Source: an uncultured delta proteobacterium (GTDB lineage Bacteria > Desulfobacterota > RBG-13-43-22). From it: DNA of 64,000 nt. Position numbers and translations under genes: made by a program. Below are positions 1 through 64,000 of this stretch, piece by piece (the stretch's first letter is position 1; the number at the start of each line of letters is the position of its first letter). The stretch lies in the NCBI GenBank assembly GCA_963711835.1, contig CAVQFQ010000021.1, positions 64,001 to 128,000 of the forward strand, given 5' to 3'. Below the pieces are notes generated by a model. It did no database searches, had not been told where the DNA came from, and saw nothing but the letters and a program-made list of their open reading frames with translations.

Positions 1-554
1 CGGTCATAGATCAATTGCCAGACGCAGTCCACATCCTTGCTGATTTCGCACTTCCCGTTGGCCGATCCCCCGCAGGGCCCATTCAGGAGACTCTTGGAGC
101 AGCGGGCGATAGGACAAAGGCCGCCGAAATTATGAATCCCGCAGGCCCCGCAGGCCTGGCAGAATTCGGCAAAAACGCCATGCTCCAGAGAACCCCCGAT
201 AAAAGTGGTATTGAGGCCGGGAAAGACCATCTTGTCCATATAGCGGCCGGCGATGTATTGGGGACCGACGCTGCAGGCGATGGAGATAACGGCATCCCGA
301 TCCTTGAGCGGCCCTTCGAGTTGGTCGATGTATTCGGGGTCGCATTGACGTTCCAGAGTGATCTCCTGGACATCGGCTTCCTGGCCATCCTTTTTTCGGG
401 CGATCCGAAGCTCGGAAGCCAGTATTTCCACTTCCTTCTTTCCTCCGGCATTGCAGACCGTCACGCAACCCTTGCATCCGGCCACCAGGATTTTTTTATA
501 CGGTTCCAGCATGGCCAGGATTTCGCTTAGGGGTTTTCTTTCCGCTACTACCAT
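1..554 (-). CDS. metV: MetV-like methylene-THF reductase small subunit (MTHFR C-terminal domain protein), runs off window edge
   Basis: Not in ORF track (no stop in window). Manual translation from ATG 554: MVVAERKPLSEIL...GCKGCVTVC...RQCD...CQACGACGIHNFGGLCPIARCSKSLLNGPCGGSANGKCEISKDVDCVWQLIYD, the typical MetV Cys pattern; lies downstream of hdrL-mvhD. Confidence 0.88.
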   Translation of the reverse strand, partial: MVVAERKPLSEILAMLEPYKKILVAGCKGCVTVCNAGGKKEVEILASELRIARKKDGQEADVQEITLERQCDPEYIDQLEGPLKDRDAVISIACSVGPQYIAGRYMDKMVFPGLNTTFIGGSLEHGVFAEFCQACGACGIHNFGGLCPIARCSKSLLNGPCGGSANGKCEISKDVDCVWQLIYD

Positions 555-571
555 CGTTCTTCCTCCATCTT

Positions 572-653
572 CTGGATACTGGATGCTGGATACTGGATGT
601 TAAAACTTTTTTGTTTCTTGTTTACCAGTATCAAGTATCCAGCATCGAGTATC
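572..653. repeat. Intergenic inverted pair of heptamer tandem repeats (TGGATAC/TGGATGC ... AGTATC/AGCATC)
   Basis: tggatactggatgctggatactggatg followed by ccagtatcaagtatccagcatcgagtatc; same family at 10270-10370, 52467-52533, 53865-53925. Confidence 0.85.
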
Positions 654-667
654 GTTATTATCATTTT

Positions 668-1096
668 TCAGGCCGCCTTGGCTGCCGGTCTTATGGGGCT
701 GGGCCCCAAGGCCCGGATCTTTTCGGTCATTTCCCGGGCGATTTCAGCGAAGCGCGGTCCCTGGGCGGCCGAAAGGTTGTACATGGCCACCCGGTCCTCT
801 TCGATTCCCAGGTCTTTGAGTATCTTTTTTACGGCCTCCACGCGTTTGCGGGCCTTGATATTTCCGTTAAGATAGTGGCAGTCGCCTTCCAGACAACCGG
901 CCACATAGACCCCGTCGGCCCCGTCTTCAATGGCCTTCAGCAGGTGGATGACATCCACCCGGCCGGTGCAGGGCATCATAATCACCCGGACATTGGTCGG
1001 GTATTGCAGTCGCATGGAACCTGCCAGGTCCGCAGCGCTGTAGGCTCAGTACTGGCAGCAAAAGGCGACGATTTTGGGTTCGAATTGTTCTGTCAT
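668..1096 (-). CDS. mvhD: MvhD hydrogenase iron-sulfur subunit, selenoprotein (UGA at 1048-1046)
   Basis: ATG 1096 after AGGAG; [35 protein letters not shown]..., read-through joins two track ORFs; UGA aligns with the Cys of CNWC in the paralog at 47609; hairpin GGACCTGGCAGGTTCC at 1016-1031. Confidence 0.92.
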
Positions 1097-1116
1097 TAAT
1101 AACTCCTTAATAAAAA

Positions 1117-1180
1117 GGGTTCGAGGATTCAAGGATTCAATCCCGCCAAGGCGGGACTGGAACCCTCGACCCCTTGGCCC
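1117..1180. repeat. Octamer-repeat palindromic element (GGATTCAA units around TCCCGCCAAGGCGGGA hairpin)
   Basis: A related inverted copy with the same central hairpin lies at 8775-8825; related element at 47474-47560. Confidence 0.8.
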
Positions 1181-1188
1181 CTGTTTTT

Positions 1189-4100
1189 TTAGGCTGCCTC
1201 CATCAGGGCATCCACCTTGGCGATGACCTGCCTGTCGGTGAAATGCTGCAGGGTGATGGCCTTGCCCGGACATTCGGCCACGCAGACCCCGCAGCCCTGG
1301 CACTTGGAGACGTCGATCTCGGCCGCCCCGCTCTCGCCGATCACCGGTACCTTGAAGGGGCAGGCCCGGACGCAGGTCAGGCAAACCGCGCAGAGATCCG
1401 GGTTGACCACGGCCACCACGCCGCCCACCTGGACGGAGTCTTTGGAGAGCAGGGTCAAGGCCCGTCCTGCGGCCGCCTGGGCCTGGGCGATGCTTTCATC
1501 TATCGGTTTGGGATAGTGAGCCAACCCGCAGAGATAGATGCCTTCGGTGGCAAAGTCCACCGGCCGCAACTTCATGTGGGCCTCCAACAAGAACCCCTCG
1601 CTGTTCAAGGACACCTTATAAGCATCCACCAGTTCTTTGACCGGGTTGGGGATGATGGCCGAGGCCAGGGTCAGAAGATCTGCCGAAAGAAGGATGGGTT
1701 CACCCAGCACATGGTCAATGACCTTCACCGTCACCTTATCCCCGGCTACGTGAACTTCGGGCCTGTTCTCCAGGTCAAAGCGGATAAAGAAAACCCCTTT
1801 GTCCCGGGCCTCGCGGTAAAGATCCTCCCGGACCCCAAAGGTCCGGATGTCCCGGTAGATGATATAGATATCGATTTCCGGGTTCAGCTTCTTCAAAGCC
1901 AGAGCGCTCTCCACGCTGTGGGTGCAGCAGACCTTGCTGCAATAGGGGCGCTCCGGTTCTCGAGAACCCACGCATTGTATAAAAACCGCGGTCTGGGCTT
2001 TGCTCACCCGGGGGTCTTGGGCGGTAATAGCCTGATCCAACTCCAGGGCGGTCAGAATCCGTGGATCCTGCCCATAACCGTAGACATCGGGTTTCCATTC
2101 CTGGGCCCCGGTGGCCAGTATGGCCACCCCATGCTCGAATTGCTGGGTTTGACCGCCCTGATTCAGGGTGGTGGTGTAATTCCCTACAAAACCCGAACCA
2201 TGCTCCACCACGGTGTTGTAAAGGACCTGGATCTTCGGATGACTGCTAACCCTGGCGATCAGGTCCCAGACATGGGCCTGGATATCTTCCCCCTTCCAGG
2301 TCTGGCGGAGCTTAAGGGCGTTGCCACCCAGGGTATCGGTTTTTTCGACCAATTTAACCTCATAGCCCTGCTGAGCCAGGTTAAGCGCCCCGGTCATCCC
2401 GGCGACCCCGCCGCCGACCACCAGGGCCGTTTTCTTCAACCCGAAGGAGACCTTGTGCAGGGGCTCCAGCAGGGAAACCCGGGCCACGGCCATCCTCACC
2501 AGATCCTTGGCCTTCCCGGTAGCCGCAACCGGATCACCCTGGTGAACCCAGGTGTCCTGGTCCCGGATATTGGCCATATCAAAAAGGTAGGTATTTAAAC
2601 CAACCTCCCGGATGGTCTGCTGAAAGAGGGGTTCATGGGTCCGGGGCGAACAGGAGGCCACCACCACCCGGTTGATCCCTTTTTCCTGAATGACCTCTTT
2701 CATCTTCTCTTGGGTATCCTGAGAACAGGTGAACAGGTTATCCTCCACATGAACCACATGGGGCAGGGTTTTGGCATACTCCCTGACCGCCGGCACATCG
2801 GCTACCCCGCCGATATTGATACCGCAGTTACAGACAAAGACCCCCACCTTAATGTCTTCTCCAGCGAAGTCTTTTTCAGGGGGGAGGTCCTGGAAGCGGA
2901 TAAGCTGATTGCGGCTCTCGGCAATGCCTTCCGAAGCGGCACAAGCGGCGGCTGAAGCCTCCATCACGGCCTGGGGAATGTCCTTGGGACCGTTAAAGGC
3001 ACCGCAGGTGAAAATGCCCGGCTTTTTAGTGGCTACCGGGGTAAAGCTGCTGACCTGGGCAAATTGGTTTTTATCCAAAGGAATCCCAAGTTTTTCGGCC
3101 AGATCAAGGGCTTCCGGGGAGGTCTCCAATCCTACCGAAAGGACGACCAGATCAAATTCTTCCTGAATCACTTCCCCTTTTTCCGTAACATACTGGATCA
3201 GGAGATTATCGCTTTCGTGGATCGGATCAATGGAATGGATCCGGGACCTGATAAAACGAACCCCCCGCTCTTCCTCGGCCCGGTTATAGTACTTTTCAAA
3301 ATCCTTGCCGTAGGTCCTCATATCCATAAAAAAGATGGCCGTATCCAGGGGATGGGCGCTGTGTTCCTTGGCGATCACCGCCTCTTTGATGGCGTACATA
3401 CAGCAAACCGCCGAACAATAGCCGTGGTCGCAATGGTTGATATCGCGCGATCCGACGCACTGCAGCCAGGCGATCTTTTCCGGCTCCTTATGATCGGAGG
3501 GTCGGATCAGATGCCCCTCGTAAGGACCGGAGGCGGAAAGGATTCGCTCGAATTCCATGCTGGTCACCACATTGGGATGATGGGCATAGCTATAGGCGTC
3601 ATAGAGGGTCGGGTCAAAAGGCTGGAACCCCGGCGCCATAACGATGGATCCCACGTCGATAACCCGTTCCTGGGGACGCATCTCGTGGACCACCGCCTCG
3701 GCCAGACAGGCCTTGACGCACTGATAGCATTCGGAACAAATACCGCATTTCAGACACCGTTCGGCTTCGCTCAAAGACGTTTCTTCGTTGAAGCCCTGGG
3801 CGACTTCCCGGAAGTTTCCTTCCCGGGCGGCCGGGGCAATTTTTTCGATCGCCATCCGGGGCTTTGTCAGGACCCCTTCCGTAGGAGGTTTTTCATAGGA
3901 CCAATCTTCTTCCCGCCCGGCCTTCAGATCGATCCCGTTGAGATACCTTCGGATGCTTTCAGCCGCCTTCTTGCCGCTTTCCACGGCTTCGACCACCGAC
4001 TTGGGTCCGTAAAAAACATCGCCGCCGCAAAATACCCCCGGAATGGAGGTTTCCAGGGAAACGGGATCGCCCTGGAGTCCCCCTCTGGGGGTCACGGATA

Positions 4101-5616
4101 TCCCCTGCCCATCGGCAAAGGCAAGATCGGCCGCCTGGCCAATGGCGACAATAACCGTATCTCCGGTGATAGTGGTCAGGTCGGCTTCATCATAGGTCGG
4201 CCGGAAGGCCCTCTGGGCGTCGAAGACGGCCGTGCAACGTTTGAATTCAATGCCGGAGACGCGGCCGCCCTCCTGGAGGAATTGTTTCGGGCCCAGGCTG
4301 TTGACAATCCGAATCCCCTCTTCCAGGGCCTCTTCAATTTCATAATCCCAGGCCGGCATTTCCTTCCGTTTTTCCAGGCAAATCAGGGTGACTTCCTCCG
4401 CCCCTTTCCGCTTGGCGGTCAGGGCCACATCCACGGCCACGTTACCGCCGCCGATGACCAGGACTTTTTTACCTAAGACAACCGGGTTCCCCAGGGCCGA
4501 GTCCTTGAGATATTCCACCCCTTTGAGCACGCCGGGAAAATCTTCGCCCGGCACATTCAAGCCCCGGCTGACATGGAGGCCGGTAGCCAGGAAGACGGCC
4601 TGGAAGCCGTCGCTCTTCAACGAATCCAGGGTAATATCCTGTCCGAAAGTGACCCCGGTCTTGATCTCCACCCCGAGGGCCTCGATCGTTTGAATCTCCG
4701 CCAGGAGAATGTCCCGGGGCAGGCGATATTCGGGTATGCCGACCGCCATCATGCCGCCGGCGACCGGAAGTTTTTCATAGACCGTTACCGGGTAGCCCTC
4801 CTGGGCCAGGAAATAAGCGGCCCCCAATCCGGCCGGACCGGAACCGACGACGGCGATTTTTTCCGCCTTAGGTTCCTTCATTTTAGGCACATAGCGGTCT
4901 GCCCGGGCCAGGTCCTCATCGGCCAGGAATCGGTGCAGAACCTGGATGGCCAGGGGTTGATCCACATCCCCCCGGGTGCAGATCCCCTCGCAGGGATGGT
5001 GGCAGACCCGGCCGCAAATGCCGGGGAAGGGATGAGCCTCTTTGAAAAGAGCCAGGGCCTCCTGATATTTTTTCTGATTAATAAGGGCGATAAATCCCTG
5101 GACGCTGACATGGGCCGGGCAGGTGGCCTTACAGGGGGCCGTGCCCCGTTTCTCTATGGCATAGGCGCTGGGCATGGCCTGGGGATAAAACTTATAAGCG
5201 GCTCGCCGGCTTCGGAGGCCCATATCGAACAGATTGGACACCTCGATCGGGCAGGCCTTGGCGCATTCCCCACAGGCCGTACACTTGGCCGGATCAATAT
5301 ATCTGGGATGTTCCAGGATCTTGACCTGGAAATTTCCCGGCTGGCCGCTGACGCCCTCGACTTCCGTCAGGGTCAGCAATTCGATATTAAGGTGCCGTCC
5401 GGCTTCCACCAATTTGGGCGAAATAATGCACATGGAGCAGTCGTTGGTGGGGAAGGTCTTGTCTAATTGGGCCATCACCCCACCGATGGCCGACTTCTTT
5501 TCCACCAGGTAGACATAAAAACCGGAATTGGCCAAATCCAAGGCCGTTTGGATTCCGGCAATCCCGGCCCCGACCACCATCACCGATCCTACTTTTTTAT
5601 CTTTGGTTTCTGACAT
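1189..5616 (-). CDS. hdrL: HdrL-type large heterodisulfide reductase A-like flavoprotein (HdrA modules plus inserted GltD-like NAD(P)H/FAD module), Cys form
   Basis: 1475 aa; [21 protein letters not shown], two QCVGSR motifs, GSGPAGL/GGGNVA module, several CxxCxxCxxxC ferredoxin motifs. Confidence 0.9.
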   Translation of the reverse strand: MSETKDKKVGSVMVVGAGIAGIQTALDLANSGFYVYLVEKKSAIGGVMAQLDKTFPTNDCSMCIISPKLVEAGRHLNIELLTLTEVEGVSGQPGNFQVKILEHPRYIDPAKCTACGECAKACPIEVSNLFDMGLRSRRAAYKFYPQAMPSAYAIEKRGTAPCKATCPAHVSVQGFIALINQKKYQEALALFKEAHPFPGICGRVCHHPCEGICTRGDVDQPLAIQVLHRFLADEDLARADRYVPKMKEPKAEKIAVVGSGPAGLGAAYFLAQEGYPVTVYEKLPVAGGMMAVGIPEYRLPRDILLAEIQTIEALGVEIKTGVTFGQDITLDSLKSDGFQAVFLATGLHVSRGLNVPGEDFPGVLKGVEYLKDSALGNPVVLGKKVLVIGGGNVAVDVALTAKRKGAEEVTLICLEKRKEMPAWDYEIEEALEEGIRIVNSLGPKQFLQEGGRVSGIEFKRCTAVFDAQRAFRPTYDEADLTTITGDTVIVAIGQAADLAFADGQGISVTPRGGLQGDPVSLETSIPGVFCGGDVFYGPKSVVEAVESGKKAAESIRRYLNGIDLKAGREEDWSYEKPPTEGVLTKPRMAIEKIAPAAREGNFREVAQGFNEETSLSEAERCLKCGICSECYQCVKACLAEAVVHEMRPQERVIDVGSIVMAPGFQPFDPTLYDAYSYAHHPNVVTSMEFERILSASGPYEGHLIRPSDHKEPEKIAWLQCVGSRDINHCDHGYCSAVCCMYAIKEAVIAKEHSAHPLDTAIFFMDMRTYGKDFEKYYNRAEEERGVRFIRSRIHSIDPIHESDNLLIQYVTEKGEVIQEEFDLVVLSVGLETSPEALDLAEKLGIPLDKNQFAQVSSFTPVATKKPGIFTCGAFNGPKDIPQAVMEASAAACAASEGIAESRNQLIRFQDLPPEKDFAGEDIKVGVFVCNCGINIGGVADVPAVREYAKTLPHVVHVEDNLFTCSQDTQEKMKEVIQEKGINRVVVASCSPRTHEPLFQQTIREVGLNTYLFDMANIRDQDTWVHQGDPVAATGKAKDLVRMAVARVSLLEPLHKVSFGLKKTALVVGGGVAGMTGALNLAQQGYEVKLVEKTDTLGGNALKLRQTWKGEDIQAHVWDLIARVSSHPKIQVLYNTVVEHGSGFVGNYTTTLNQGGQTQQFEHGVAILATGAQEWKPDVYGYGQDPRILTALELDQAITAQDPRVSKAQTAVFIQCVGSREPERPYCSKVCCTHSVESALALKKLNPEIDIYIIYRDIRTFGVREDLYREARDKGVFFIRFDLENRPEVHVAGDKVTVKVIDHVLGEPILLSADLLTLASAIIPNPVKELVDAYKVSLNSEGFLLEAHMKLRPVDFATEGIYLCGLAHYPKPIDESIAQAQAAAGRALTLLSKDSVQVGGVVAVVNPDLCAVCLTCVRACPFKVPVIGESGAAEIDVSKCQGCGVCVAECPGKAITLQHFTDRQVIAKVDALMEAA

Positions 5617-5756
5617 ATTGAAAACCCTTGCTAATGATTCAATTGGTATAGGAATTCCATCGGATTGGTCTCATCCCGCCTAATCACCGCTACGGTCGTC
5701 CATCCGGGATGGTAAAAGATCCGCTTCTGGTCGGGAAGGGAGGACAAGGGAGGGTT

Positions 5757-5801
5757 AAAAAAAACGCCAGTGCCCAGGGATCGGGATCCCCGGGCACTGG
5801 G
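5757..5801 (-). terminator. Rho-independent terminator after fhs
   Basis: CCAGTGCCC...GGGCACTGG stem followed on the minus strand by a T8 run. Confidence 0.75.
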
Positions 5802-5806
5802 CTTAG

Positions 5807-7571
5807 TTAAAAAAGACCCTTGGTCTTCCCGGTTTTAACATCCACGTCGATCCGGCGAAAGGCGGGATCGGAGGAAGTCCCCGGCATCAGGGTGATGGTG
5901 CCGGCCACGGGGCAGAGGAACTTGGCTCCGGAATAGATCAGCACATCCCGGACCGGCAGGGTCCAACCCTTGGGAACGCCCTTCCTGGTCGGGTCATGGG
6001 TGAGGCTCAGGTGGGTCTTGACCATCATGGTGGCATAATCGGCATATTTGGGATTGCCTTCCAGCATTTTGGCCTTGGCTTCTGCTTCAGCAGTCCAGGA
6101 AACACCGTCGGCCCCATAGACTTCCTTGGCCACCTTGGCCACCCGGTCGCGGAGCTTCATTTCCAGGGGATAGAGGAACTTGAACTTAGACTTGTCGTTG
6201 CAGGCATCGATAACCGCATCGGCCAGTTCCAAGGCCCCGTCGCCGCCGTCGGCCCAATGGGTGGACAGGGCGCAGCGGGCGCCGGCTTTTTCGGCGTACT
6301 TCCGCACCATGGCGATTTCATCCTTGGTGTCGGTATGGAAGGCATTGATGCAGACCACCGGGTTCATGCCGGATTTTCGGATGACCTCGATGCAGTGCAC
6401 CATATTGGCTACCCCCTTCTCGACCAGGCCCACGTTTTCCTTGGTATATTCTTCAGGCAGGGCCAGGCCGGCTACGACCTTGGGGCCCCCGCCGTGCATC
6501 TTCAAGGCCCGGATGGTGGTGGTCAGGACCGAGACGTGCGGCTTTAGTCCGCTGTAGCGGCACTTGACATTCCAGAATTTCTCAAACCCGATATCAGCCG
6601 CAAAACCGCTCTCGGTTACGTGATAATCAAACAGCTTCAAACCGACCCGGTCGGCGATAATCGAGGATTGGCCCACGGCGATATTGGCGAAAGGACCGGC
6701 GTGAACCAGGCAGGGCTGGTATTCAGCCGTGCACATCAGGGTCGGGTTAATGGATTGGACCATGAAGGCGGTCATGGCCCCGCCGACCTGAAGGTCGCCG
6801 GTGGTAACCGGGTTGCCTTTCTTGTCGAAGGCGACCGTGATTTCGTCCAGGCGTTTACGCATATCAGCCAGGTCGTTGACAATGGAGAGGATGGCCATGA
6901 CCTCGGAGGAGACGGCGATCCCGAACTTGGACTGCATCATGTAGCCGTCCATCCGGCCGCCGATACCGATGATAATGTTTCGCATGGCCTGGGCGCAGAA
7001 GTCGATGATCCAGCCCATTTCCACCCGGGTAGGATCGATATCCAGCCGCCGCATCCGGGTCAGGCGTTTCAATTGTTCGTCGTTGTAGTTGCGCTCGTGC
7101 TGCATCCGGGCCGTCATGGCCACCATGGCCAGGTTGTGGGCGTTCATAATGTTGTTGATATCGCCGGTGAGGCCCATGGAGAACTCCGTCATCGGTATCA
7201 GCAGGGCGTTCCCGCCGCCGGCCGCCGTTCCTTTGATGTTCATGGTCGGTCCGCCAGAAGGCTGGCGCAAGGCGCCGCCGACATTGACGCCTCGCTTGCC
7301 CAAACCTTCCATAAGTCCGCAGGAGGTGGTGCTTTTCCCTTCTCCCAGGGGGGTGGGGGTAATGGCTGTGACTTCGATATATTTCCCATCCGGCTTGTCT
7401 CTTCAGGCGATCCATGATTTTCATGAAATCCATACGGGCCAGACGGCCGTAAGGGATCAGTTCATCCCGGGTCATTCCCAGCTTTTCCCGCCATTCCTCG
7501 GGACGGGGCATCTTTTTCTCAGCAGCTTCGGAGATCTGCCAGTCCTTCATCTTTACCGCATTGTAGGCCAT
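5807..7571 (-). CDS. fhs: Formate--tetrahydrofolate ligase, with one +1 frameshift near 7400
   Basis: N-terminus [18 protein letters not shown]...DRLK in one frame; removing one base at AAG-A-GAC gives [25 protein letters not shown], continuous with ORF 5807-7312 ([27 protein letters not shown]). Confidence 0.92.
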
Positions 7572-7919
7572 AGAACCCTACCTCCTTATATTTATAATAT
7601 CGCGCTATTTTATCCCTAATAAACTCGCATTATCTATCACAATGGCCCCTGACCGTCAACCTTTAAATTAGGATATTCGGGAAATGTAATCATGGGAAAA
7701 ATTGGGATTCGGACCAAACCTTTTTTTATTAAACCATTTGATTTTCTTAAACCTTCTTCCCGGGGTCCGCTTACCCATTGCTTTTCCGAACCGGGGCCCT
7801 GGCCTGGGTCCAAGAAAATTTTGACAGGATGGATCTTATATGCTAAAAATTTCACGCAACCTCTCTTAGCCTTAGTCGGTCGGGAAACATTAATCTTCAA
7901 AAAATCAAGGAGCGAAACC

Positions 7920-8765
7920 GTGTTCGAAATCTTAGCCAAAGAAGAGCTGGCCCAGGGCACTGTGGTCGGCAATGTCATTAAAGCCCCCCTGATTGCCAAA
8001 AAAGCCAGACCCGGGCAGTTTGTCATCATCAGAGTCAATGAAACCGGGGAACGAATTCCCTTAACCATGGCCGACACGGATCCGGAGGCCGGGACCATTA
8101 CCTTAATTTATCAGGTCGTCGGAAAATCCACGGCCCTGATGAAGAGCCTTAAGGTCGGGGATGGCTACCAGGACATTTGCGGTCCTTTGGGACAACCGAC
8201 CCATCTCGAAAAACTGGGAACCGTCATCTGTGTCGGCGGAGGTACGGGCGTAGCGGTCCTGCACCCCATCACCAAAGGGATGAAGGCCGCCGGAAACCAG
8301 GTCATCGCCATTATCGGAGCCCGGACCAAGGACCTGCTTATCCTTGAGGACAAAATGGGCCAGGCCTCCCATGAGCTGCGGGTTTGCACCGATGACGGCT
8401 CCTATGGCCATCATGGCTTTGTGACCGACGTCCTGAAAGAATACCTGGACAAAAAAGACCCGGTGGCCCTGATTGTGGCCATCGGACCCGTTCCCATGAT
8501 GAAATTTACCTGTAAGCTGACTGCCGCGTATGGGGTTAAGACCCTGGTCAGTTTGAACCCTATCATGGTCGATGGAACCGGGATGTGCGGTTGCTGCCGG
8601 GTTTCGGTCGATGGGGCCACCCGTTTCGCCTGTGTCGACGGACCTGAATTTGACGGTCATAAGGTTAATTTCGATGAATTGATTCAAAGGCAGCGGGCCT
8701 ATCTGGAACAGGAAAAACTCTCCCTGGAAAAATTTCAAGCCCGTCAGTGCCAGTGTCAAGCCTAA
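7920..8765 (+). CDS. nfnA: NfnA/NfnS electron-bifurcating transhydrogenase small subunit
   Basis: GTG 7920 after AAGGAG; KARPGQFVI, GERIPLT, GGGTGVA, MVDGTGMCGCCRV...CVDGPEFD; adjacent to nfnB. Confidence 0.88.
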   Translation: MFEILAKEELAQGTVVGNVIKAPLIAKKARPGQFVIIRVNETGERIPLTMADTDPEAGTITLIYQVVGKSTALMKSLKVGDGYQDICGPLGQPTHLEKLGTVICVGGGTGVAVLHPITKGMKAAGNQVIAIIGARTKDLLILEDKMGQASHELRVCTDDGSYGHHGFVTDVLKEYLDKKDPVALIVAIGPVPMMKFTCKLTAAYGVKTLVSLNPIMVDGTGMCGCCRVSVDGATRFACVDGPEFDGHKVNFDELIQRQRAYLEQEKLSLEKFQARQCQCQA

Positions 8766-8833
8766 GAAAAGCTGGGGTCCGGGGGCCAAGTCCCGCCTTG
8801 ACGGGATTGAATCCTTGAACCCTCCTAAATAGT

Positions 8834-10261
8834 ATGGAGGAAAAGATGACTGAGGAAACCAAGAAAAAAGAGAAGATCCCGAGACAAAAAATGCCCGAAC
8901 AGGAACCGAAGGTCCGGGCCCGAAATTTTGAAGAGGTTCCTTTAGGCTATTCGGCCGAAACGGCCCAATTGGAGGCCGGCCGCTGTTTGCAGTGCAAAAA
9001 ACCGACCTGCATCGAGGGCTGTCCGGTTCAGATCGACATTCCGGCCTTTATTAAAAATATCAAGGAAGGGGATTTCTCCGGGGCGATTATGAAGCTCTGG
9101 GAAAAGACCAGCCTACCGGCCGTCTGCGGCCGGGTCTGTCCCCAGGAAAGCCAGTGCGAAGCCCTCTGCATTTTAGGCAAAAAGGATGAACCGGTGGCCG
9201 TCGGGCGTCTGGAACGGTTCGCCGCCGACTGGCAGCGTCTCAAGGGTGAATTTCAACTTCCGGTTAAGGCCGCCCCGACCGGGAAGAAGGTGGCCGTAAT
9301 CGGGTCCGGTCCCTCCGGACTCACCGTAGCCGGGGACCTGATCCTGAAAGGACATGAGGTAACCATCTTTGAAGCCTTCCATAAAACCGGCGGGGTCTTG
9401 ATCTACGGTATCCCTGAATTCCGCATGCCCAAGGCCATCGTTCAGGCCGAAGTGGATACCCTCGAAAAAATGGGGGCCAAGATCGTCTGTAATGCCGTCA
9501 TCGGCCGAACCCAGACCATCGATGAGCTGATGACCGAGGAAGGTTTTGAAGCCGTCTACATCGGGGTTGGGGCCGGACTTCCGATCTTTATGAATATCCC
9601 CGGTGAAAACCTGATCGGTATTTATTCGGCTAATGAATACCTGACGCGCTCCAACCTGATGAAAGCCTATCGTTTCCCGGAATATGACACCCCGATCGTC
9701 CTGGGAAGGAACGTGGTCGTCCTGGGGGCCGGCAACGTGGCCATGGACTCGGCCCGGACCGCTCTGCGTTTAGGGGCCGAAAACGTAAAAATCGTCTATC
9801 GCCGCTCCCGGGATGAAATGCCGGCCCGGGGTGAAGAGATCCATCATGCCGAACAAGAAGGGGTGGAGATGCATTTGTTGACCAATCCCACCCGCTTCAT
9901 CGGCGACGAGCAGGGCCGGGTAGTGGCCATGGAATGTATCAAAATGGAATTGGGCGAACCCGATGCCTCGGGCCGCCGGCGCCCCATCCCTATTCCGGGT
10001 TCTGAATTTACCATGGAAACCGATCTGGCGGTCATTTCCATCGGAGCCGGGGCCAATCCCCTGATCACCGCAACCACCCCGGGCCTCCAGGTCAACAAGC
10101 GGGGCTATATCCTGGCTGATGAGAAGACGGGTAAAACCTTCAAGAAAGGGGTTTGGGCCGGAGGAGATATCGTTACCGGTTCGGCCACCGTTATCCTGGC
10201 CATGGGGGCCGGTCGCCTGGCCGCCAACTCCATCCACGAATATTTGACCATAGGCTGGTAA
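8834..10261 (+). CDS. nfnB: NfnB/NfnL large subunit (GltD-like NADPH-dependent oxidoreductase)
   Basis: RCLQCKKPTCIEGCPV, CGRVCPQESQCE, GSGPSG, GAGNVAMD, GGDIVTGSATVILAMGAG; downstream of nfnA. Confidence 0.88.
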   Translation: MEEKMTEETKKKEKIPRQKMPEQEPKVRARNFEEVPLGYSAETAQLEAGRCLQCKKPTCIEGCPVQIDIPAFIKNIKEGDFSGAIMKLWEKTSLPAVCGRVCPQESQCEALCILGKKDEPVAVGRLERFAADWQRLKGEFQLPVKAAPTGKKVAVIGSGPSGLTVAGDLILKGHEVTIFEAFHKTGGVLIYGIPEFRMPKAIVQAEVDTLEKMGAKIVCNAVIGRTQTIDELMTEEGFEAVYIGVGAGLPIFMNIPGENLIGIYSANEYLTRSNLMKAYRFPEYDTPIVLGRNVVVLGAGNVAMDSARTALRLGAENVKIVYRRSRDEMPARGEEIHHAEQEGVEMHLLTNPTRFIGDEQGRVVAMECIKMELGEPDASGRRRPIPIPGSEFTMETDLAVISIGAGANPLITATTPGLQVNKRGYILADEKTGKTFKKGVWAGGDIVTGSATVILAMGAGRLAANSIHEYLTIGW

Positions 10262-10373
10262 ATCCCGAAGATACTGGATACTTGATACTGGATATTGGAT
10301 AAAAACTAGTAATCAAGAGCACAGTCCAGCATTAGCATCCAGAAACCAGTATCCAGAAACTAGTATCCAGAAA

Positions 10374-11147
10374 ATGATCGACGTCCAGAGTCAAAAAGAC
10401 TATCGCCGAATCGAGATCGACAAGGTCGGGGTAAAGAACATCCGCTACCCCATCACGGTCCGGGATAAGGAAAACGGCACCCAACAGACCGTGGCCAGCA
10501 TCAACATGTTTGTCAATCTGCCCCATGACCACAAGGGCACCCACATGAGCCGCTTCGTCGAGGTGTTGAGCGAATACCGCCGCCGGATCAGCCTCCAGAA
10601 TTTCAGCGACATCCTCGAGGAGCTCAAACAGCGCCTTAATGCCGAATCGGCCCACATGGAGATTACCTTTCCTTATTTCATCACCAAAAAGGCCCCCGTC
10701 AGCCAGACCGAAGGCCTGATGGAGTATGTCTGCACCTTTAAAGGTTCGGTCAACCACACCAAGGGCCGGGATCTGGTGATCGATTTGAAGATCCCCATTG
10801 CCACCGTCTGCCCCTGCTCCAAAGAGATCAGCCGCTACGGGGCCCACAACCAGCGCGGGGAAGTCCGGGTCAGCCTCCGTTTTAAAAAATTTGTCTGGAT
10901 CGAGGACATCATCCATCTGGTGGAAGAATCCAGTTCCTGCGAGGTCTTCTCGGTTTTAAAACGCAATGATGAAAAATTCGTTACCGAGAAGGGCTATGAG
11001 AATCCCATGTTTGTGGAGGACGTGGTCCGTGAAATCGCCCGGAAATTGGACGCCGATCCCAATATCACCTGGTTTTCGGTCGACTCCGAAAATTTTGAAT
11101 CCATTCACAACCACAGCGCCTACGCCTATATAGAAAGACAAAAATAA
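10374..11147 (+). CDS. folE2: GTP cyclohydrolase FolE2
   Basis: DVQS, IDKVGV, KGTHMSRF, CPCSKEISRYGAHNQR, ESIHNHSAYA. Confidence 0.95.
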   Translation: MIDVQSQKDYRRIEIDKVGVKNIRYPITVRDKENGTQQTVASINMFVNLPHDHKGTHMSRFVEVLSEYRRRISLQNFSDILEELKQRLNAESAHMEITFPYFITKKAPVSQTEGLMEYVCTFKGSVNHTKGRDLVIDLKIPIATVCPCSKEISRYGAHNQRGEVRVSLRFKKFVWIEDIIHLVEESSSCEVFSVLKRNDEKFVTEKGYENPMFVEDVVREIARKLDADPNITWFSVDSENFESIHNHSAYAYIERQK

Positions 11148-11152
11148 GTGTG

Positions 11153-11222
11153 CTCATAGCTCACAGCTTATAGGTTTTAGTTTAAAGCTTTTGCTATCAG
11201 CTATGAGCCATCAGCTATCGGC
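11153..11222. repeat. Inverted pair of heptamer repeats (GCTCATA ... GCTATCA/GCTATGA)
   Basis: ctcatagctcacagcttatag ... gctatcagctatgagccatcagctatc; same unit at 25086-25100 and 25950-25975. Confidence 0.8.
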
Positions 11223-11232
11223 TGGAGTCATC

Positions 11233-12516
11233 ATGGATGATCTGAAAAAAATGTACCGGACCGTCATGGCCGATCACTTCCCGGCCACCCTTTCCATTAC
11301 TCTGAACGATCAGACCCTGATCTTTCGCAAACGCACCTGGAAGCTGCCCCAGGCCGACGGCGTCCTGGAAGAAAAAGGGCTGCGCTACGGCGAGAATCCG
11401 GGGCAGGAGGCCGCCCTGTATGAACTGGTCAATGGGAACCTGGTCCTGGGAGATTGCCGGTTCATCCGGCCCGGCCTGGGAATGGTCTCAGCCATCACCG
11501 AGGCCGAAATGATTCAGGAAGGCAAGCACCCCGGGAAGACCAATCTCACCGATGTGGATAACGCCCTAAATATCCTTAAATTTCTATTGGAAAAACCGGC
11601 GGCGGTCATCGTCAAACACAACAATCCCTGCGGGGTTGCTTATGGCCGGACCCTGGCCGAGGCCTATTTCCGGGCCAACCGGGCCGATCGGATCGCCGCC
11701 TTCGGCGGGGCCGCGGTTTTCAACCGGCCCCTGGATAAGGCCACTGCGGAACTGATTGCCCGAAATTACCTGGAAGTGGTGGCGGCCCCTGACTACGAGG
11801 AAGGTGCGCTTTCCAACCTGACCGGCCGGGGTAACCTCCGGATCCTGAAGGTGCCCGGCATGGACCGCCTGAAAGCCCTGCGCACCATGCGCTTCTTGGA
11901 TTTCAAGAGTCTGCAGGACGGCGGCTTGATCGTTCAACAGTCCCCGATCAATGCCGTTCAGAAAAAAGAGGATTTTAAAATAGCTTCCTGCAGCTTTAAG
12001 GGAAAAGACTACCGGATCGAGCGGCCCCCCACCGAAAAAGAACTGGAAGATATGGTCTTCGGTTGGTCGGTGGAACAGGGCGTGACCTCCAATTCCGTGC
12101 TTTATGTAAAAGATGAATGCACCGTCGGCATCGGCACCGGCGAACAGGATCGGGTGGGCGTGGCCGAGATAGCGGTCTTCAAGGCCCAGACCAAGTATGC
12201 CGATTGGGTCTGTTTTGATGCCTACGGAATTCCCTATAAGGAGCTCGAACTGGCCATTAAAGAGGGTCGAAGGGATCTCCGGGAGAAAGAAGCCGTTGAT
12301 CAAAAAACCAAAGCCGATAGGGCCGGCCTGCCGGGATCGGCCATGATCTCGGATGCCTTTTTTCCCTTCCGGGACGGGCTGGATGTCGGGTTGCAGCAAG
12401 GCATCACCGCTGTGGTCCAGCCCGGCGGATCCCTGCGGGATTACGAAGTCATCGAAGCCTGCAACGAAGCCAAGGCGACCATGGTCTTTACCGGCCAGCG
12501 GGCCTTCAAGCATTAA
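11233..12516 (+). CDS. purH: PurH-family AICAR transformylase/IMP cyclohydrolase-like protein (no N-terminal MGS-like domain visible)
   Basis: LRYGENPGQ, KHNNPCG, AFGG, GIGTGEQDRV, SDAFFPFRDG, QPGGSLRD, RAFKH; ATG 11233 after GGAG. Confidence 0.8.
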   Translation: MDDLKKMYRTVMADHFPATLSITLNDQTLIFRKRTWKLPQADGVLEEKGLRYGENPGQEAALYELVNGNLVLGDCRFIRPGLGMVSAITEAEMIQEGKHPGKTNLTDVDNALNILKFLLEKPAAVIVKHNNPCGVAYGRTLAEAYFRANRADRIAAFGGAAVFNRPLDKATAELIARNYLEVVAAPDYEEGALSNLTGRGNLRILKVPGMDRLKALRTMRFLDFKSLQDGGLIVQQSPINAVQKKEDFKIASCSFKGKDYRIERPPTEKELEDMVFGWSVEQGVTSNSVLYVKDECTVGIGTGEQDRVGVAEIAVFKAQTKYADWVCFDAYGIPYKELELAIKEGRRDLREKEAVDQKTKADRAGLPGSAMISDAFFPFRDGLDVGLQQGITAVVQPGGSLRDYEVIEACNEAKATMVFTGQRAFKH

Positions 12517-12539
12517 TCACTTAGGTGGCCCCGGAGCGG

Positions 12540-13205
12540 CTATTTCCCCGCCCGGCAGCTTATTGAGATGCCCTCTCCGCTGCCCCGCTCGACGGTCGTC
12601 CGGAATTCCGGGTCCCGCTTCACAACCTCAAGAAACTTGCGGATGTGGGGATCGTTGCTCCACAAGACGTTATGGGCGCTGAAGCAGCCCTTGGGTGTCA
12701 GCTTGCCTTTCAGATCGAGGAAATATTGCCAATACCAATCCTTGTCCGCGTCACAAAAAACAAGGTCGAAGGGACCTTTGAGAGAGAGGACGAGTTGGTG
12801 GGCGTCGCCGAGACGGGCGTCGATATAGGGCGACACCCCGGCCTTCCTGAAGTTGGCCAGGGCCGTTTCATACCGCTCTTTATTTATCTCAATCGTCGTG
12901 ACCCTGCCCCCTGTTTTAGAGGCCGCCCAGGCCAGCCAGATCGTCGAATGTCCCGTTGAGGTGCCGATCTCAAGGATGTTTTTGAAATGGCCCCGGAGTA
13001 CCAGGGAGTAAAGAATTTTCCCGTCCTCGTAGGGAACGTTCCAGGCCGACCAGGAATGGCGGGCCTCCTCCAGGAAGCGGGATACCCGGAGGTCAAGACC
13101 TCCCGCTTCGTTTGCCGGTTGAGCCGGAGAAGCTCCCGCCAGACAGAGATGGAAAAATACGGCCAGTATGGCCATGATAAACCCGCTGCTCCTATGCCTT
13201 ACCAT
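12540..13205 (-). CDS. Class I SAM-dependent O-methyltransferase with signal-peptide-like N-terminus
   Basis: LEIGTSTGHS, FDLVFCDADK, AHNV; hydrophobic N-terminus ending ASPA. Confidence 0.85.
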   Translation of the reverse strand: MVRHRSSGFIMAILAVFFHLCLAGASPAQPANEAGGLDLRVSRFLEEARHSWSAWNVPYEDGKILYSLVLRGHFKNILEIGTSTGHSTIWLAWAASKTGGRVTTIEINKERYETALANFRKAGVSPYIDARLGDAHQLVLSLKGPFDLVFCDADKDWYWQYFLDLKGKLTPKGCFSAHNVLWSNDPHIRKFLEVVKRDPEFRTTVERGSGEGISISCRAGK

Positions 13206-13515
13206 TTAGCTTCTCCTGCTGATTCCCGGCCTGTCTACCCCAACCCTCTGCATTATAACCTGGATCCCCTTTGTCCGGATGTGTTTTTTCACCACGGAGC
13301 CCTAAAGGATCCCTCCAACAAGAAAATCTCATTGCACCCCTCTAAGATTAGGATTAGTCTGCCGGTATGATCCCTGCCCCGCTTCTCGAAAAACCCAGGG
13401 CCCGGGTCCCGGTGACCGCCCGGGGGGCGGGTACCGGCATCGAGGGAAATCCCATCCCAATAGAAACAACCTCCCGCCTCCGCTCCTGACGGCAACGGAA
13501 AGGCTTTCAAGGGTT

Positions 13516-14259
13516 ATGAATCTGATCTTGGGTTTGGTAACAGGACTTTCCGGTGGTTTTCTGGGCGGCCTGGTGGGCGTGGGGGGTGCGGTAGTCATGA
13601 TACCGTTTATGACCCGGTTGGCAGGGATGACTCAGCATCAGGCCCACGGAACCAGCCTGGTGGCTATTGTCTTTACAGGCCTGGCCGGGGCAGCCACTTA
13701 CTCTCTCCACGGGGCGGTTGATTGGAGGGCGGCTTTGCTGCTGGCAGCAACCGCCATTTTTTCGGCCCGCTATGGCGCGCTCTACGCCCATTCACTGCCG
13801 GAGAAAAAGCTGAGAAAGGCCTTTGGTGTTTTTCTGGTTGCGGTCTCGCTGCTCCTGGTGGCCAGGAATTTTCTCCCGGGGATAAGCCATGAGCCTGTCT
13901 GGTGGGTGAAAGTCGCCGCCTTTCTTCTCACCGGGGTGGCTTGCGGCTTCTTATCGGGCATGATGGGGGTCGGCGGGGGGGGCATCATGATCCCGCTGAT
14001 GGTCCTCCTGGCCGGTATGGAACAGCACCTGGCCCAGGGCACTTCACTCCTGGTGATGGCTCCGGCCGCCCTGATCGGCGCCTTGACCCATTACCGGCTG
14101 GGGAACGTCCGGTCGGCTATCGTTTGGGGTCTGGCGCCGGGAGCCGTTGCCGGCGGCTACCTGGGGGCCGCCACCGCCAACCTGCTCCCCGGGTTAACCC
14201 TGACGATCGTTTTCTGCGCGATGGGCGCCTGGATGGGGTTCCGGTACATCAGGGCCTGA
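13516..14259 (+). CDS. TauE/SafE (sulfite exporter family) membrane protein
   Basis: Two GGLVGVGG/GMMGVGGG repeats, each followed by AHGTSL/AQGTSL; multiple TM helices. Confidence 0.9.
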   Translation: MNLILGLVTGLSGGFLGGLVGVGGAVVMIPFMTRLAGMTQHQAHGTSLVAIVFTGLAGAATYSLHGAVDWRAALLLAATAIFSARYGALYAHSLPEKKLRKAFGVFLVAVSLLLVARNFLPGISHEPVWWVKVAAFLLTGVACGFLSGMMGVGGGGIMIPLMVLLAGMEQHLAQGTSLLVMAPAALIGALTHYRLGNVRSAIVWGLAPGAVAGGYLGAATANLLPGLTLTIVFCAMGAWMGFRYIRA

Positions 14260-14352
14260 GACTCTCTTCAAACATCGCCTGGATCCTTTGACTCGTATCA
14301 GCCTCCGACGGGAACTTGTCTTCCCGGTAACGCACTACCCGGGCAAACCTCT

Positions 14353-14381
14353 AATAAGTTCACTCAGCACCTACGTACCCT
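14353..14381 (+). repeat. RAYT-associated terminal motif copy (TAAG...ACGTACCC|T)
   Basis: aataagttcactcagcacctacgtaccct; near-identical to 19662-19690 and similar to the ends flanking the RAYT. Confidence 0.65.
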
Positions 14382-14446
14382 TCGACTCTTTACCCTTTTT
14401 TCGTCAGATCCATGGCAGTCCTCCATCAAAGGCTGAAGAGCGTTCC

Positions 14447-15055
14447 CTATTGTTTTATAAAAGTCGCTTCCAGGACGTGGTCGCCGGTGATTTCCTTGAA
14501 GGTGTAGGTGTTTATGGCGCCCTGCGAAACCTTGTCCACCAGGACCTCGGAAAGCCGGTAGCCGGGCAGGGGGATAATCTGGAACCTCCGCTTCTCCCCA
14601 TGCACCGCTTTTACCGTACCGTAAGGATGGATAACCCCGTTAAACGGGGGGCGGACGTGGATCGTGTACGTTTTCAGGGAAAAGTTGGCGGTGACCGTCA
14701 GGTCAGCTGACAGGATGACCGAACAAGTCCGGAAGGATCCCCCACAGGCCCCACTCCAGCCCTCGAATACGGAATGGGGGGCGGGAATCGCGACCAGGGT
14801 CACCGGCGTTCCTTTTTTAAAGGAGGGCCCGGCGGGGTTCCTTCTCACCTTGCCCTGCCCTTTACCGGTCAGGAGGATCGTCAGGGTATGCTGCGCTATG
14901 GCCGGCGCTTGGTCCGCGGCGGAAGGAAGGTTTGGCCGGGTATCCGGCGCCGCTTTGGGGGTTTCCTGACCGAAAACCCGGTCACCGAAATAGAACAGGA
15001 AGACTGTCAGGCCGAGTACGGGGAGGGCCCACTTCGGCCCGTTGCGCCCTTTCAT
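14447..15055 (-). CDS. Exported protein with divergent InlB B-repeat / bacterial repeat domains
   Basis: Signal-like N-terminus; LTILLTGKGQGKV...GTPVTLVAIP...FEGWSGAC...VTANF followed by a second repeat (PLPGYRLSEVLVD...DHVLEATF). Confidence 0.7.
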   Translation of the reverse strand: MKGRNGPKWALPVLGLTVFLFYFGDRVFGQETPKAAPDTRPNLPSAADQAPAIAQHTLTILLTGKGQGKVRRNPAGPSFKKGTPVTLVAIPAPHSVFEGWSGACGGSFRTCSVILSADLTVTANFSLKTYTIHVRPPFNGVIHPYGTVKAVHGEKRRFQIIPLPGYRLSEVLVDKVSQGAINTYTFKEITGDHVLEATFIKQ

Positions 15056-15068
15056 AACCTTCCTCCTT

Positions 15069-16073
15069 TTATTCGCGAATGGTTATCGGTCGTCGGTTCT
15101 CCAGCCGCTCCAGAGCGGTTTTGACGCTGGTTCGCATCCGCTCGATCGACTGGCCCAGTCGGGCGACTTCTCCTTCCCCCTCCACATTGACGGCCGCCTC
15201 CAGGTCCCCCATACTGATCCGGTCGGCCGCTTCCGACAGTTGACGGATCGGCCGGACGATGGAAAACGAAAAGGCGTAGATGACCGTCAGCAGCACGGCC
15301 AGGTCGATCAGGACGATGGCCAGGAAAATCAGGAACCGGTTTCTGTACCGCTCCGCGTAAGCGGCCTGCATCCGGTCCACCTTGGCCAGGATGGCGCCAA
15401 CCGGTTTTCCGAATTCGTCTATGTAGGTCGTGGCGGCCACGATCAGGTTCGTGCCTTCCACCGGGGCGCTGAACATGTACTTGGGCCGCACCTTCCCATC
15501 GATGTCCTTCCATTGGTAATAGCCACCCGAAGCCCCTTTCAGCCCCGCTTCCATGACCTTGACGAATTCCGGCAGTTTACCGGCCAGCCGATGCAGGTCG
15601 GTCCCCACGATCTTCGGGTTGACGTGAAAATAGTTGATCCCTTTATTGTTATGAACCGCCGTATAGCCGGTTTCCCCGACCCGCTGGATGGCAATCTCCT
15701 GGAGACGCGGCTGGTTGGCCAGGGCCGCCTCCGACAGGCCCGGATGCGCTTCAAGGTAGATTTCAATCTGCCGGGCCACCCCTTCGGCTTTTTCCTGAAT
15801 AATCTTTTCTCCCAGTTTGTTGAGGGAAGCGACGGATTCTTTGACGCTGGCGGCGCCCAGTTCCTTCAGGCTGTTGGACCCGAGGGCCCGGATGCTGACC
15901 AACGGGCCCACATTGACGAAAAGCAGGCCGGCGATGACCAGGAAGGCGATCAGAATGGGGACGAAGATCCCCAGCAGCAGGGTTCCCTTTAACCCCAGCC
16001 GGTTCATCCGCTGCCTGAACGGTCCCGTTATCCGGTCCAGAAAGCCCCCCTCGCGCTTCGATATTTCCGTCAT
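15069..16073 (-). CDS. Membrane sensor-like protein with Cache and HAMP domains but no output domain
   Basis: ATG 16073 after AGGAGG; TM, VGETGYTAV...HVNP Cache-like region, TM, HAMP (RPIRQLSEAADRISMGDL...EVARLGQSIERM), then stop. Confidence 0.75.
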   Translation of the reverse strand: MTEISKREGGFLDRITGPFRQRMNRLGLKGTLLLGIFVPILIAFLVIAGLLFVNVGPLVSIRALGSNSLKELGAASVKESVASLNKLGEKIIQEKAEGVARQIEIYLEAHPGLSEAALANQPRLQEIAIQRVGETGYTAVHNNKGINYFHVNPKIVGTDLHRLAGKLPEFVKVMEAGLKGASGGYYQWKDIDGKVRPKYMFSAPVEGTNLIVAATTYIDEFGKPVGAILAKVDRMQAAYAERYRNRFLIFLAIVLIDLAVLLTVIYAFSFSIVRPIRQLSEAADRISMGDLEAAVNVEGEGEVARLGQSIERMRTSVKTALERLENRRPITIRE

Positions 16074-16098
16074 GATCGATCCTCCTGGTTTTGAGTGT

Positions 16099-16926
16099 TT
16101 AACTGGTTTCGAGGGAAGAAAGCCAGGCGACATGCATGGCCTTGCCAAACTTTTCCCGTTTCGGCTCCTCCGTGATCTGGTCACAGACCGTCGAGATGAA
16201 ACTTTGCACCCGGTCCTTTGGGAAGGCCTCCCGGGATTCCTCAAAAGCCGCCAGGGTATCGTTCAGGATGATCCGGGCGATCGGCCCCACCACCTTCTTG
16301 AGTTCCGTCTCGGCGGCCTCGAAAAAGGCCTCGTCAACCATGGCCCTCAGCCCCGCTTTGGGAATATCGGCGGCCTCCGTTTTTTCGACCAGACCTCTTT
16401 CAACCAAGGCGTAGAGGTTGCCCGAAACATCAAACACGGTCCACCCGAGCCGACCGGCCATTTCGGAGACGTTTCGCCTCCCGTTGCACAGGGCGAGTAC
16501 GCCCCACTGTCCGGCCGGGATCACCCGGTCTTCGCCGCCGCTATCACCCACCAGGGAGAAGACGGCCTCGGAGGAAGGCACCAATTGCCTGATCTTCTTC
16601 CACTTCTCCTCCCGTTGGGACCAATTCGACATGACTTGCTCGGTGGGCAGGCGCACCGTGCGTTCCTCCGGCGACGTTCGCCAATTGAAGGTGACCCGGC
16701 CGATGTCCAGGTCCATAATGGGCAGGATCGCTTCTTCTCCGTTCAGGGTGTCGGTCCGGGCATGGACGATCTGGCCCCCCTCAATATATAACTCCGCTAC
16801 CTCCTTACCCTTCTTACCCTTGACCGCCATCAGCCCGGACCTCTTCCCGTCCACCAGAGGTTTTACCAGGTTGAATAAGCTTATTACCGAAAGATCTCCG
16901 ATCAAATCCTTGAACACAGGGTACAC
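16099..16926 (-). CDS. DUF4388 (PatA-N-like) domain protein
   Basis: GTG 16926 after AAGGAGG; GDLSVISLFNLV...SGLM...ELYIEGGQIVHA...GEEAI...G.VTF; wHTH-like middle; C-terminal VGPIARIIL motif. Confidence 0.72.
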   Translation of the reverse strand: MYPVFKDLIGDLSVISLFNLVKPLVDGKRSGLMAVKGKKGKEVAELYIEGGQIVHARTDTLNGEEAILPIMDLDIGRVTFNWRTSPEERTVRLPTEQVMSNWSQREEKWKKIRQLVPSSEAVFSLVGDSGGEDRVIPAGQWGVLALCNGRRNVSEMAGRLGWTVFDVSGNLYALVERGLVEKTEAADIPKAGLRAMVDEAFFEAAETELKKVVGPIARIILNDTLAAFEESREAFPKDRVQSFISTVCDQITEEPKREKFGKAMHVAWLSSLETS

Positions 16927-17025
16927 AGGCCGCCTCCTTTCCCGCTGCGAGCCCGGGCCTGGTCGGCGGAAGCGCCGACCCAACGAAAGACTCCGACGCC
17001 TAAATGCGTCGCAATAAAATGAAAA

Positions 17026-17053
17026 GGGTACGTTCGTGCAGAATGTGCTTAGC
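17026..17053 (-). repeat. RAYT-associated terminal motif copy (minus orientation)
   Basis: Reverse complement gctaagcacattctgcacgaacgtaccc matches 14353-14380 at 20 of 28 positions. Confidence 0.55.
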
Positions 17054-17111
17054 TAAGGCTTACCCACTGGAATTAGGGTCTATTTTCTTTGCATCAATTT
17101 ATTACGAAAGG

Positions 17112-17274
17112 AAGGCATAATTGCTCAGCTATCACTTCAACCGGCCGATTGGCAGTGGGACTTAATATAAGAACCAGAAATGTTAACTTCACAAAAACGG
17201 GTGACAGGAAGTCAGGAAAAAACCCACGAGGAAATCTAAGGGTAAGTATAGACTCAATTATTTTTGAATGTCAA
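17112..17274 (-). promoter_or_regulatory. Sigma70 promoter plus conserved non-coding leader, copy 1
   Basis: Minus strand TTGACA-18-TATACT; 28-bp and 15-bp blocks identical to copy 2 at 22649-22812. Confidence 0.7.
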
Positions 17275-17359
17275 GGTTTTTTTATCAATAAGGAATTCGA
17301 AAAGGGATCCTGGAACTTGGTGGAGCTTAGGAAGTCCTGATGATATACCCACCTGAGGC

Positions 17360-17586
17360 TTAAAAGGAACTCAGATCTTCCAAAAGTCGTGTCAGGGGCA
17401 CACACCGGACCCGGTTCTCTAAAAAAAGGTTCCTTCCCCTGCATGAATGATATTCAGGAGGTCTAATCTTAAGTCTTCCAAGGCGTTTTTCATTGAGGTG
17501 GTAAGACGGGGAGAACTCGTTTTTTTAAATTCAAATCCCAGCCGTTTTCTTCCTCGGATAATGAGGAGGTCCAGCTCGGCCCCAGC
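17360..17586 (-). pseudogene. C-terminal remnant of an AAA/DUF4143 ATPase
   Basis: AGAELDLLIIRGRKRLGFEFKKTSSPRLTTSMKNALEDLRLD..., homologous to the C-terminus of 23838-24986; no start codon; frameshift in the T7 run at 17421-17427. Confidence 0.8.
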
Positions 17587-17819
17587 TCTCTCCTCTACCC
17601 TTCGATGATTTTAGTAATGTGTCCCCCTAATTCGCAAACTCCTTTTCCTGGCAACCCGGTTAAATTCCTCCGCTCGGGTTTATGAGGCCTGTTTTCCCTG
17701 GGCCACCCTTTCCGATTTTAATTAATGCAACTTAGAACCAACATCCCGCTTTATGAGGGGGACATCCTGAATTAAATCCTCGTTGACCTTCCCGGCCAAC
17801 TCGACTATAAAATCGGCCT

Positions 17820-18779
17820 ATGCCCCCATCCATGTCCACCAAGGGGATGCTGAACCTGATCGTGGTCTATCTGGTCTGGGGCAGCACCTACCTTTTCATC
17901 CGTCTGACCGTCCATGAAGGAAGCGGCTTTCCGCCCTTTGCCATGGCGGCCAGCCGGACGCTGTGTGCCTCGGTGATTCTCTTTGGACTGGCCAGGGGCT
18001 GCGGTTACGGCCTATGGCCTTCGGGGCCGGAGATGCGGGTTCTGTTTGCCTCCGGTCTTCTGTTCTGGCTCGGCGGAAATGGCATGGTCGTCTGGGCCGA
18101 GCGCCATGCCGACTCGAGTTATGCCGCGCTGGTGGTTGGCACCACCCCCATGTGGCCGGTTATTATGGAATCCATCATCGAACGTAAGGCACCCTCTTTT
18201 CTGTTGGTGGTTTCCCTGCTGATCGGATTTGCCGGCCTGGCCGTCCTGGTTGCCCCGGTCCTGCAACAAGGCTTTCGGGCCGATGCCTCAGCCACCGCGG
18301 CCCTCCTGCTGGCCGCCATGGCCTGGTCTGCCGGCTCCCTGCTCCTGCAACGCCGGCCGCCGGGGTCTCCAGCGCTTTTGGTTTCCGCCTACCAGCACCT
18401 GTTCGGAGGGATGGGCTTGACCGCGGCCATGCTGCTGTCCGGCGAACCCTGGCCCCAACCCGCGGCCATGGCCTGGATCGGCTGGGCCTATCTGGTTATT
18501 TTCGGATCCCTGATCAGCTTTACCTCCTATCTCATCGCCGTGCGCACCCTGCCTATCTCCGTGGTCATGACCTACGCCTATATCAATCCGGTCATCGCCG
18601 TTATCCTCGGCTGGCTGGTCCTGGGAGAGCGCATCACCGCCTCGACCGTCTCGGGGATGGCCCTTATCCTGATCGGGGTCTTCGGTGTTTTCTGGAAACG
18701 GTTGCGCCGGGGCGAGTGGATGATTTTAGGTGGGTTTGATCCGTTTCTTTGGAAGGTCCGATTTTTTCCCGCTATTTAA
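17820..18779 (+). CDS. EamA/DMT family transporter
   Basis: VYLVWGSTY, PPF...R, GSLISFTSY, YAYINPVIAVILGWLVLGE; TTGACC-17-TATAAA at 17783-17811 just upstream. Confidence 0.9.
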   Translation: MPPSMSTKGMLNLIVVYLVWGSTYLFIRLTVHEGSGFPPFAMAASRTLCASVILFGLARGCGYGLWPSGPEMRVLFASGLLFWLGGNGMVVWAERHADSSYAALVVGTTPMWPVIMESIIERKAPSFLLVVSLLIGFAGLAVLVAPVLQQGFRADASATAALLLAAMAWSAGSLLLQRRPPGSPALLVSAYQHLFGGMGLTAAMLLSGEPWPQPAAMAWIGWAYLVIFGSLISFTSYLIAVRTLPISVVMTYAYINPVIAVILGWLVLGERITASTVSGMALILIGVFGVFWKRLRRGEWMILGGFDPFLWKVRFFPAI

Positions 18780-18838
18780 GATGCCGCCCCTTCAGTGGAG
18801 TGGACAGCGTCCCCCTCTACTGCTTCTATTCCAAGTTC

Positions 18839-18874
18839 TTGACAGATGGTCCGGATGGCATATAATATGCCATC
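18839..18874 (+). promoter_or_regulatory. Sigma70 promoter with overlapping palindromic operator for the dinJ-yafQ operon
   Basis: TTGACA-16-TATAAT; perfect inverted repeat GATGGCATA-taa-TATGCCATC over the -10 box. Confidence 0.8.
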
Positions 18875-18952
18875 TTACCCGGCTGTTTGGAGTTTTCATT
18901 TTAGATCGGCCGGGGATAAATCGCCTCCGTTAGGAGAAAAAGGAGGGGGAAA

Positions 18953-19216
18953 GTGGGAACAGTGAAAACCGCAACCGCCAGGGCTTTAATCGACCCGGAA
19001 GTTAAAAAAGAGGCGGAAGCCATACTTAAGGAAATGGGACTGTCGGTTTCCAATTCGGTGGAACTCTTTTACCGGCAAGTGGTGGCTCAAAGGGGTCTAC
19101 CTTTTGAAATTCATGTCCCGAATGAAAAAACCATGAAGGCCATCAGCAACTCCCGATCAGGGAAAGGGAAGAGGTTTGCCGGTACGGAAGATCTCTTTAA
19201 GGATCTGGGCATCTGA
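18953..19216 (+). CDS. dinJ: RelB/DinJ family antitoxin
   Basis: KKEAEAILKEMGLSVSNSVELFYRQVVAQRGLPFEI...PNEKTMKAI...LFKDLGI. Confidence 0.88.
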   Translation: MGTVKTATARALIDPEVKKEAEAILKEMGLSVSNSVELFYRQVVAQRGLPFEIHVPNEKTMKAISNSRSGKGKRFAGTEDLFKDLGI

Positions 19217-19220
19217 GGCC

Positions 19221-19489
19221 ATGCGTTCCATCAGGAGGGATAGCCAGTTCAAAAAAGATGTGAAGGTCCTGTTTAGACGCGGGAAAGACCCGGACAAATT
19301 AAAAAAACTATTGAATGCCTGGCCGCGGCTGAACCGTTGCCCGCTCGAACCAAAGATCATCCCCTCAAGGGAACGCTTAAGGATTGCCGGGAGTGTCCTA
19401 TTGAAGGGGACTGGCTTTTAATCTATCGGATCGAAGGCAGTGAACTTTGTCTGGTCAGGACAGGCTCTCATGCTGATTTGTTCAGGTAA
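19221..19489 (+). pseudogene. yafQ: YafQ family mRNA interferase toxin, frameshifted at A7 run (19301-19307)
   Basis: MRSIRRDSQFKKDVK...KLKK, then in the -1 frame TIECLAAAEPLPARTKDHPLKG...RECPIEGDWLLIYRI...LVRTGSHADLFR-stop. Confidence 0.85.
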
Positions 19490-19661
19490 TAAGGATTCGC
19501 ACCTGGTCCCCTAAAACTACAAGGTTTGGTCCCGGAATCTCCAATCAGTTTTTCAAGGCGCAGGATAAAAGACCTGGCCTCGCCGGGGCGCTTTTGGAAT
19601 GAAGGTAATTTTAAAGACACCTGCCTGATTTCCGAAATCTTTATCTTTTTATATCCTTGTT

Positions 19662-19690
19662 AATAAGTTCACTCAGTAACTACGTGCTCT
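19662..19690 (+). repeat. RAYT-associated terminal motif copy
   Basis: aataagttcactcagtaactacgtgctct; direct repeat of 14353-14381. Confidence 0.65.
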
Positions 19691-19731
19691 AAAACGTATA
19701 TCGCCCATGACCGACTCCAGCGGTTCCGGAA

Positions 19732-20577
19732 TTAGATCACTCCGCGATAAAAGGCCAGCCGCCGGGCATACGGTGAATAAAGGTCGAGGATCTGTTGTTG
19801 TTCTTCAGGGGATAACGGTTCAAAATGGCGGCCGATCCGGGCCAGGGTTTTTACCTCTTCCGGCGTGGAGCAGCCGACAATGGCCAAGGTGATGGGCTGC
19901 GAAAGGGCAAATCGAATAAGCAACTCGGCTGTTATTCCGGTCTGGGGGATTAAATAATGAGAACCCCCCAAGACCTTCATCCCAATGACCGCCGCTCCTT
20001 TTGCCCGGGCAGCCGGAAGGGTGGAGGTCAGAAACCCTCCCAGGTTCCCCTCTACGGGATTGACGGGTATGAGGACCGAATCTATCGGCCAGGCCTTAAC
20101 GGCCCTGGTCAAAATTTCCGGATCATGATGACCGGTCAGGCCGATAAAGCGGATTTTCCCGCCGGCCTTGGCCTCGATAAAGGCCTCCAAGGCCCCGCCC
20201 GGCCCGGCTATGGTTTGAAAATCTTCTTCAGTCCTTACATCATGGATCTGCCAGAGATCAAGGTAATCGGTTCCCAGGTTGAGCAGGGTACGGTCTAATT
20301 CCTGGAGGGCCTCCCTTTTAGTCCTCATGGCCGATTTGCTGGTCTGAAAGATTCCGGCCCGGTCCTGGGGACGCCGGGTCCAGACCAAACCGTAATAGGC
20401 TTCACTTCCGGCATAGGCCCGGGCGGAATCAAAATAGCCGATCCCCTCGTCCAGGGCGGTCTCGATCACCTTCCGGGCCGTCTTTTCCCTTCCGAAGGTC
20501 CTGAGGACGCCTTCGCCTCCAAGACCGACGACGGTGATTTTCCGGCTGCTATTACCAAAAGATCTTTTTAAAAGCAT
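19732..20577 (-). CDS. Aldo/keto reductase
   Basis: GLGG, FDSARAY, TSKS, LGTDYLDLWQIH, GKIRFIGLTGH, IGMKVLGG. Confidence 0.9.
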   Translation of the reverse strand: MLLKRSFGNSSRKITVVGLGGEGVLRTFGREKTARKVIETALDEGIGYFDSARAYAGSEAYYGLVWTRRPQDRAGIFQTSKSAMRTKREALQELDRTLLNLGTDYLDLWQIHDVRTEEDFQTIAGPGGALEAFIEAKAGGKIRFIGLTGHHDPEILTRAVKAWPIDSVLIPVNPVEGNLGGFLTSTLPAARAKGAAVIGMKVLGGSHYLIPQTGITAELLIRFALSQPITLAIVGCSTPEEVKTLARIGRHFEPLSPEEQQQILDLYSPYARRLAFYRGVI

Positions 20578-20580
20578 TTT

Positions 20581-21663
20581 AGGGGACGTTGCTGAAAATC
20601 ATAACTTATTGTTTGATCGTCTGCTCATTTCTTCGGCAGTTCGCTCCACTGCCTTTATGATGGCTGTGGTACTCACCCCCAGGTTTCGGGCAATTTCAGC
20701 ACAACTGATTCCTCTTTCCCGGTTGAGCAGATAGCCCACTTTCGCCCGGACCGCCGAGACCTTTCTTCGCTGGCTGCCCTGCCTGAGTTCCATCTCCAGG
20801 ACCGATTCCTTTTGACACTGTTCCCGGATCACTCGATCAATCAAGTTTCTTCCTCTCACCATTCTTCAACTGCCTTCGAATCCCCGCATCGGCCTCCAGG
20901 ATAATTTGTTCCACAAAATCCCCTCGGCCCAAAACCCGGGGATCATGTTCCCTGCTTTCCCCGCTGTCCCTCAATGACCGGACTTGCGACCATCCCCCAA
21001 GACTCCGAACCAAACCCCCTCCGCTCAAATCATCTCGTCTGCCCCGGCCTTTGGCCTCTTCCACAAAGGTCCGGTAGGCCCTTACCGCCCGTCTCCGGTC
21101 TGGCCCGAATTGTCCCAGGACATAGTCTCGGTCCTGCCAGCCGGCTTGATGACGACCCACCAGGACTGCGTGACCGCTCCAGGGATAGCGGTCTAATTCA
21201 CCGATATGGGCTACTATTCTTCCTCGAAGGGGATTCAAATGGATATACCGTACCAGTTCCAAAAGATAGGGGTCTTCCTCACAGACGATGGACTTATAGC
21301 GGTTTTGGAATAGATGGCCTTTTCTTTTATGTCTCCGGTTAAACCCTGACGGCGTACCCGGTCAAAAGACAACGCATAAACCGGGAAATTCCGCTTGGCC
21401 CGCTGAACAGCAAAAAATGAATATGGTTATCCATTAAAACCCAGGCCAGAATCCGGGTCCCGGTTTTAAGGACCAATCGTTCGATTCGGGCCAGGAGATC
21501 AGCGCGATCCTGATCATCGCGAAAGATCTTCACCCCTTCTATCCCTCGGGCCATGATATGGTGAAGGGTCCCGGGGGCATCTAATCGGGCTTGGCGCGGC
21601 ATAACCCCTCTTATAGCAACTTCCCAATACCTGGTAAAGTTATTTTTTTCATCAACGTCCCCT
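20581..21663 (-). mobile_element. RAYT-type (Y1 HUH) transposase gene with C-terminal HTH, broken by two frameshifts and flanked by ~29-bp imperfect inverted repeats
   Basis: CDS 21602 to 20599: MPRQARLDAPGTLHHIMARG, MDNHIH (HUH), FNRRHKRKGHLFQNRYKS, YIHLNP, YPWSGH; frameshifts at ~21345 and ~20846; ends aagttatgattttcagcaacgtcccct (reverse complement, 20581-20607) and aagttatttttttcatcaacgtcccct (21637-21663). Confidence 0.85.
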
Positions 21664-21880
21664 CTTCATGAAACAAACCCAGCAACCGGACTACGCTGAA
21701 ATTAGGTCGCCCGGTTTTGCCATAAAGCATCGCATATCGATCTTCGTTTTTAAACAGTATGGGAAGAACTTCGAATTTAAACAGGTGCGCCCAGGAAGAT
21801 TCTATACGATTACGTAATGAGGCTGAGAGCTGTGTGTCTATACCGAATAACTTTTGTTGGGGAGATGTTTTCTTATACAT
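21664..21880 (-). pseudogene. N-terminal fragment of a DDE transposase (IS1182/IS5-like, DUF772 region)
   Basis: MYKKTSPQQKLF...SWAHLFKFEVLP...LYGKTGRPNFSVVRLLGL; similarity stops at the RAYT terminal motif. Confidence 0.6.
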
Positions 21881-22648
21881 GACTATGTATAGCATATTCA
21901 TGCAGTTAAAGCAAGTGTTACTTCTCGGGAATCCTATGTGAAAGGCGTCCCCTTTTAACATTTATTAACCGGGAATTGAATAAAGCATATTGGGATGATC
22001 TACTTAAAAGTGAGTTACTTCTCAGGAATCACTTTTTTACGAGCGTCCCCATTTTCATGGGATAAATGTTTGTATGGTTTTGGCATAGCCACTTAGGATA
22101 GCATGTTCCTTCCTGCTTTCCCAAGTGTTGCACTTCGCTATTGAACTGACGAAATCGTTATTTTTCTCAAAATGAAATATTTCCTCTTGACAGGAAGAAT
22201 ATAGGATGTCCCCTAAAACAACTCCTCTGTTAAGAAAATGGGGGTTCTTTGACCCTTAAACAATTCCTTACCTTTACCGTCTTCTCTTCTTTCGGTCATG
22301 CATAACCTTCAAAGGCTTTAGGCGTTGCTGCTTCTCTGTTTCTATCGCGCTGAGTGTTCGTTCTGCGTACTGTTTCATATTCCTTACTATCGATTCCAGT
22401 TATTGAAAAACGTAATTACTTTCATCTGCCCTCCTATAGTTTAGCTTGATGCTTATGCCGGAATGACGCCAATAGTTTCGAATCTAGGCAAAAAGGCTTA
22501 TGTTAACGGCATTGGACCGATCCCCAATCCCTGAGAACCATTTTGCACAGCATGGGCGATGGGCCACCGATAGGCGACCCACCACGGACGTCAGAGAGAA
22601 CTGGCATTTCTGGCGATTCGCCACAGGTCGTGGTTTTGTTCAAAATTA

Positions 22649-22812
22649 AAGGCATATTTGTAAAGCTATCACTTCAACTGGTCATTTGGCCGGGTAACTT
22701 ACTTCAAAAGCAAGGAAATGTTAACTTCACAAAAACGGGTGAAAGGAACTCAGGGGAAAACCCCCGGGGAGTATGTAAGAGTAGGTATATTCAGATAAAA
22801 TGGGAATGTCAA
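22649..22812 (-). promoter_or_regulatory. Sigma70 promoter plus conserved non-coding leader, copy 2
   Basis: Minus strand TTGACA-17-TATACC; blocks 22715-22742 and 22664-22678 identical to copy 1. Confidence 0.7.
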
Positions 22813-22825
22813 CCTTTTTTTAAAA

Positions 22826-22970
22826 GGCGTTCGGAGTTGGGAGTTCGGGGTTCGGCGGATGAAGAAAAAGGGGCTCGGATTCAGAGTTCAGGGTTCAGCG
22901 GAAAGGCAAGGTCATAAAAAGACAGGAGGGGAGGGGGGGGGAAGGACGTTCGGCGTTCGGAGAAGGAAAA
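22826..22970. repeat. Composite heptamer-repeat spacer R1
   Basis: CGTTCGG/GGTTCAG units; ~57-bp core 22869-22925 nearly identical to 25166-25224. Confidence 0.85.
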
Positions 22971-23038
22971 CAAGGCGGGACAATATGATAAAAGAGTCTG
23001 CCCTTGACTCTTTCTCTGTCTAAAAAGAAATTTTTATC

Positions 23039-23302
23039 TCAATGGCTTCTGGATGCCTTCTCCTGCCTGACGCGATCATATAACCAAACCTTGATCAAAG
23101 CCCCGCGATCCACGCCGATAGATTCTCGGATAGAATCAATTTCATTAACCAGGGACTGGCTGACGTCCAAAGTAATGCGGACTTTCTTGCCGGGTTTGAC
23201 AACCATGGCCTTTGAAAGGTCTATCAATTGATGGATGTCTTCTCCTTGATCAAATCGCCTGTCAAATTCTTCGGTAGTCTTCGCCAAGTTTTTCTTTCTC
23301 AT
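23039..23302 (-). CDS. BrnA-like (CopG/RHH) antitoxin
   Basis: EEFDRRFDQGEDI...RITLDVSQSLVNEIDSIRESIGVDRGALIKVWL; overlaps the 3' end of brnT. Confidence 0.8.
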   Translation of the reverse strand: MRKKNLAKTTEEFDRRFDQGEDIHQLIDLSKAMVVKPGKKVRITLDVSQSLVNEIDSIRESIGVDRGALIKVWLYDRVRQEKASRSH

Positions 23303-23552
23303 ATAATTCACTCTCTTTCTTCCGGGACCGTCTGACTGAAATGATCCTGATAGTTCCTTTTCTAAAGGTATAAATAGCCGTCCACGGGTGGGAATCGATT
23401 TTCCCGATTAGGATATAACGATCCTCCACAGGATAAGGGGCCATAATTTCAATTCGATCCGGATCATCCCACAAAGGTTTGGCCGCTTCAAAATCGATCC
23501 CGTGTTTTTCCTTATTAGAATGGCTTTTAAGCGGATCCCAATCAAATATCAT
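23262..23552 (-). CDS. brnT: BrnT family toxin
   Basis: FDWDPLKSHSNKEKHGIDF...EDRYILIG...TAIYTFR...IRIISVRRSRKKE. Confidence 0.9.
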   Translation of the reverse strand: MIFDWDPLKSHSNKEKHGIDFEAAKPLWDDPDRIEIMAPYPVEDRYILIGKIDSHPWTAIYTFRKGTIRIISVRRSRKKESELYEKEKLGEDYRRI

Positions 23553-23647
23553 GTCAATTTATTACATATTTTAAACAAAATCACAACATATTAGTTAGCA
23601 GTGACTCTCATTCAGCGACCCGGCCAAGATGTGAAGAGATTTGTTAC

Positions 23648-23735
23648 AGGGGGGAGGGAAAGACACGTTCGGCGTTCAACGTTCGGGGTTCGGGGAAAAT
23701 GACATCTCACCGCAAAGACGCAAAGATCGCAAAGA
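23648..23735. repeat. Composite spacer R2 (CGTTCGG heptamers plus CGCAAAGA(T/C) 8-9-mers)
   Basis: cgttcggcgttcaacgttcggggttcgg and cgcaaagacgcaaagatcgcaaag. Confidence 0.8.
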
Positions 23736-23837
23736 AAAAATCCTTCTCGCATTAAAGCGTCTAACGGCAGAAGGCCTGATGGGGCGGGGAAAGGGATAAA
23801 GAAACGGGACTAATTTCCTGCCGTTAATATAAAGAAT

Positions 23838-24986
23838 CTATAGGAGATCTTTTATATGCTTCGAGACGGCTTTAAGGGGAATGACAGAGATTTTGGCGTC
23901 AAGGATATACTCCTGATGACCGGGATAAACAACCCACAAATGCTCCAGACCCAAATCCTGGATGGCTGTATTCATGGAGCGGGTTCGGCCGGGGGCATCG
24001 GCGTATTTAAACTCGAACCCATAATTTTTTCCGGCCCATCCGATTAACAGGTCGAGCTCGGCGCCGGCATGGGTGGCCCAGAAATAGGTCTCTTGCTTCT
24101 GGAGCACTCCGATAACCTGCTCCAGGGCAAAACCCTCCCAGGATGAACCCACCTTCGGATGGCCTTGCAGGCCTGCCAAGTCAGGTATTTGAAGCAAGGC
24201 GTGCAATATCCCGCTGTCCCGGATATAAATCTTAGGGGACTTAATCTGGCGTTTCCGAAGATTTTCAAACCAGGGGGGGAGGATCCTGACCATATAGGCC
24301 CCAACCAGAATATCAAGATAGCGCCGGGCCGTATTCTCTGAGGTCCCCAGCGACCTGGCAAGCTGGGACGCATTCCAAACTTGTCCATGATAGTGGGCGA
24401 TCATGGTCCAAAAGCGTCTCAGGGTCTCGGATGGAATCGTAATCCCCAGTTGTGGGATGTCCCGCTCAAGAAAGGTGCGCATGAAGTCTTCCCGCCAGCT
24501 CAGACTGGCGGAATCGTCAAAGGCCAGGAAGGATCTCGGAAAACCGCCGCGGATCCAAAGGCTGTTTTGTTGCTCTCCCCCGACCTCCAAGAGATTAAAC
24601 CCGGAAAGATCGACAAAACCAATACGCCCGGCCAGGGACTCCGATACCCCCTTGATCAATCCGGGAGAGGCGGATCCCAGGAGAAGGAATCGAGCCGGAC
24701 TTTGAGGCCGGTCCACAAGAACCCGCAACAATTCGAACAGGTCAGGCCGCCGTTGAACCTCATCGATGACCACCAGTCCGGATAGATCTTCCAGTACACT
24801 CATAGGAGCGGATAGCCGTCGCAAATCTACCGGATTTTCCAAATCGAAATAGGTACAGGGTACCTTTTCGGCAAACATTCTGGCCAGCGTTGTCTTGCCG
24901 CACTGGCGGGGGCCTAAAAGGGCGGCCATCGGATGGACATGGAAGGCATTATCAATTCGTTTAAGCGCGTCAGGTCGTGGGATCAT
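23838..24986 (-). CDS. AAA_14 ATPase with DUF4143 and C-terminal PD-(D/E)xK-like motif
   Basis: GPRQCGKTT, IDEVQ, LGSAS, SLAGR, GGFP, KSPKIYIRDSG, ELDLL...GFEFK; TTGACA-16-TAAGAT 7 nt before the ATG. Confidence 0.9.
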   Translation of the reverse strand: MIPRPDALKRIDNAFHVHPMAALLGPRQCGKTTLARMFAEKVPCTYFDLENPVDLRRLSAPMSVLEDLSGLVVIDEVQRRPDLFELLRVLVDRPQSPARFLLLGSASPGLIKGVSESLAGRIGFVDLSGFNLLEVGGEQQNSLWIRGGFPRSFLAFDDSASLSWREDFMRTFLERDIPQLGITIPSETLRRFWTMIAHYHGQVWNASQLARSLGTSENTARRYLDILVGAYMVRILPPWFENLRKRQIKSPKIYIRDSGILHALLQIPDLAGLQGHPKVGSSWEGFALEQVIGVLQKQETYFWATHAGAELDLLIGWAGKNYGFEFKYADAPGRTRSMNTAIQDLGLEHLWVVYPGHQEYILDAKISVIPLKAVSKHIKDLL

Positions 24987-25083
24987 AGGTCCTATCTTAA
25001 CATTGAAAATCGTAATGTCAAGTGAGGATTTTCAAGGATTATCATTAGAAGGATCGTCCGCCGGAGCGGGCTTGAAGCATAAT

Positions 25084-25255
25084 AACTCATAGCTCATAGC
25101 AAGAAAACCGTAAGGGGTGAGGGCGCAAGGGGGGGGAAGACGTTCGGCGTTCAGCGTTCGGCGATAAGGGGCTCAGGATTCAGAGTTCAGGGTTCAGCGG
25201 AAAGGCAAGGTCATAAAAAGACAGAGGGAGAGAAGACGTTCGGCGTTCAGAGAGA
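25084..25255. repeat. Composite heptamer-repeat spacer R3
   Basis: GCTCATA, CGTAAGG/CGCAAGG, CGTTCGG and GGTTCAG units; shares blocks with both R1 and R4. Confidence 0.85.
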
Positions 25256-25286
25256 GAACAATAACAGAAAAGATCGGCTATTGACC

Positions 25287-25517
25287 TTATAACTCTGCCA
25301 ATAACCCAAAATACTCATCCCGAGTTAATCCTGCGGTTCGTAGATTGTTCTTAATGATAAACACCGGTACTTCTTTCCAGTCAGGGATGACTACCGGCCT
25401 TGGGACCCCTTCCTTGGTATAAACGAAATGGTCCCCTTCTATTCTCACACATCGGAATCCGGCCTTTTCAAATACCCTTTTAAGACGCTCTGGGGGTATC
25501 GGAGAGATTTTGGGCAT
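25287..25517 (-). CDS. hicA: HicA family toxin
   Basis: RVFEKAGF...EGDHFVYTK...VVIP...IKNNLRTAGLTRDEY. Confidence 0.85.
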   Translation of the reverse strand: MPKISPIPPERLKRVFEKAGFRCVRIEGDHFVYTKEGVPRPVVIPDWKEVPVFIIKNNLRTAGLTRDEYFGLLAEL

Positions 25518-25518
25518 T

Positions 25519-25785
25519 TTAATAGGCGCTTACCAATTCAGTAGCCACGAGCTTGGGGGGTATCCAGCGTCCAGCAGGGTCTTTCTTGTATCTTGATTCA
25601 TCCAGAATATCTTCAAGGGTCCCCATTTTTTCTGCCTCTTCGACAAAAAGCCTTACCGCGGTTTTCAGCATTTCTTTGGCCTGTTGAATATCCTGGCCGC
25701 AGCTTGAAATATCGAGTTCTGGGCAATAGGCCACGTAAGTATGGTCTTCCTTGAAGACAATGACATCATATTCAATAGGTATCAT
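25519..25785 (-). CDS. hicB: HicB family antitoxin (short, upstream of hicA)
   Basis: YVAYCPELDISSCGQDIQQAKEMLKTAVRLFVE. Confidence 0.85.
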   Translation of the reverse strand: MIPIEYDVIVFKEDHTYVAYCPELDISSCGQDIQQAKEMLKTAVRLFVEEAEKMGTLEDILDESRYKKDPAGRWIPPKLVATELVSAY

Positions 25786-25920
25786 CTTTCCCCCCGTTAA
25801 TTTTAACCGATTTTTTTGGTAGTCGGGATGATTACTAAGTTCAAATATGGATTATTTTATCAGAAAACAGAATAAAAAGCTAAAAAATAAGATAAAAGCA
25901 AAGGGAGGAAGTCAAGGGAA

Positions 25921-26110
25921 AAAGCATAGGGCATGGGGGATGAAGGAAAGCTCGTAGCTGATAGCTCATAGCTCAAAAAAAACCGTAAGGGGTTATGGCG
26001 CAAGGCGAGGAAGGCTCTTCAGCTGATAGCTCAAGGCTCATGGCAAGATAACCGCGAGGCGGCAGAAGCAAGGCGTAATGGGAGCGGAAAGACATTCGGA
26101 GTTTGAGGAG
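25921..26110. repeat. Composite heptamer-repeat spacer R4
   Basis: GCATAGG, GCTGATA/GCTCATA and CGTAAGG/CGCAAGG units; 25964-26006 resembles 25092-25131. Confidence 0.8.
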
Positions 26111-26147
26111 GACAAAAGGCAAAATAATTTGGCAAAGATACTTTAAT

Positions 26148-26320
26148 TTAACTATCGGTTTCCGTGTTAATCCCCAAATGAAAGCGATGCAGCATTCGAT
26201 GGGCAAAGGGAGCAAGCAGCACGGCCATCACGCCGATAAAAACCAAACCGGAAAAAAGTGCGTAGGCCGAAGCAAAAAGCTTACCGCCCGTGGTATTCAT
26301 AGCATTGACCGGACCCATAA
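26148..26320 (-). pseudogene. C-terminal remnant of a small membrane protein (ion-channel-like family)
   Basis: MGPVNAMNTTGGKLFASAYALFSGLVFIGVMAVLLAPFAHRMLHRFHL; upstream part is non-homologous and no RBS is visible. Confidence 0.5.
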
Positions 26321-26384
26321 AAAAGGTTTGTGGCGGCCGACCAGCAGCCGGGTCGGACCAGTTTTCTCCAATCTGGGTCAAACC

Positions 26385-28163
26385 TTACCGGTCGCTTTTC
26401 ACCGCATTATTAAACTGCAACTGATAGAGCCGATAATAATAGCCTTTTTTCTTCATCAGCTCTTCATGGGAACCGTCCTCCTTCAGCCGGCCCTCGTGGA
26501 TGACCAGGATGCGGCTGGCCTGTCTCAAAGTGAAAAGACGGTGGGCGATGATGAGCGAGGTCCGGCCGGCCAGCAATTTTTTGATGGATTCCTGCACCAG
26601 GGCCTCGGATTCGGCATCCACCTGGGAAGTGGCCTCGTCCAGGACCAGAATGGCCGGGTCGCGGACCATCACCCGGGCCAGGGCCACCAACTGCTGTTCC
26701 CCGGCCGAGAGGGCGTCGGCGGATCGATTTTGGATTTTCCTTAAAGGCCAGCCCGCCGGGAGCCTCCCCATCAGGTTCTCCCAGTCCGGTCCGGAAACCT
26801 CCTGCCCCTGGAAAAGGATATTTTCCTTGAGATCCCCGGTAAAAAGAAAGATCTCCTGGGGGACCAGTCCGATGATGGTCCGCAGGACCTTCCGGGGAAG
26901 GGTTCGGATATCCCGGCCGTCGATCCGGATCGCGCCCTTCTGAGGCTGGTAGAACCCTTCCAGGAGCTGGATCAGGGTGCTCTTTCCCGCACCGGTCATG
27001 CCCACGATGGCCACTACTTCTCCGGCGCGAATCGTAAAGGAAAGGTCCCGGAGCACCCAATTCTCCGGCGCATAGGCAAAGCTGACCCGGTCAAAGGTTA
27101 TTTCACCTTTGACCGGAGATGAGCTTTCTTCCTGAAGGGCCGGGGCTTCCTCCTCCGGATGCTCATCAAAGAGGGCGAAGATACGCTCCAGAGAGGCCAT
27201 GGCCGATTGCATGACGCTGTATTTTTCGGTCATCTCCCGGAGGGGCTTAAAGAACATCTGGATATAGGACAAAAAAGCCACCAGGGACCCCAGGCTGAGG
27301 GTCTGCTGGATGACCTGGCCGCCGCCGTACCAGATCAGGAGGGCAATGGCCGCAGCGGAGACGAGCTCCAGCAGGGGCATAAAAAGGGCGAAGACCTGGA
27401 TCTGCTTCATGCCGGCCTGGTAGGCTTTATGATTGACCCCGGCAAAATCCCGGTACCGTTTTTCCTCCCGAACCAGGATCTGGGTCAGGGCCATACCCGG
27501 AATGCTTTCCTGAATGAAGGCATTCACCTGGGAGACCCGGCGCCGCAGGTCCCTGAAGGCGTCCCGGGACTTTTTACTGAAAAGGCGGGCGGTAATAAAA
27601 ATAATGGGAATCAGGGTGAAGGTAACCAGGGCCAGCTTGAGGTCCAGGGTGAGGAGAATGACCAGGATGCCCAGGGCCATCAGAATATCCTTGACCAGGG
27701 TGGCCAGCAGGGACTTGACCATCTCATTCAGATTCTCGATGTCATTGGTGAGCCGGGTCACCAGACGACCGACCGGGTTGTGCTGATAAAAGGGCAAGGG
27801 CAGCGAAAGCAGATGGGCATAGAGTTTGAGCCGCAGGGCATGATTAACCCGCTGCCCCAGCCGCTCCATGATCACCACCTGGAGGTATTGCAGGAAAAAG
27901 CTGATCGTCAGCACCAGCAGCAGCAACAGGGCCAGGAGGCCCAAACCCTTGGCCTCTCCGGCCAGGATGTGGTTGTCGATAACCTGTTTGGTCAGATAAG
28001 GTGGGATCAGATCCAGGATGGTTATACCCAGAGAGAGCAGGAGCCCGACCAGCCACCACTTCCGAAAAGGCCAGAGAAAGGGGAAAATTCTTTTCAACAG
28101 GCCCAGGTCGTAGGGCCGGCCTAACTTTTCCCCTTCGATATAGCCGAAGTCGCCGAAAGGCAT
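26385..28163 (-). CDS. ABC exporter ATP-binding/permease subunit (MdlB-like)
   Basis: TMD plus GMTGAGKST, LSAGEQQL, LDEATS, IAHRL. Confidence 0.92.
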   Translation of the reverse strand: MPFGDFGYIEGEKLGRPYDLGLLKRIFPFLWPFRKWWLVGLLLSLGITILDLIPPYLTKQVIDNHILAGEAKGLGLLALLLLLVLTISFFLQYLQVVIMERLGQRVNHALRLKLYAHLLSLPLPFYQHNPVGRLVTRLTNDIENLNEMVKSLLATLVKDILMALGILVILLTLDLKLALVTFTLIPIIFITARLFSKKSRDAFRDLRRRVSQVNAFIQESIPGMALTQILVREEKRYRDFAGVNHKAYQAGMKQIQVFALFMPLLELVSAAAIALLIWYGGGQVIQQTLSLGSLVAFLSYIQMFFKPLREMTEKYSVMQSAMASLERIFALFDEHPEEEAPALQEESSSPVKGEITFDRVSFAYAPENWVLRDLSFTIRAGEVVAIVGMTGAGKSTLIQLLEGFYQPQKGAIRIDGRDIRTLPRKVLRTIIGLVPQEIFLFTGDLKENILFQGQEVSGPDWENLMGRLPAGWPLRKIQNRSADALSAGEQQLVALARVMVRDPAILVLDEATSQVDAESEALVQESIKKLLAGRTSLIIAHRLFTLRQASRILVIHEGRLKEDGSHEELMKKKGYYYRLYQLQFNNAVKSDR

Positions 28164-29915
28164 TTAAAAGCTCCCTTGTTTCAATTCCAGTTCTATTCGC
28201 TGCCGGGCGTAAAGACGGGCATACAACCCCTCGGCCTGGATCAACTGCTGGTGGGTCCCGGACTCGCTGATCCGGCCCTCCTCCAGGAGATAGATGCCGT
28301 CCACGCCCTCAAATCCGACCAGGCGATGGGAGATGATGACGGTGATCAGGTCCTTCCGCTGGGTCTGAAGAACCCGCTGGATGGCCCGTTCGGTAGCCAG
28401 GTCCACCGAGGCCAGGGTGTTGTCCAGGATGAGGATGGGCGGGGCATTCAGAAAGGCCCGGGCCAGGGCCAGCCGCTGCTTTTGTCCCCCGGAAAGCAGC
28501 ACCCCTCTTTCGCCGACCACCGTATCCAGACCCTGATCGAACCCCCTGACCTCGGATTCGAAAGAGGCCTGCTGCAGGGCCGCCCATAACTCGGCCTCGG
28601 CGGCCTCCGGGCAGGCAAACAGCAGATTGGCCCGAATGGTGTCGGAGAAAAGAAAAGGTTCCTGGGGAACCAGGGAAACCGTTTTCCGGAGCTGGGCCAG
28701 GGGGATGGTGTGGATTTCATGCCCGCTCAGGAAAAGGGTTTCCGGAGGCGATTCCAGGATCCGGGCCATCAACAGGGCCAGGGTGGTTTTCCCGCAGCCG
28801 GTCCGCCCGGTAATGAGGACCTGCTTCCCGGAAACGAATTGGAAGCTGACTTCCCTGAGAACCGGCTTCCCGGTTCCCGGATAGGCGTAGGTTAACCCTT
28901 CCCCCCGGAAACCGTTTTCTTCAAGCAGTTGCTCTTTAACCCCGGGCCGGTCGGCAATCTCCGGCACCTCCTTCAGGATGCTCTCGATTCGCCCCAGGGA
29001 AACGGCTCCCCTTTTCAGGAGATTGATCACCCAGCCCAGGGCCATCATCGGCCAGGAAAGAAGCCCCAGGTAACTGATGAAAGCCACGAAATCCCCGGCC
29101 GTGATTTCTTTGCTCAAAACCTGTCTCCCTCCCAGCCACAAGACTATGGCCAGGCTCAGGCTGGTCATCAGGGCCGATAAGGGAAATAAGGTCCCGGTGA
29201 TCCGGGCCAGGCTGAGATTCTGGTTCAGGTAGGTCTGGCTTAATTGGGCCAGTCTGGCCTCTTCCCTTTCCTGAAGAGTATAGGCCTTGACTACCGTAAT
29301 TCCGACCAGGCTTTCCCGAACTTTCTCCATAAGTTGGGAAAAGGTGCCCTGCACCTGTTCAAAACGCTGGTGAAGCAGATGGCTGAAGCGTTGGGTCAGG
29401 AAAGCCACCAGCGGCATGGGCAGGAGGGATATCAGGGTCAGCTTGACATTGATGTAGATCATGAAGCCGATGGCCGCCGAGCCTAAGATCAAAGAATCCA
29501 CCAGGGAGACCAGGCCCATGCCCAGGGCCATGCGGACCGCTTCCATATCGTTGGTGGCCCGGGCCATGATGTCCCCGATAGGGGTCCGGAAAAAGAAGGA
29601 CTGGGACAGGGTCAACAGGTGGCCGAATATCCGGTTCCGGAGGGCCTCTTCGATCCTCCGGGCCTGGCCGAAGATGAGACGGCGCCAGATCATTCGCAAA
29701 CCGAAGATCAGAAAGGCGGTGCCGATGATCAGGGCCACGGTTTTCAGCAGGGTGCCCGGCAGGGCCCGGCCGCCGGTTAAGGCATCCACGGCCCCCTTGA
29801 TATAACGGGGGATCAACAGTTGAAGAAAATCCACCAGCAGCAGGAGGAGGATCCCGATGGAAAGGGGAAAAATTCCTTGGCGGAGATAAGGCAGCAGGAA
29901 GCGATAGGCGGTCAT
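28164..29915 (-). CDS. ABC exporter ATP-binding/permease subunit (MdlA-like)
   Basis: TMD plus GRTGCGKTT, LSGGQKQR, ILDNTLASVD, ISHRL; heterodimer partner adjacent. Confidence 0.92.
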   Translation of the reverse strand: MTAYRFLLPYLRQGIFPLSIGILLLLLVDFLQLLIPRYIKGAVDALTGGRALPGTLLKTVALIIGTAFLIFGLRMIWRRLIFGQARRIEEALRNRIFGHLLTLSQSFFFRTPIGDIMARATNDMEAVRMALGMGLVSLVDSLILGSAAIGFMIYINVKLTLISLLPMPLVAFLTQRFSHLLHQRFEQVQGTFSQLMEKVRESLVGITVVKAYTLQEREEARLAQLSQTYLNQNLSLARITGTLFPLSALMTSLSLAIVLWLGGRQVLSKEITAGDFVAFISYLGLLSWPMMALGWVINLLKRGAVSLGRIESILKEVPEIADRPGVKEQLLEENGFRGEGLTYAYPGTGKPVLREVSFQFVSGKQVLITGRTGCGKTTLALLMARILESPPETLFLSGHEIHTIPLAQLRKTVSLVPQEPFLFSDTIRANLLFACPEAAEAELWAALQQASFESEVRGFDQGLDTVVGERGVLLSGGQKQRLALARAFLNAPPILILDNTLASVDLATERAIQRVLQTQRKDLITVIISHRLVGFEGVDGIYLLEEGRISESGTHQQLIQAEGLYARLYARQRIELELKQGSF

Positions 29916-29928
29916 ACGGAAAAGGCTT

Positions 29929-31293
29929 CTATTGTTTCAGGATGATCGGGAGAAACAGGTGAAAACCGAAATTTACTATTTGGCTTTTCTCTTCCACGGT
30001 CAGACATTGCAGGGCCTTCTGGGGAAGATTCATTAGATAATCGGCTTGGGCCGCAGCGGCCGCCTTGGAGGCCTGGCCGGTAACAAAATGCATGACCATG
30101 GCCGTCTGGCCGGGGTCCAATCCGAAGCTATATTCCCAGAAGGGTTCGTCGTTGCCGTTGATAAAAGAAAGGGTACTTATTCCAATTTTCCCTCCCGGGC
30201 CTGAGAACACATGGGCCAGGCGCGGATCAGGGGAGATACCGGCCGTGTAGTTTTCCATGGTGCCCACCCAGTGATCGGTCAATTCCGGGATAAGGTCCCC
30301 GTCGGAAGTAGCGAATAGGATGGTGTCGCCGTCCGAACCCAGGTTATTCGATGTTTTTAGAGTAACCGTTTCACTGGCCGTACCGATATTTTTAACAATC
30401 TCCAGGTGGCGGGCAAAGGCGTCATTATCAGGGATAAATACTTTGCGATAGACTTCAAAATTACCTATGGTTTTTTTCGGATAGACCACCTGGCGGTTTA
30501 TTCCTGAGACCGGTCCCTGGCATTCGGTAAGAGCAGCTCCGTTATTATTATAAACGACTCCGTTTACCATCAGCCCCCCGTAGCCGTCAAAGGCATCGCT
30601 CAGGACCGTAGCCACCGTACCCCCGGCGGCAGTAGTGGCATTAACGGCCCGGGTAAAAGTGGCAGCAGCAATAGCTCCGCTGGCCGAACTGGTCGTTGCA
30701 CTGGTCACATTGGTATTGACCAGCCACATCAATCCGGCGGCATCCACTAATTGCCTTTCGCCGGCACCAATAATAAAACCATCTCCGCTGATCTGCCTTG
30801 AGTTCAAGGTATAGGATCCATCCCGGGTGGGGGCCTTTCGTTTTAAAGGCTTGGCTAAGGAGGCCCCTTTGTTGAAACCGGCCCGCATTTTTAAACCCCT
30901 TCTCCCAAATCCATCTCCCTGGATATCGGCTGAGGGCACAATGATCCCCTCGGAAAAATCGGGTAGATTTTTTGAGGCCCCTCTGGCTGCCTCTTCTCCA
31001 GCGGCTGAGCTGGAACTGATGACTGCCTGGTGAAGAACCGGCCCGCTTATAGGGCTGGCGACTGAGGGTCCGCCGGCAACCGGTCCGGAGAAAGCCGCTC
31101 CGGCCTGGGGGATTGAAAAAAAGCCGCTAACGGCCAGGATCATCCATCTCTTTACCAGGCGGGAGCCGGCCGGCTCGGCCTGCCAATCCAAAGGGCCGTC
31201 CGTTATCCGGACCTCATTCTTTAAGATACGTCCGAGATCGGCCAAATCATTCTCCGCATCGGAGAAAGATCTTAGAAAGTCGCTTCCTTTCAC
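29929..31293 (-). CDS. Putative secreted Ser/Thr/Ala-rich protein with C-terminal FLPIILK motif (start uncertain)
   Basis: Signal-like KRWMILAVSGFFSIPQAGA; beta-rich domain (DAFDGYG, EVYRKVFIP, NNLGSD); ends FHLFLPIILKQ. Confidence 0.65.
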   Translation of the reverse strand: MKGSDFLRSFSDAENDLADLGRILKNEVRITDGPLDWQAEPAGSRLVKRWMILAVSGFFSIPQAGAAFSGPVAGGPSVASPISGPVLHQAVISSSSAAGEEAARGASKNLPDFSEGIIVPSADIQGDGFGRRGLKMRAGFNKGASLAKPLKRKAPTRDGSYTLNSRQISGDGFIIGAGERQLVDAAGLMWLVNTNVTSATTSSASGAIAAATFTRAVNATTAAGGTVATVLSDAFDGYGGLMVNGVVYNNNGAALTECQGPVSGINRQVVYPKKTIGNFEVYRKVFIPDNDAFARHLEIVKNIGTASETVTLKTSNNLGSDGDTILFATSDGDLIPELTDHWVGTMENYTAGISPDPRLAHVFSGPGGKIGISTLSFINGNDEPFWEYSFGLDPGQTAMVMHFVTGQASKAAAAAQADYLMNLPQKALQCLTVEEKSQIVNFGFHLFLPIILKQ

Positions 31294-31323
31294 CTGCCCC
31301 CCTTATATGGCTGCCTTCTGCTT

Positions 31324-32430
31324 TTATTGCTCCGGGAAGAGCCTGCCGTACGGCCCGATCGTAACCATCTGCTGGATTTCTTCCGTTTCAAAGCCGATGG
31401 CCCTGGCCCGTCTCACTCCCGGCAGAACCACCACGTCATAAATCTCACCTTCAACCCCTTCGAGGCTTAGCCAGTGGACCAGGTCACCGGAGCGCAGGTC
31501 AAACACAAAAAGCCCCCGGTGGAGGACGGCGCCGTGTTGTTTGATATTTTCTTCCAGGGGTAATCCGGAAAAGAAATTGCTGTGACGGGGCTTGGAAGAC
31601 CCGACCACCGCAAATTCCCCGCTGAAATCCAGTCCTCTTAAAAATCCCGGGGCAAAAGCCAGGGGTTCGAAACAACCTTTCCCGAGATCCACCCGTCCGA
31701 AATGGCCTGTTCCGGAATGGGTTATCCAGAGGTTACCGTTATGAAAGGTGGGCGAATGGGGCATACAGAGGCCGGAGAGGATGACTTCATTGGAGGCCAC
31801 ATCCAGGATGCTCCCTCCTTCCAGCTTTTCATCCCGCCAGCCTTCTGCGGTTTGGGTCCGGCTGAAGCAGGTTACAAAAGCCGGGCGTCCATCCTTCATG
31901 GCCAGGCCGTTCAGGTGGCAGGGATCAGCGGGTTGGAGGTCTTTGATAAACGGCGGCTTCCAGAAAGGGATAAAATTATCCACTTCACTGGCAGCGGCCA
32001 GACAGGCAAAGCGGGTATTCACAAAAATAATATTCCCATCCCGGTCCAGATCGACATCGTGGATGTTAAGGGATCCCGTAGTATAGCCGGTTTTGGGAAT
32101 ATAGAGCCGATCGAAACCGTCTTCGGTGGTCCGGCCGGGAGGCAGGGCGTTTTCCAGGCGCCAGATTTGATAGCGAGTGACCACGTAAAGCGTGTTGCTG
32201 TCGCCTATCTTGAGGCCCATACAGCGGTCAAAGCGGGTTTCGGACACCGACAGACTGCCGTCCGGTTTTAGGCCGACAAAGAACAATCGGTTCCCCAGGG
32301 TGTTGGTAAAGACCAGGCTGACCTTCTGCTCTTCCAGCCAGGAGGTAAAATAGGGAGAGACGCTGATCTGGAAATTGGTCATTTCGAGGAATTGAGCATT
32401 GGAACTTTGGCCGTTGCTGATAAAAGGCAT
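31324..32430 (-). CDS. TIGR03032 (DUF4915) family protein
   Basis: FDRCMGL, YQIWRLEN, NIHD, FVNTRFACLA, WKPPFI, CHLNGLAM, GLCMPHSP, APGFLRGL, SKPR, EIYDVVVLPG. Confidence 0.88.
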   Translation of the reverse strand: MPFISNGQSSNAQFLEMTNFQISVSPYFTSWLEEQKVSLVFTNTLGNRLFFVGLKPDGSLSVSETRFDRCMGLKIGDSNTLYVVTRYQIWRLENALPPGRTTEDGFDRLYIPKTGYTTGSLNIHDVDLDRDGNIIFVNTRFACLAAASEVDNFIPFWKPPFIKDLQPADPCHLNGLAMKDGRPAFVTCFSRTQTAEGWRDEKLEGGSILDVASNEVILSGLCMPHSPTFHNGNLWITHSGTGHFGRVDLGKGCFEPLAFAPGFLRGLDFSGEFAVVGSSKPRHSNFFSGLPLEENIKQHGAVLHRGLFVFDLRSGDLVHWLSLEGVEGEIYDVVVLPGVRRARAIGFETEEIQQMVTIGPYGRLFPEQ

Positions 32431-32497
32431 TATATAGTATCCTTTTTTATTTTCGTCTTAAGAATCCCCTAACCCGAAAAATTCGGAAAAGATCTTT

Positions 32498-32695
32498 GCC
32501 ACCGACACACACAGACAGCCTGGCGGCGACCTGCCGCCATGCTCCCGGCAGGCCCTTCGGGCATTAAAAACAGTGCCTTGCCAAGAGCTATGAAAATAGT
32601 GAGTATCTTACTCGCGCCAGCGATGACTTGTTTTGCCCGGAGAGTGTCCCCCGGGCAAAAAAAATTGTCCGCATTTGTCCGTGTGGGTCTGTGGC
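32498..32695. repeat. ~200-bp element with 20-bp imperfect terminal inverted repeats
   Basis: gccaccgacacacacagaca versus reverse complement gccacagacccacacggaca (3 mismatches). Confidence 0.6.
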
Positions 32696-32790
32696 TAAAA
32701 AGTTGAATAGCCATTCATTCTGCGTAGAACCAAGCCTGGCAGATGGTTATGGTTATTCATACAAACATTTTCAAAAAAAATCATAAAATT

Positions 32791-33913
32791 TTATTTCAAC
32801 GTTACTAAATAGTTACCGGATTGTTCCGCCCAGCGGGGATTGAACCAGACGGTCTTTTGGATTTCATCCCCGATAATGCCTAAGGCCGTGGGCCGGCGGA
32901 CACCGGGCAGGACCACCACATCGTAAATCTCCCTGGTAAAAGAGCTTTGAATAAACAGCCAGTGGGCGATTTCACCGCTACGCAGGTCGATGATAAACAG
33001 ACCCAAACGGGGTTCAAGACCCTTCTCCCGCAGGGTATCATCCAACTTCAAGCCCGAATAGGCATCACCGCGGCGGGGCTTAGAGGAGCCGATAATGGCA
33101 TAATCTCCGCAAAAGGACAATCCCCTTAAAAAGCCGGGAGCAAAGGCCAGGGGCTCAAAGCGGCCCTGGTTCAGATCCACCCGCCCCAAGTGCCCGCTGC
33201 CGGAATCGGCCAGCCAAAGCTGGTTCCGGTACATCCTTGGGGAATGGGGCATGGATAGTCCGGCCAGAATGGTCTCCCCGGTCTTCAGATCCAAGACCGC
33301 TCCCCCATCCCGGCGATGCTCGCGCCAACTGTCGAAGCCGTCTGTCCGGCTGACACAGGTGACATAAGCCGGCAGCCCTTCCTGCATAGCCAAACCGTTC
33401 AGATGGCAGCGATCCCCCGGTTTCAAATCGGACAGAAAGGCGGGACGCCAAAGGGGGATAAAGCTGTATCGTTCGCTGGCTGCGGCCAGACAACCAAAAC
33501 GGGTATTGACAAAGATGATCCGGCCCTGCTTATCCACGGCCAGATCATGGATACCCAAGGCCCCGGTGGTATAGACCTTCCGGGGGATATAGTGACGGTC
33601 GGTGCCTCCCTCGGATTCCCGGCCCGGGGGCAGGGCGTTCTGCAGACGCCAGATTTGATAGCGGGTACTGATATAAAGGGCCTCTCCCTCACAGGCCAGG
33701 CCCATACAGCGGGGAAAAGTCCGTTCGAAAATGGAAATCTCTCCATCCCTTTTTAAACCGATCAGGAAACAGTTTCAGGGGCGGATTGGTAAAAGCCAGG
33801 CTGACCTGGTGGTCGGCCAGCCATTGGGTGAAATAGCGGGAGACAAGGATCTCGATTTCAGGTTCTCCGGCCTCGGGTTGGTTAAGTTCATCAATGAACG
33901 CCTCTTGATTCAT
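32791..33913 (-). CDS. TIGR03032 (DUF4915) family protein, second paralog, with one +1 frameshift at ~33768
   Basis: N-terminal ORF 33689-33913 joins 32791-33705 if one T is removed (LKLFLIGLKRDGEISIFERTFPRCMGL); DRCHLNGLA, GLSMPHSPR. Confidence 0.85.
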
Positions 33914-33941
33914 AGCCTATAATTTATGGCTGAGGTTCCCC

Positions 33942-34535
33942 CTATTTTTTATCAATGCCCCGGCCTGCTCGGCTTGTCTCCGAAGGCAAAGATCCGTTTT
34001 GTTCCAGCCAGGCCATTATCGTCCCCAAACTTTCTTCTACGGATTGGTGATCCGTCCGGATAAGCAATTCCGGGTTTTCCGGCGGTTCATAGGGGTCGGA
34101 GATGCCGGTAAAAAATGGAATTTCCCCCCGTAAGGCCTTCTGGTAAAGTCCTTTGGCATCCCTGGCCTTCAGAATTTCCAGGGGACATTCCAAATAAATC
34201 TCGATAAAACTCCCTTCAGGATGGAGCTTCCGCGCCGTCTCCCTGCCCTCCTGGTAGGGTGATATGACGGCCGCAATAGCCACCTGGCCCGTTTCAGTCA
34301 ACTGCCGGCAGGCCACCCCAATCCGCCTGTTATTTTCTATGCGATCTTCCCTGGAGTAACCCAACCCCTTTGAGATGGTTTTCCGGACCATATCCCCGTC
34401 AAAGATCTCAACGGGTAGACCTCTTTTTTCCAGCACCTGGGCAATGGCCAGAGAAAGGGTAGTTTTGCCCGAACCCGACAATCCGGTGAACCAGATAGTG
34501 AAACCGCTCTGATGCTCTTTTACCATGGAGACCAA
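33942..34535 (-). CDS. cysC: Adenylyl-sulfate kinase
   Basis: WFTGLSGSGKTT, DGD.VR, LGYSREDR, ISPY, RDAKGLY, FTGISDPYEPP. Confidence 0.95.
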   Translation of the reverse strand: MVSMVKEHQSGFTIWFTGLSGSGKTTLSLAIAQVLEKRGLPVEIFDGDMVRKTISKGLGYSREDRIENNRRIGVACRQLTETGQVAIAAVISPYQEGRETARKLHPEGSFIEIYLECPLEILKARDAKGLYQKALRGEIPFFTGISDPYEPPENPELLIRTDHQSVEESLGTIMAWLEQNGSLPSETSRAGRGIDKK

Positions 34536-34651
34536 CCTTTCTATAAGCTCTCTCCACCTATGTATTAACAGGCTTGTTTTTATCTTGCTAAGTTGTTACA
34601 AAGGCGGATGAGGGATGGATTATAGCTTATTTTCTCCTTTTGAGGGAAAAA

Positions 34652-35647
34652 ATGCTCAACTACATCTGGCTGGGATTGATTGTCATAGGCACCCTGGTGG
34701 CCGTGGGCCGGGATGCCCATGATTCCCTGACCAACAGGTTCCGTAACGGCCTGGAGCTCAGGGCCTTCCTGGAATGCCCGGTTGAAGGGAAAAGAGGTGA
34801 CAGCCCATCGACGATAAAAGAGTGCACCCTCTCCATCACCTCGGAAGAATTTCAAAAATTCTACCACCTGCCGGATAAACCCGCTTCTCCCATAAAACAG
34901 CGGGCCGAACTCAGGCTCACCGGGCCGGACTCGGGCGTCCTTCATCTGGCCCTCGATGAACAGACCCCTGCCCTCTGGAAAGAGATCAGAAAGACCCAAA
35001 AAAATCCGGACTTCCTCCTGGCCCGCATTCGCCGGCCAGGGCCTTCCGGCGAAACCGGCTTCCCGGTCCTCCTCTCCTTTGACCCGGTCCGATTCGTTAA
35101 ACTGAATGCCCTGACCAACGAGGGGGTCATCCGTTATGCCACCCTGGCCGTGGAACTGGCCATCGGCCTGATCGGCATCATGGCTTTGTGGCTGGGGATC
35201 ATGAAGATCGCCGAACAGGCCGGCCTGATTCATCGCCTGGCCAGGGCCTTACGAGGCGTCACCAGCCGTCTTTTCCCGGATGTGCCTCCTGATCATCCGG
35301 CCATGGGGGCCATGATCATGAATATCTCGGCCAACATCCTGGGACTGGGGAATGCCGCCACCCCTCTGGGGTTAAAGGCCATGGAGGAATTGAACAAGCT
35401 GAATAAAAAACCGGGCACGGCCACCGATGCCATGTGCACCTTTCTGGTTATCAATACCAGCAACGTCCAGCTCATCCCGGCCGCGGTGATTGCCATCCGG
35501 GCGGCAGCCGGAGCCTCCAGCCCCACGGAGATCATCGGGCCGGTCATTGTGGCCACTTCGATCAGCACCCTGATCGGGGTCATCACCGTCAGGCTTTTAA
35601 GCCGCCTGCCGCTTTTTATAAAACAGTTGGACGGCGACCGGGAATAG
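34652..35647 (+). CDS. spmA: SpmA-like nucleoside-recognition (gate) membrane protein with a large extracytoplasmic insertion
   Basis: MLNYIW, LWLGIMKIAE, LFPDVP.DHPA, NISANILGLGNAATPLGLKAM, INTS.VQLIP. Confidence 0.85.
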   Translation: MLNYIWLGLIVIGTLVAVGRDAHDSLTNRFRNGLELRAFLECPVEGKRGDSPSTIKECTLSITSEEFQKFYHLPDKPASPIKQRAELRLTGPDSGVLHLALDEQTPALWKEIRKTQKNPDFLLARIRRPGPSGETGFPVLLSFDPVRFVKLNALTNEGVIRYATLAVELAIGLIGIMALWLGIMKIAEQAGLIHRLARALRGVTSRLFPDVPPDHPAMGAMIMNISANILGLGNAATPLGLKAMEELNKLNKKPGTATDAMCTFLVINTSNVQLIPAAVIAIRAAAGASSPTEIIGPVIVATSISTLIGVITVRLLSRLPLFIKQLDGDRE

Positions 35648-35650
35648 CCC

Positions 35651-36193
35651 ATGGAAATCCTGACGCTGATCATCGAGACCCTTTCCATCCTGGCCATCCC
35701 GCTGCTGATACTTGGTATTGTCCTCTTTGGAGCCATACGAAGGGTGAAGGTCTATGAATGTTTCGTGGAAGGGGCTAAAGAGGGTTTTCAGGTCGGGGTC
35801 CGGATCCTCCCCTTCCTGGTGGCCATGCTGGTGGCCATCGGGGTCTTCCGGGCCAGCGGGGCCATGGATATCCTGACCGGCCTGCTCGCCCCGGTCACCG
35901 GCTTGATCGGCATGCCTTCTGAATCACTGCCCATGGCCTTGATGCGGCCCCTTTCAGGCAGCGGGGCTTTGGGGGTCATGTCGGAGATCATCAAAACCCA
36001 TGGCCCGGATTCCCTGATCGGGCGTCTGGTGGCTGTCATGATGGGCAGCGGCGAGACGACCTTTTATGTCCTGGCCGTCTATTTCGGCTCGGTGGGAATC
36101 ACCCGCACCCGCCAGGCCGTCCCGGCCGGGATCATCGCCGATATCGCGGGGATCTTAGCCTCGGTCTGGATCGTAAATCTGGTTTTTGGTTAA
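35651..36193 (+). CDS. spmB: SpmB-like membrane protein
   Basis: VYECFVEGAKEG, ILPFLVAMLVAI, MRPLSGSG, GPDS, ETTFYVLAVYFGSV. Confidence 0.88.
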   Translation: MEILTLIIETLSILAIPLLILGIVLFGAIRRVKVYECFVEGAKEGFQVGVRILPFLVAMLVAIGVFRASGAMDILTGLLAPVTGLIGMPSESLPMALMRPLSGSGALGVMSEIIKTHGPDSLIGRLVAVMMGSGETTFYVLAVYFGSVGITRTRQAVPAGIIADIAGILASVWIVNLVFG

Positions 36194-36225
36194 ATCGGTG
36201 CTTACCCAGCTTATTTTGAGAATTT

Positions 36226-36353
36226 ATTAAGGGTCTCATAATAGTCTTGACCTGAAATTGAGGAGCTTGCCTTAGATGGGACCGGGGGGTCTTCTTTTCT
36301 TTAACGAGACCCCCCGGTCCCTGTTGGTCACTATTATTTTGAGACCCTTAATA
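36226..36353. repeat. Nested palindromic element; its right 47 bp recur at 42794-42840
   Basis: Outer IR attaagggtctca...tgagacccttaat; perfect 15-bp inner IR 36278-36292 / 36307-36321. Confidence 0.8.
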
Positions 36354-36407
36354 TTAGTAAGTTGAGTCGGGCCAAGCCATTCCGGATCCGAGTTTTTTGA
36401 AAGACGC

Positions 36408-37343
36408 TCAACTCCGCAAAAAGGCTTTGACCATTTTGGACCATTGTTCTCCCTTAAGCTGAGGAGAAATGTCGTCTACCGAGAAACCGCCGTCGGCGGC
36501 AAGGTTAAATTCCTTGGTCGCCCTTTCCATCAAGCGATCCCGTTCCTCCGCCAAATAGTTTACGGCCGCTTCCCCAAAGTATAATCCCTTCAAATTCTTT
36601 TTCATTTTGGTCGGTTCGACAATGAACAGCCACCCTTCTTCAAAAGGGGAGGTGTTGAGCAGCGAGGGTTCGGTCAGCAAACGGTGATTGAGATGAGTCA
36701 CGATCCCGTCCATGGGGGAAAGGGCCGAGGTCATCTCCCCATTGCGTTTAAATTGTACGGCACCCTCTCCCTGCCTGAGCTCTTGGCCCACCTCCGGTAG
36801 AAAAACCCCCGAAAGTTTGCCCAGGAGCCGTTGGGCAAAATCATCCACCCCGATTCGGATGCGCCCGCCATACTCGGGCCGGGCCCAGGTATGCCCTTCG
36901 TGGTAATAAAAATCAGGGGCCAGCCTGAAACCGGAAGCTTCCTGGAGACCTTCCACCGGGAGGGTTTGGGCTTGCAGGCGTTCCTGCATCATCTGGTCAA
37001 AGGCACAATTACCGCATTCATAGGCATTAGGACACAGCTTCCGGTCCACTTCCCCGGTCAGCATGTAGCGGCATTTTCTTCGGCCCGCAGGAAGGTGCAT
37101 CATTTTCTCAACCCAGGTGGCGGACAATTTATCTTTTCCGGCTTCCAGGACCAAAGGCTGCTTTTCGGCTGCCGTACGCTGTTGAGCCACTTTTTGCTGC
37201 AGGGCATGATCATAATCGCAGGTGGTGCAGTCGTAGCTGTTATAGCAGAGTTTATAGGAGACTACTCCGGCCTCCATCCAGATGCAGGGTTTCTTGTCAG
37301 GGGGGACAACCTTTAGGGAACTTTCCTGCTTTTCCATAACCAT
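36408..37343 (-). CDS. GcvH-like protein with two N-terminal Cys4 repeats, lacking the lipoyl-lysine motif
   Basis: CIWMEAGVVSYKLC...CTTCDYD and CRYMLTG...KLC...CGNCAFD; YHEGHTWA, RIGVDDFAQRLLG, SPMDG, SPFEEGWL; no ESVK motif (FKRNGE instead). Confidence 0.8.
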   Translation of the reverse strand: MVMEKQESSLKVVPPDKKPCIWMEAGVVSYKLCYNSYDCTTCDYDHALQQKVAQQRTAAEKQPLVLEAGKDKLSATWVEKMMHLPAGRRKCRYMLTGEVDRKLCPNAYECGNCAFDQMMQERLQAQTLPVEGLQEASGFRLAPDFYYHEGHTWARPEYGGRIRIGVDDFAQRLLGKLSGVFLPEVGQELRQGEGAVQFKRNGEMTSALSPMDGIVTHLNHRLLTEPSLLNTSPFEEGWLFIVEPTKMKKNLKGLYFGEAAVNYLAEERDRLMERATKEFNLAADGGFSVDDISPQLKGEQWSKMVKAFLRS

Positions 37344-37386
37344 GATCGGATCTCCTTCTTACTTAATGATGTTTTGCCATTTTATA

Positions 37387-37402
37387 AGCAAAAGGGATGC
37401 CA
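37387..37402 (-). promoter_or_regulatory. Sigma54 -24/-12 promoter for the GcvH-like gene
   Basis: TGGCATCCCTTTTGCT (GG-N10-GC), 44 bp upstream of the start. Confidence 0.85.
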
Positions 37403-37479
37403 TAATAGCTTAATTTTTTTAACATATTAAAATAACTGTTAATTTTAAACAAAGAGTCACTATCTGAAATCCTTTGGAT

Positions 37480-37544
37480 GAAATAACTGTCTAATTATTA
37501 GGCACATACTTTTGCAATGTGTCTAATAATTAGACAGTTATTTC
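37480..37544. promoter_or_regulatory. Enhancer (bEBP UAS): two TGTCTAA-N3-TTAG(A/G)CA boxes within a 65-bp palindrome
   Basis: Boxes at 37488-37504 and 37520-37536; perfect 21-bp outer arms; ~85-135 bp upstream of the -24 element with AT-rich DNA in between. Confidence 0.75.
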
Positions 37545-37551
37545 ACTATCC

Positions 37552-38088
37552 TCAAATCCCGTCCAGGATCCACTTGAAGAGGGTTTTACAGGTGGGGCAG
37601 AATTCCGCTTTTTTTTGGTCGGTATCTTCTATCCGGGAGGAAGAGAAAAGGACGCAATAGCGATTCCGGCAATGGGTCAGGCCCAGAAGGTGGGCAATTT
37701 CATGGAGCACCGTCTTCTCCAGGCGGCAGCGGAAAAGGTCCTGATGGACAGCCATCCCGTAATAGTGCGGGTCGAGACGATAGGTAGATACCACGGCTCC
37801 CCGGCCCCCGACCTGGGCCAAACCGAACACATAGGTAAAAATAGGGAGGTAGAGATCAACCCCGGTTATTCCCAGGATCCGGGAAGAGGGGTTCGGATCG
37901 TGCTCCAATAAAAAAGTGAGGATTTTTTGAGCGTTGAATTGTCCTCTTTCCCGGTTGTAGGCAAAATCAGGCCGCTCCAGGAAAAGAAGAGGCCTGCAGG
38001 CAAGGCCGCTGAGCGGCGTTATCCGGGAAGCGAGGCCCACGAGGACCTCACCATCCATCTCTCCCAGGGCTATGATCTGGATCCCCAT
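37552..38088 (-). CDS. Archaemetzincin (peptidase M54) Zn metalloprotease
   Basis: AYNRERGQF, DLY...YVFGLA, VSTYRL, HEIAHLLGLTHC...C...S...D.K...FCPTC. Confidence 0.88.
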   Translation of the reverse strand: MGIQIIALGEMDGEVLVGLASRITPLSGLACRPLLFLERPDFAYNRERGQFNAQKILTFLLEHDPNPSSRILGITGVDLYLPIFTYVFGLAQVGGRGAVVSTYRLDPHYYGMAVHQDLFRCRLEKTVLHEIAHLLGLTHCRNRYCVLFSSSRIEDTDQKKAEFCPTCKTLFKWILDGI

Positions 38089-38324
38089 CGCTGTCACGGG
38101 GGTTTCTCCTTGGCAGGCATTCAGCCCACCCCCACCCCACCCCTTCAGAGACTGTGTCGCAATTACCCAAAGCTCATTCCGGATGGGTCCAGCCTCGGCG
38201 GGAGGCGGGCCGGGATGACGAATCATGACACAACCTCTCAGGGGGAGAGGCTTTAGATGGGTTTCCTCCGAAACCGCCGTTTAAGGACAAGCCGAAAACA
38301 GCCGGACCCGCTCTTGGTTCAATT

Positions 38325-39668
38325 TCAACGGTCCAATTTATATTTATTGATTTTATTATATAAGGTCTGCCGGTCGATATTCAGTTTTTCGGCCGACCGG
38401 GAAATATTCCAGTTGTTTTCCACGAGCAGTCGGGTGATGTGTAATTTTTCCATCTCTTCCAGGGAGTCCGGGAAAGGCCCGGGTTCGCCGGTTGTCCCGG
38501 CCAGGAAAGGCAGGTCCTGCGGGAGGATCTCTTTAAGCTTACTGATGACCATGGCCCGCTCCATGATATTCTTCAATTCCCTGACATTTCCCGGCCAGGC
38601 ATAGGCCATTAATTGGCCCATGGCCGCCGGTGAGATGTCTTTTTGGGGACGATTTAATTCAAAGGAAAATTTTTCAATAAAATGGCGGGTCAGAAGAGGA
38701 ATATCTTCTCTCCTTTCCCGCAAGGGAGGCAGATGGATAGAGATGACATTGAGCCGGTAAAAAAGGTCTTCCCGGAAGGCCCCTTCGGCCATGGCCTTTT
38801 TCAGGTCTCGATTGGTGGCCGTCAGGATGCGGACATCCACCTCAATAGTCACTGTGCCTCCAATCCGTTGAAAGGTCCTTTCTTCCAGAACCCTTAACAG
38901 ATTAGCCTGGGTCTTTAAACTGACATCCCCGATTTCATCCAGAAATAGGGTCCCTCCATCGGCCAGCTCAAAACGTCCTTTTTTAGAACGGTCCGCTCCG
39001 GTAAAGGCCCCTTTTTCAAAGCCGAAAAGCTCGCTTTCCAATAAGGTCTCCGGAAGAGCGGCGCTGCTGACGGCAATAAAAGGCTGATAACAACGCCGGC
39101 TCCGGGTATGGATGGCCCTGGCTACCAGTTCCTTTCCCGTGCCCGACTCCCCGGTAATTAAAACCGTGGAATCTGTCGGGGCCACTTGTTCAATAAGCTC
39201 AAAGAGTTCGATCATTTTGGGACTCTGACCGACAATTTCTCCAAAGGCAACCTGCTCCTTTAGTTGTTTTTTTAAAAGAATATTCTCTATAAGAAGTTCC
39301 TGATGGGCCGTGATTTTTTTAATACGATGTTCCATTTCCTTGGGGTCAAAGGGTTTTACCAGATAGTCATAGGCCCCTTCTTTGATTGATTGGACGGCCG
39401 TTTCCATGGTGGCGTAGGCGGTCATCATGATGACCTCGGTATTGGGAGCCGTTTCTTTAATTTTTCTCAAGGTCTCCAGGCCGTCCATTCCAGGCATTTT
39501 CAGATCCAAAAGCACCACGTTCCAGCTCTGGTTCTTGACCAGTTCGACCGCCTTAAATCCGCTCTCGGCCAGACCCATTTCGTAGCCTTCTTCGGAAAGC
39601 CAATCCTGCAGACTTTCCCGGACCGAAGCTTCATCGTCTACAACCAATATACGGAACTTACCAGCCAT
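38325..39668 (-). CDS. Sigma54-dependent NtrC-family response regulator
   Basis: REC ([14 protein letters not shown]), [26 protein letters not shown], Fis-type HTH. Confidence 0.95.
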
Positions 39669-39678
39669 ATCCTGCCCC

Positions 39679-42582
39679 CTATCCTTCCCTGCCCTTTTGA
39701 TCTGCCCTGGGTTTGTCCTTCGGCAGCCTGACCCAAAAGCGGGTCCCCCGGCCTACCTGGCTGGCCACTTCGATAGTGCCTCCATGCTTGGTGACGATCC
39801 CATGGACGACCGAAAGTCCCAGCCCGACCCCCTTCCCTTCCTCCTTGGTGGTAAAAAAGGGCTCAAAAATATGGCCGAGATCCTCGGCTGGGATCCCGAT
39901 CCCGCTATCTTCAATCAGGAGGATTACGGTGTTCTCATTTTCATCATAGGAAAGCGCCAGCGTCAATTTGCCCCCTTCCGGCATGGCCTCGATGGCATTC
40001 CCTAAGAGATTCAAAATGACTTGATGGATTTGTTTGGCATCGCAGAGGACCAAGGGGAGATAAGCCGGTATCTTTTTCTCCAGGACAATGGATTTCAGCT
40101 TGAGTTCGTGTCCGATTAAGGTTAGGGAAAGATCGACTAATTCCCTTAAATCCACCCATTCAATCTTCGGCTTGGTCTGCCTGGAAAAATCAAGGAGGTT
40201 TTTTACAATGTCGCCGCAACGGGCCGTTTCGCTTTCCATGGTAGCCAGATAACGCCGGATATCCGTTAAGCGGTTCTCCGGGAGAGGCTCCTTAGCGAAC
40301 AGCTTTATCAGCAAGGTGATATAGGTCAATACCGAGGTGATGGGGTTATTGATTTCGTGGGCCACCGTCGCGGCCAACCGGCCCAGGGAGGCCAGTTTTT
40401 CGCGATGATAGATATGTTCATGGGCGGCTTTAAGTTCCTGGTAAGCACGGCAGGTTTCCTGATAAAGGTGCGCATTTTCGATGGCCATGCCAATCGGCCG
40501 GCCGATAGCCGTCAAAAACTTGACGTCCTGCCGGGAAAATTTATTCTGAAGGCGGCTGGTGGAACAAAGAACCCCCACCACCGATCCTTTGGAGACCAGG
40601 GGTATATAAACCGCCGACTGCAGAATCTCCCGGGCTATTTCTTCTTTAAAAACGCTCTCCGCTTCTTGAAAGTTATCTATTAGGACGGCGCGATCGCTTT
40701 GAGCGGCCTGCCCCAGGATTCCCTGGCCTACTTTTCGCTTTTGGATGTAAGGCTTGGCAATAAAGTCATCCGTGAGTCCCCTGGCCACGACCAGGTTCAG
40801 TGTTTCCTTTTTTTCGTCCAGCCGGTAGATGCGCAAACTGTTCCCCTTCAGGACCTCCATCAGTTTATCGGCCACTTGATTGAAGAGTTCTTCCAAAAAC
40901 AGCGATTGATTTAAGAGCCGGGAAATCTCATTAATGGAGGCCAGCTCAATATTCTGCTGACGAAGGGCCTCCTCTTTAAGCCGCAGGAGGTAAATATCCC
41001 TGACAAAGGCCTCATAAGAAATAATCTGGCCGTTTTCATCGCTGATGGCATTGGCCGAGATTAAAACCGGCAGGAGGTAGCCGGGCTTGGCCAGGAGGGT
41101 GGTTTCGTAATCCCGGATGATGCCCTTCCGAAGGAGTTTGGTTTTAAAGGGCTCAAAGGCGGCCTTCTCCGAAAAAAGGTCCTTCAGCGAGCCGAACTCC
41201 AAGATTTCCTCCCGGCTGAATCCATCCAGAAGTCGTAATCCGGCCGGATTAATATCGATGATTTTCAGGTCCTGGTTCAGCAACAGGATCATATCCAGGG
41301 AGCGCTCGAAAATAGTCCGATATCTTTTCTCGGAGCTTTGAAGTTCTTGAATGCGTTCGGCCACCTGTTCATCCAGCGGTGCGGTCGAACTGCCGAGCTT
41401 TTGGGCCAGCCTCCGGGTTTGATCTATGTCCGTGGCCGCCAGGATCACGGAGATGACCTCCCCGAAGTCATTTTTGACCGGGGTCGCCCTGACTTCAAAA
41501 GTTGCGCTGCTCCCATCCTTCAGGATAACCAGGTCCTGATTGGTAACCACCTCTCCCTTTTCAAAACAGCTCTTTACCGGACAGTCCGGACAGGGTTCGG
41601 TCCGTCCTTTCCAGGCCTGGTAACAGGTGCCTTCCGGATCGACCAGAAAATCTCTTCTCACCAGATCGTTGCACATCGTTATTTGGTAATCCGGATTGAT
41701 GGACATCACGTAATTGGTGACGCTCTGGATCAGGGTCCGATAGTCTTTCCTTTTTTCAAGCAGGTCCCGGGTCCGGTCCTTGAGATTGTTGCCCAGTTTA
41801 TTAAAAGCCTGAGCCAATTTCCCTATCTGGTCCTTGGCCTGGTCCGGGATATGGACATCAAAATCACCGCCAGCCATTTGGAGGGCCCCCTCCGTAAGTC
41901 GATTGACCGGTTTTATCACCAGGAAAAGAACCAACAGATATATGGTGGCCGAGATGGAGAGGTAGAGCAGGATGGAAAGGAGAATGATCCAGGGAAGTTG
42001 TCCCTTGATCCTGTCCCCCATCCTGGCCAGGGACATATCAATATCCAACACCCCCAGAACTTCGACCCCCTTGGGATGGGCATGACAGGAAGCGCTGCTG
42101 CAGGAGGGTTCATTATAGATAGGATTAATGATCCCGAGTAGCTTGGCCGAATCCGGCCCCTTGAAGATTCGGGTCCGGGAAGAAGAGGAAAGGCGGCTCA
42201 GAGGCTGTTCCCGGGTGTGGCAGCCGAAGCAGGCTTCAGCCTGCTTATCCACTACCCGGCCCACTTCCTCCGAACGCGTGGAAAGCATGATGACTCCCTG
42301 GCGGTTAAAAATCCGGACCCTTTCCACCCCTTCCTCCCGGCTGACGGCCTCGATGATGCGTTGAACGTTCTCCCGGCGATCGTTAAGCATATCGTTGCGG
42401 GTACTGTTCTTGACCGTATTACTGAACCGGTGGGCATTCTCTATGGTTTCATTCAGGAAGGCCTTTTGCCCAAAGCGGATATGGATAAAAAGGAACAGAG
42501 CGATAACCAGCCCCAAAACCAGCCAGATGGCCAGGATCAGTTTGGCATTAAGATTTCCCCGGAGGGTGGTAAAAAGGGACAT
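39679..42582 (-). CDS. Sensor histidine kinase: periplasmic heme-c-motif domain, HAMP, Cys-rich PAS, PAS, GAF, HisKA/HATPase
   Basis: CFGCH and CSSASCH between the TM helices; [16 protein letters not shown]; AHEINNP; NAIEAM, DSGIGI, FFTTK, GLGLS. Confidence 0.9.
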
Positions 42583-42793
42583 GGTTTATCCCTAAATGGA
42601 TACCGGACCTTTAAGAACCTTTAACCGACTCTGACTGAAACAAACGGCTTCTTGCAGTATCGGGAAGTATTATATCAGGTTGCTGAAAATTCCGGGGGGA
42701 TTTCTTTTTAAGTGAATGCCCTGCACCTAACCCCTTTAGCCGTCCGGGCCGGGATGGGACGATGAGTTACCCTTTGGACAACCCCAGAGAAGA

Positions 42794-42840
42794 AGACCCC
42801 TCGGTCCCTGGTGGTCACTATTATTTTGAAACCCTTAATA
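42794..42840 (+). repeat. 47-bp direct repeat of 36307-36353
   Basis: agacccctcggtccctggtggtcactattattttgaaacccttaata, 3 mismatches to the first copy. Confidence 0.85.
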
Positions 42841-43007
42841 ATTCAACGCTTTGAAAATAAATCACATTTTCCCGAACAGGCCCTTTCGAAATAAATTGGA
42901 TCTTGACAAAGGAAGGAATTTATTATTATTTAGAAAGGTTTAAATGCGATTAAATCAGATATTTTTACTGTCAACGGATACCTTAGAAATTGATGTGAGG
43001 CGACACG

Positions 43008-46000
43008 ATGGATTCAATGCATTCCCCTAAAAAGACGGTCGGTTCGGTCATGGTGGTCGGGGGCGGTATTGCCGGCATGCAGGCCGCCCTGGATCTGGCC
43101 AACTCCGGTTTTTACGTTTACCTGGTTGAAAAATCACCGGCCATCGGCGGGGTCATGGCCCAACTGGACAAAACCTTCCCGACCAATGACTGCGCCATGT
43201 GAATCATCTCTCCCAAGCTGGTCGAGGTCGGCCGGCACATCAATATTGAACTCCTCCCCACAGCGACCGTAGAGGCTATTCAGGGAGAAGAAGGAGATTT
43301 TTTCGTTACCGTCCGTCAAGCCCCTCGTTTTATTGATTTGAATAAATGCACGGCCTGCGGAGACTGCCCCACGGTTTGCCCGGTAACCCGGCCCAATGAA
43401 TACGATTGGGGCTTAAGTTCCCGGAAGGCCACCTACAAACCGTACGCTCAAGCCATCCCGGGAGGGTATTGTATCGAAAAAAAGGATCGGGCCCCCTGTG
43501 GTCTGGCCTGCCCGGCCAACTTAAATGTCCAGGGTTATGTGGCCATGGTCAAGGAGGGCAAGTACCGGGAAGCCATCGAAATAATTTTGGAAAAACTTCC
43601 TCTGCCCGGCGTCCTGGGACGGGTTTGCGTCCATCAGTGCGAAAAGAGCTGCCGGCGTCTGGAAAAAGAGGAGGCGGTTTCCATCCGGGAATTAAAACGG
43701 GTGGCCGCCGAACAAGTTGACTTATCCGGCCTGCCTATTCCGGCCATTGAACCGAACGGAAAGCATGTGGCCGTTATCGGTTCAGGTCCCTCGGGATTAA
43801 CCGCGGCCTACTTCCTGGCCTTAAAAGGCTATCAGGTAAGGATCTATGAGGCCATGCCCGAGGCCGGCGGCATGCTGCGCTATTGCATCCCGACCTACCG
43901 CCTTCCGCGATCCATCTTGGATGCCGAAATCGCCTTTATCCAGCGCCATGGGGTGGAGATTCTAACCAATACCCCTCTTGGAAAGGACCTCACCCTGGAT
44001 GACCTTCTCGGCCATGGGACTGATGCGGTTTACCTGGCTACCGGGGCCCACCAGGGATTACGAATGGGCATCCCCGGGGAGGATGAACTCCAGGGGGTGG
44101 TTGATGTGGTCTCTTTTCTCCGGGATGTCCACCTGGGGAAACGGACCCAGGTTTCGGGCAAAGTAGTCGTGGTCGGGGGCGGGCATTCCGTACTCGATGC
44201 CGCCGTAACCTCGGTGCGAATGGGCGCGAAGGAGGTCCACATCGTCTATAGGCGTTCCCGCCAGGAGATGCTGGCCGATCAGGCGGAAGTGACCATGGCT
44301 GAAGTGGCCGGGGTCAAAATCCACTTTCAGGTAGCGCCCCTGCGCTTGGTCGGGGAAAAGGGCCAGGTCATCGGCATGGAATGTATCCGAACCCGCCTGA
44401 TGGAACCGGACAGCACCGGCCGCAGAAAACCGGTACCGATAGCCGGGTCGGAAATCTTTTTTGAAGCCGACACCGTCATCTCCGCCATCGGGCAGGAGCC
44501 CGACTTGCGTTATTTAGGAAATGATTCCGGGCTGGCCATCTCCAAGTGGGGCCTTTTGGTCACCAACCCGGCCACCCTTCAGACCAATCGGCCTAACGTC
44601 TTTGCCGGCGGGGATTGCATTACCGGGCCGGCAACGGCCATCGAGGCCGTAGAAGCCGGACAGCGGGCCGCCCATTACATCGACCGCTATCTTCAGGGCC
44701 TGGAACTCCCTCAGGAATGGGAGGAAGAGCCCCCGGTCCGGGGGGACTGGCTGCCCATTGCCCCGGCCGAACCGATCCGCCAACGCCGGCGCATTCCCTT
44801 CATCGAAGAATCAAAGGTTCAACAGGGTGTTTCCATCATAACCCAGGAGGTTATTAACGACCTGGCAACGGAGGAAGCGGACCGCTGCCTGGATTGCGGC
44901 GTCTGCTGCGAATGTTTCCAGTGCGTCTCGGCTTGTAAAGCCGGTGCGGTGGATCATTCCCAGCAGGAAAAGGTCCATACCTTAGAGGTGGGGGCGGTCA
45001 TCCTGGCCCCCGGATTTCAGCCCTACGACCCCTCCCGACTTCGATACCTATGAGTATGCCCATCACCCCAATGTGGTGACCAGCATTGAATATGAACGGA
45101 TCCTTTCCGCTTCCGGGCCCACCATGGGACACCTGGTCAGGCCGTCCGATCATAAGGAACCCAGGAAGATAGCCTGGCTGCAATGCGTCGGATCCCGGGA
45201 CGTCAACCACTGCGACCATGCTTATTGTTCCTCGGTCTGCTGCATGGTCGCTATTAAAGAAGCCGTCATTTCCAAAGAACACAGCCGGGGAGACCTGGAT
45301 TGCGCCATATTTTATATGGACATGCGCACTTACGGCAAGGATTTTGAGAGATACTATGAGCGGGCCAAAAATGAAAGCGGGGTTCGATTTATCCGCTCCC
45401 GCATTCACTCCATTACCCCTCTGGGGGAGAAAGAAGACCTGGCCATTCACTATGTGACCGAGTCGGGGGAGATCAAGGAGGAGGTCTTTGACCTGGTCGT
45501 CCTGTCGGTAGGCATGGAAACCCCGGATCAGGTCATAAAGACCGGAAAGGCCCTGGGGATTGAGATGGACCAACACGCCTTTGCCCTGACCTCCGCGGCC
45601 AGGCCCGTGGCCACCTCCAGGCCGGGCATCTATGTCTGCGGGGCCTTTCAGGAACCCAAGGACATCCCGGTTTCGGTCATGGAGGCCTCGGCCGCAGCCA
45701 GTGAAGCCGCGGCCAAACTCTCGGAAGCCAGAAATACCCTGATCAAGGAACGCTCCTTTCCGGCAGAACGGGAGGTCTCCGGCCAGGAAGCCCGCGTCGG
45801 CGTTTTCGTCTGCAACTGCGGCATCAATATCGGAGGTATCGTCCGGGTTCCGGAAGTGGCGGCCTATGCCCGCAGCCTGCCCGGCGTTCACTATGTGGAA
45901 GAAAATCTTTTCACCTGCTCCCAGGACACGCAGGAAAAAATGAAAGAGGTTATTGAGAAGGAAAAGCTTAACCGGATCGTAGTGGCGGCCTGCACCCCCA

Positions 46001-47466
46001 GGACCCATGAACCCCTTTTTCAGGAGACCCTGCGGGATGCCGGATTAAACAAGTATCTGTTTGAGATGGCCAACATCCGGAATCAGTGTTCCTGGGTCCA
46101 CAACCAGGATCCGGATGGAGCCACCCGGAAGGCCAAGGACCTGGTCCGCATGGCCGTAACCCGGGCCAATCTGATCCAGCCCTTGTTGCAGCCGAAACTC
46201 CCGGTTACCAGAAAGGCCCTGGTCGTCGGAGGAGGGATCGCCGGCCTGACCGCCGCCCTGAACCTGGCCGAGCAGGGGTTTCCGACCCACCTGATCGAAG
46301 AAAAGGATATCCTGGGCGGAAACGCCCGGCATTTGATAACAACCTGGAAAGGGGATCCCATTCAACCCCTGATCTCCGACTTGATCCAAAAGGTTCAAGC
46401 ACACCCGCATCTGCAAATTCATCTCAAGACCAAGGTGAAGGAAGTCCAGGGGTTCCTGGGGAATTTTGTAACCACGGTCTCCAACGGCCAAGGCGATCAG
46501 GTCATCGAACATGGCGCCATGATTCTGGCCACCGGCGGGAAAGAGTTCAGTCCCAGGGAATATTTATACGGTCAGGATCCCAGAGTAATGACCCATCTGG
46601 AACTGGATCAGGCCATAATCCGGGGAGATTCCCGGATTAAAGAGGCCCAACGTGCCGTCTTCATTCAGTGCGTCGGCTCCAGAGAACCGGAACACCCCTA
46701 TTGCTCCAAGGTCTGTTGCACCCACTCTTTGAAATCCGCCCTTTATTTAAAGGAGCTGAATCCCGACCTGGAGTGCATTATCCTTTACCGGGATTTACGG
46801 GCCTACGGCACCCGGGAAATCCTTTACCAGGAGGCCCGCAGTCAGGGGGTGCTGTTCGTTCGTTATGACCCGGATCACAAACCCCGGGTGGAAAAGGACG
46901 ACCGGGGAAACCTGCAGGTGAAAATCTTAGACCATGTTTTAGGCCGGGAGATCATCCTGGATGCGGACTTGGTCGGACTGGCTTCCGCCATCCTGCCCCA
47001 GGACAACAGCCCCTTAGCCCAACTCTGCAAGGTGGCGGTCAACGAGGACGGGTTCTTTATGGAAGCCCATGCCAAGCTGCGCCCGGTGGATTTTTCCACC
47101 GACGGCATTTTTGTAGCCGGGCTGGCCCACTATCCCAAGCCGATCGAGGAAAGTATCACCCAGGCCCTGGCTGCCGCTTCCCGGGCCGGCGTGGTCTTGT
47201 CCCAGAACTTTATCGAAGCCGAGGGTGTGGTTTCCCATATCAACGAAGACCTTTGCCGGGGCTGCGGCCAATGTGCCGAGATCTGCGCCTATAAGGCCGT
47301 GGAGCTGATAACCAACGAGGCCGGACTAACCGTGGCCCGGGTCAACGAGGCCGTCTGCAAGGGCTGCGGCCCCTGCGCGGTCGTCTGCCCTACCGGAGCG
47401 GCCAGCCTGCGCCATTTCAACGACGGACAGGTCTTGAAGATTCTGGAAGCGGCTTTGGCAGCTTGA
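43008..47466 (+). CDS. hdrL: HdrL-type flavoprotein, selenoprotein (UGA 43200-43202), with one +1 frameshift at ~45035
   Basis: [16 protein letters not shown] aligns with [14 protein letters not shown] of the paralog; SECIS-like stem 43217-43236; removing one C gives [17 protein letters not shown] and a ~1485-aa protein colinear with 1189-5616. Confidence 0.88.
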
Positions 47467-47608
47467 AAGATAAAGGGTTCAGGAGTCCAGGGTTCAAGGG
47501 TACGGGATCGATGGAAAAATGAGCCTCTCTCGACCCCTCGACCCCTTAATCCTTGAACCCTTAAAATATACTATTGCGACTTTACATTTTTTAGCTTAGG
47601 AGTTTTCA

Positions 47609-48028
47609 ATGGCTTCTGAATTCGAACCACGCATCATCGCCTTTACCTGCAACTGGTGCGCCTATTCGGCAGCGGACCTGGCCGGGGTCAGCCGATTGCA
47701 GTATCCCTCTAATGTGCGGATCATAAGGCTCATGTGTTCCGGGAAAGTCAATCCCAATTTCGTCCTCAAGGCCTTTGAACTGGGGGCCGACGGGGTCCTG
47801 GTCGGCGGCTGACACATCGGTGACTGTCATTACCAGGATGGTAATGTGAAGGCCCAAAAAGTCATCGCCATGGCCCGCGAGTTAATGGCCCTTCTGGGAA
47901 TCGACGACGATCGCCTCCGGCTGGAATGGATCTCCTCGGCTGAAGGAGGACGTTTTGCCCAGGTCATGTCCGATTTTACCCGGCAGCTAAAGGAAAAGGG
48001 TTCCTTTTCACAAAGGATGGCCTCATGA
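47609..48028 (+). CDS. mvhD: MvhD, selenoprotein (UGA 47810-47812 at the GG-U-HIGDC site)
   Basis: Read-through joins two track ORFs; perfect hairpin CATTACCA-GGA-TGGTAATG at 47828-47846. Confidence 0.92.
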
Positions 48029-49161
48029 AGACCCAGAGCATAGAAGAAATGGTTCAAGAAACCCAGACCTACTACTGTTTGGATTGCGGGGTTTGCACCG
48101 GGAGCTGCCCGGTGGCCCGGGTTCATCCGGCCTTTTCCCCTCGTTTGATCGTCGAGCAATCGTTAATCGGTCTGGAGGAGGTTACGGACCAGGAGATCTG
48201 GTCCTGTCTGACCTGCGCCCGCTGCAGTGTGCGCTGCCCGGCCAATATCAACTTCCCGGAGTTCGTCCGCCTGCTGAGGGACGAGGCTTTCCAGAAAGGC
48301 ATCGAAGGCCTCTACGCCCATAACGGCATGTTGCAGACCATCATGGCCCTGCAGACCCGGCCGCTCCAACAGAACCGCCTGGCCTGGCTGACCGGGGCCG
48401 AAAAAGTGAGCGACCGGGGAGACTATTTCTATTTTGTCGGCTGCCGGCCCTATTTTGATGTCATCTTCCGGGATATCGAGGCCGGGTCCATCCAGGGGGG
48501 CCGTAATGTGATCCGGTTGATCAATGCCGCCGGCATTATCCCGGCGGTCTCCAACCAGGAACGCTGCTGCGGCCATGACGCCCTCTGGAGCGGCCATGAG
48601 GAACAGTTCAAAGCCCTGGCCCGGATTAATATCGAGACCATCAAGGCCTCCGGCGCTAAGGCGGTTATCCTGTCCTGTCCCGAAGGGTATTATACCTTTA
48701 AAGAGCATTACCCCCGGTTTTTCGGAAAGCTTGATTTCGAAGTCCTTCACCTGCAGGAATTCCTGGTCACCATGATCCGGGAGAAGGGAATCACCTTCAA
48801 GTCCCTGGAGGGGACCGCTACCTATCATGACCCCTGCCGCCTGGGAAGAATGGCCGGTATCTATGAGGCCCCCCGGGAACTGATCCGGATGATTCCGGGC
48901 TTAACCCTGGTGGAGATGGAACGGTCCCGCGAGAACGGGGTTTGCTGCGGGACCAGCGCCTGGAGCAACTGCTCCAGTTGCTCCAAGGCCATCCAGCTGG
49001 AGCGGCTTCAGGAAGCCCTGGCCACCGGGGCCGGCACGCTGATCACGGCCTGCCCCAAATGCGAAATCCATCTCTCCTGCGCCTTAAAGGCCAATCCCAT
49101 GGCCATTCAGGTAAAAGATTTGAATGACCTGTTAATAGAAACGATGAACGCTGAATGCTGA
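48025..49161 (+). CDS. HdrD-like Fe-S oxidoreductase (4Fe-4S dicluster plus two CCG domains)
   Basis: CLDCGVCTGSCP, CLTCARCSVRCP, ERCCG, SCPEG, YHDPCRLGR, VCCG, TACPKC. Confidence 0.88.
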   Translation: MKTQSIEEMVQETQTYYCLDCGVCTGSCPVARVHPAFSPRLIVEQSLIGLEEVTDQEIWSCLTCARCSVRCPANINFPEFVRLLRDEAFQKGIEGLYAHNGMLQTIMALQTRPLQQNRLAWLTGAEKVSDRGDYFYFVGCRPYFDVIFRDIEAGSIQGGRNVIRLINAAGIIPAVSNQERCCGHDALWSGHEEQFKALARINIETIKASGAKAVILSCPEGYYTFKEHYPRFFGKLDFEVLHLQEFLVTMIREKGITFKSLEGTATYHDPCRLGRMAGIYEAPRELIRMIPGLTLVEMERSRENGVCCGTSAWSNCSSCSKAIQLERLQEALATGAGTLITACPKCEIHLSCALKANPMAIQVKDLNDLLIETMNAEC

Positions 49162-49221
49162 ATAATGAGTGAAAACAAAAAGGACTATCATTCCGCAGCA
49201 TCATTTTTTTAAGGAGTTGAT

Positions 49222-50736
49222 ATGAGTCGCGATGTATTAGTCATCGGAGGAGGGATTGCCGGGATCCAGGCCTCCCTGGATCTGGCTGAAATGGGCCTCC
49301 AGGTCCACCTGGTGGAAAAGCTTCCCAGTATCGGGGGCAAGATGGCCCAGTTGGACAAGACCTTCCCGACCAACGATTGTGCCATCTGAATCCTTTCGCC
49401 CAAGTTGCTGGATGCCGGTCGGCATCCCAGGATCAGGCTCCTGGCCTACAGTGAAGTGGAAGGATTTTCCGGAGAAGCCGGCAGTTTCTCGGTTACGGTG
49501 CGCAAGAGGGCCCGCTATGTGGATGAAACCAAGTGCACCGGCTGCGGCTCCTGCGCCGAAAAGTGCCCGACCGAGGTCTCCGACGACTTCAATATGGGTC
49601 TGGCCAAACGCAAGGCCATTTATAAACATTTCCCCCAGGGGATTCCTTCGGTCTTTACCATCGACACCCGTTATTGCCGTCAATTTACCGGCAAAAAATG
49701 CGGCGTCTGTAAAAAAACCTGCCAGGCCGGGGCCGTTGATTTTGAGCAGCAGGACCAGGTGCTGACTTTTGAGGTCGGTGCGGTCGTGATCGCCATAGGC
49801 TATGAATTGTTTGATGCCGAACGGATCCCGGAGTACGGTTATAAAAAAATGCCCAATGTGATTTCGGCCATGGAGTTCGAGCGCCTCCTCTCGGCCAGCG
49901 GCCCTACCCATGGCCACGTGGAACGCCCTTCCGATCTGGCGGCCAAGGCCCGTTTGGCTGAACTGGCCAAAGATCTCCAGCGAACCCAGCGGGTTCTGGA
50001 AAGTTATGAAAAAAAGGCCGGTCTGACCTCGGCTGAATTCTTCCAAAAATATCAGGCCCGGGAGATCGAAGGCAATGGGGATGAAAAGGCCTGGGCCGAA
50101 AAATATCTGGCCTTTCAGAAGATCCAGGGTGAAAATGAATGCCTGACTCAAAAGGTAGCCCAGTTCGCAATCGCCAGAAAGCTGGCTTTCATCCAATGTG
50201 TCGGTTCGCGTGATTTTCGCTTTCACCCCTACTGTTCCAGCTACTGCTGCATGCACACGATCAAGGAAGCCATTATCGCCAAGGAACATGCCCCGCAAAC
50301 CGAATCCACCGTCTTTGCTATGGACTTGAGGACCGTGGGGAAAGGCTTTGAAGAATATAAGCTGCGCGGGGCCGACGAATCGGGAATCCGCTATATCCGG
50401 GGCCGGGTGGCCGAAATTACCCAGGATGCGGACTTCCATCCCATGGTCTGGTACGAGGATACCAAAAACCGCCTGGTCGAGCACATGGACGCCGACCTGG
50501 TCATCCTGGCCAATGCCTGTGTGGCCACCCCCGGCGCCAATCAACTGGCCCGGATTCTGGGAGTTGATCTGGATGAAAATAATTTCATCAAGACCGATCC
50601 CCTGGAGCCGCTGTCCACCAACGTCCCGGGGATCTATACCTGCGGCTGCGCCCAGGGTCCCATGGATATCCCGGAATCCGTGGCCCAGGCCAGCAGCGCG
50701 GCCGCCAAAGCGGCCGAAGGTGTTCTAAAATGCTGA
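49222..50736 (+). CDS. hdrA: HdrA-like protein (N-terminal type), selenoprotein (UGA 49387-49389), with ~75-aa helical insertion
   Basis: ATG 49222 after AAGGAG; [14 protein letters not shown]...[20 protein letters not shown]; hairpin GGATGCC-GGTC-GGCATCC at 49410-49427; QCVGSRD. Confidence 0.9.
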
Positions 50737-50791
50737 ATGAGGCCTTTCTTCCTCCTTCCCCATTCATCATTTCTTAAAAAGGAGAGTTATC

Positions 50792-52462
50792 TTGTCTGGA
50801 AAAGAAGATGTGCGCATAGGGGTTTTTGTCTGCCACTGCGGCTCCAATATCGCCGGCTATTTGAATATGCAGGCCCTGGTGGATTACGCCCAGACCCTGC
50901 CCCAGGTGGCTTTTGTCCAGGCCAATCTTTATACCTGCTCCGAAGGCGGAATCAATGAGATCAAGAATGCCATCGGCCTTCAGAACCTGAATCGGGTAGT
51001 GGTCGCCTCCTGTACCCCGCGGACCCATGAGCCGCTCTTCCAGGGGGCCTGCCTGGAAGCGGGATTGAATCCTTATCTTTTTCAAATGGTCAATATCCGG
51101 GATCAGTGTTCCTGGGTCCACATGCAGGAAAAAGAAGCCGCCACCGGCAAGGCCAAAGATCTGATCCGGATGGGCGTAGCCAAGGCCGGTCTCCTCCGGC
51201 CCCTGGAATCCATTGAATTATCGGTAACCCCGAGTGCCCTGGTCCTGGGCGGCGGCATTGCCGGTCTGACCGCTTCCAATTCCCTGGCCAAGATGGGCTT
51301 TGAGGTGGTTCTGGTGGAGCGGGAAGCCGAACTGGGAGGGCTGCTGCGCAGCCTTAACAAAATACTGCCCTCGGGGATTTCAGCCTCCGCCTATCTGGAA
51401 AAAATCGTCTCCGAAGTCAAGCAAAACCCGATGATTCAGATCCGGACCTCGGCTGCGGTGGAAACGGTTCAGGGCTATGTGGGCAACTTCGAAGTGGTGG
51501 TACGGAGTCAGGCCGGAGAGGAAAATTTTAAGGTGGGCATCGTGGTCGTCGCTACCGGGGCCCGGGTATTTACACCGGAAGGGTTTTACGGTTATGACGG
51601 CCGGCGGGTCATCACCCACCTGGAATTGGAGGCCCTCCAGAAGCAGGGCCGGGCTGCTGTTGATCAGGCGGTCTTTATTCAATGCGTCGGTTCCCGGATG
51701 GAAGGCCGCAAATACTGCTCCCGCACCTGCTGCATGACGGCCGTCAAAAATGCCATCCTTATCAAGGAAGCCAACCCCAGAGCCGGGGTAGCCATCCTTT
51801 ACCGGGACATGCAGATGTACGGCATTGAAAATGAAGAGCTCTTCCGGAAATCAAAACAGATGGGCGTCCGTTACATCAATTACGATCCCTCCCAACCCCC
51901 GGTGGTTGAGGAAAAACAGGTTCGTGTTTTCCACCAGTTGCTGGGCAAGGAGGTTGCCCTGCCGGCCGATCTGGTGGTCCTGTCCACTCCCTTGGTGGCT
52001 TACCCCGATGCGGACCGCATTTCCCAGCTCTTGCGGGTCCCCCTGGATGTCAACCGCTTCTTCATGGAGGGCCATGTCAAATTAAAACCGTTGGATTTTG
52101 CCTCCGATGGGATTTTTTTATGCGGCAACTGCCGCTATCCGGCCACCCTCCGGGAAACTATAGCCCAAGGCTTAGGGGCCGCCTCCCGGGCGGCGACGCT
52201 GCTTTCCAAAGGAAAGATGTTCACTTCCGGGATTGTGGCCGAAATCAACGCAGCGACCTGTGTGGGCTGCCAGGGGTGCCTGGAGGTCTGTCCCTACCAG
52301 GCCATTGGTTTCAATGAAGACCAAGGAATCTGCTTCATCAACCAGGTACTCTGCAAAGGATGCGGGGCCTGTGCGGCCACCTGTCCTTCGGCCAGCGCCC
52401 AGCTCTCCGGCTTCACCACCCAGCAGCTCATGGCGGAAATTGACAAGGCGATGGCAGCCTAA
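50792..52462 (+). CDS. hdrA: HdrA-like protein (C-terminal type)
   Basis: RIGVFVCHCGSNI, YTCS, SCTPRTHE, NIRDQCSWVH, GGGIAG, QCVGSR, C-terminal ferredoxin; TTG start after GGAGAG. Confidence 0.88.
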   Translation: MSGKEDVRIGVFVCHCGSNIAGYLNMQALVDYAQTLPQVAFVQANLYTCSEGGINEIKNAIGLQNLNRVVVASCTPRTHEPLFQGACLEAGLNPYLFQMVNIRDQCSWVHMQEKEAATGKAKDLIRMGVAKAGLLRPLESIELSVTPSALVLGGGIAGLTASNSLAKMGFEVVLVEREAELGGLLRSLNKILPSGISASAYLEKIVSEVKQNPMIQIRTSAAVETVQGYVGNFEVVVRSQAGEENFKVGIVVVATGARVFTPEGFYGYDGRRVITHLELEALQKQGRAAVDQAVFIQCVGSRMEGRKYCSRTCCMTAVKNAILIKEANPRAGVAILYRDMQMYGIENEELFRKSKQMGVRYINYDPSQPPVVEEKQVRVFHQLLGKEVALPADLVVLSTPLVAYPDADRISQLLRVPLDVNRFFMEGHVKLKPLDFASDGIFLCGNCRYPATLRETIAQGLGAASRAATLLSKGKMFTSGIVAEINAATCVGCQGCLEVCPYQAIGFNEDQGICFINQVLCKGCGACAATCPSASAQLSGFTTQQLMAEIDKAMAA

Positions 52463-52560
52463 CACCGATACTGGATGCTGGATACTGGATATAAGAGGAA
52501 AAAGGTATTGGCCAGCCAGTATCCAGTATCTAAGCACTAATTTCAAACAAAGAGGTAATT

Positions 52561-52986
52561 ATGACCGAGCATTTTGAACCCACAATTCTCTGCTTTTTGT
52601 GCACCTGGTGAACCTATGCCGCAGCTGACCTGGCAGGGGTCAGCCGGTTGCAGTACCCGACCAATATACGGTCCATTCGGGTCATGTGTTCCGGGACCGT
52701 ATCCCCCCATCACATCCTGAAAGCCTTTCAGAAAGGGGTGGACGGTATTTTTGTCGGAGGCTGCCATATTGGCGATTGCCATTATCTGGCTGGAAACTTC
52801 ATGACCAAAAAACGGGTGGCTTTCATGAAGGAACTCCTGGCTTTTACCGGCATCGAACCGGAGAGGCTTCGGGTGGAGTGGATTTCCTCGGCTGAAGGAC
52901 CGGAGTTCGCCAAATACATTACCGAGTTCGTAGAACAAGTGCGGGGATTGGGACCCAATCCGCTTTCGGCGGCTAAGGCCGCTTAA
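52561..52986 (+). CDS. mvhD: MvhD, selenoprotein (UGA 52609-52611 in CTW-U)
   Basis: [35 protein letters not shown]; hairpin GCTGACC-TGGCAGG-GGTCAGC at 52624-52644. Confidence 0.92.
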
Positions 52987-53044
52987 AGGCAGAAAGCTCA
53001 AAGCGGATAGCGACGGCTATTTATTCAGGTACAGGTAAAAACTC

Positions 53045-53848
53045 ATGATGAAAGAGATCATAGTTTCTGAGATTGCAGGACTCTTAAAGGAGGGGAAGAT
53101 AGAGGGTTTCCTCGGCCTTCGGGAAGTTGAAGGGCAGGTCAGCCCTTATCTTTTTACGCAGGAAGATGAGCTTCCGAACCTTTCCCTGGGAGACTTGAAA
53201 GGTCCCGGCGATGTCCGCTATCCTTTAAATAAACTGCTGATTCATCTGAGCCGGCAGCATCCGGAAGCCGCCTTGGGCGTCCTCATCCGCGGCTGCGACG
53301 AGCGCGGCCTGCTGGAATTATATAAGTGGAAGCAATTGAACCCGGAACGGATCGTTCCTGTCGGGATAGCCTGCCCCTCGGAATTGGCCCGGGCCTGCGA
53401 ATGTCCCAAGCCCTATCCGGACCGCTGTTCGGCCGGAGATAAGGGCGAACCGGCCGGAAACGACAGTGTAACCCGGGTCCTGGCCCTGGAGTTGAAAGAC
53501 CGGCTCCAGCACTGGCTTAAGGAGTTCTCCCGTTGCATCAAATGCTACGGCTGCCGGGATATCTGCCCCATGTGTTTTTGCAAAGAGTGCACCCTGGAGG
53601 AAGAGTCCCTGATTCAGACCGGGAATGTTCCTCCTGAAAATCCCATTTTCCATCTGGTGCGGGCCGTGCACATGGCCGGACGGTGTATCGACTGCGGGCT
53701 GTGCAACGAGGCCTGTCCGGCGGATATCCCCTTAAGGACCCTTTACAAAAGAGTGGCTGACATCCTGGATGAACAGACCGGCTACCGGCCGGGGTACCAG
53801 CCTGAGACCAAGTCGCCTTTGAATGTACTCGGCCCGGCGCCGGAATAG
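53045..53848 (+). CDS. 4Fe-4S dicluster protein (FdhB/FrhB-related partner of Fdh)
   Basis: RGCDER, CIKCYGCRDICPMCFCKEC, HMAGRCIDCGLCNEACP; directly upstream of fdhA. Confidence 0.75.
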   Translation: MMKEIIVSEIAGLLKEGKIEGFLGLREVEGQVSPYLFTQEDELPNLSLGDLKGPGDVRYPLNKLLIHLSRQHPEAALGVLIRGCDERGLLELYKWKQLNPERIVPVGIACPSELARACECPKPYPDRCSAGDKGEPAGNDSVTRVLALELKDRLQHWLKEFSRCIKCYGCRDICPMCFCKECTLEEESLIQTGNVPPENPIFHLVRAVHMAGRCIDCGLCNEACPADIPLRTLYKRVADILDEQTGYRPGYQPETKSPLNVLGPAPE

Positions 53849-53947
53849 ACCCTGGTAAACTAAATGATACTGGATACTGGATGCTGGATCAAAACCCAAG
53901 TTGAAACCCAAGGTCCATCCAGTATCTTAAAAAATTAGGAGTTATGA

Positions 53948-55993
53948 ATGGATTATAAACTGGTCCCCACCATCTGCCCTTACTGCGGCTGCGGCTGCAG
54001 TTTCTATCTCGAGGTTCTGGACGGGCAACTGATCGGCACCCTGCCCAATAAAACCGCCCCGGTCAACGAGGGGAAACTGTGCGTCAAGGGCTGGAATGTT
54101 CACGAATTCGTAGTCAGCCCCAACCGTCTCACCCAGCCCCTGATCCGCCGGGGCGCGGAATTACAGCCGGCTTCCTGGGAAGAAGCCCTGGACTGGACCG
54201 CTTCCCGCCTGCGCACCATCCGGGACACTTATGGGCCGGACAGCATCGCTTTTTTGACCTCGGCCAAGTGCACGAATGAAGAAAATTATCTGCTCCAGAA
54301 ATTCGCCCGGGCCGGCGTCGGAACCAATAATATTGATCACTGCGCCCGTCTCTGACACTCCTCCACCGTGGCCGGGCTGGCCGCCGCTTTCGGCAGTGGT
54401 GCCATGACCAACTCCATTGCCGAGATCGAAGATGCCGATTGCATCTTTATTATCGGCTCCAATACCAGCGTAGCCCACCCCCTGATTGCCATGCGGGTCT
54501 TTCGGGCCAAAGCCAAGGGGGGGAAGATCATTATTGCCGATCCCCGGCGCATCCCCCTGGTGGCCCAGGCCGATCTCTATGTCCGGCAGAAGGCCGGGAC
54601 CGATGTGGCCTTGCTGAACGGCATGATGCAGGTGATCTTGAAAAACAACTGGCAGAATCAGACCTTCATCGATGAACGAACCGAGAACTTTGAAGCCTTT
54701 AAGGCCGTGGTGGATCAGTACCCGCCCGAGCGGGCTGCCGAGATCACCGGGATACCGGCCGAAGAAATCGCTAAAATGGCCGAACTCTACGCCAGGTCGG
54801 AGAAGTCGACCATCCTCTACACCATGGGGATCACCCAGCACCATACCGGCGTCGATAATGTCAAAAGCCTGGCCAACCTGGCCATGCTCTGCGGCCAGAT
54901 CGGCCGGGAGTCCACCGGGGTCAATCCCCTGCGCGGGCAGAACAACGTCCAGGGAGCTTGCGACATGGGAGGACTGCCCAATGTCTATCCCGCTTACCAG
55001 GCGGTTACGGATCTGGCCGTCAGGGATAAGTTTTTAAAGACCTGGCAGGTGGAGGCCCTATCCGACCGGGCGGGCCTGACCATCATGGAAATCATGCAGG
55101 GGATTGAAGAGGGCCGGATCAAGGCCCTGGTGATCCTGGGAGAAAACCCCCTGCTGAGCGACCCGGATAGCCACCATGTGGAAAAGGTCTTGAAAGGCTG
55201 CGAATTTTTGGCGGTCATCGATATCTTTCCCACCGAGACCGCCGGGCTGGCTCATGTGGTCCTGCCCGGGGCGGCCTTTGCCGAGAAGGACGGCACCTTT
55301 GCCAACACCGAGCGCCGGGTCCAACGGATCCGGAAAGCCGTTGATCCTCCCGGAGAAGCCCGGGAGGACTGGCGGATCATTCAGGAACTGGCCACGCGTT
55401 TCGGCTATCCCATGAGCTATGCCTCTCCGAAAGAGATCCAGGAGGAGATTCGCCGGGTGGCTCCTTCCTATGGCGGAATCAGCTACGAAAGGCTGGAGGG
55501 AGAGGGCCTGACCTGGCCCTGCCCGACTGCGGAACACCCCGGGACCCCTTTTCTGCATAAAGACCGCTTTTCCCGGGGGAAGGGCCTGTTTCATGCCGTC
55601 GACTATAAAGAACCGGCCGAGGTCCCCGACGCCGAATTTCCTTTTGTCCTGACCACCGGGCGCTTGCATATGCACTATCATACCGGGACCATGACCCGCA
55701 ATTCTCCCTCTCTTGAAAAAGAAGGGCCGGAACAATTGGCGGAAATCCATCCGGCCGATGCCCTGGACCTGGGGCTGGCCGAAGGGGATAAGGCCCGCAT
55801 CAGCAGCCGGAGGGGGGAAATCCTCTCCCGGGTAACGGTTACGGACCGGGTCAGTCCGGGGTTGGTTTTTCTCTCCTTCCATTATGGGGAAAGCAACGCC
55901 AATCTCCTGACCAACACGGCCCTGGATCCTGTGGCCAAAATACCGGAATTAAAGTTCTGCGCGGTAAAGGTAGAAAAAGCGCTGGAGGTTTGA
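53948..55993 (+). CDS. fdhF: Cytoplasmic formate dehydrogenase alpha subunit, selenoprotein (UGA 54353-54355)
   Basis: CPYCGCGC, LCVKG, SAKCTNEENY, DHCARL-TGA-HSSTVAGL, LRGQNNVQG; hairpin 54368-54384; no Tat signal. Confidence 0.95.
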
Positions 55994-56090
55994 GGTGGGA
56001 GGCCTGAAGCAAACGATCCTCTACGAGCATGGAATTTTGTTTGAAGGAGACCAATCCGGCCCAAATTTTTAACTTGCTTAGGAGTGGATT

Positions 56091-56558
56091 ATGAAAACCG
56101 TCACCACCGAAGAAATCCTGAACACGGCCATTACCTTTGAAGAACTGTCCTACACCTTTTATAAACGGTTGCAGGATGCCGTACTGGATGAGATGACCAA
56201 GGATACGCTTGATTTTCTTTCCCGGGAAGAATTGAAGCATAAAGCCTTTCTGGAAAGTTATGTCCAGGGAAAGATCTCGGCCGGGACGCTGCGGCTGAGC
56301 CAGGTCCACGACGGCAAGATCGTCGAGGCCTTTCAAGCACCGCCGGTGACTCCGGATCTTTTGCAGAAAGATGCCTTTTTGCTGGCCGCGGAAAGGGAAA
56401 GGCTTTCCCATGATTTTTACCTGAACCTGGCCGGCCTGCACCCGGCCGGCGAAGTCAAGGACCTTCTCGGGAAATTGGCCCTGGAAGAACTGGCCCACAA
56501 GGAAAAGGTCGAGTACCTTTATGTAAATGCCGCTTTCCCCCAGACCTCGGGGGGATAA
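56091..56558 (+). CDS. Ferritin-like / rubrerythrin domain protein
   Basis: AITFEELSYTFY...EELKH and AAERERLSHDFY...EELAH diiron motifs. Confidence 0.85.
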   Translation: MKTVTTEEILNTAITFEELSYTFYKRLQDAVLDEMTKDTLDFLSREELKHKAFLESYVQGKISAGTLRLSQVHDGKIVEAFQAPPVTPDLLQKDAFLLAAERERLSHDFYLNLAGLHPAGEVKDLLGKLALEELAHKEKVEYLYVNAAFPQTSGG

Positions 56559-56607
56559 AAACCGTCAAGCGTTCCGTTCGGCGTTCGGCGTTCAGCGTAA
56601 GGCGCAA

Positions 56608-57825
56608 TCAGAATCCATTGAGTCGATAGTCTGAACCGAAGCCCACCCTGCTTTTCCCCATCACTTTTTCTTTTAGTCCGCGCGGGACCCATAGTCCCTC
56701 ACCGGGACAATGTTCCAGGCAGCAGTAACATTCGATGCAATTCGACTTGGTCAGAACTAAATTTTTTCCCTCAAAGCTCAAGGCCTCCGCAGGACAGGCC
56801 TGAACGCACAGGCCGCATAACTGGCAGCCGTCGGGGTTCAGACGGGGCCTGGCCTCGGTCAGCCAATCCAGGGCCCGGCCCGCCAGCTTGGGAGGAAGCA
56901 TCTTACCCAGCCACTGACGAGCCTGGGAAAACGGTCTTTTAAATCCTTGGACCGGCAACTCCTCCCAGGCAGCGCCCTGTAGTCTAATGTTGGAAGGGTC
57001 GGCCTCTCCCAAACCGGCCGCGGCGGCCAGGGTTATGGTGGCTATCCTTCCGGGATTGAAGCCCATAATCTGGGCGCTGGCGCAATCCATGGCCACCGGA
57101 TCGGTCGAGGCCAGTATCCAGCCGACCGATCGCGAGGTCCCTTGGACCGGACCGGCCCCTTCCATGGCCATGATGCCGTCCATTACCTGCAAGACAAAAG
57201 GGACCTTGATTTTCAGGCCCTGGTAGATGTCCACCAATGCCTGGGCCATGGCGCTGCCATTTAAGGCCAGACGGTGGACGTCCCGTTTTAAAGATCCGGG
57301 CAGTAAACCCAGACTATTTTTAATGGCCCCGGTGATGCCGGTCAGCAGATGGGTTTTTAATTTGGGGAGATTTACGATCGCCTCAATTTCATTCAAGAGG
57401 GAGGTGGCCTTGAATACCGGCACTATCTTCCCCCCGGGGCTTTTGACGGAAATGAGGCCTTGCTCCTCCAGGTTTACCAGTCGGGCTTCCAAACGGTCGG
57501 CCAGGGCCTCCAGTCCCAGCAGGGCATAGGTGCGCCTGGTTCGCCCATAGGAGCCCATGCCGCCGGAATCCGCAATGAGCAGTTCCACCCCATACTCATT
57601 TTTCAGAAAGCGGCCAACCTCTTCCACCACTTCCGGCCGGGTATTAACCGGCTTCTCCGGGCCGTGGTGCGATGACAGGCAGTTGGGCTTCAGAAGCACC
57701 CGATCCCCTTTTTTAAAAGGCAGTGCCGGTAGAGAGGAAAGGACCTCCTTGACAGCCCGACCTAAATGGGCCTGCTGGTAATCCCGGCAACGACTCAGAC
57801 TTACCTGGCTCAATCCGGACGTCAT
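56608..57825 (-). CDS. DUF362 domain Fe-S protein with C-terminal ferredoxin
   Basis: VLLKPN, NLPKLKTH, TGAIKN, DGIMAMEGAGP, ASTDPVAMD, CQLCGLCVQACP, CIECYCCLEHCP. Confidence 0.88.
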   Translation of the reverse strand: MTSGLSQVSLSRCRDYQQAHLGRAVKEVLSSLPALPFKKGDRVLLKPNCLSSHHGPEKPVNTRPEVVEEVGRFLKNEYGVELLIADSGGMGSYGRTRRTYALLGLEALADRLEARLVNLEEQGLISVKSPGGKIVPVFKATSLLNEIEAIVNLPKLKTHLLTGITGAIKNSLGLLPGSLKRDVHRLALNGSAMAQALVDIYQGLKIKVPFVLQVMDGIMAMEGAGPVQGTSRSVGWILASTDPVAMDCASAQIMGFNPGRIATITLAAAAGLGEADPSNIRLQGAAWEELPVQGFKRPFSQARQWLGKMLPPKLAGRALDWLTEARPRLNPDGCQLCGLCVQACPAEALSFEGKNLVLTKSNCIECYCCLEHCPGEGLWVPRGLKEKVMGKSRVGFGSDYRLNGF

Positions 57826-57829
57826 GGAA

Positions 57830-59509
57830 TCAAGGGGCTGGGGTTGGTGAATAGGGAACCGGCCTAAGCTGGACCGGGGACCTGGCCGGGTCTTCCCAAA
57901 TTTTTTCCAGGCGCTGGATCAGCTCCCCCAGGGTCTCTTCCTTCAAGGCCGAAACCGCCAGCCCCTGGAAGCGGTTGCTCTGAATCCGGGCATATTCCGG
58001 ATTAACCAGATCAATCTTGTTGAATACCCGGACTACGGGGATATGACCCAGATCCAATTGAGTCAGTAAATCCTCCACAATGGCCATCTGCTCTTCAAAG
58101 CGCGGGTTGCTGAGATCAACGACATGGAGCAGGAGATCGGCCTCGGCCAGTTCCTCCAAGGTCGCCCCGAAGGCGGCCAGGAGGTCCTTGGGCAGATTTT
58201 TGATAAAGCCCACGGTATCGGTGATGATCACTTCCCGGTCCTTGGGAAAACGAAGCCGCTTGCTGGTCGGATCCAGGGTGGCGAAGTAGCGGTCCTCGGC
58301 GGTCAGGCGGCTGTGGGTCAAGGTATTTAACAGGGTGGATTTGCCGGCGTTGGTATAACCGACGATCGAAATCACCGGCAGGCCCCGGCGTTTTCTTTTT
58401 CCCCGTCGTTGTTTGCGCTGGGCCCGGATGGCTTCCAATTCCTTCTGCAGGCGGTGGATTTTTTCCCGAACCCGGCGCCGGTCGATCTCCAGCCTGGTTT
58501 CACCCGGACCCCGCCCGCCGATGCCTCCGGTCAGCCGGGAAAGGGCATCATCGCGTCCCACCAGGCGGGGAAGGATATATTTTAGCTGGGCCATCTCCAC
58601 CTGGATCTTTCCTTCCCGGGTTCGGGCCCTCTGGGCAAATATATCCAGAATCAACTGGGTTCGATCAATGACCTTCAACTCGGTAAAATCGGTGATGGAG
58701 CGGACTTGCGAGGGATTCAGATCCTGATCAAAAATCAGTACAGCGGCCCCGACCTGCAGGGCCCGGATGGATAAGCTGCTCAGGCGATCCTTCCCCATGA
58801 GATATTTGGGTTTGATTTCCTTGCGCTGCTGGATCACGGACTCAACCACCTGCAGGCCGGCGGAACGGGCCAGCTCGGCCAACTCATCCAGGGACTCCAG
58901 GGCCGCCGATCTGGACTGGGTGGTAACGCTAACCAGTATCGCCCGCTCCTGCCCGGGGTTGACCTTTTTGGAAGCCAGTTTTCGGCCCCATTCTTCCTCC
59001 AGGGATCGGACCAGGCCTGAGACGTCCACCTGGGATTGCCCCACCCGCTCCGGATCCAGAAGCCTCCATTCTTTCCCTTCGGCGTTCTCCGGCAGGAGAT
59101 GGGCCGTGTAAAGCCTTTGGGCCTGGCCCGTTTTGTCTACCTCCAGGGCCGTCATTAAATCCAACTGGAGCAGGGCCAGGTCCATTCGATCCTCTTCGGT
59201 AATCCCTTCTCCTTTTAGATGGGTATGCAAAAGGCGCAACCCTTTCAGGCGGCCGGCCCCGGTCCTAAATTCGTTCAGGGCCGGGATGGTCAGCGATTGG
59301 TCGTTGCCCAGAATGATGGTCTCAATGCCGCCCTTGCGATTAATCAGCAGGCCGATCTGACGGTTCAGCTCAAAGGAGAGCTGGGCCAGGGTATGGGCCA
59401 GTTCGGGGGATACTATTTGGGAAGGATTCAACTGCCGACGGTAAAGGGTTTGCAGCTTTTTTACCTGGTGGGGTTTAAGGCCGGTAGTATTTCCGAAGAG
59501 TCGGTGAAT
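57830..59509 (-). CDS. hflX: GTPase HflX (long form), probable ATT start codon
   Basis: DRTQLILDIFAQRA, GGRGPGE, GYTNAGKST, FATLDPT, DTVGF; frame stays open upstream of the track start (IHRLFGNTTGLKPHQ) with AGGAGGT 6 nt before ATT 59509. Confidence 0.9.
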   Translation of the reverse strand: MHRLFGNTTGLKPHQVKKLQTLYRRQLNPSQIVSPELAHTLAQLSFELNRQIGLLINRKGGIETIILGNDQSLTIPALNEFRTGAGRLKGLRLLHTHLKGEGITEEDRMDLALLQLDLMTALEVDKTGQAQRLYTAHLLPENAEGKEWRLLDPERVGQSQVDVSGLVRSLEEEWGRKLASKKVNPGQERAILVSVTTQSRSAALESLDELAELARSAGLQVVESVIQQRKEIKPKYLMGKDRLSSLSIRALQVGAAVLIFDQDLNPSQVRSITDFTELKVIDRTQLILDIFAQRARTREGKIQVEMAQLKYILPRLVGRDDALSRLTGGIGGRGPGETRLEIDRRRVREKIHRLQKELEAIRAQRKQRRGKRKRRGLPVISIVGYTNAGKSTLLNTLTHSRLTAEDRYFATLDPTSKRLRFPKDREVIITDTVGFIKNLPKDLLAAFGATLEELAEADLLLHVVDLSNPRFEEQMAIVEDLLTQLDLGHIPVVRVFNKIDLVNPEYARIQSNRFQGLAVSALKEETLGELIQRLEKIWEDPARSPVQLRPVPYSPTPAP

Positions 59510-59520
59510 CGAGATACCTC

Positions 59521-60879
59521 CTAAAAGGGTTCTTCCTGATCGGAAGCCAGGTTTTCAAAACGGGTGTATTGGTCCTGAAAGGCCAGGGAGACCGAGCCGG
59601 TAGGTCCATTACGGTGTTTGCGGACCAGGATTTCGGCGATACCTTTTTGTTTGGGATTTTCCTCATACATTTCTTCCCGGTAAATAAAACAGACCAGGTC
59701 CGCATCCTGTTCGATGGCTCCGGACTCCCGCAGATCGGCCAGCACCGGCTTCTTATCCTCCCGCCCTTCCGGCCGGCGGTTGAGCTGGGAAAGGGCAATG
59801 ACCGGGAGACGGAGTTCCTTGGCCAGGGCCTTTAGAGACCGAGAGATATCCGATATCTCCTGTTCCCTTCGTTCCATGCCGTCCTTGCCCCGCATCAATT
59901 GCAGGTAATCGACAATCACCAGGCCCAATCCTTTTTCGGCCTTTAAGCGGCGGGACTTGGCCCTCATCTGCAGGACCGTCAGGGAGGGGGAATCGTCGAT
60001 AAAAATCTTGGCGTCCGAGAGGGTTCCGGCCGCCACGGTCAACTTGGACCAATCACGCTCCCCGATCAGCCCGCTCCGCAACTTGTAGGAGTCCACCCGG
60101 GCTTCACTGCAAAGCATGCGCATGGCCAGTTGCTGCCGCGACATTTCCAGGGAGAAGATGACCACCGTAACGTCGTGATCGACCGCGGCATTGCGGGCGA
60201 TGTTGAGGGCAAAGGCCGTCTTTCCCATACTGGGGCGGCCGGCAATAATGATCAGGTCCGAATCCTGGAATCCCGAAATGAGTTTATCCATCTGAGTGTA
60301 GCCGCTGGGCACCCCGATCACCCGGTCTTTGCGTTCGTAGAGTTCCTCGATGGTCCCGAAACTCTCCTTGATGACCTCGCTGATGGGATAGACCAGGGGA
60401 TTGATCTTGGATTCGGAAATTTCAAAAATGGATTTTTCGGCCTCGTCCAGGAGATCCTCGGCATCGCCGGAAAATTGATAGCCTTTGCTGGCAATCTCAG
60501 TGGCCTTGTTGATCAGACGACGTAGAATGGATTTTTCCCGGATGATCCGGGCATAGGTGTCTACATTGACCGCGGAAGGAATGGCATCGGCCAGAGAAGC
60601 CAGATAACCGGCTCCTCCGATCTCATCCAGATGACCTTTGTTATGGAGGGCTTCGGTCAGGGTAACCAGGTCGACCGGGGTTCCCTTCTGGTAGAGTTCT
60701 ATCATGGCGGCGAAGATCCTCCGGTGACTCTCGCGGTAGAAGTCTTCTCCGGACATGACTTCCAGAACACGGGAAAGGGCCTCCGGTTCCAGGAGGATGC
60801 CTCCTAAGACCGACTGCTCGGCCTCTATGTTCTGGGGTGGGATTTTTAAGTTCGCCTCACTGGAGCCCGCCATAACCAC
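59521..60879 (-). CDS. dnaB: Replicative DNA helicase
   Basis: PPQNIEAEQSVLG, GRPSMGKTA, VDYLQL, LSQLNR, DLRESGAIEQDAD, KHRNGPTG. Confidence 0.97.
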   Translation of the reverse strand: MVMAGSSEANLKIPPQNIEAEQSVLGGILLEPEALSRVLEVMSGEDFYRESHRRIFAAMIELYQKGTPVDLVTLTEALHNKGHLDEIGGAGYLASLADAIPSAVNVDTYARIIREKSILRRLINKATEIASKGYQFSGDAEDLLDEAEKSIFEISESKINPLVYPISEVIKESFGTIEELYERKDRVIGVPSGYTQMDKLISGFQDSDLIIIAGRPSMGKTAFALNIARNAAVDHDVTVVIFSLEMSRQQLAMRMLCSEARVDSYKLRSGLIGERDWSKLTVAAGTLSDAKIFIDDSPSLTVLQMRAKSRRLKAEKGLGLVIVDYLQLMRGKDGMERREQEISDISRSLKALAKELRLPVIALSQLNRRPEGREDKKPVLADLRESGAIEQDADLVCFIYREEMYEENPKQKGIAEILVRKHRNGPTGSVSLAFQDQYTRFENLASDQEEPF

Positions 60880-60882
60880 CGT

Positions 60883-61329
60883 CTATTTTTCTTCAACCAC
60901 CTTGATTTTAAGAAGCGAAGCGACCTCGGGATGCAGTTTAACCGGGACCTCGTAGTCGCCTAAAGTCCGAATCGGATCTTTCAGAACGATTTTTTTCCGA
61001 TCCAGGGGAATTCCCTCAAGGGTCAGTTTTTCCATGATATCCTTGGTGGTGACCGACCCGTAGAGCTTTTCTTCTTCCACCACCTTGCGTCTGATTTCCA
61101 GGGTCAGGGCATCGAGGCGCTCCGCCAGTTTCCGGGCGGCTTCGAAATCCTGGGCCTTTCTTTTCAGAAGGATCCGTTTTTGCTCCTCCAATTCCTTCAT
61201 ATGGTTCCGGGTGGCCTCCAGGGCTTTACCCTGGGGGATTAAATAATTTTGACCATACCCCCGGGCGACTTCAACCAGGTCTCCTGTCTTACCCAGGGTA
61301 GGGATATCTTCCTTTAGAATGACTTTCAC
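60883..61329 (-). CDS. rplI: 50S ribosomal protein L9
   Basis: MKVILKEDIPTLGKTGDLVEVARGYGQNYLIP, KLYGSVT, KLHPEV. Confidence 0.97.
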   Translation of the reverse strand: MKVILKEDIPTLGKTGDLVEVARGYGQNYLIPQGKALEATRNHMKELEEQKRILLKRKAQDFEAARKLAERLDALTLEIRRKVVEEEKLYGSVTTKDIMEKLTLEGIPLDRKKIVLKDPIRTLGDYEVPVKLHPEVASLLKIKVVEEK

Positions 61330-61535
61330 CGTTTCGACCTCCTGATTCTTTTAAATTTTCTTTCGGACAGGAAAACTCCTCAAAAGGCTCCTCGCCTTGA
61401 CTCTCGACCCTTGAGGTATCTTATCCGATTTGCCCGGCCAAAGCAAGGGCTCTCCAGTTCCCCTTTAAAGCCAAAAAGGGGGCCTGCCTTAAGCGGGTCC
61501 CCTTCCTTGATCTTGTGATCGCCCAGCCGAAAAAA

Positions 61536-61793
61536 TTAGTGTTGCAGGCCGGTTGCCAGATAAGGCAGCAAAGCAATCTGGCGGGCCCTTTTGATGGCTT
61601 CGGTTAATTCCCGCTGGTGTTTGGCGCAATTCCCGGTGATTCTGCGGGGAATGATCTTCCCCCGTTCACTGGTGAAATGCTTTAAAATCCGGATGTCCTT
61701 GTAATCAATGACCATGGAGCTGTCGGCGCAAAAACGGCAGACCTTTCGGCGGGGGAAAACTCTCTTTTTCCTCTTCTGTTGATGCTGGATCAT
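61536..61793 (-). CDS. rpsR: 30S ribosomal protein S18 (Zn-binding C+ form)
   Basis: [34 protein letters not shown]. Confidence 0.97.
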
Positions 61794-61796
61794 GGC

Positions 61797-62225
61797 CTAT
61801 TCACCCTCCTTTTCTATCTCGTTTTCGCCCGCCTCGCTGATGATGATCTTGGCCGGTTCGGGTGCTTCCGCGGATAGCTGGGCTTCCTGAAGGAGTTGTT
61901 CTCGTCTCTTTTCTTCCTCCAGAGACTCGGGGTTGAAGGGATCTTTGGTCTTGATGGTCAGGAATTTCAGGATCTTGTCGTCGATCTTGAGGTTCCGTTC
62001 AATTTCCCGGATCATGTTTCCCGGGCCATAGAAATCAACCAGGATATAGGTTCCCTTGGGCTGCTTTTTGATTTCATAAGCCAGCCGCCGTTTACCCCAA
62101 TCTTCGGTTTTGATCAGGATTCCTTGTTGGGCGGAAATAATCTGGAGGAACTTCTCGGTGACTGCCTTGACCTCTTCCTCGTTCAGGTCGGGATGGATGA
62201 TGAAAATAAGCTCATACCTTTTCAT
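61797..62225 (-). CDS. rpsF: 30S ribosomal protein S6
   Basis: RYELIFIIHP, DWGKRRLAYEIKK. Confidence 0.96.
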   Translation of the reverse strand: MKRYELIFIIHPDLNEEEVKAVTEKFLQIISAQQGILIKTEDWGKRRLAYEIKKQPKGTYILVDFYGPGNMIREIERNLKIDDKILKFLTIKTKDPFNPESLEEEKRREQLLQEAQLSAEAPEPAKIIISEAGENEIEKEGE

Positions 62226-62437
62226 AAGGCCTCCTTCCGGATATTGAAGCCCCCCTTGGGGAGCAAGGAGAAAAAATTTTTATAACTTTTTTCTTCTACA
62301 TTGTCAACAAAAAATAAAAAGTTTTTTTTAGAATTGACTTAACAGACCGTTTTGATTATTATAAGAAGTTGTTACCGGAGGCCAAGATCGACCTGGCGTT
62401 TTTTATCGGACAACAGTTATAGCCGGGAGGGACCACC

Positions 62438-63670
62438 ATGCGCACTCTGAACGAACTGGATATAAAAAATAAGAAGCTCCTGATTCGGGTCGATCTGAAC
62501 GTCCCCCTGGATAAAAATTTAAATATCACCGACGACACCCGCATTCGAGGGGTTCTTCCTTCCATCAATTATGCCCTGGATGAAAATGCCATCATTATTC
62601 TCTGTTCCCACATGGGGCGGCCCAAGGGCAAAGTGGTTCCGGAATTAAGCCTGGCTCCGGTAGCCCGTCGTCTGACCCGATTGCTTCAAAGAAATGTTCC
62701 CCTGGCCCCGGATTGTGTCGGGCCGGAGGTCAAGAAGATGATCCAGGCCCTGAAACCCGGCGATATCATTCTCCTGGAGAATCTTCGTTTTCACCCCGGC
62801 GAGACTAAGAACGACGAGGCCTTCGGGCGGGAACTGGCCGACCTGGCGGATATTTATATTAACGACGCCTTTGCCGTAGCCCACCGGGCCCATGCCTCGG
62901 TGGTGGCCGTGGCCAAGTATGCCAAGGAATGTGCGGCCGGGTTTTTGATGCATGATGAGTTGAAGTTCTTTCACAAGTCCATGGAAGATCCGGCCCGTCC
63001 CCTGGTGGCGGTTATCGGCGGGTCCAAAGTCAGCGGCAAACTGTCCGCCCTGGAAAATCTCTTGAACCATGTGGATAAAATGGTCATCGGCGGAGCCATG
63101 GCCAATACCTTTTTAAAAGGGGTCAATTACGATATCGGGAAATCCCTGGTGGAGGAAGACCTGGTCAGCGTAGCCAATTGCCTGATGCGCAAAGCCAAGG
63201 ATCTGGGCGTCCGATTATATATTCCGGTGGACTGCGTGGTGGCCAACGCCTTCGAGCCTAAGGCCGAAACCAAAATCACCACCGTTCAGGAGGTTCCTCA
63301 GGACTGGTTCATTCTGGATATCGGACCAGCCACCTCGCTGCTCTATTCGGAAGCCCTGCAAAATGCCAAGACCATCATCTGGAACGGCCCCATGGGGGCC
63401 TTTGAGATGGACGCCTTTTCGCGAGGGACCATGGCCATGGTCCAGACCATCGCTAATTCCTACGCCCTGACCATCGTCGGAGGCGGGGATACCGACGTGG
63501 CCGTCCACAAGGCCGGAGAGACCGCCAAGATTTCGTATATCTCCACCGGAGGCGGCGCCTTTTTGGAACTCCTGGAGGGTAACCAGTTACCGGGTGTCCT
63601 GGCCCTGGAGAAACGTTTTGAGAGGCCAGTCAATGAACGCGCCGACTCCTGCCTTCCCAAGAGGCTCTAA
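62438..63670 (+). CDS. pgk: Phosphoglycerate kinase
   Basis: RVDLNVP, SHMGRP, LLENLRF, NDAF..AHRAHAS, WNGPMG.FE, GGGD, ISTGGGA. Confidence 0.97.
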
Positions 63671-63673
63671 ACC

Positions 63674-64000
63674 ATGAACTCCGCCCCACGCCGCCTCTGG
63701 CTCGGTGGAAACTGGAAGATGTTCAAAACCATTCCGGAGGCCATCCGCTTTATCCGAGACCTGAAGGCCGGTCTTCCCCCTTCCCCCACGGCCGAAATTA
63801 TCCTGGCCCCGGCCTTTACCGCCTTGCAGCCCGCAGCCCGGGAACTGGAAGGGTCACCGGTCCTCCTGGCCGCCCAGGATGTCCATTGGGTTGAGGAAGG
63901 CGCCTTTACCGGAGAAATCTCGACCCGGATGCTCCTGGACGCCGGCTGCAGCTATTGTATCGTCGGCCATTCCGAACGACGGCACTGGTTCCATGAGTCG
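63674..64000 (+). CDS. tpiA: Triosephosphate isomerase, runs off window edge
   Basis: GGNWKMFK, AQDVH, GAFTGEIS, IVGHSERR. Confidence 0.95.
   Translation, partial: MNSAPRRLWLGGNWKMFKTIPEAIRFIRDLKAGLPPSPTAEIILAPAFTALQPAARELEGSPVLLAAQDVHWVEEGAFTGEISTRMLLDAGCSYCIVGHSERRHWFHES

Follow-up and report, generated by a model that had tools for sequence, protein, structure and literature searches.

The repeats at the seams of an accessory island in the 64,000-nucleotide stretch of an uncultured delta proteobacterium analyzed here (the window) are, judged by sequence, the terminal inverted repeats (TIRs) of TIRtrons, whose transposase (TIRYT) falls in TnpA-Y1 subclass 2.1. The reading we favor, at a probability of roughly 55%, is that one-ended HUH joining captures and trims neighboring genes in an ISCR-like manner, rather than moving fixed cassettes. 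Because about 100 mostly unpaired ends lie at seams, with joins about 5 nt outside them, single ends are likely to capture and reshuffle the genes beside them. Under the name TIRtrons, RAYT-like genes that have such repeats, along with families of dispersed repeats, were already published in 2013 (Di Nocera et al., PMC3733652). What appears to be new here is the +5 join position, the reordering between strains with variable joins, and the copies of inner-side DNA placed after tips. The features of the island are listed in Table 1.

Table 1. Features of the accessory island, in window coordinates
Feature	Positions	Strand	Remark
tauE/SafE gene (PF01925)	13516..14259	+	last gene before island
alpha-type end A, tip 14381	14352..14386	+	spacer TCGAC to 14386
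three-gene operon (DUF4388; Cache/HAMP; Flg_new_2 repeat)	14447..16914	-	
delta-type end B, tip 17025	17020..17053	-	contigs of runs X1 and X5 cross the junction
repeated leader	17054..17280	-	TTGACA-18-TATACT directed through end B into operon
gamma-type end, tip 17749	17724..17754	+	spacer TTTAT
EamA transporter	17820..18779	+	
zeta-type end, tip 18815	18790..18820	+	spacer TCTAC
dinJ-yafQ toxin-antitoxin pair	18953..19490	+	
decayed alpha-like end at yafQ stop	19488..19517	+	GTCCCCT then AAAAC; by eye, under matrix threshold
alpha-type end C, tip 19690	19661..19695	+	spacer AAAAC
aldo/keto reductase (AKR)	19732..20577	-	
beta-type end D, tip 20581	20576..20610	-	downstream TIRtron end
TIRYT transposase gene	20599..21602	-	HUH H60-I-H62, Y119-IHLNP, C-terminal HTH
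beta-type end E, tip 21663	21635..21668	+	upstream TIRtron end
5' fragment of a different IS transposase	21670..21880	-	cut ~6 nt past tip E
two eps-type ends ~99 bp apart, tips 21953 and 22051	21928..22056	+	

The transposase of the window was assigned to the Y1 HUH tyrosine transposases by its match to PF01797. Residues H60, H62, and Y119 were invariant across 24 homologues, the best structural match of the predicted model was 4ER8, and YIHLNP corresponds to the Y---NP signature of TnpA-Y1 subclass 2.1.2. The C terminus matched HTH_11, HTH_23, and Bac_DnaA_C, all under their curated cut-offs, and was helical in the predicted model; a sequence search of the PDB gave no match. The score against NF047646 (56 versus a cut-off of 80) is below the canonical RAYT/REPtron threshold, and the GTAG-tagged REP hairpins of canonical RAYTs and REPtrons (groups 2 and 3) were not found flanking the gene. 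Subclass 2.1.2 (Quentin et al. 2018, PMC6006769) equals RAYT group 1 (Bertels et al. 2017, PMC5581495), and the window protein shares with it the HUH motif, the Y---NP signature, a long protein, and a C-terminal HTH (Bac_DnaA_C/HTH-like). Group 1 is also described as the most IS-like of the RAYT groups and, like the window element, has no REP hairpins. A search of the genome contigs gave distant homologues only (26 to 42% identity), which were left out of the analysis.

The organization of the element is likewise that of a TIRtron as described in PMC3733652, where a RAYT-like tyrosine transposase gene lies between terminal inverted repeats at a near-constant distance, the repeats are also dispersed singly, as dimers, or in groups, and a genome may hold several genes with different TIRs. 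One difference is the tip, GGGGACGT, which has two mismatches to GGGGWSAS, a motif common to most, but not all, published TIRtrons; a second TIRtron in the same genome (C12) has the tip GGGGTCAA. As the initial annotation had noticed, the window gene is bounded by inverted ends at 20581 and 21663 (27 nt, 89% identity), and among the ends of the window only these two are cognate to it. Compared with an intact copy of 330 aa in L034 (92% identity), the gene carries two one-base frameshifts, at 20843 and 21348. By sequence comparison the 1.08-kb unit is mobile. Near-identical TIRtrons in different genomes (97.7% identity between two genera) have unrelated flanks, and their similarity stops within a few nucleotides of the tips. 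Homologous genes elsewhere are flanked too: at 15 of 28 loci outside this genome (G000), inverted ends match each other at 19/24 or better.

The five ends on which the initial annotation was built lie where it placed them, with tips at 14381 (+), 17025/6 (-), 19690 (+), 20581 (-), and 21663 (+), and the degenerate GCGTCCCC copies are present, with tips at ~21953 and ~22051. The motif is well above chance: a five-end matrix gave 27 genome matches over 20 bits, 5 of them training sites, versus 0 in one shuffled genome. None of the five is a hairpin (DNA folding on either strand, 0 to -2.7 kcal/mol). They do not form one family served by the transposase of the window, as had been thought, since different end types track different clades of transposase. 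Of the 26 nt compared, 23 are identical in D/E, 22 in A/C, and 20 in A/B, falling to 16 in B/C, 14 in A/D, and 12 in C/D; the cognate clade of end A is that of a transposase on C10, not that of the window. Three island ends had been missed, at 17724-17749 (+), 18790-18815 (+), and, in decayed form, 19488-19512 (+). The proposed cargo brackets 14381/17026 and 19690/20581 pair mismatched subfamilies, and 17026-19690 is not one non-autonomous element, given its delta/alpha mismatch and the three extra ends within it.

Genome-wide, refined matrices gave 110 matches versus 9 in a shuffled control; the AAGCCCTTTGGGGT family proved to be an unrelated repeat, and its rows were excluded from the eps matrix set. 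The genome holds about 100 end copies, 24 of them in 12 matched pairs and 76 solo and clustered. Five of the pairs hold a transposase gene, six are mini-elements of 235 to 403 bp, and one carries cargo. The ends fall into six subfamilies, five of which are tied to their own transposase clade in a tree of 37 rows; eps-type ends also bound a C13 mini-element that retains the TIRYT N terminus. The cargo pair consists of the arms of a mini-element also present on C14, with higBA between them (G000 C4:324241-325110), the only place in the genome where matched inward ends enclose passenger genes. To this extent the idea of cargo units holds; as multi-kilobase units in the window it is not supported, because the named pairs are mismatched and their borders vary. 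Neighboring ends point the same way 25:8 (p 0.005), and 74% have another end within 4 kb, versus 18% at random. Targeting of old ends by new ones was considered and set aside, with weak tip-next-to-tip enrichment (10 of 177 tips, p ~0.05). No replication-strand bias was seen (27:36 sites, 12:14 clusters), with a noisy GC skew and a fragmented assembly. Among 301 genomes of the phylum, the exact full-end pattern occurred in 13 (16 matches versus 6 control matches) and was not clearly above control outside the family.

Across the sequences compared, DNA joins about 5 nt outside the conserved tip (…ACGTCCCCT-NNNAC|), with a range of +4 to +9 and a mode of +5, rather than at the ACGTCCC|T cleavage site that had been suggested. 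The dinucleotide AC occupied +4/+5 at 31 of 149 pooled tips (21%, versus a background of 4.3%), at 18 of 70 intact tips of this genome (p 1.6e-10), at 15 of 54 and 15 of 82 tips in overlapping sets from relatives, and at 3 of the window's 10. C stood at +5 in 75 of the 149 pooled tips, and the count of G climbed from 10 to 42 between +5 and +6; there is a second spacing peak at +6 to +8. Homologous sequence lacking the TIR resumes at about +5 to +9 at C10:115027, C10:113998, C17:65979, C12:274, and C13:36378, and likewise at end D, the zeta end, L034, L033, L212, and three ends of L124. Several joins (ends A, B, and gamma) lie 22 to 65 bp from the nearest recognizable homology, so later decay or other processes contribute. 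The commonest spacer 4-mer was TTAC (14 of 82), the target of IS608, a likeness that may be due to chance. No target duplications were apparent by eye at paired ends.

In close strains the same ends, genes, and transposase are arranged in different orders, and the ends mark synteny breakpoints, as the initial annotation anticipated. AKR is missing from this place in L034/L035, X3, and X4, with the breakpoint at end D; in the window its ATG lies 3 nt from the tip and straddles the junction, and the gene is truncated, with its first five codons missing. Beyond the gamma end of the window lies a reversed tip remnant (~17756-17765). A gamma end meets tauE at 14063 in 5 of 5 runs and at 14203 in L033; the five runs compared, out of 24, are assembled contigs that may represent one campaign and one lineage. 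In L033 tauE natively adjoins EamA, and in other strains its 3' part follows a gamma end. A joint leading from 17742 back to 14063 in the contigs of the runs continues into other DNA, and no free circle was seen in these assemblies. EamA, longer here than in close strains (319 versus 300 aa) through a one-base insertion at 18715, is joined at ~17771 in this genome and at ~17780 in L034/L035, X3, X4, and X5. The IS fragment, which has no Pfam or NCBIfam match, is truncated at end E as had been stated (similarity to two relatives begins at 21670); in G013 it is a zeta end that interrupts this IS, 15 bp further along. After the window's zeta end, similarity to L033 begins at 18823; yafQ is intact there and frameshifted in the window.

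These comparisons bear on whether end pairs delimit fixed multi-kilobase units moved from tip to tip in the manner of integron cassettes or pdif modules. Nearly all gene blocks of the window start after a plus-strand end, the C4 arrays have one gene per end with genes stopping 2 to 38 bp before the next tip, the presence of AKR at end D varies, and different end types join EamA and the IS fragment at nearly the same place, within 9 to 15 bp, all as such units would predict. We nevertheless consider fixed cassettes improbable, because the same gene is joined at different positions in different strains. In addition, the named pairs are mismatched, joins fall inside genes (tauE, the AKR start, the IS, and a piece of integron integrase on C5), and no block with both borders the same was found in a second context. 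Nor were the genes found in relatives as the TIR-bounded cassettes that had been proposed: the operon, EamA, and AKR have no abutting end in 7 of 7, 8 of 8, and 5 of 6 relatives, respectively, nor do tauE in 2 of 2 and dinJ-yafQ in 4 of 4. For the operon, whose DNA is 83 to 92% identical in these 7 relatives (all from other genera), an alpha end lies 556 bp away in G007; the exception for AKR is G016, with a delta end on the 3' side only. End B occupies the place of the operon's own promoter region in relatives (similarity ends at 16995), and the leader beyond it recurs at 22649-22810, on C15, and on C17. Empty-site junctions, which the initial annotation had suggested looking for, were sought in all strain and relative comparisons, and no clean one (insert absent, both flanks contiguous) was found; in genus g2 the islands differ wholesale, with no contiguous empty site.

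DNA from the inner side of an end was found copied directly after a tip on C10 (624 bp, 95%) and C13 (172 bp, 89%), and six further such copies follow tips in relatives. The excess of inner-only copies (8, versus 3 outer-only and 2 on both sides) is suggestive; it is not significant, and some are short repeats. Micro-repeats such as GTCCCCT-ATTCC were re-joined inside the repeat itself.

We propose that TIRYT acts on one end at a time. A predicted nick about 5 nt past the conserved tip would be followed by joining to a loosely specified second site. If that site lay on the outer side, the neighboring gene would be deleted or trimmed; if on the inner side, a circle or tandem copy of the captured DNA plus one end would form, and might be taken back in through homologous recombination or a further nick. 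With five or six co-resident enzyme/end subfamilies, successive rounds would yield arrays of mostly same-facing solo ends. The model builds on what can be read from the compared sequences, namely, the identity of the ends, the pairing of end types with clades, the mobility of the 1.08-kb unit, the breakpoints at +4 to +9, the strain reordering, the inner-side copies, and the one cargo pair. We infer the rest: cutting by TIRYT, the strand, and a single-stranded substrate, as well as the circles, the binding of the repeat by the HTH, and the route of re-entry.

An alternative account is that TIRtrons and their mini-derivatives move as two-ended units (+5) and pile up selfishly in dispensable islands, that solo ends are products of decay, and that the reshuffling of neighboring genes is due to horizontal transfer and to deletions of unrelated origin. 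The 12 matched pairs fit this account, as do the monomers, dimers, and clusters in which TIR families have been published (PMC3733652), the relatives in which island genes mostly lack ends, and the other repeats, IS pieces, and integron debris that share the islands. Decay would not predict inner-side copies that start just past a tip, micro-repeats re-joined at +5, the same-direction bias, or genes cut a few nucleotides from a tip at different positions across strains; we regard the account as less likely than one-ended joining. Far less credible is that the arrays are the work of another recombinase (integron integrase or DDE transposase) and that TIRtron ends merely insert into them. An attC-like site does lie 4 kb from ends on C10, and the genome contains pieces of integron integrase, one of which is cut at a zeta tip. 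Against this, the best integrase match scored 152 bits, short of the family threshold of 265, a crude attC scan found none in the window island (16 genome-wide versus 7 shuffled), and the breakpoints are phased to the TIR tip; an Rfam search, a weak test for attC, gave no match, including in the window island.

One-ended joining by TIRYT can be set beside better-known HUH systems. IS200/IS605 elements (IS608, ISDra2) share the HUH Y1 fold; they have subterminal hairpins and unlike ends, which differ from the window element. The homologous-rescue model belongs to the ISCR1/IS91 family. That family shares an HUH enzyme with TIRtrons and resembles the model proposed for them in its one-ended movement without target duplication, capture of adjacent genes, and partial duplications of the anchor region (PMC3575428). 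It differs in that its ends, oriIS and terIS, are dissimilar and lack inverted repeats, and its transposase is of another kind and larger; TIRtrons may thus be said to work like ISCR elements, not to belong with them. Escherichia coli TnpA_REP has the same fold and makes a low-specificity cut distant from its binding site, followed by strand transfer, and models of circles, tandem amplification, and capture or sequestering of flanking genes have been proposed for it and BIMEs (Ton-Hoang et al. 2012, PMC3333891). Its binding site is a hairpin with a GTAG tag and its cut falls at C|T, in contrast to the non-hairpin inverted repeat and the putative cut after NNNAC here. The published TIRtron description, in its relevant passages (PMC3733652), does not give the end position, cargo, one-ended joining, or a link to synteny breaks, and those on subclass 2.1.2 (PMC6006769, PMC5581495) assign it no substrate or activity; a cut position, cognate ends, and rearrangement products are proposed here.

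Among Y1 transposases, subclass 2.1 ranks second in size and is present in 14.9% of strains (PMC6006769). Tentatively, TIRtrons might be a widespread, integrase-free capture system and the environmental counterpart of ISCR, in which a single cognate end serves as origin for each HTH-bearing Y1 enzyme, the cut falls at +5, upstream genes are circularized together with that end, circles re-enter at anchor genes, and arrays lengthen and change order, each module having one end that faces the same way. The locus offers a specific candidate substrate, with cognate end types for five enzyme clades and a cut predicted to fall 5 nt beyond the repeat, along with naturally intact enzymes of the beta (L034), alpha (C10), gamma (C8), delta (C17), and zeta (C5) types and predicted products (one-ended joins and inner-side circles). 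If true, the model would explain the gain, trimming, and reordering of genes and promoters in integron-free accessory islands and would add to the HUH recombinases a small one whose defined site is not a hairpin.

The window's transposase and its ends are a TIRtron, a TIRYT transposase gene (Y1 HUH, C-terminal HTH) with terminal inverted repeats (TIRs), as described in Di Nocera 2013 (PMC3733652). The gene, which carries two frameshifts, fits subclass 2.1.2 of Quentin 2018 (PMC6006769), which corresponds to RAYT group 1 (PMC5581495). An intact relative at L034, a metagenome locus of a close strain, encodes 330 aa with HIH, YIHLNP, and a modeled helical C-terminal domain; the best structural match to the model was TnpA_REP (4ER8). 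The source genome contains 12 Y1_Tnp matches, and five Y1_Tnp genes each lie within a 1.08-kb inverted pair of a single end type. Homologues were present in 19 of 21 family genomes, and an inverted pair (at least 19/24) was found at 15 of 28 transposase loci outside the source genome. We also observed a zeta TIRtron on contig C5 with 97.7% identity to one in another genus (G020), a TIRtron of the classic GGGGTC type, and a solo end of that type at the point where similarity to L033, another close-strain locus, ends.

The five ends and two GCGTCCCC copies reported by the initial annotation all lie where it had placed them; three further island ends had been overlooked. A matrix built from the five ends found 27 sites above 20 bits in the genome, including the 5 training sites, and 0 in one shuffled genome; refined subfamily matrices gave 110 matches versus 9 in a shuffle. 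Our working set of 100 ends (98 above 22 bits plus two window sites added by hand) holds 76 solo ends and 24 forming 12 matched pairs, of which 5 are TIRtrons, 6 are mini-elements, and 1 encloses higBA. Another end lies within 4 kb for 74% of ends, versus 18% at random, and adjacent ends point in the same direction 25:8. The five named ends show almost no DNA folding (0 to -2.7 kcal/mol), and folding of the zeta end with its flank gives -6.8 kcal/mol. On contig C4, delta-end arrays carry one gene per end, with gene 3' ends 2-38 bp from the next tip (the outer edge of the conserved repeat), some starts 45-60 bp inside an end, and attC-like stretches close by (by eye). Other repeats include a GTTCGGCGTTC-type family between brnT, DUF4143 ATPase, and hicA modules, and a second abundant family, AAGCCCTTTGGGGT…GAGAATCACGTA (~40 copies across the whole genome), unrelated to TIRtron ends.

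Coordinates of features in the window and elsewhere in the source genome (contigs C4 to C21)
Feature	Location	Strand	Remark
Ends A, C (alpha)	window 14381, 19690	+	
End B (delta)	window 17025/6	-	
Ends D, E (beta)	window 20581, 21663	-, +	
Gamma end	window 17724-17749	+	overlooked
Zeta end	window 18790-18815	+	overlooked
Decayed alpha-like end	window 19488-19512	+	overlooked
DUF4388 / Cache-HAMP / Flg_new_2 operon	window 14446-16995		
Repeated ~200-bp promoter-plus-leader	window 17054-17280, 22649-22810; C15:148645-148886; C17:623798-624014		
GTTCGGCGTTC-type repeats	window 22827-22970, 23649-23695, 25124-25260		
Strong 55-bp palindrome	window 37434-37539 (C21:101485-101539)		
AAGCCCTTTGGGGT…GAGAATCACGTA repeat	e.g. 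C4:55772, C5:178386		
Classic GGGGTC-type TIRtron	C12:140900-142200		
Solo classic GGGGTC-type end	C10:47395		
Delta-end arrays	C4:320273-326152, 348827-353593		
higBA toxin-antitoxin pair	C4:324241-325110		flanked by both arms of delta-type mini-element
Integron integrase C-terminal piece	C5:298848-299072		starts exactly at zeta TIRtron tip
Toxin-antitoxin block, duplicated inverted	C21:7990-9162, 355156-356343		

Do the island ends delimit genes in pairs? Each of the alpha, beta, gamma, delta, and zeta end types tracks its own clade in a protein tree of 37 rows, a pairing taken by inspection of the tree; eps ends flank a mini-element retaining a TIRYT N-terminus. Enzymes of the alpha and delta types lie elsewhere in the genome (~47-58% identity). 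Because only D and E fit the window's own gene, A and C being alpha and B delta, all three end pairs proposed by the initial annotation are mismatched, each joining different subfamilies. Assembly from precise cassettes is unlikely; higBA, between its mini-element arms, is a true two-ended cargo element. In relatives of other genera, no end abuts the three-gene operon (7 genomes), EamA (8), tauE (2), or dinJ-yafQ (4), and an end abuts the aldo/keto reductase (AKR) in 1 of 6 genomes, of a different type and on one side only. In relatives AKR begins five codons upstream of its start in the source genome, and the ATG there was therefore created by the junction.

Across genera, the operon (83-92% identity in its 7 genomes) is better conserved than purH (73-80%), and its neighborhoods vary; it is a recently spread sensory module. 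In the source genome its ancestral promoter region ends 30 bp short of tip B; in its place stands a repeat that carries TTGACA-18-TATACT in outward orientation. The promoter-plus-leader repeat has numerous short matches in relatives and none in Rfam; its first window copy aims through end B into the operon.

Where do the joins fall? Counting outward from the tip, AC occupies +4/+5 beyond ACGTCCCNN in 18 of 70 intact tips of the source genome and, counted separately, in 15 of 82 tips of relatives; pooled, this is 31 of 149 partly non-independent tips, versus a 4.3% background. Base composition shifts between +5 and +6, and TIR-free homologues, where found, resume at about +5 to +9. In near-identical TIRtrons with unlike flanks, agreement extends to about +4 to +7, and some pairs part at the tip itself. 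The commonest spacer 4-mer among relatives' tips is TTAC. The spacer letters are unlike the native target letters, and the spacer therefore belongs to the end. In about nine joins, inspected by eye, the last letter on the target side is mostly C. The element's physical end is thus predicted to fall immediately after …ACGTCCCCT-NNNAC, replacing the cut between CCC and T suggested initially.

Comparison with close strains drew on five of 24 listed sediment runs (X1-X5) and, out of 32 metagenome loci, on the four most closely related (L033-L036), as contigs, possibly from one campaign, that are evidence of presence only. These strains carry the same parts in different orders. L034 and L035 carry the intact TIRtron with EamA on one side and, on the other, a gene that in the source genome is located on contig C7; AKR and dinJ-yafQ are absent from that place; the EamA-to-transposase join also occurs in X3 and X4. 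One X5 contig holds EamA, a 45-bp transposase remnant, an alpha end, and AKR. Mid-tauE is joined to a gamma end at 14063 in all 5 runs and at 14203 in L033, in which tauE and EamA are native neighbors. An alpha-type end is joined 40 bp upstream of EamA in close strains.

The most likely explanation, to which we assign a probability of about 0.55, is that TIRYT would bind a single cognate end, nick at +5, and carry out strand exchange with a second site of loose specificity. Joining tip+5 to an upstream site would yield a circle or tandem copy; joining it to a downstream site would yield the trimmed tauE, AKR, IS, and integrase genes. On contigs C10 and C13, an 89-95% copy of a gene's 3' part follows the tip, with the source gene 1.3-1.6 kb inward. 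Relatives hold six further inner-only copies, one outer-only copy, and two on both sides; the source genome has two additional outer-only cases, both short. At some tips, micro-repeats show +5 re-joined within the repeat itself, and a block upstream of an alpha end in one relative (G004) stands after the tip of a similar end in another (G009). The inner-side copies, micro-repeats, and G004/G009 block are the pattern expected of tip+5 joined to an upstream site. Separately, a toxin-antitoxin block is duplicated inverted on C21, its similarity stopping a few nucleotides past a gamma tip.

Against such one-ended joining count the failure to find a clean empty site in strain and relative comparisons, a circle in the contigs examined, or a strand bias of ends, as well as the presence of AC in just 21% of tips and the statistically weak comparison of inner with outer copies. 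A selfish pile-up of elements followed by decay is a possible, less probable source of the present arrangement. That an integron-type system built the arrays is very improbable; no intact integrase was found in the genome.

The ISCR model includes a rescue step. ISCR elements show one-ended capture with anchor duplications, an outcome like that proposed for TIRtron ends (PMC3575428), and E. coli TnpA_REP around BIMEs performs the same strand exchange with a loosely chosen site as proposed for TIRYT (PMC3333891). Published work already covers TIRtrons and dispersed TIR families and contains the idea that REP-type enzymes capture genes. In the literature covered, which takes in few subscription papers, TIRYT/TIRtron appeared in just two papers, and none yielded an end position, one-ended joining, or array building for this transposase group. 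The +5 end position is a sharp prediction open to test.
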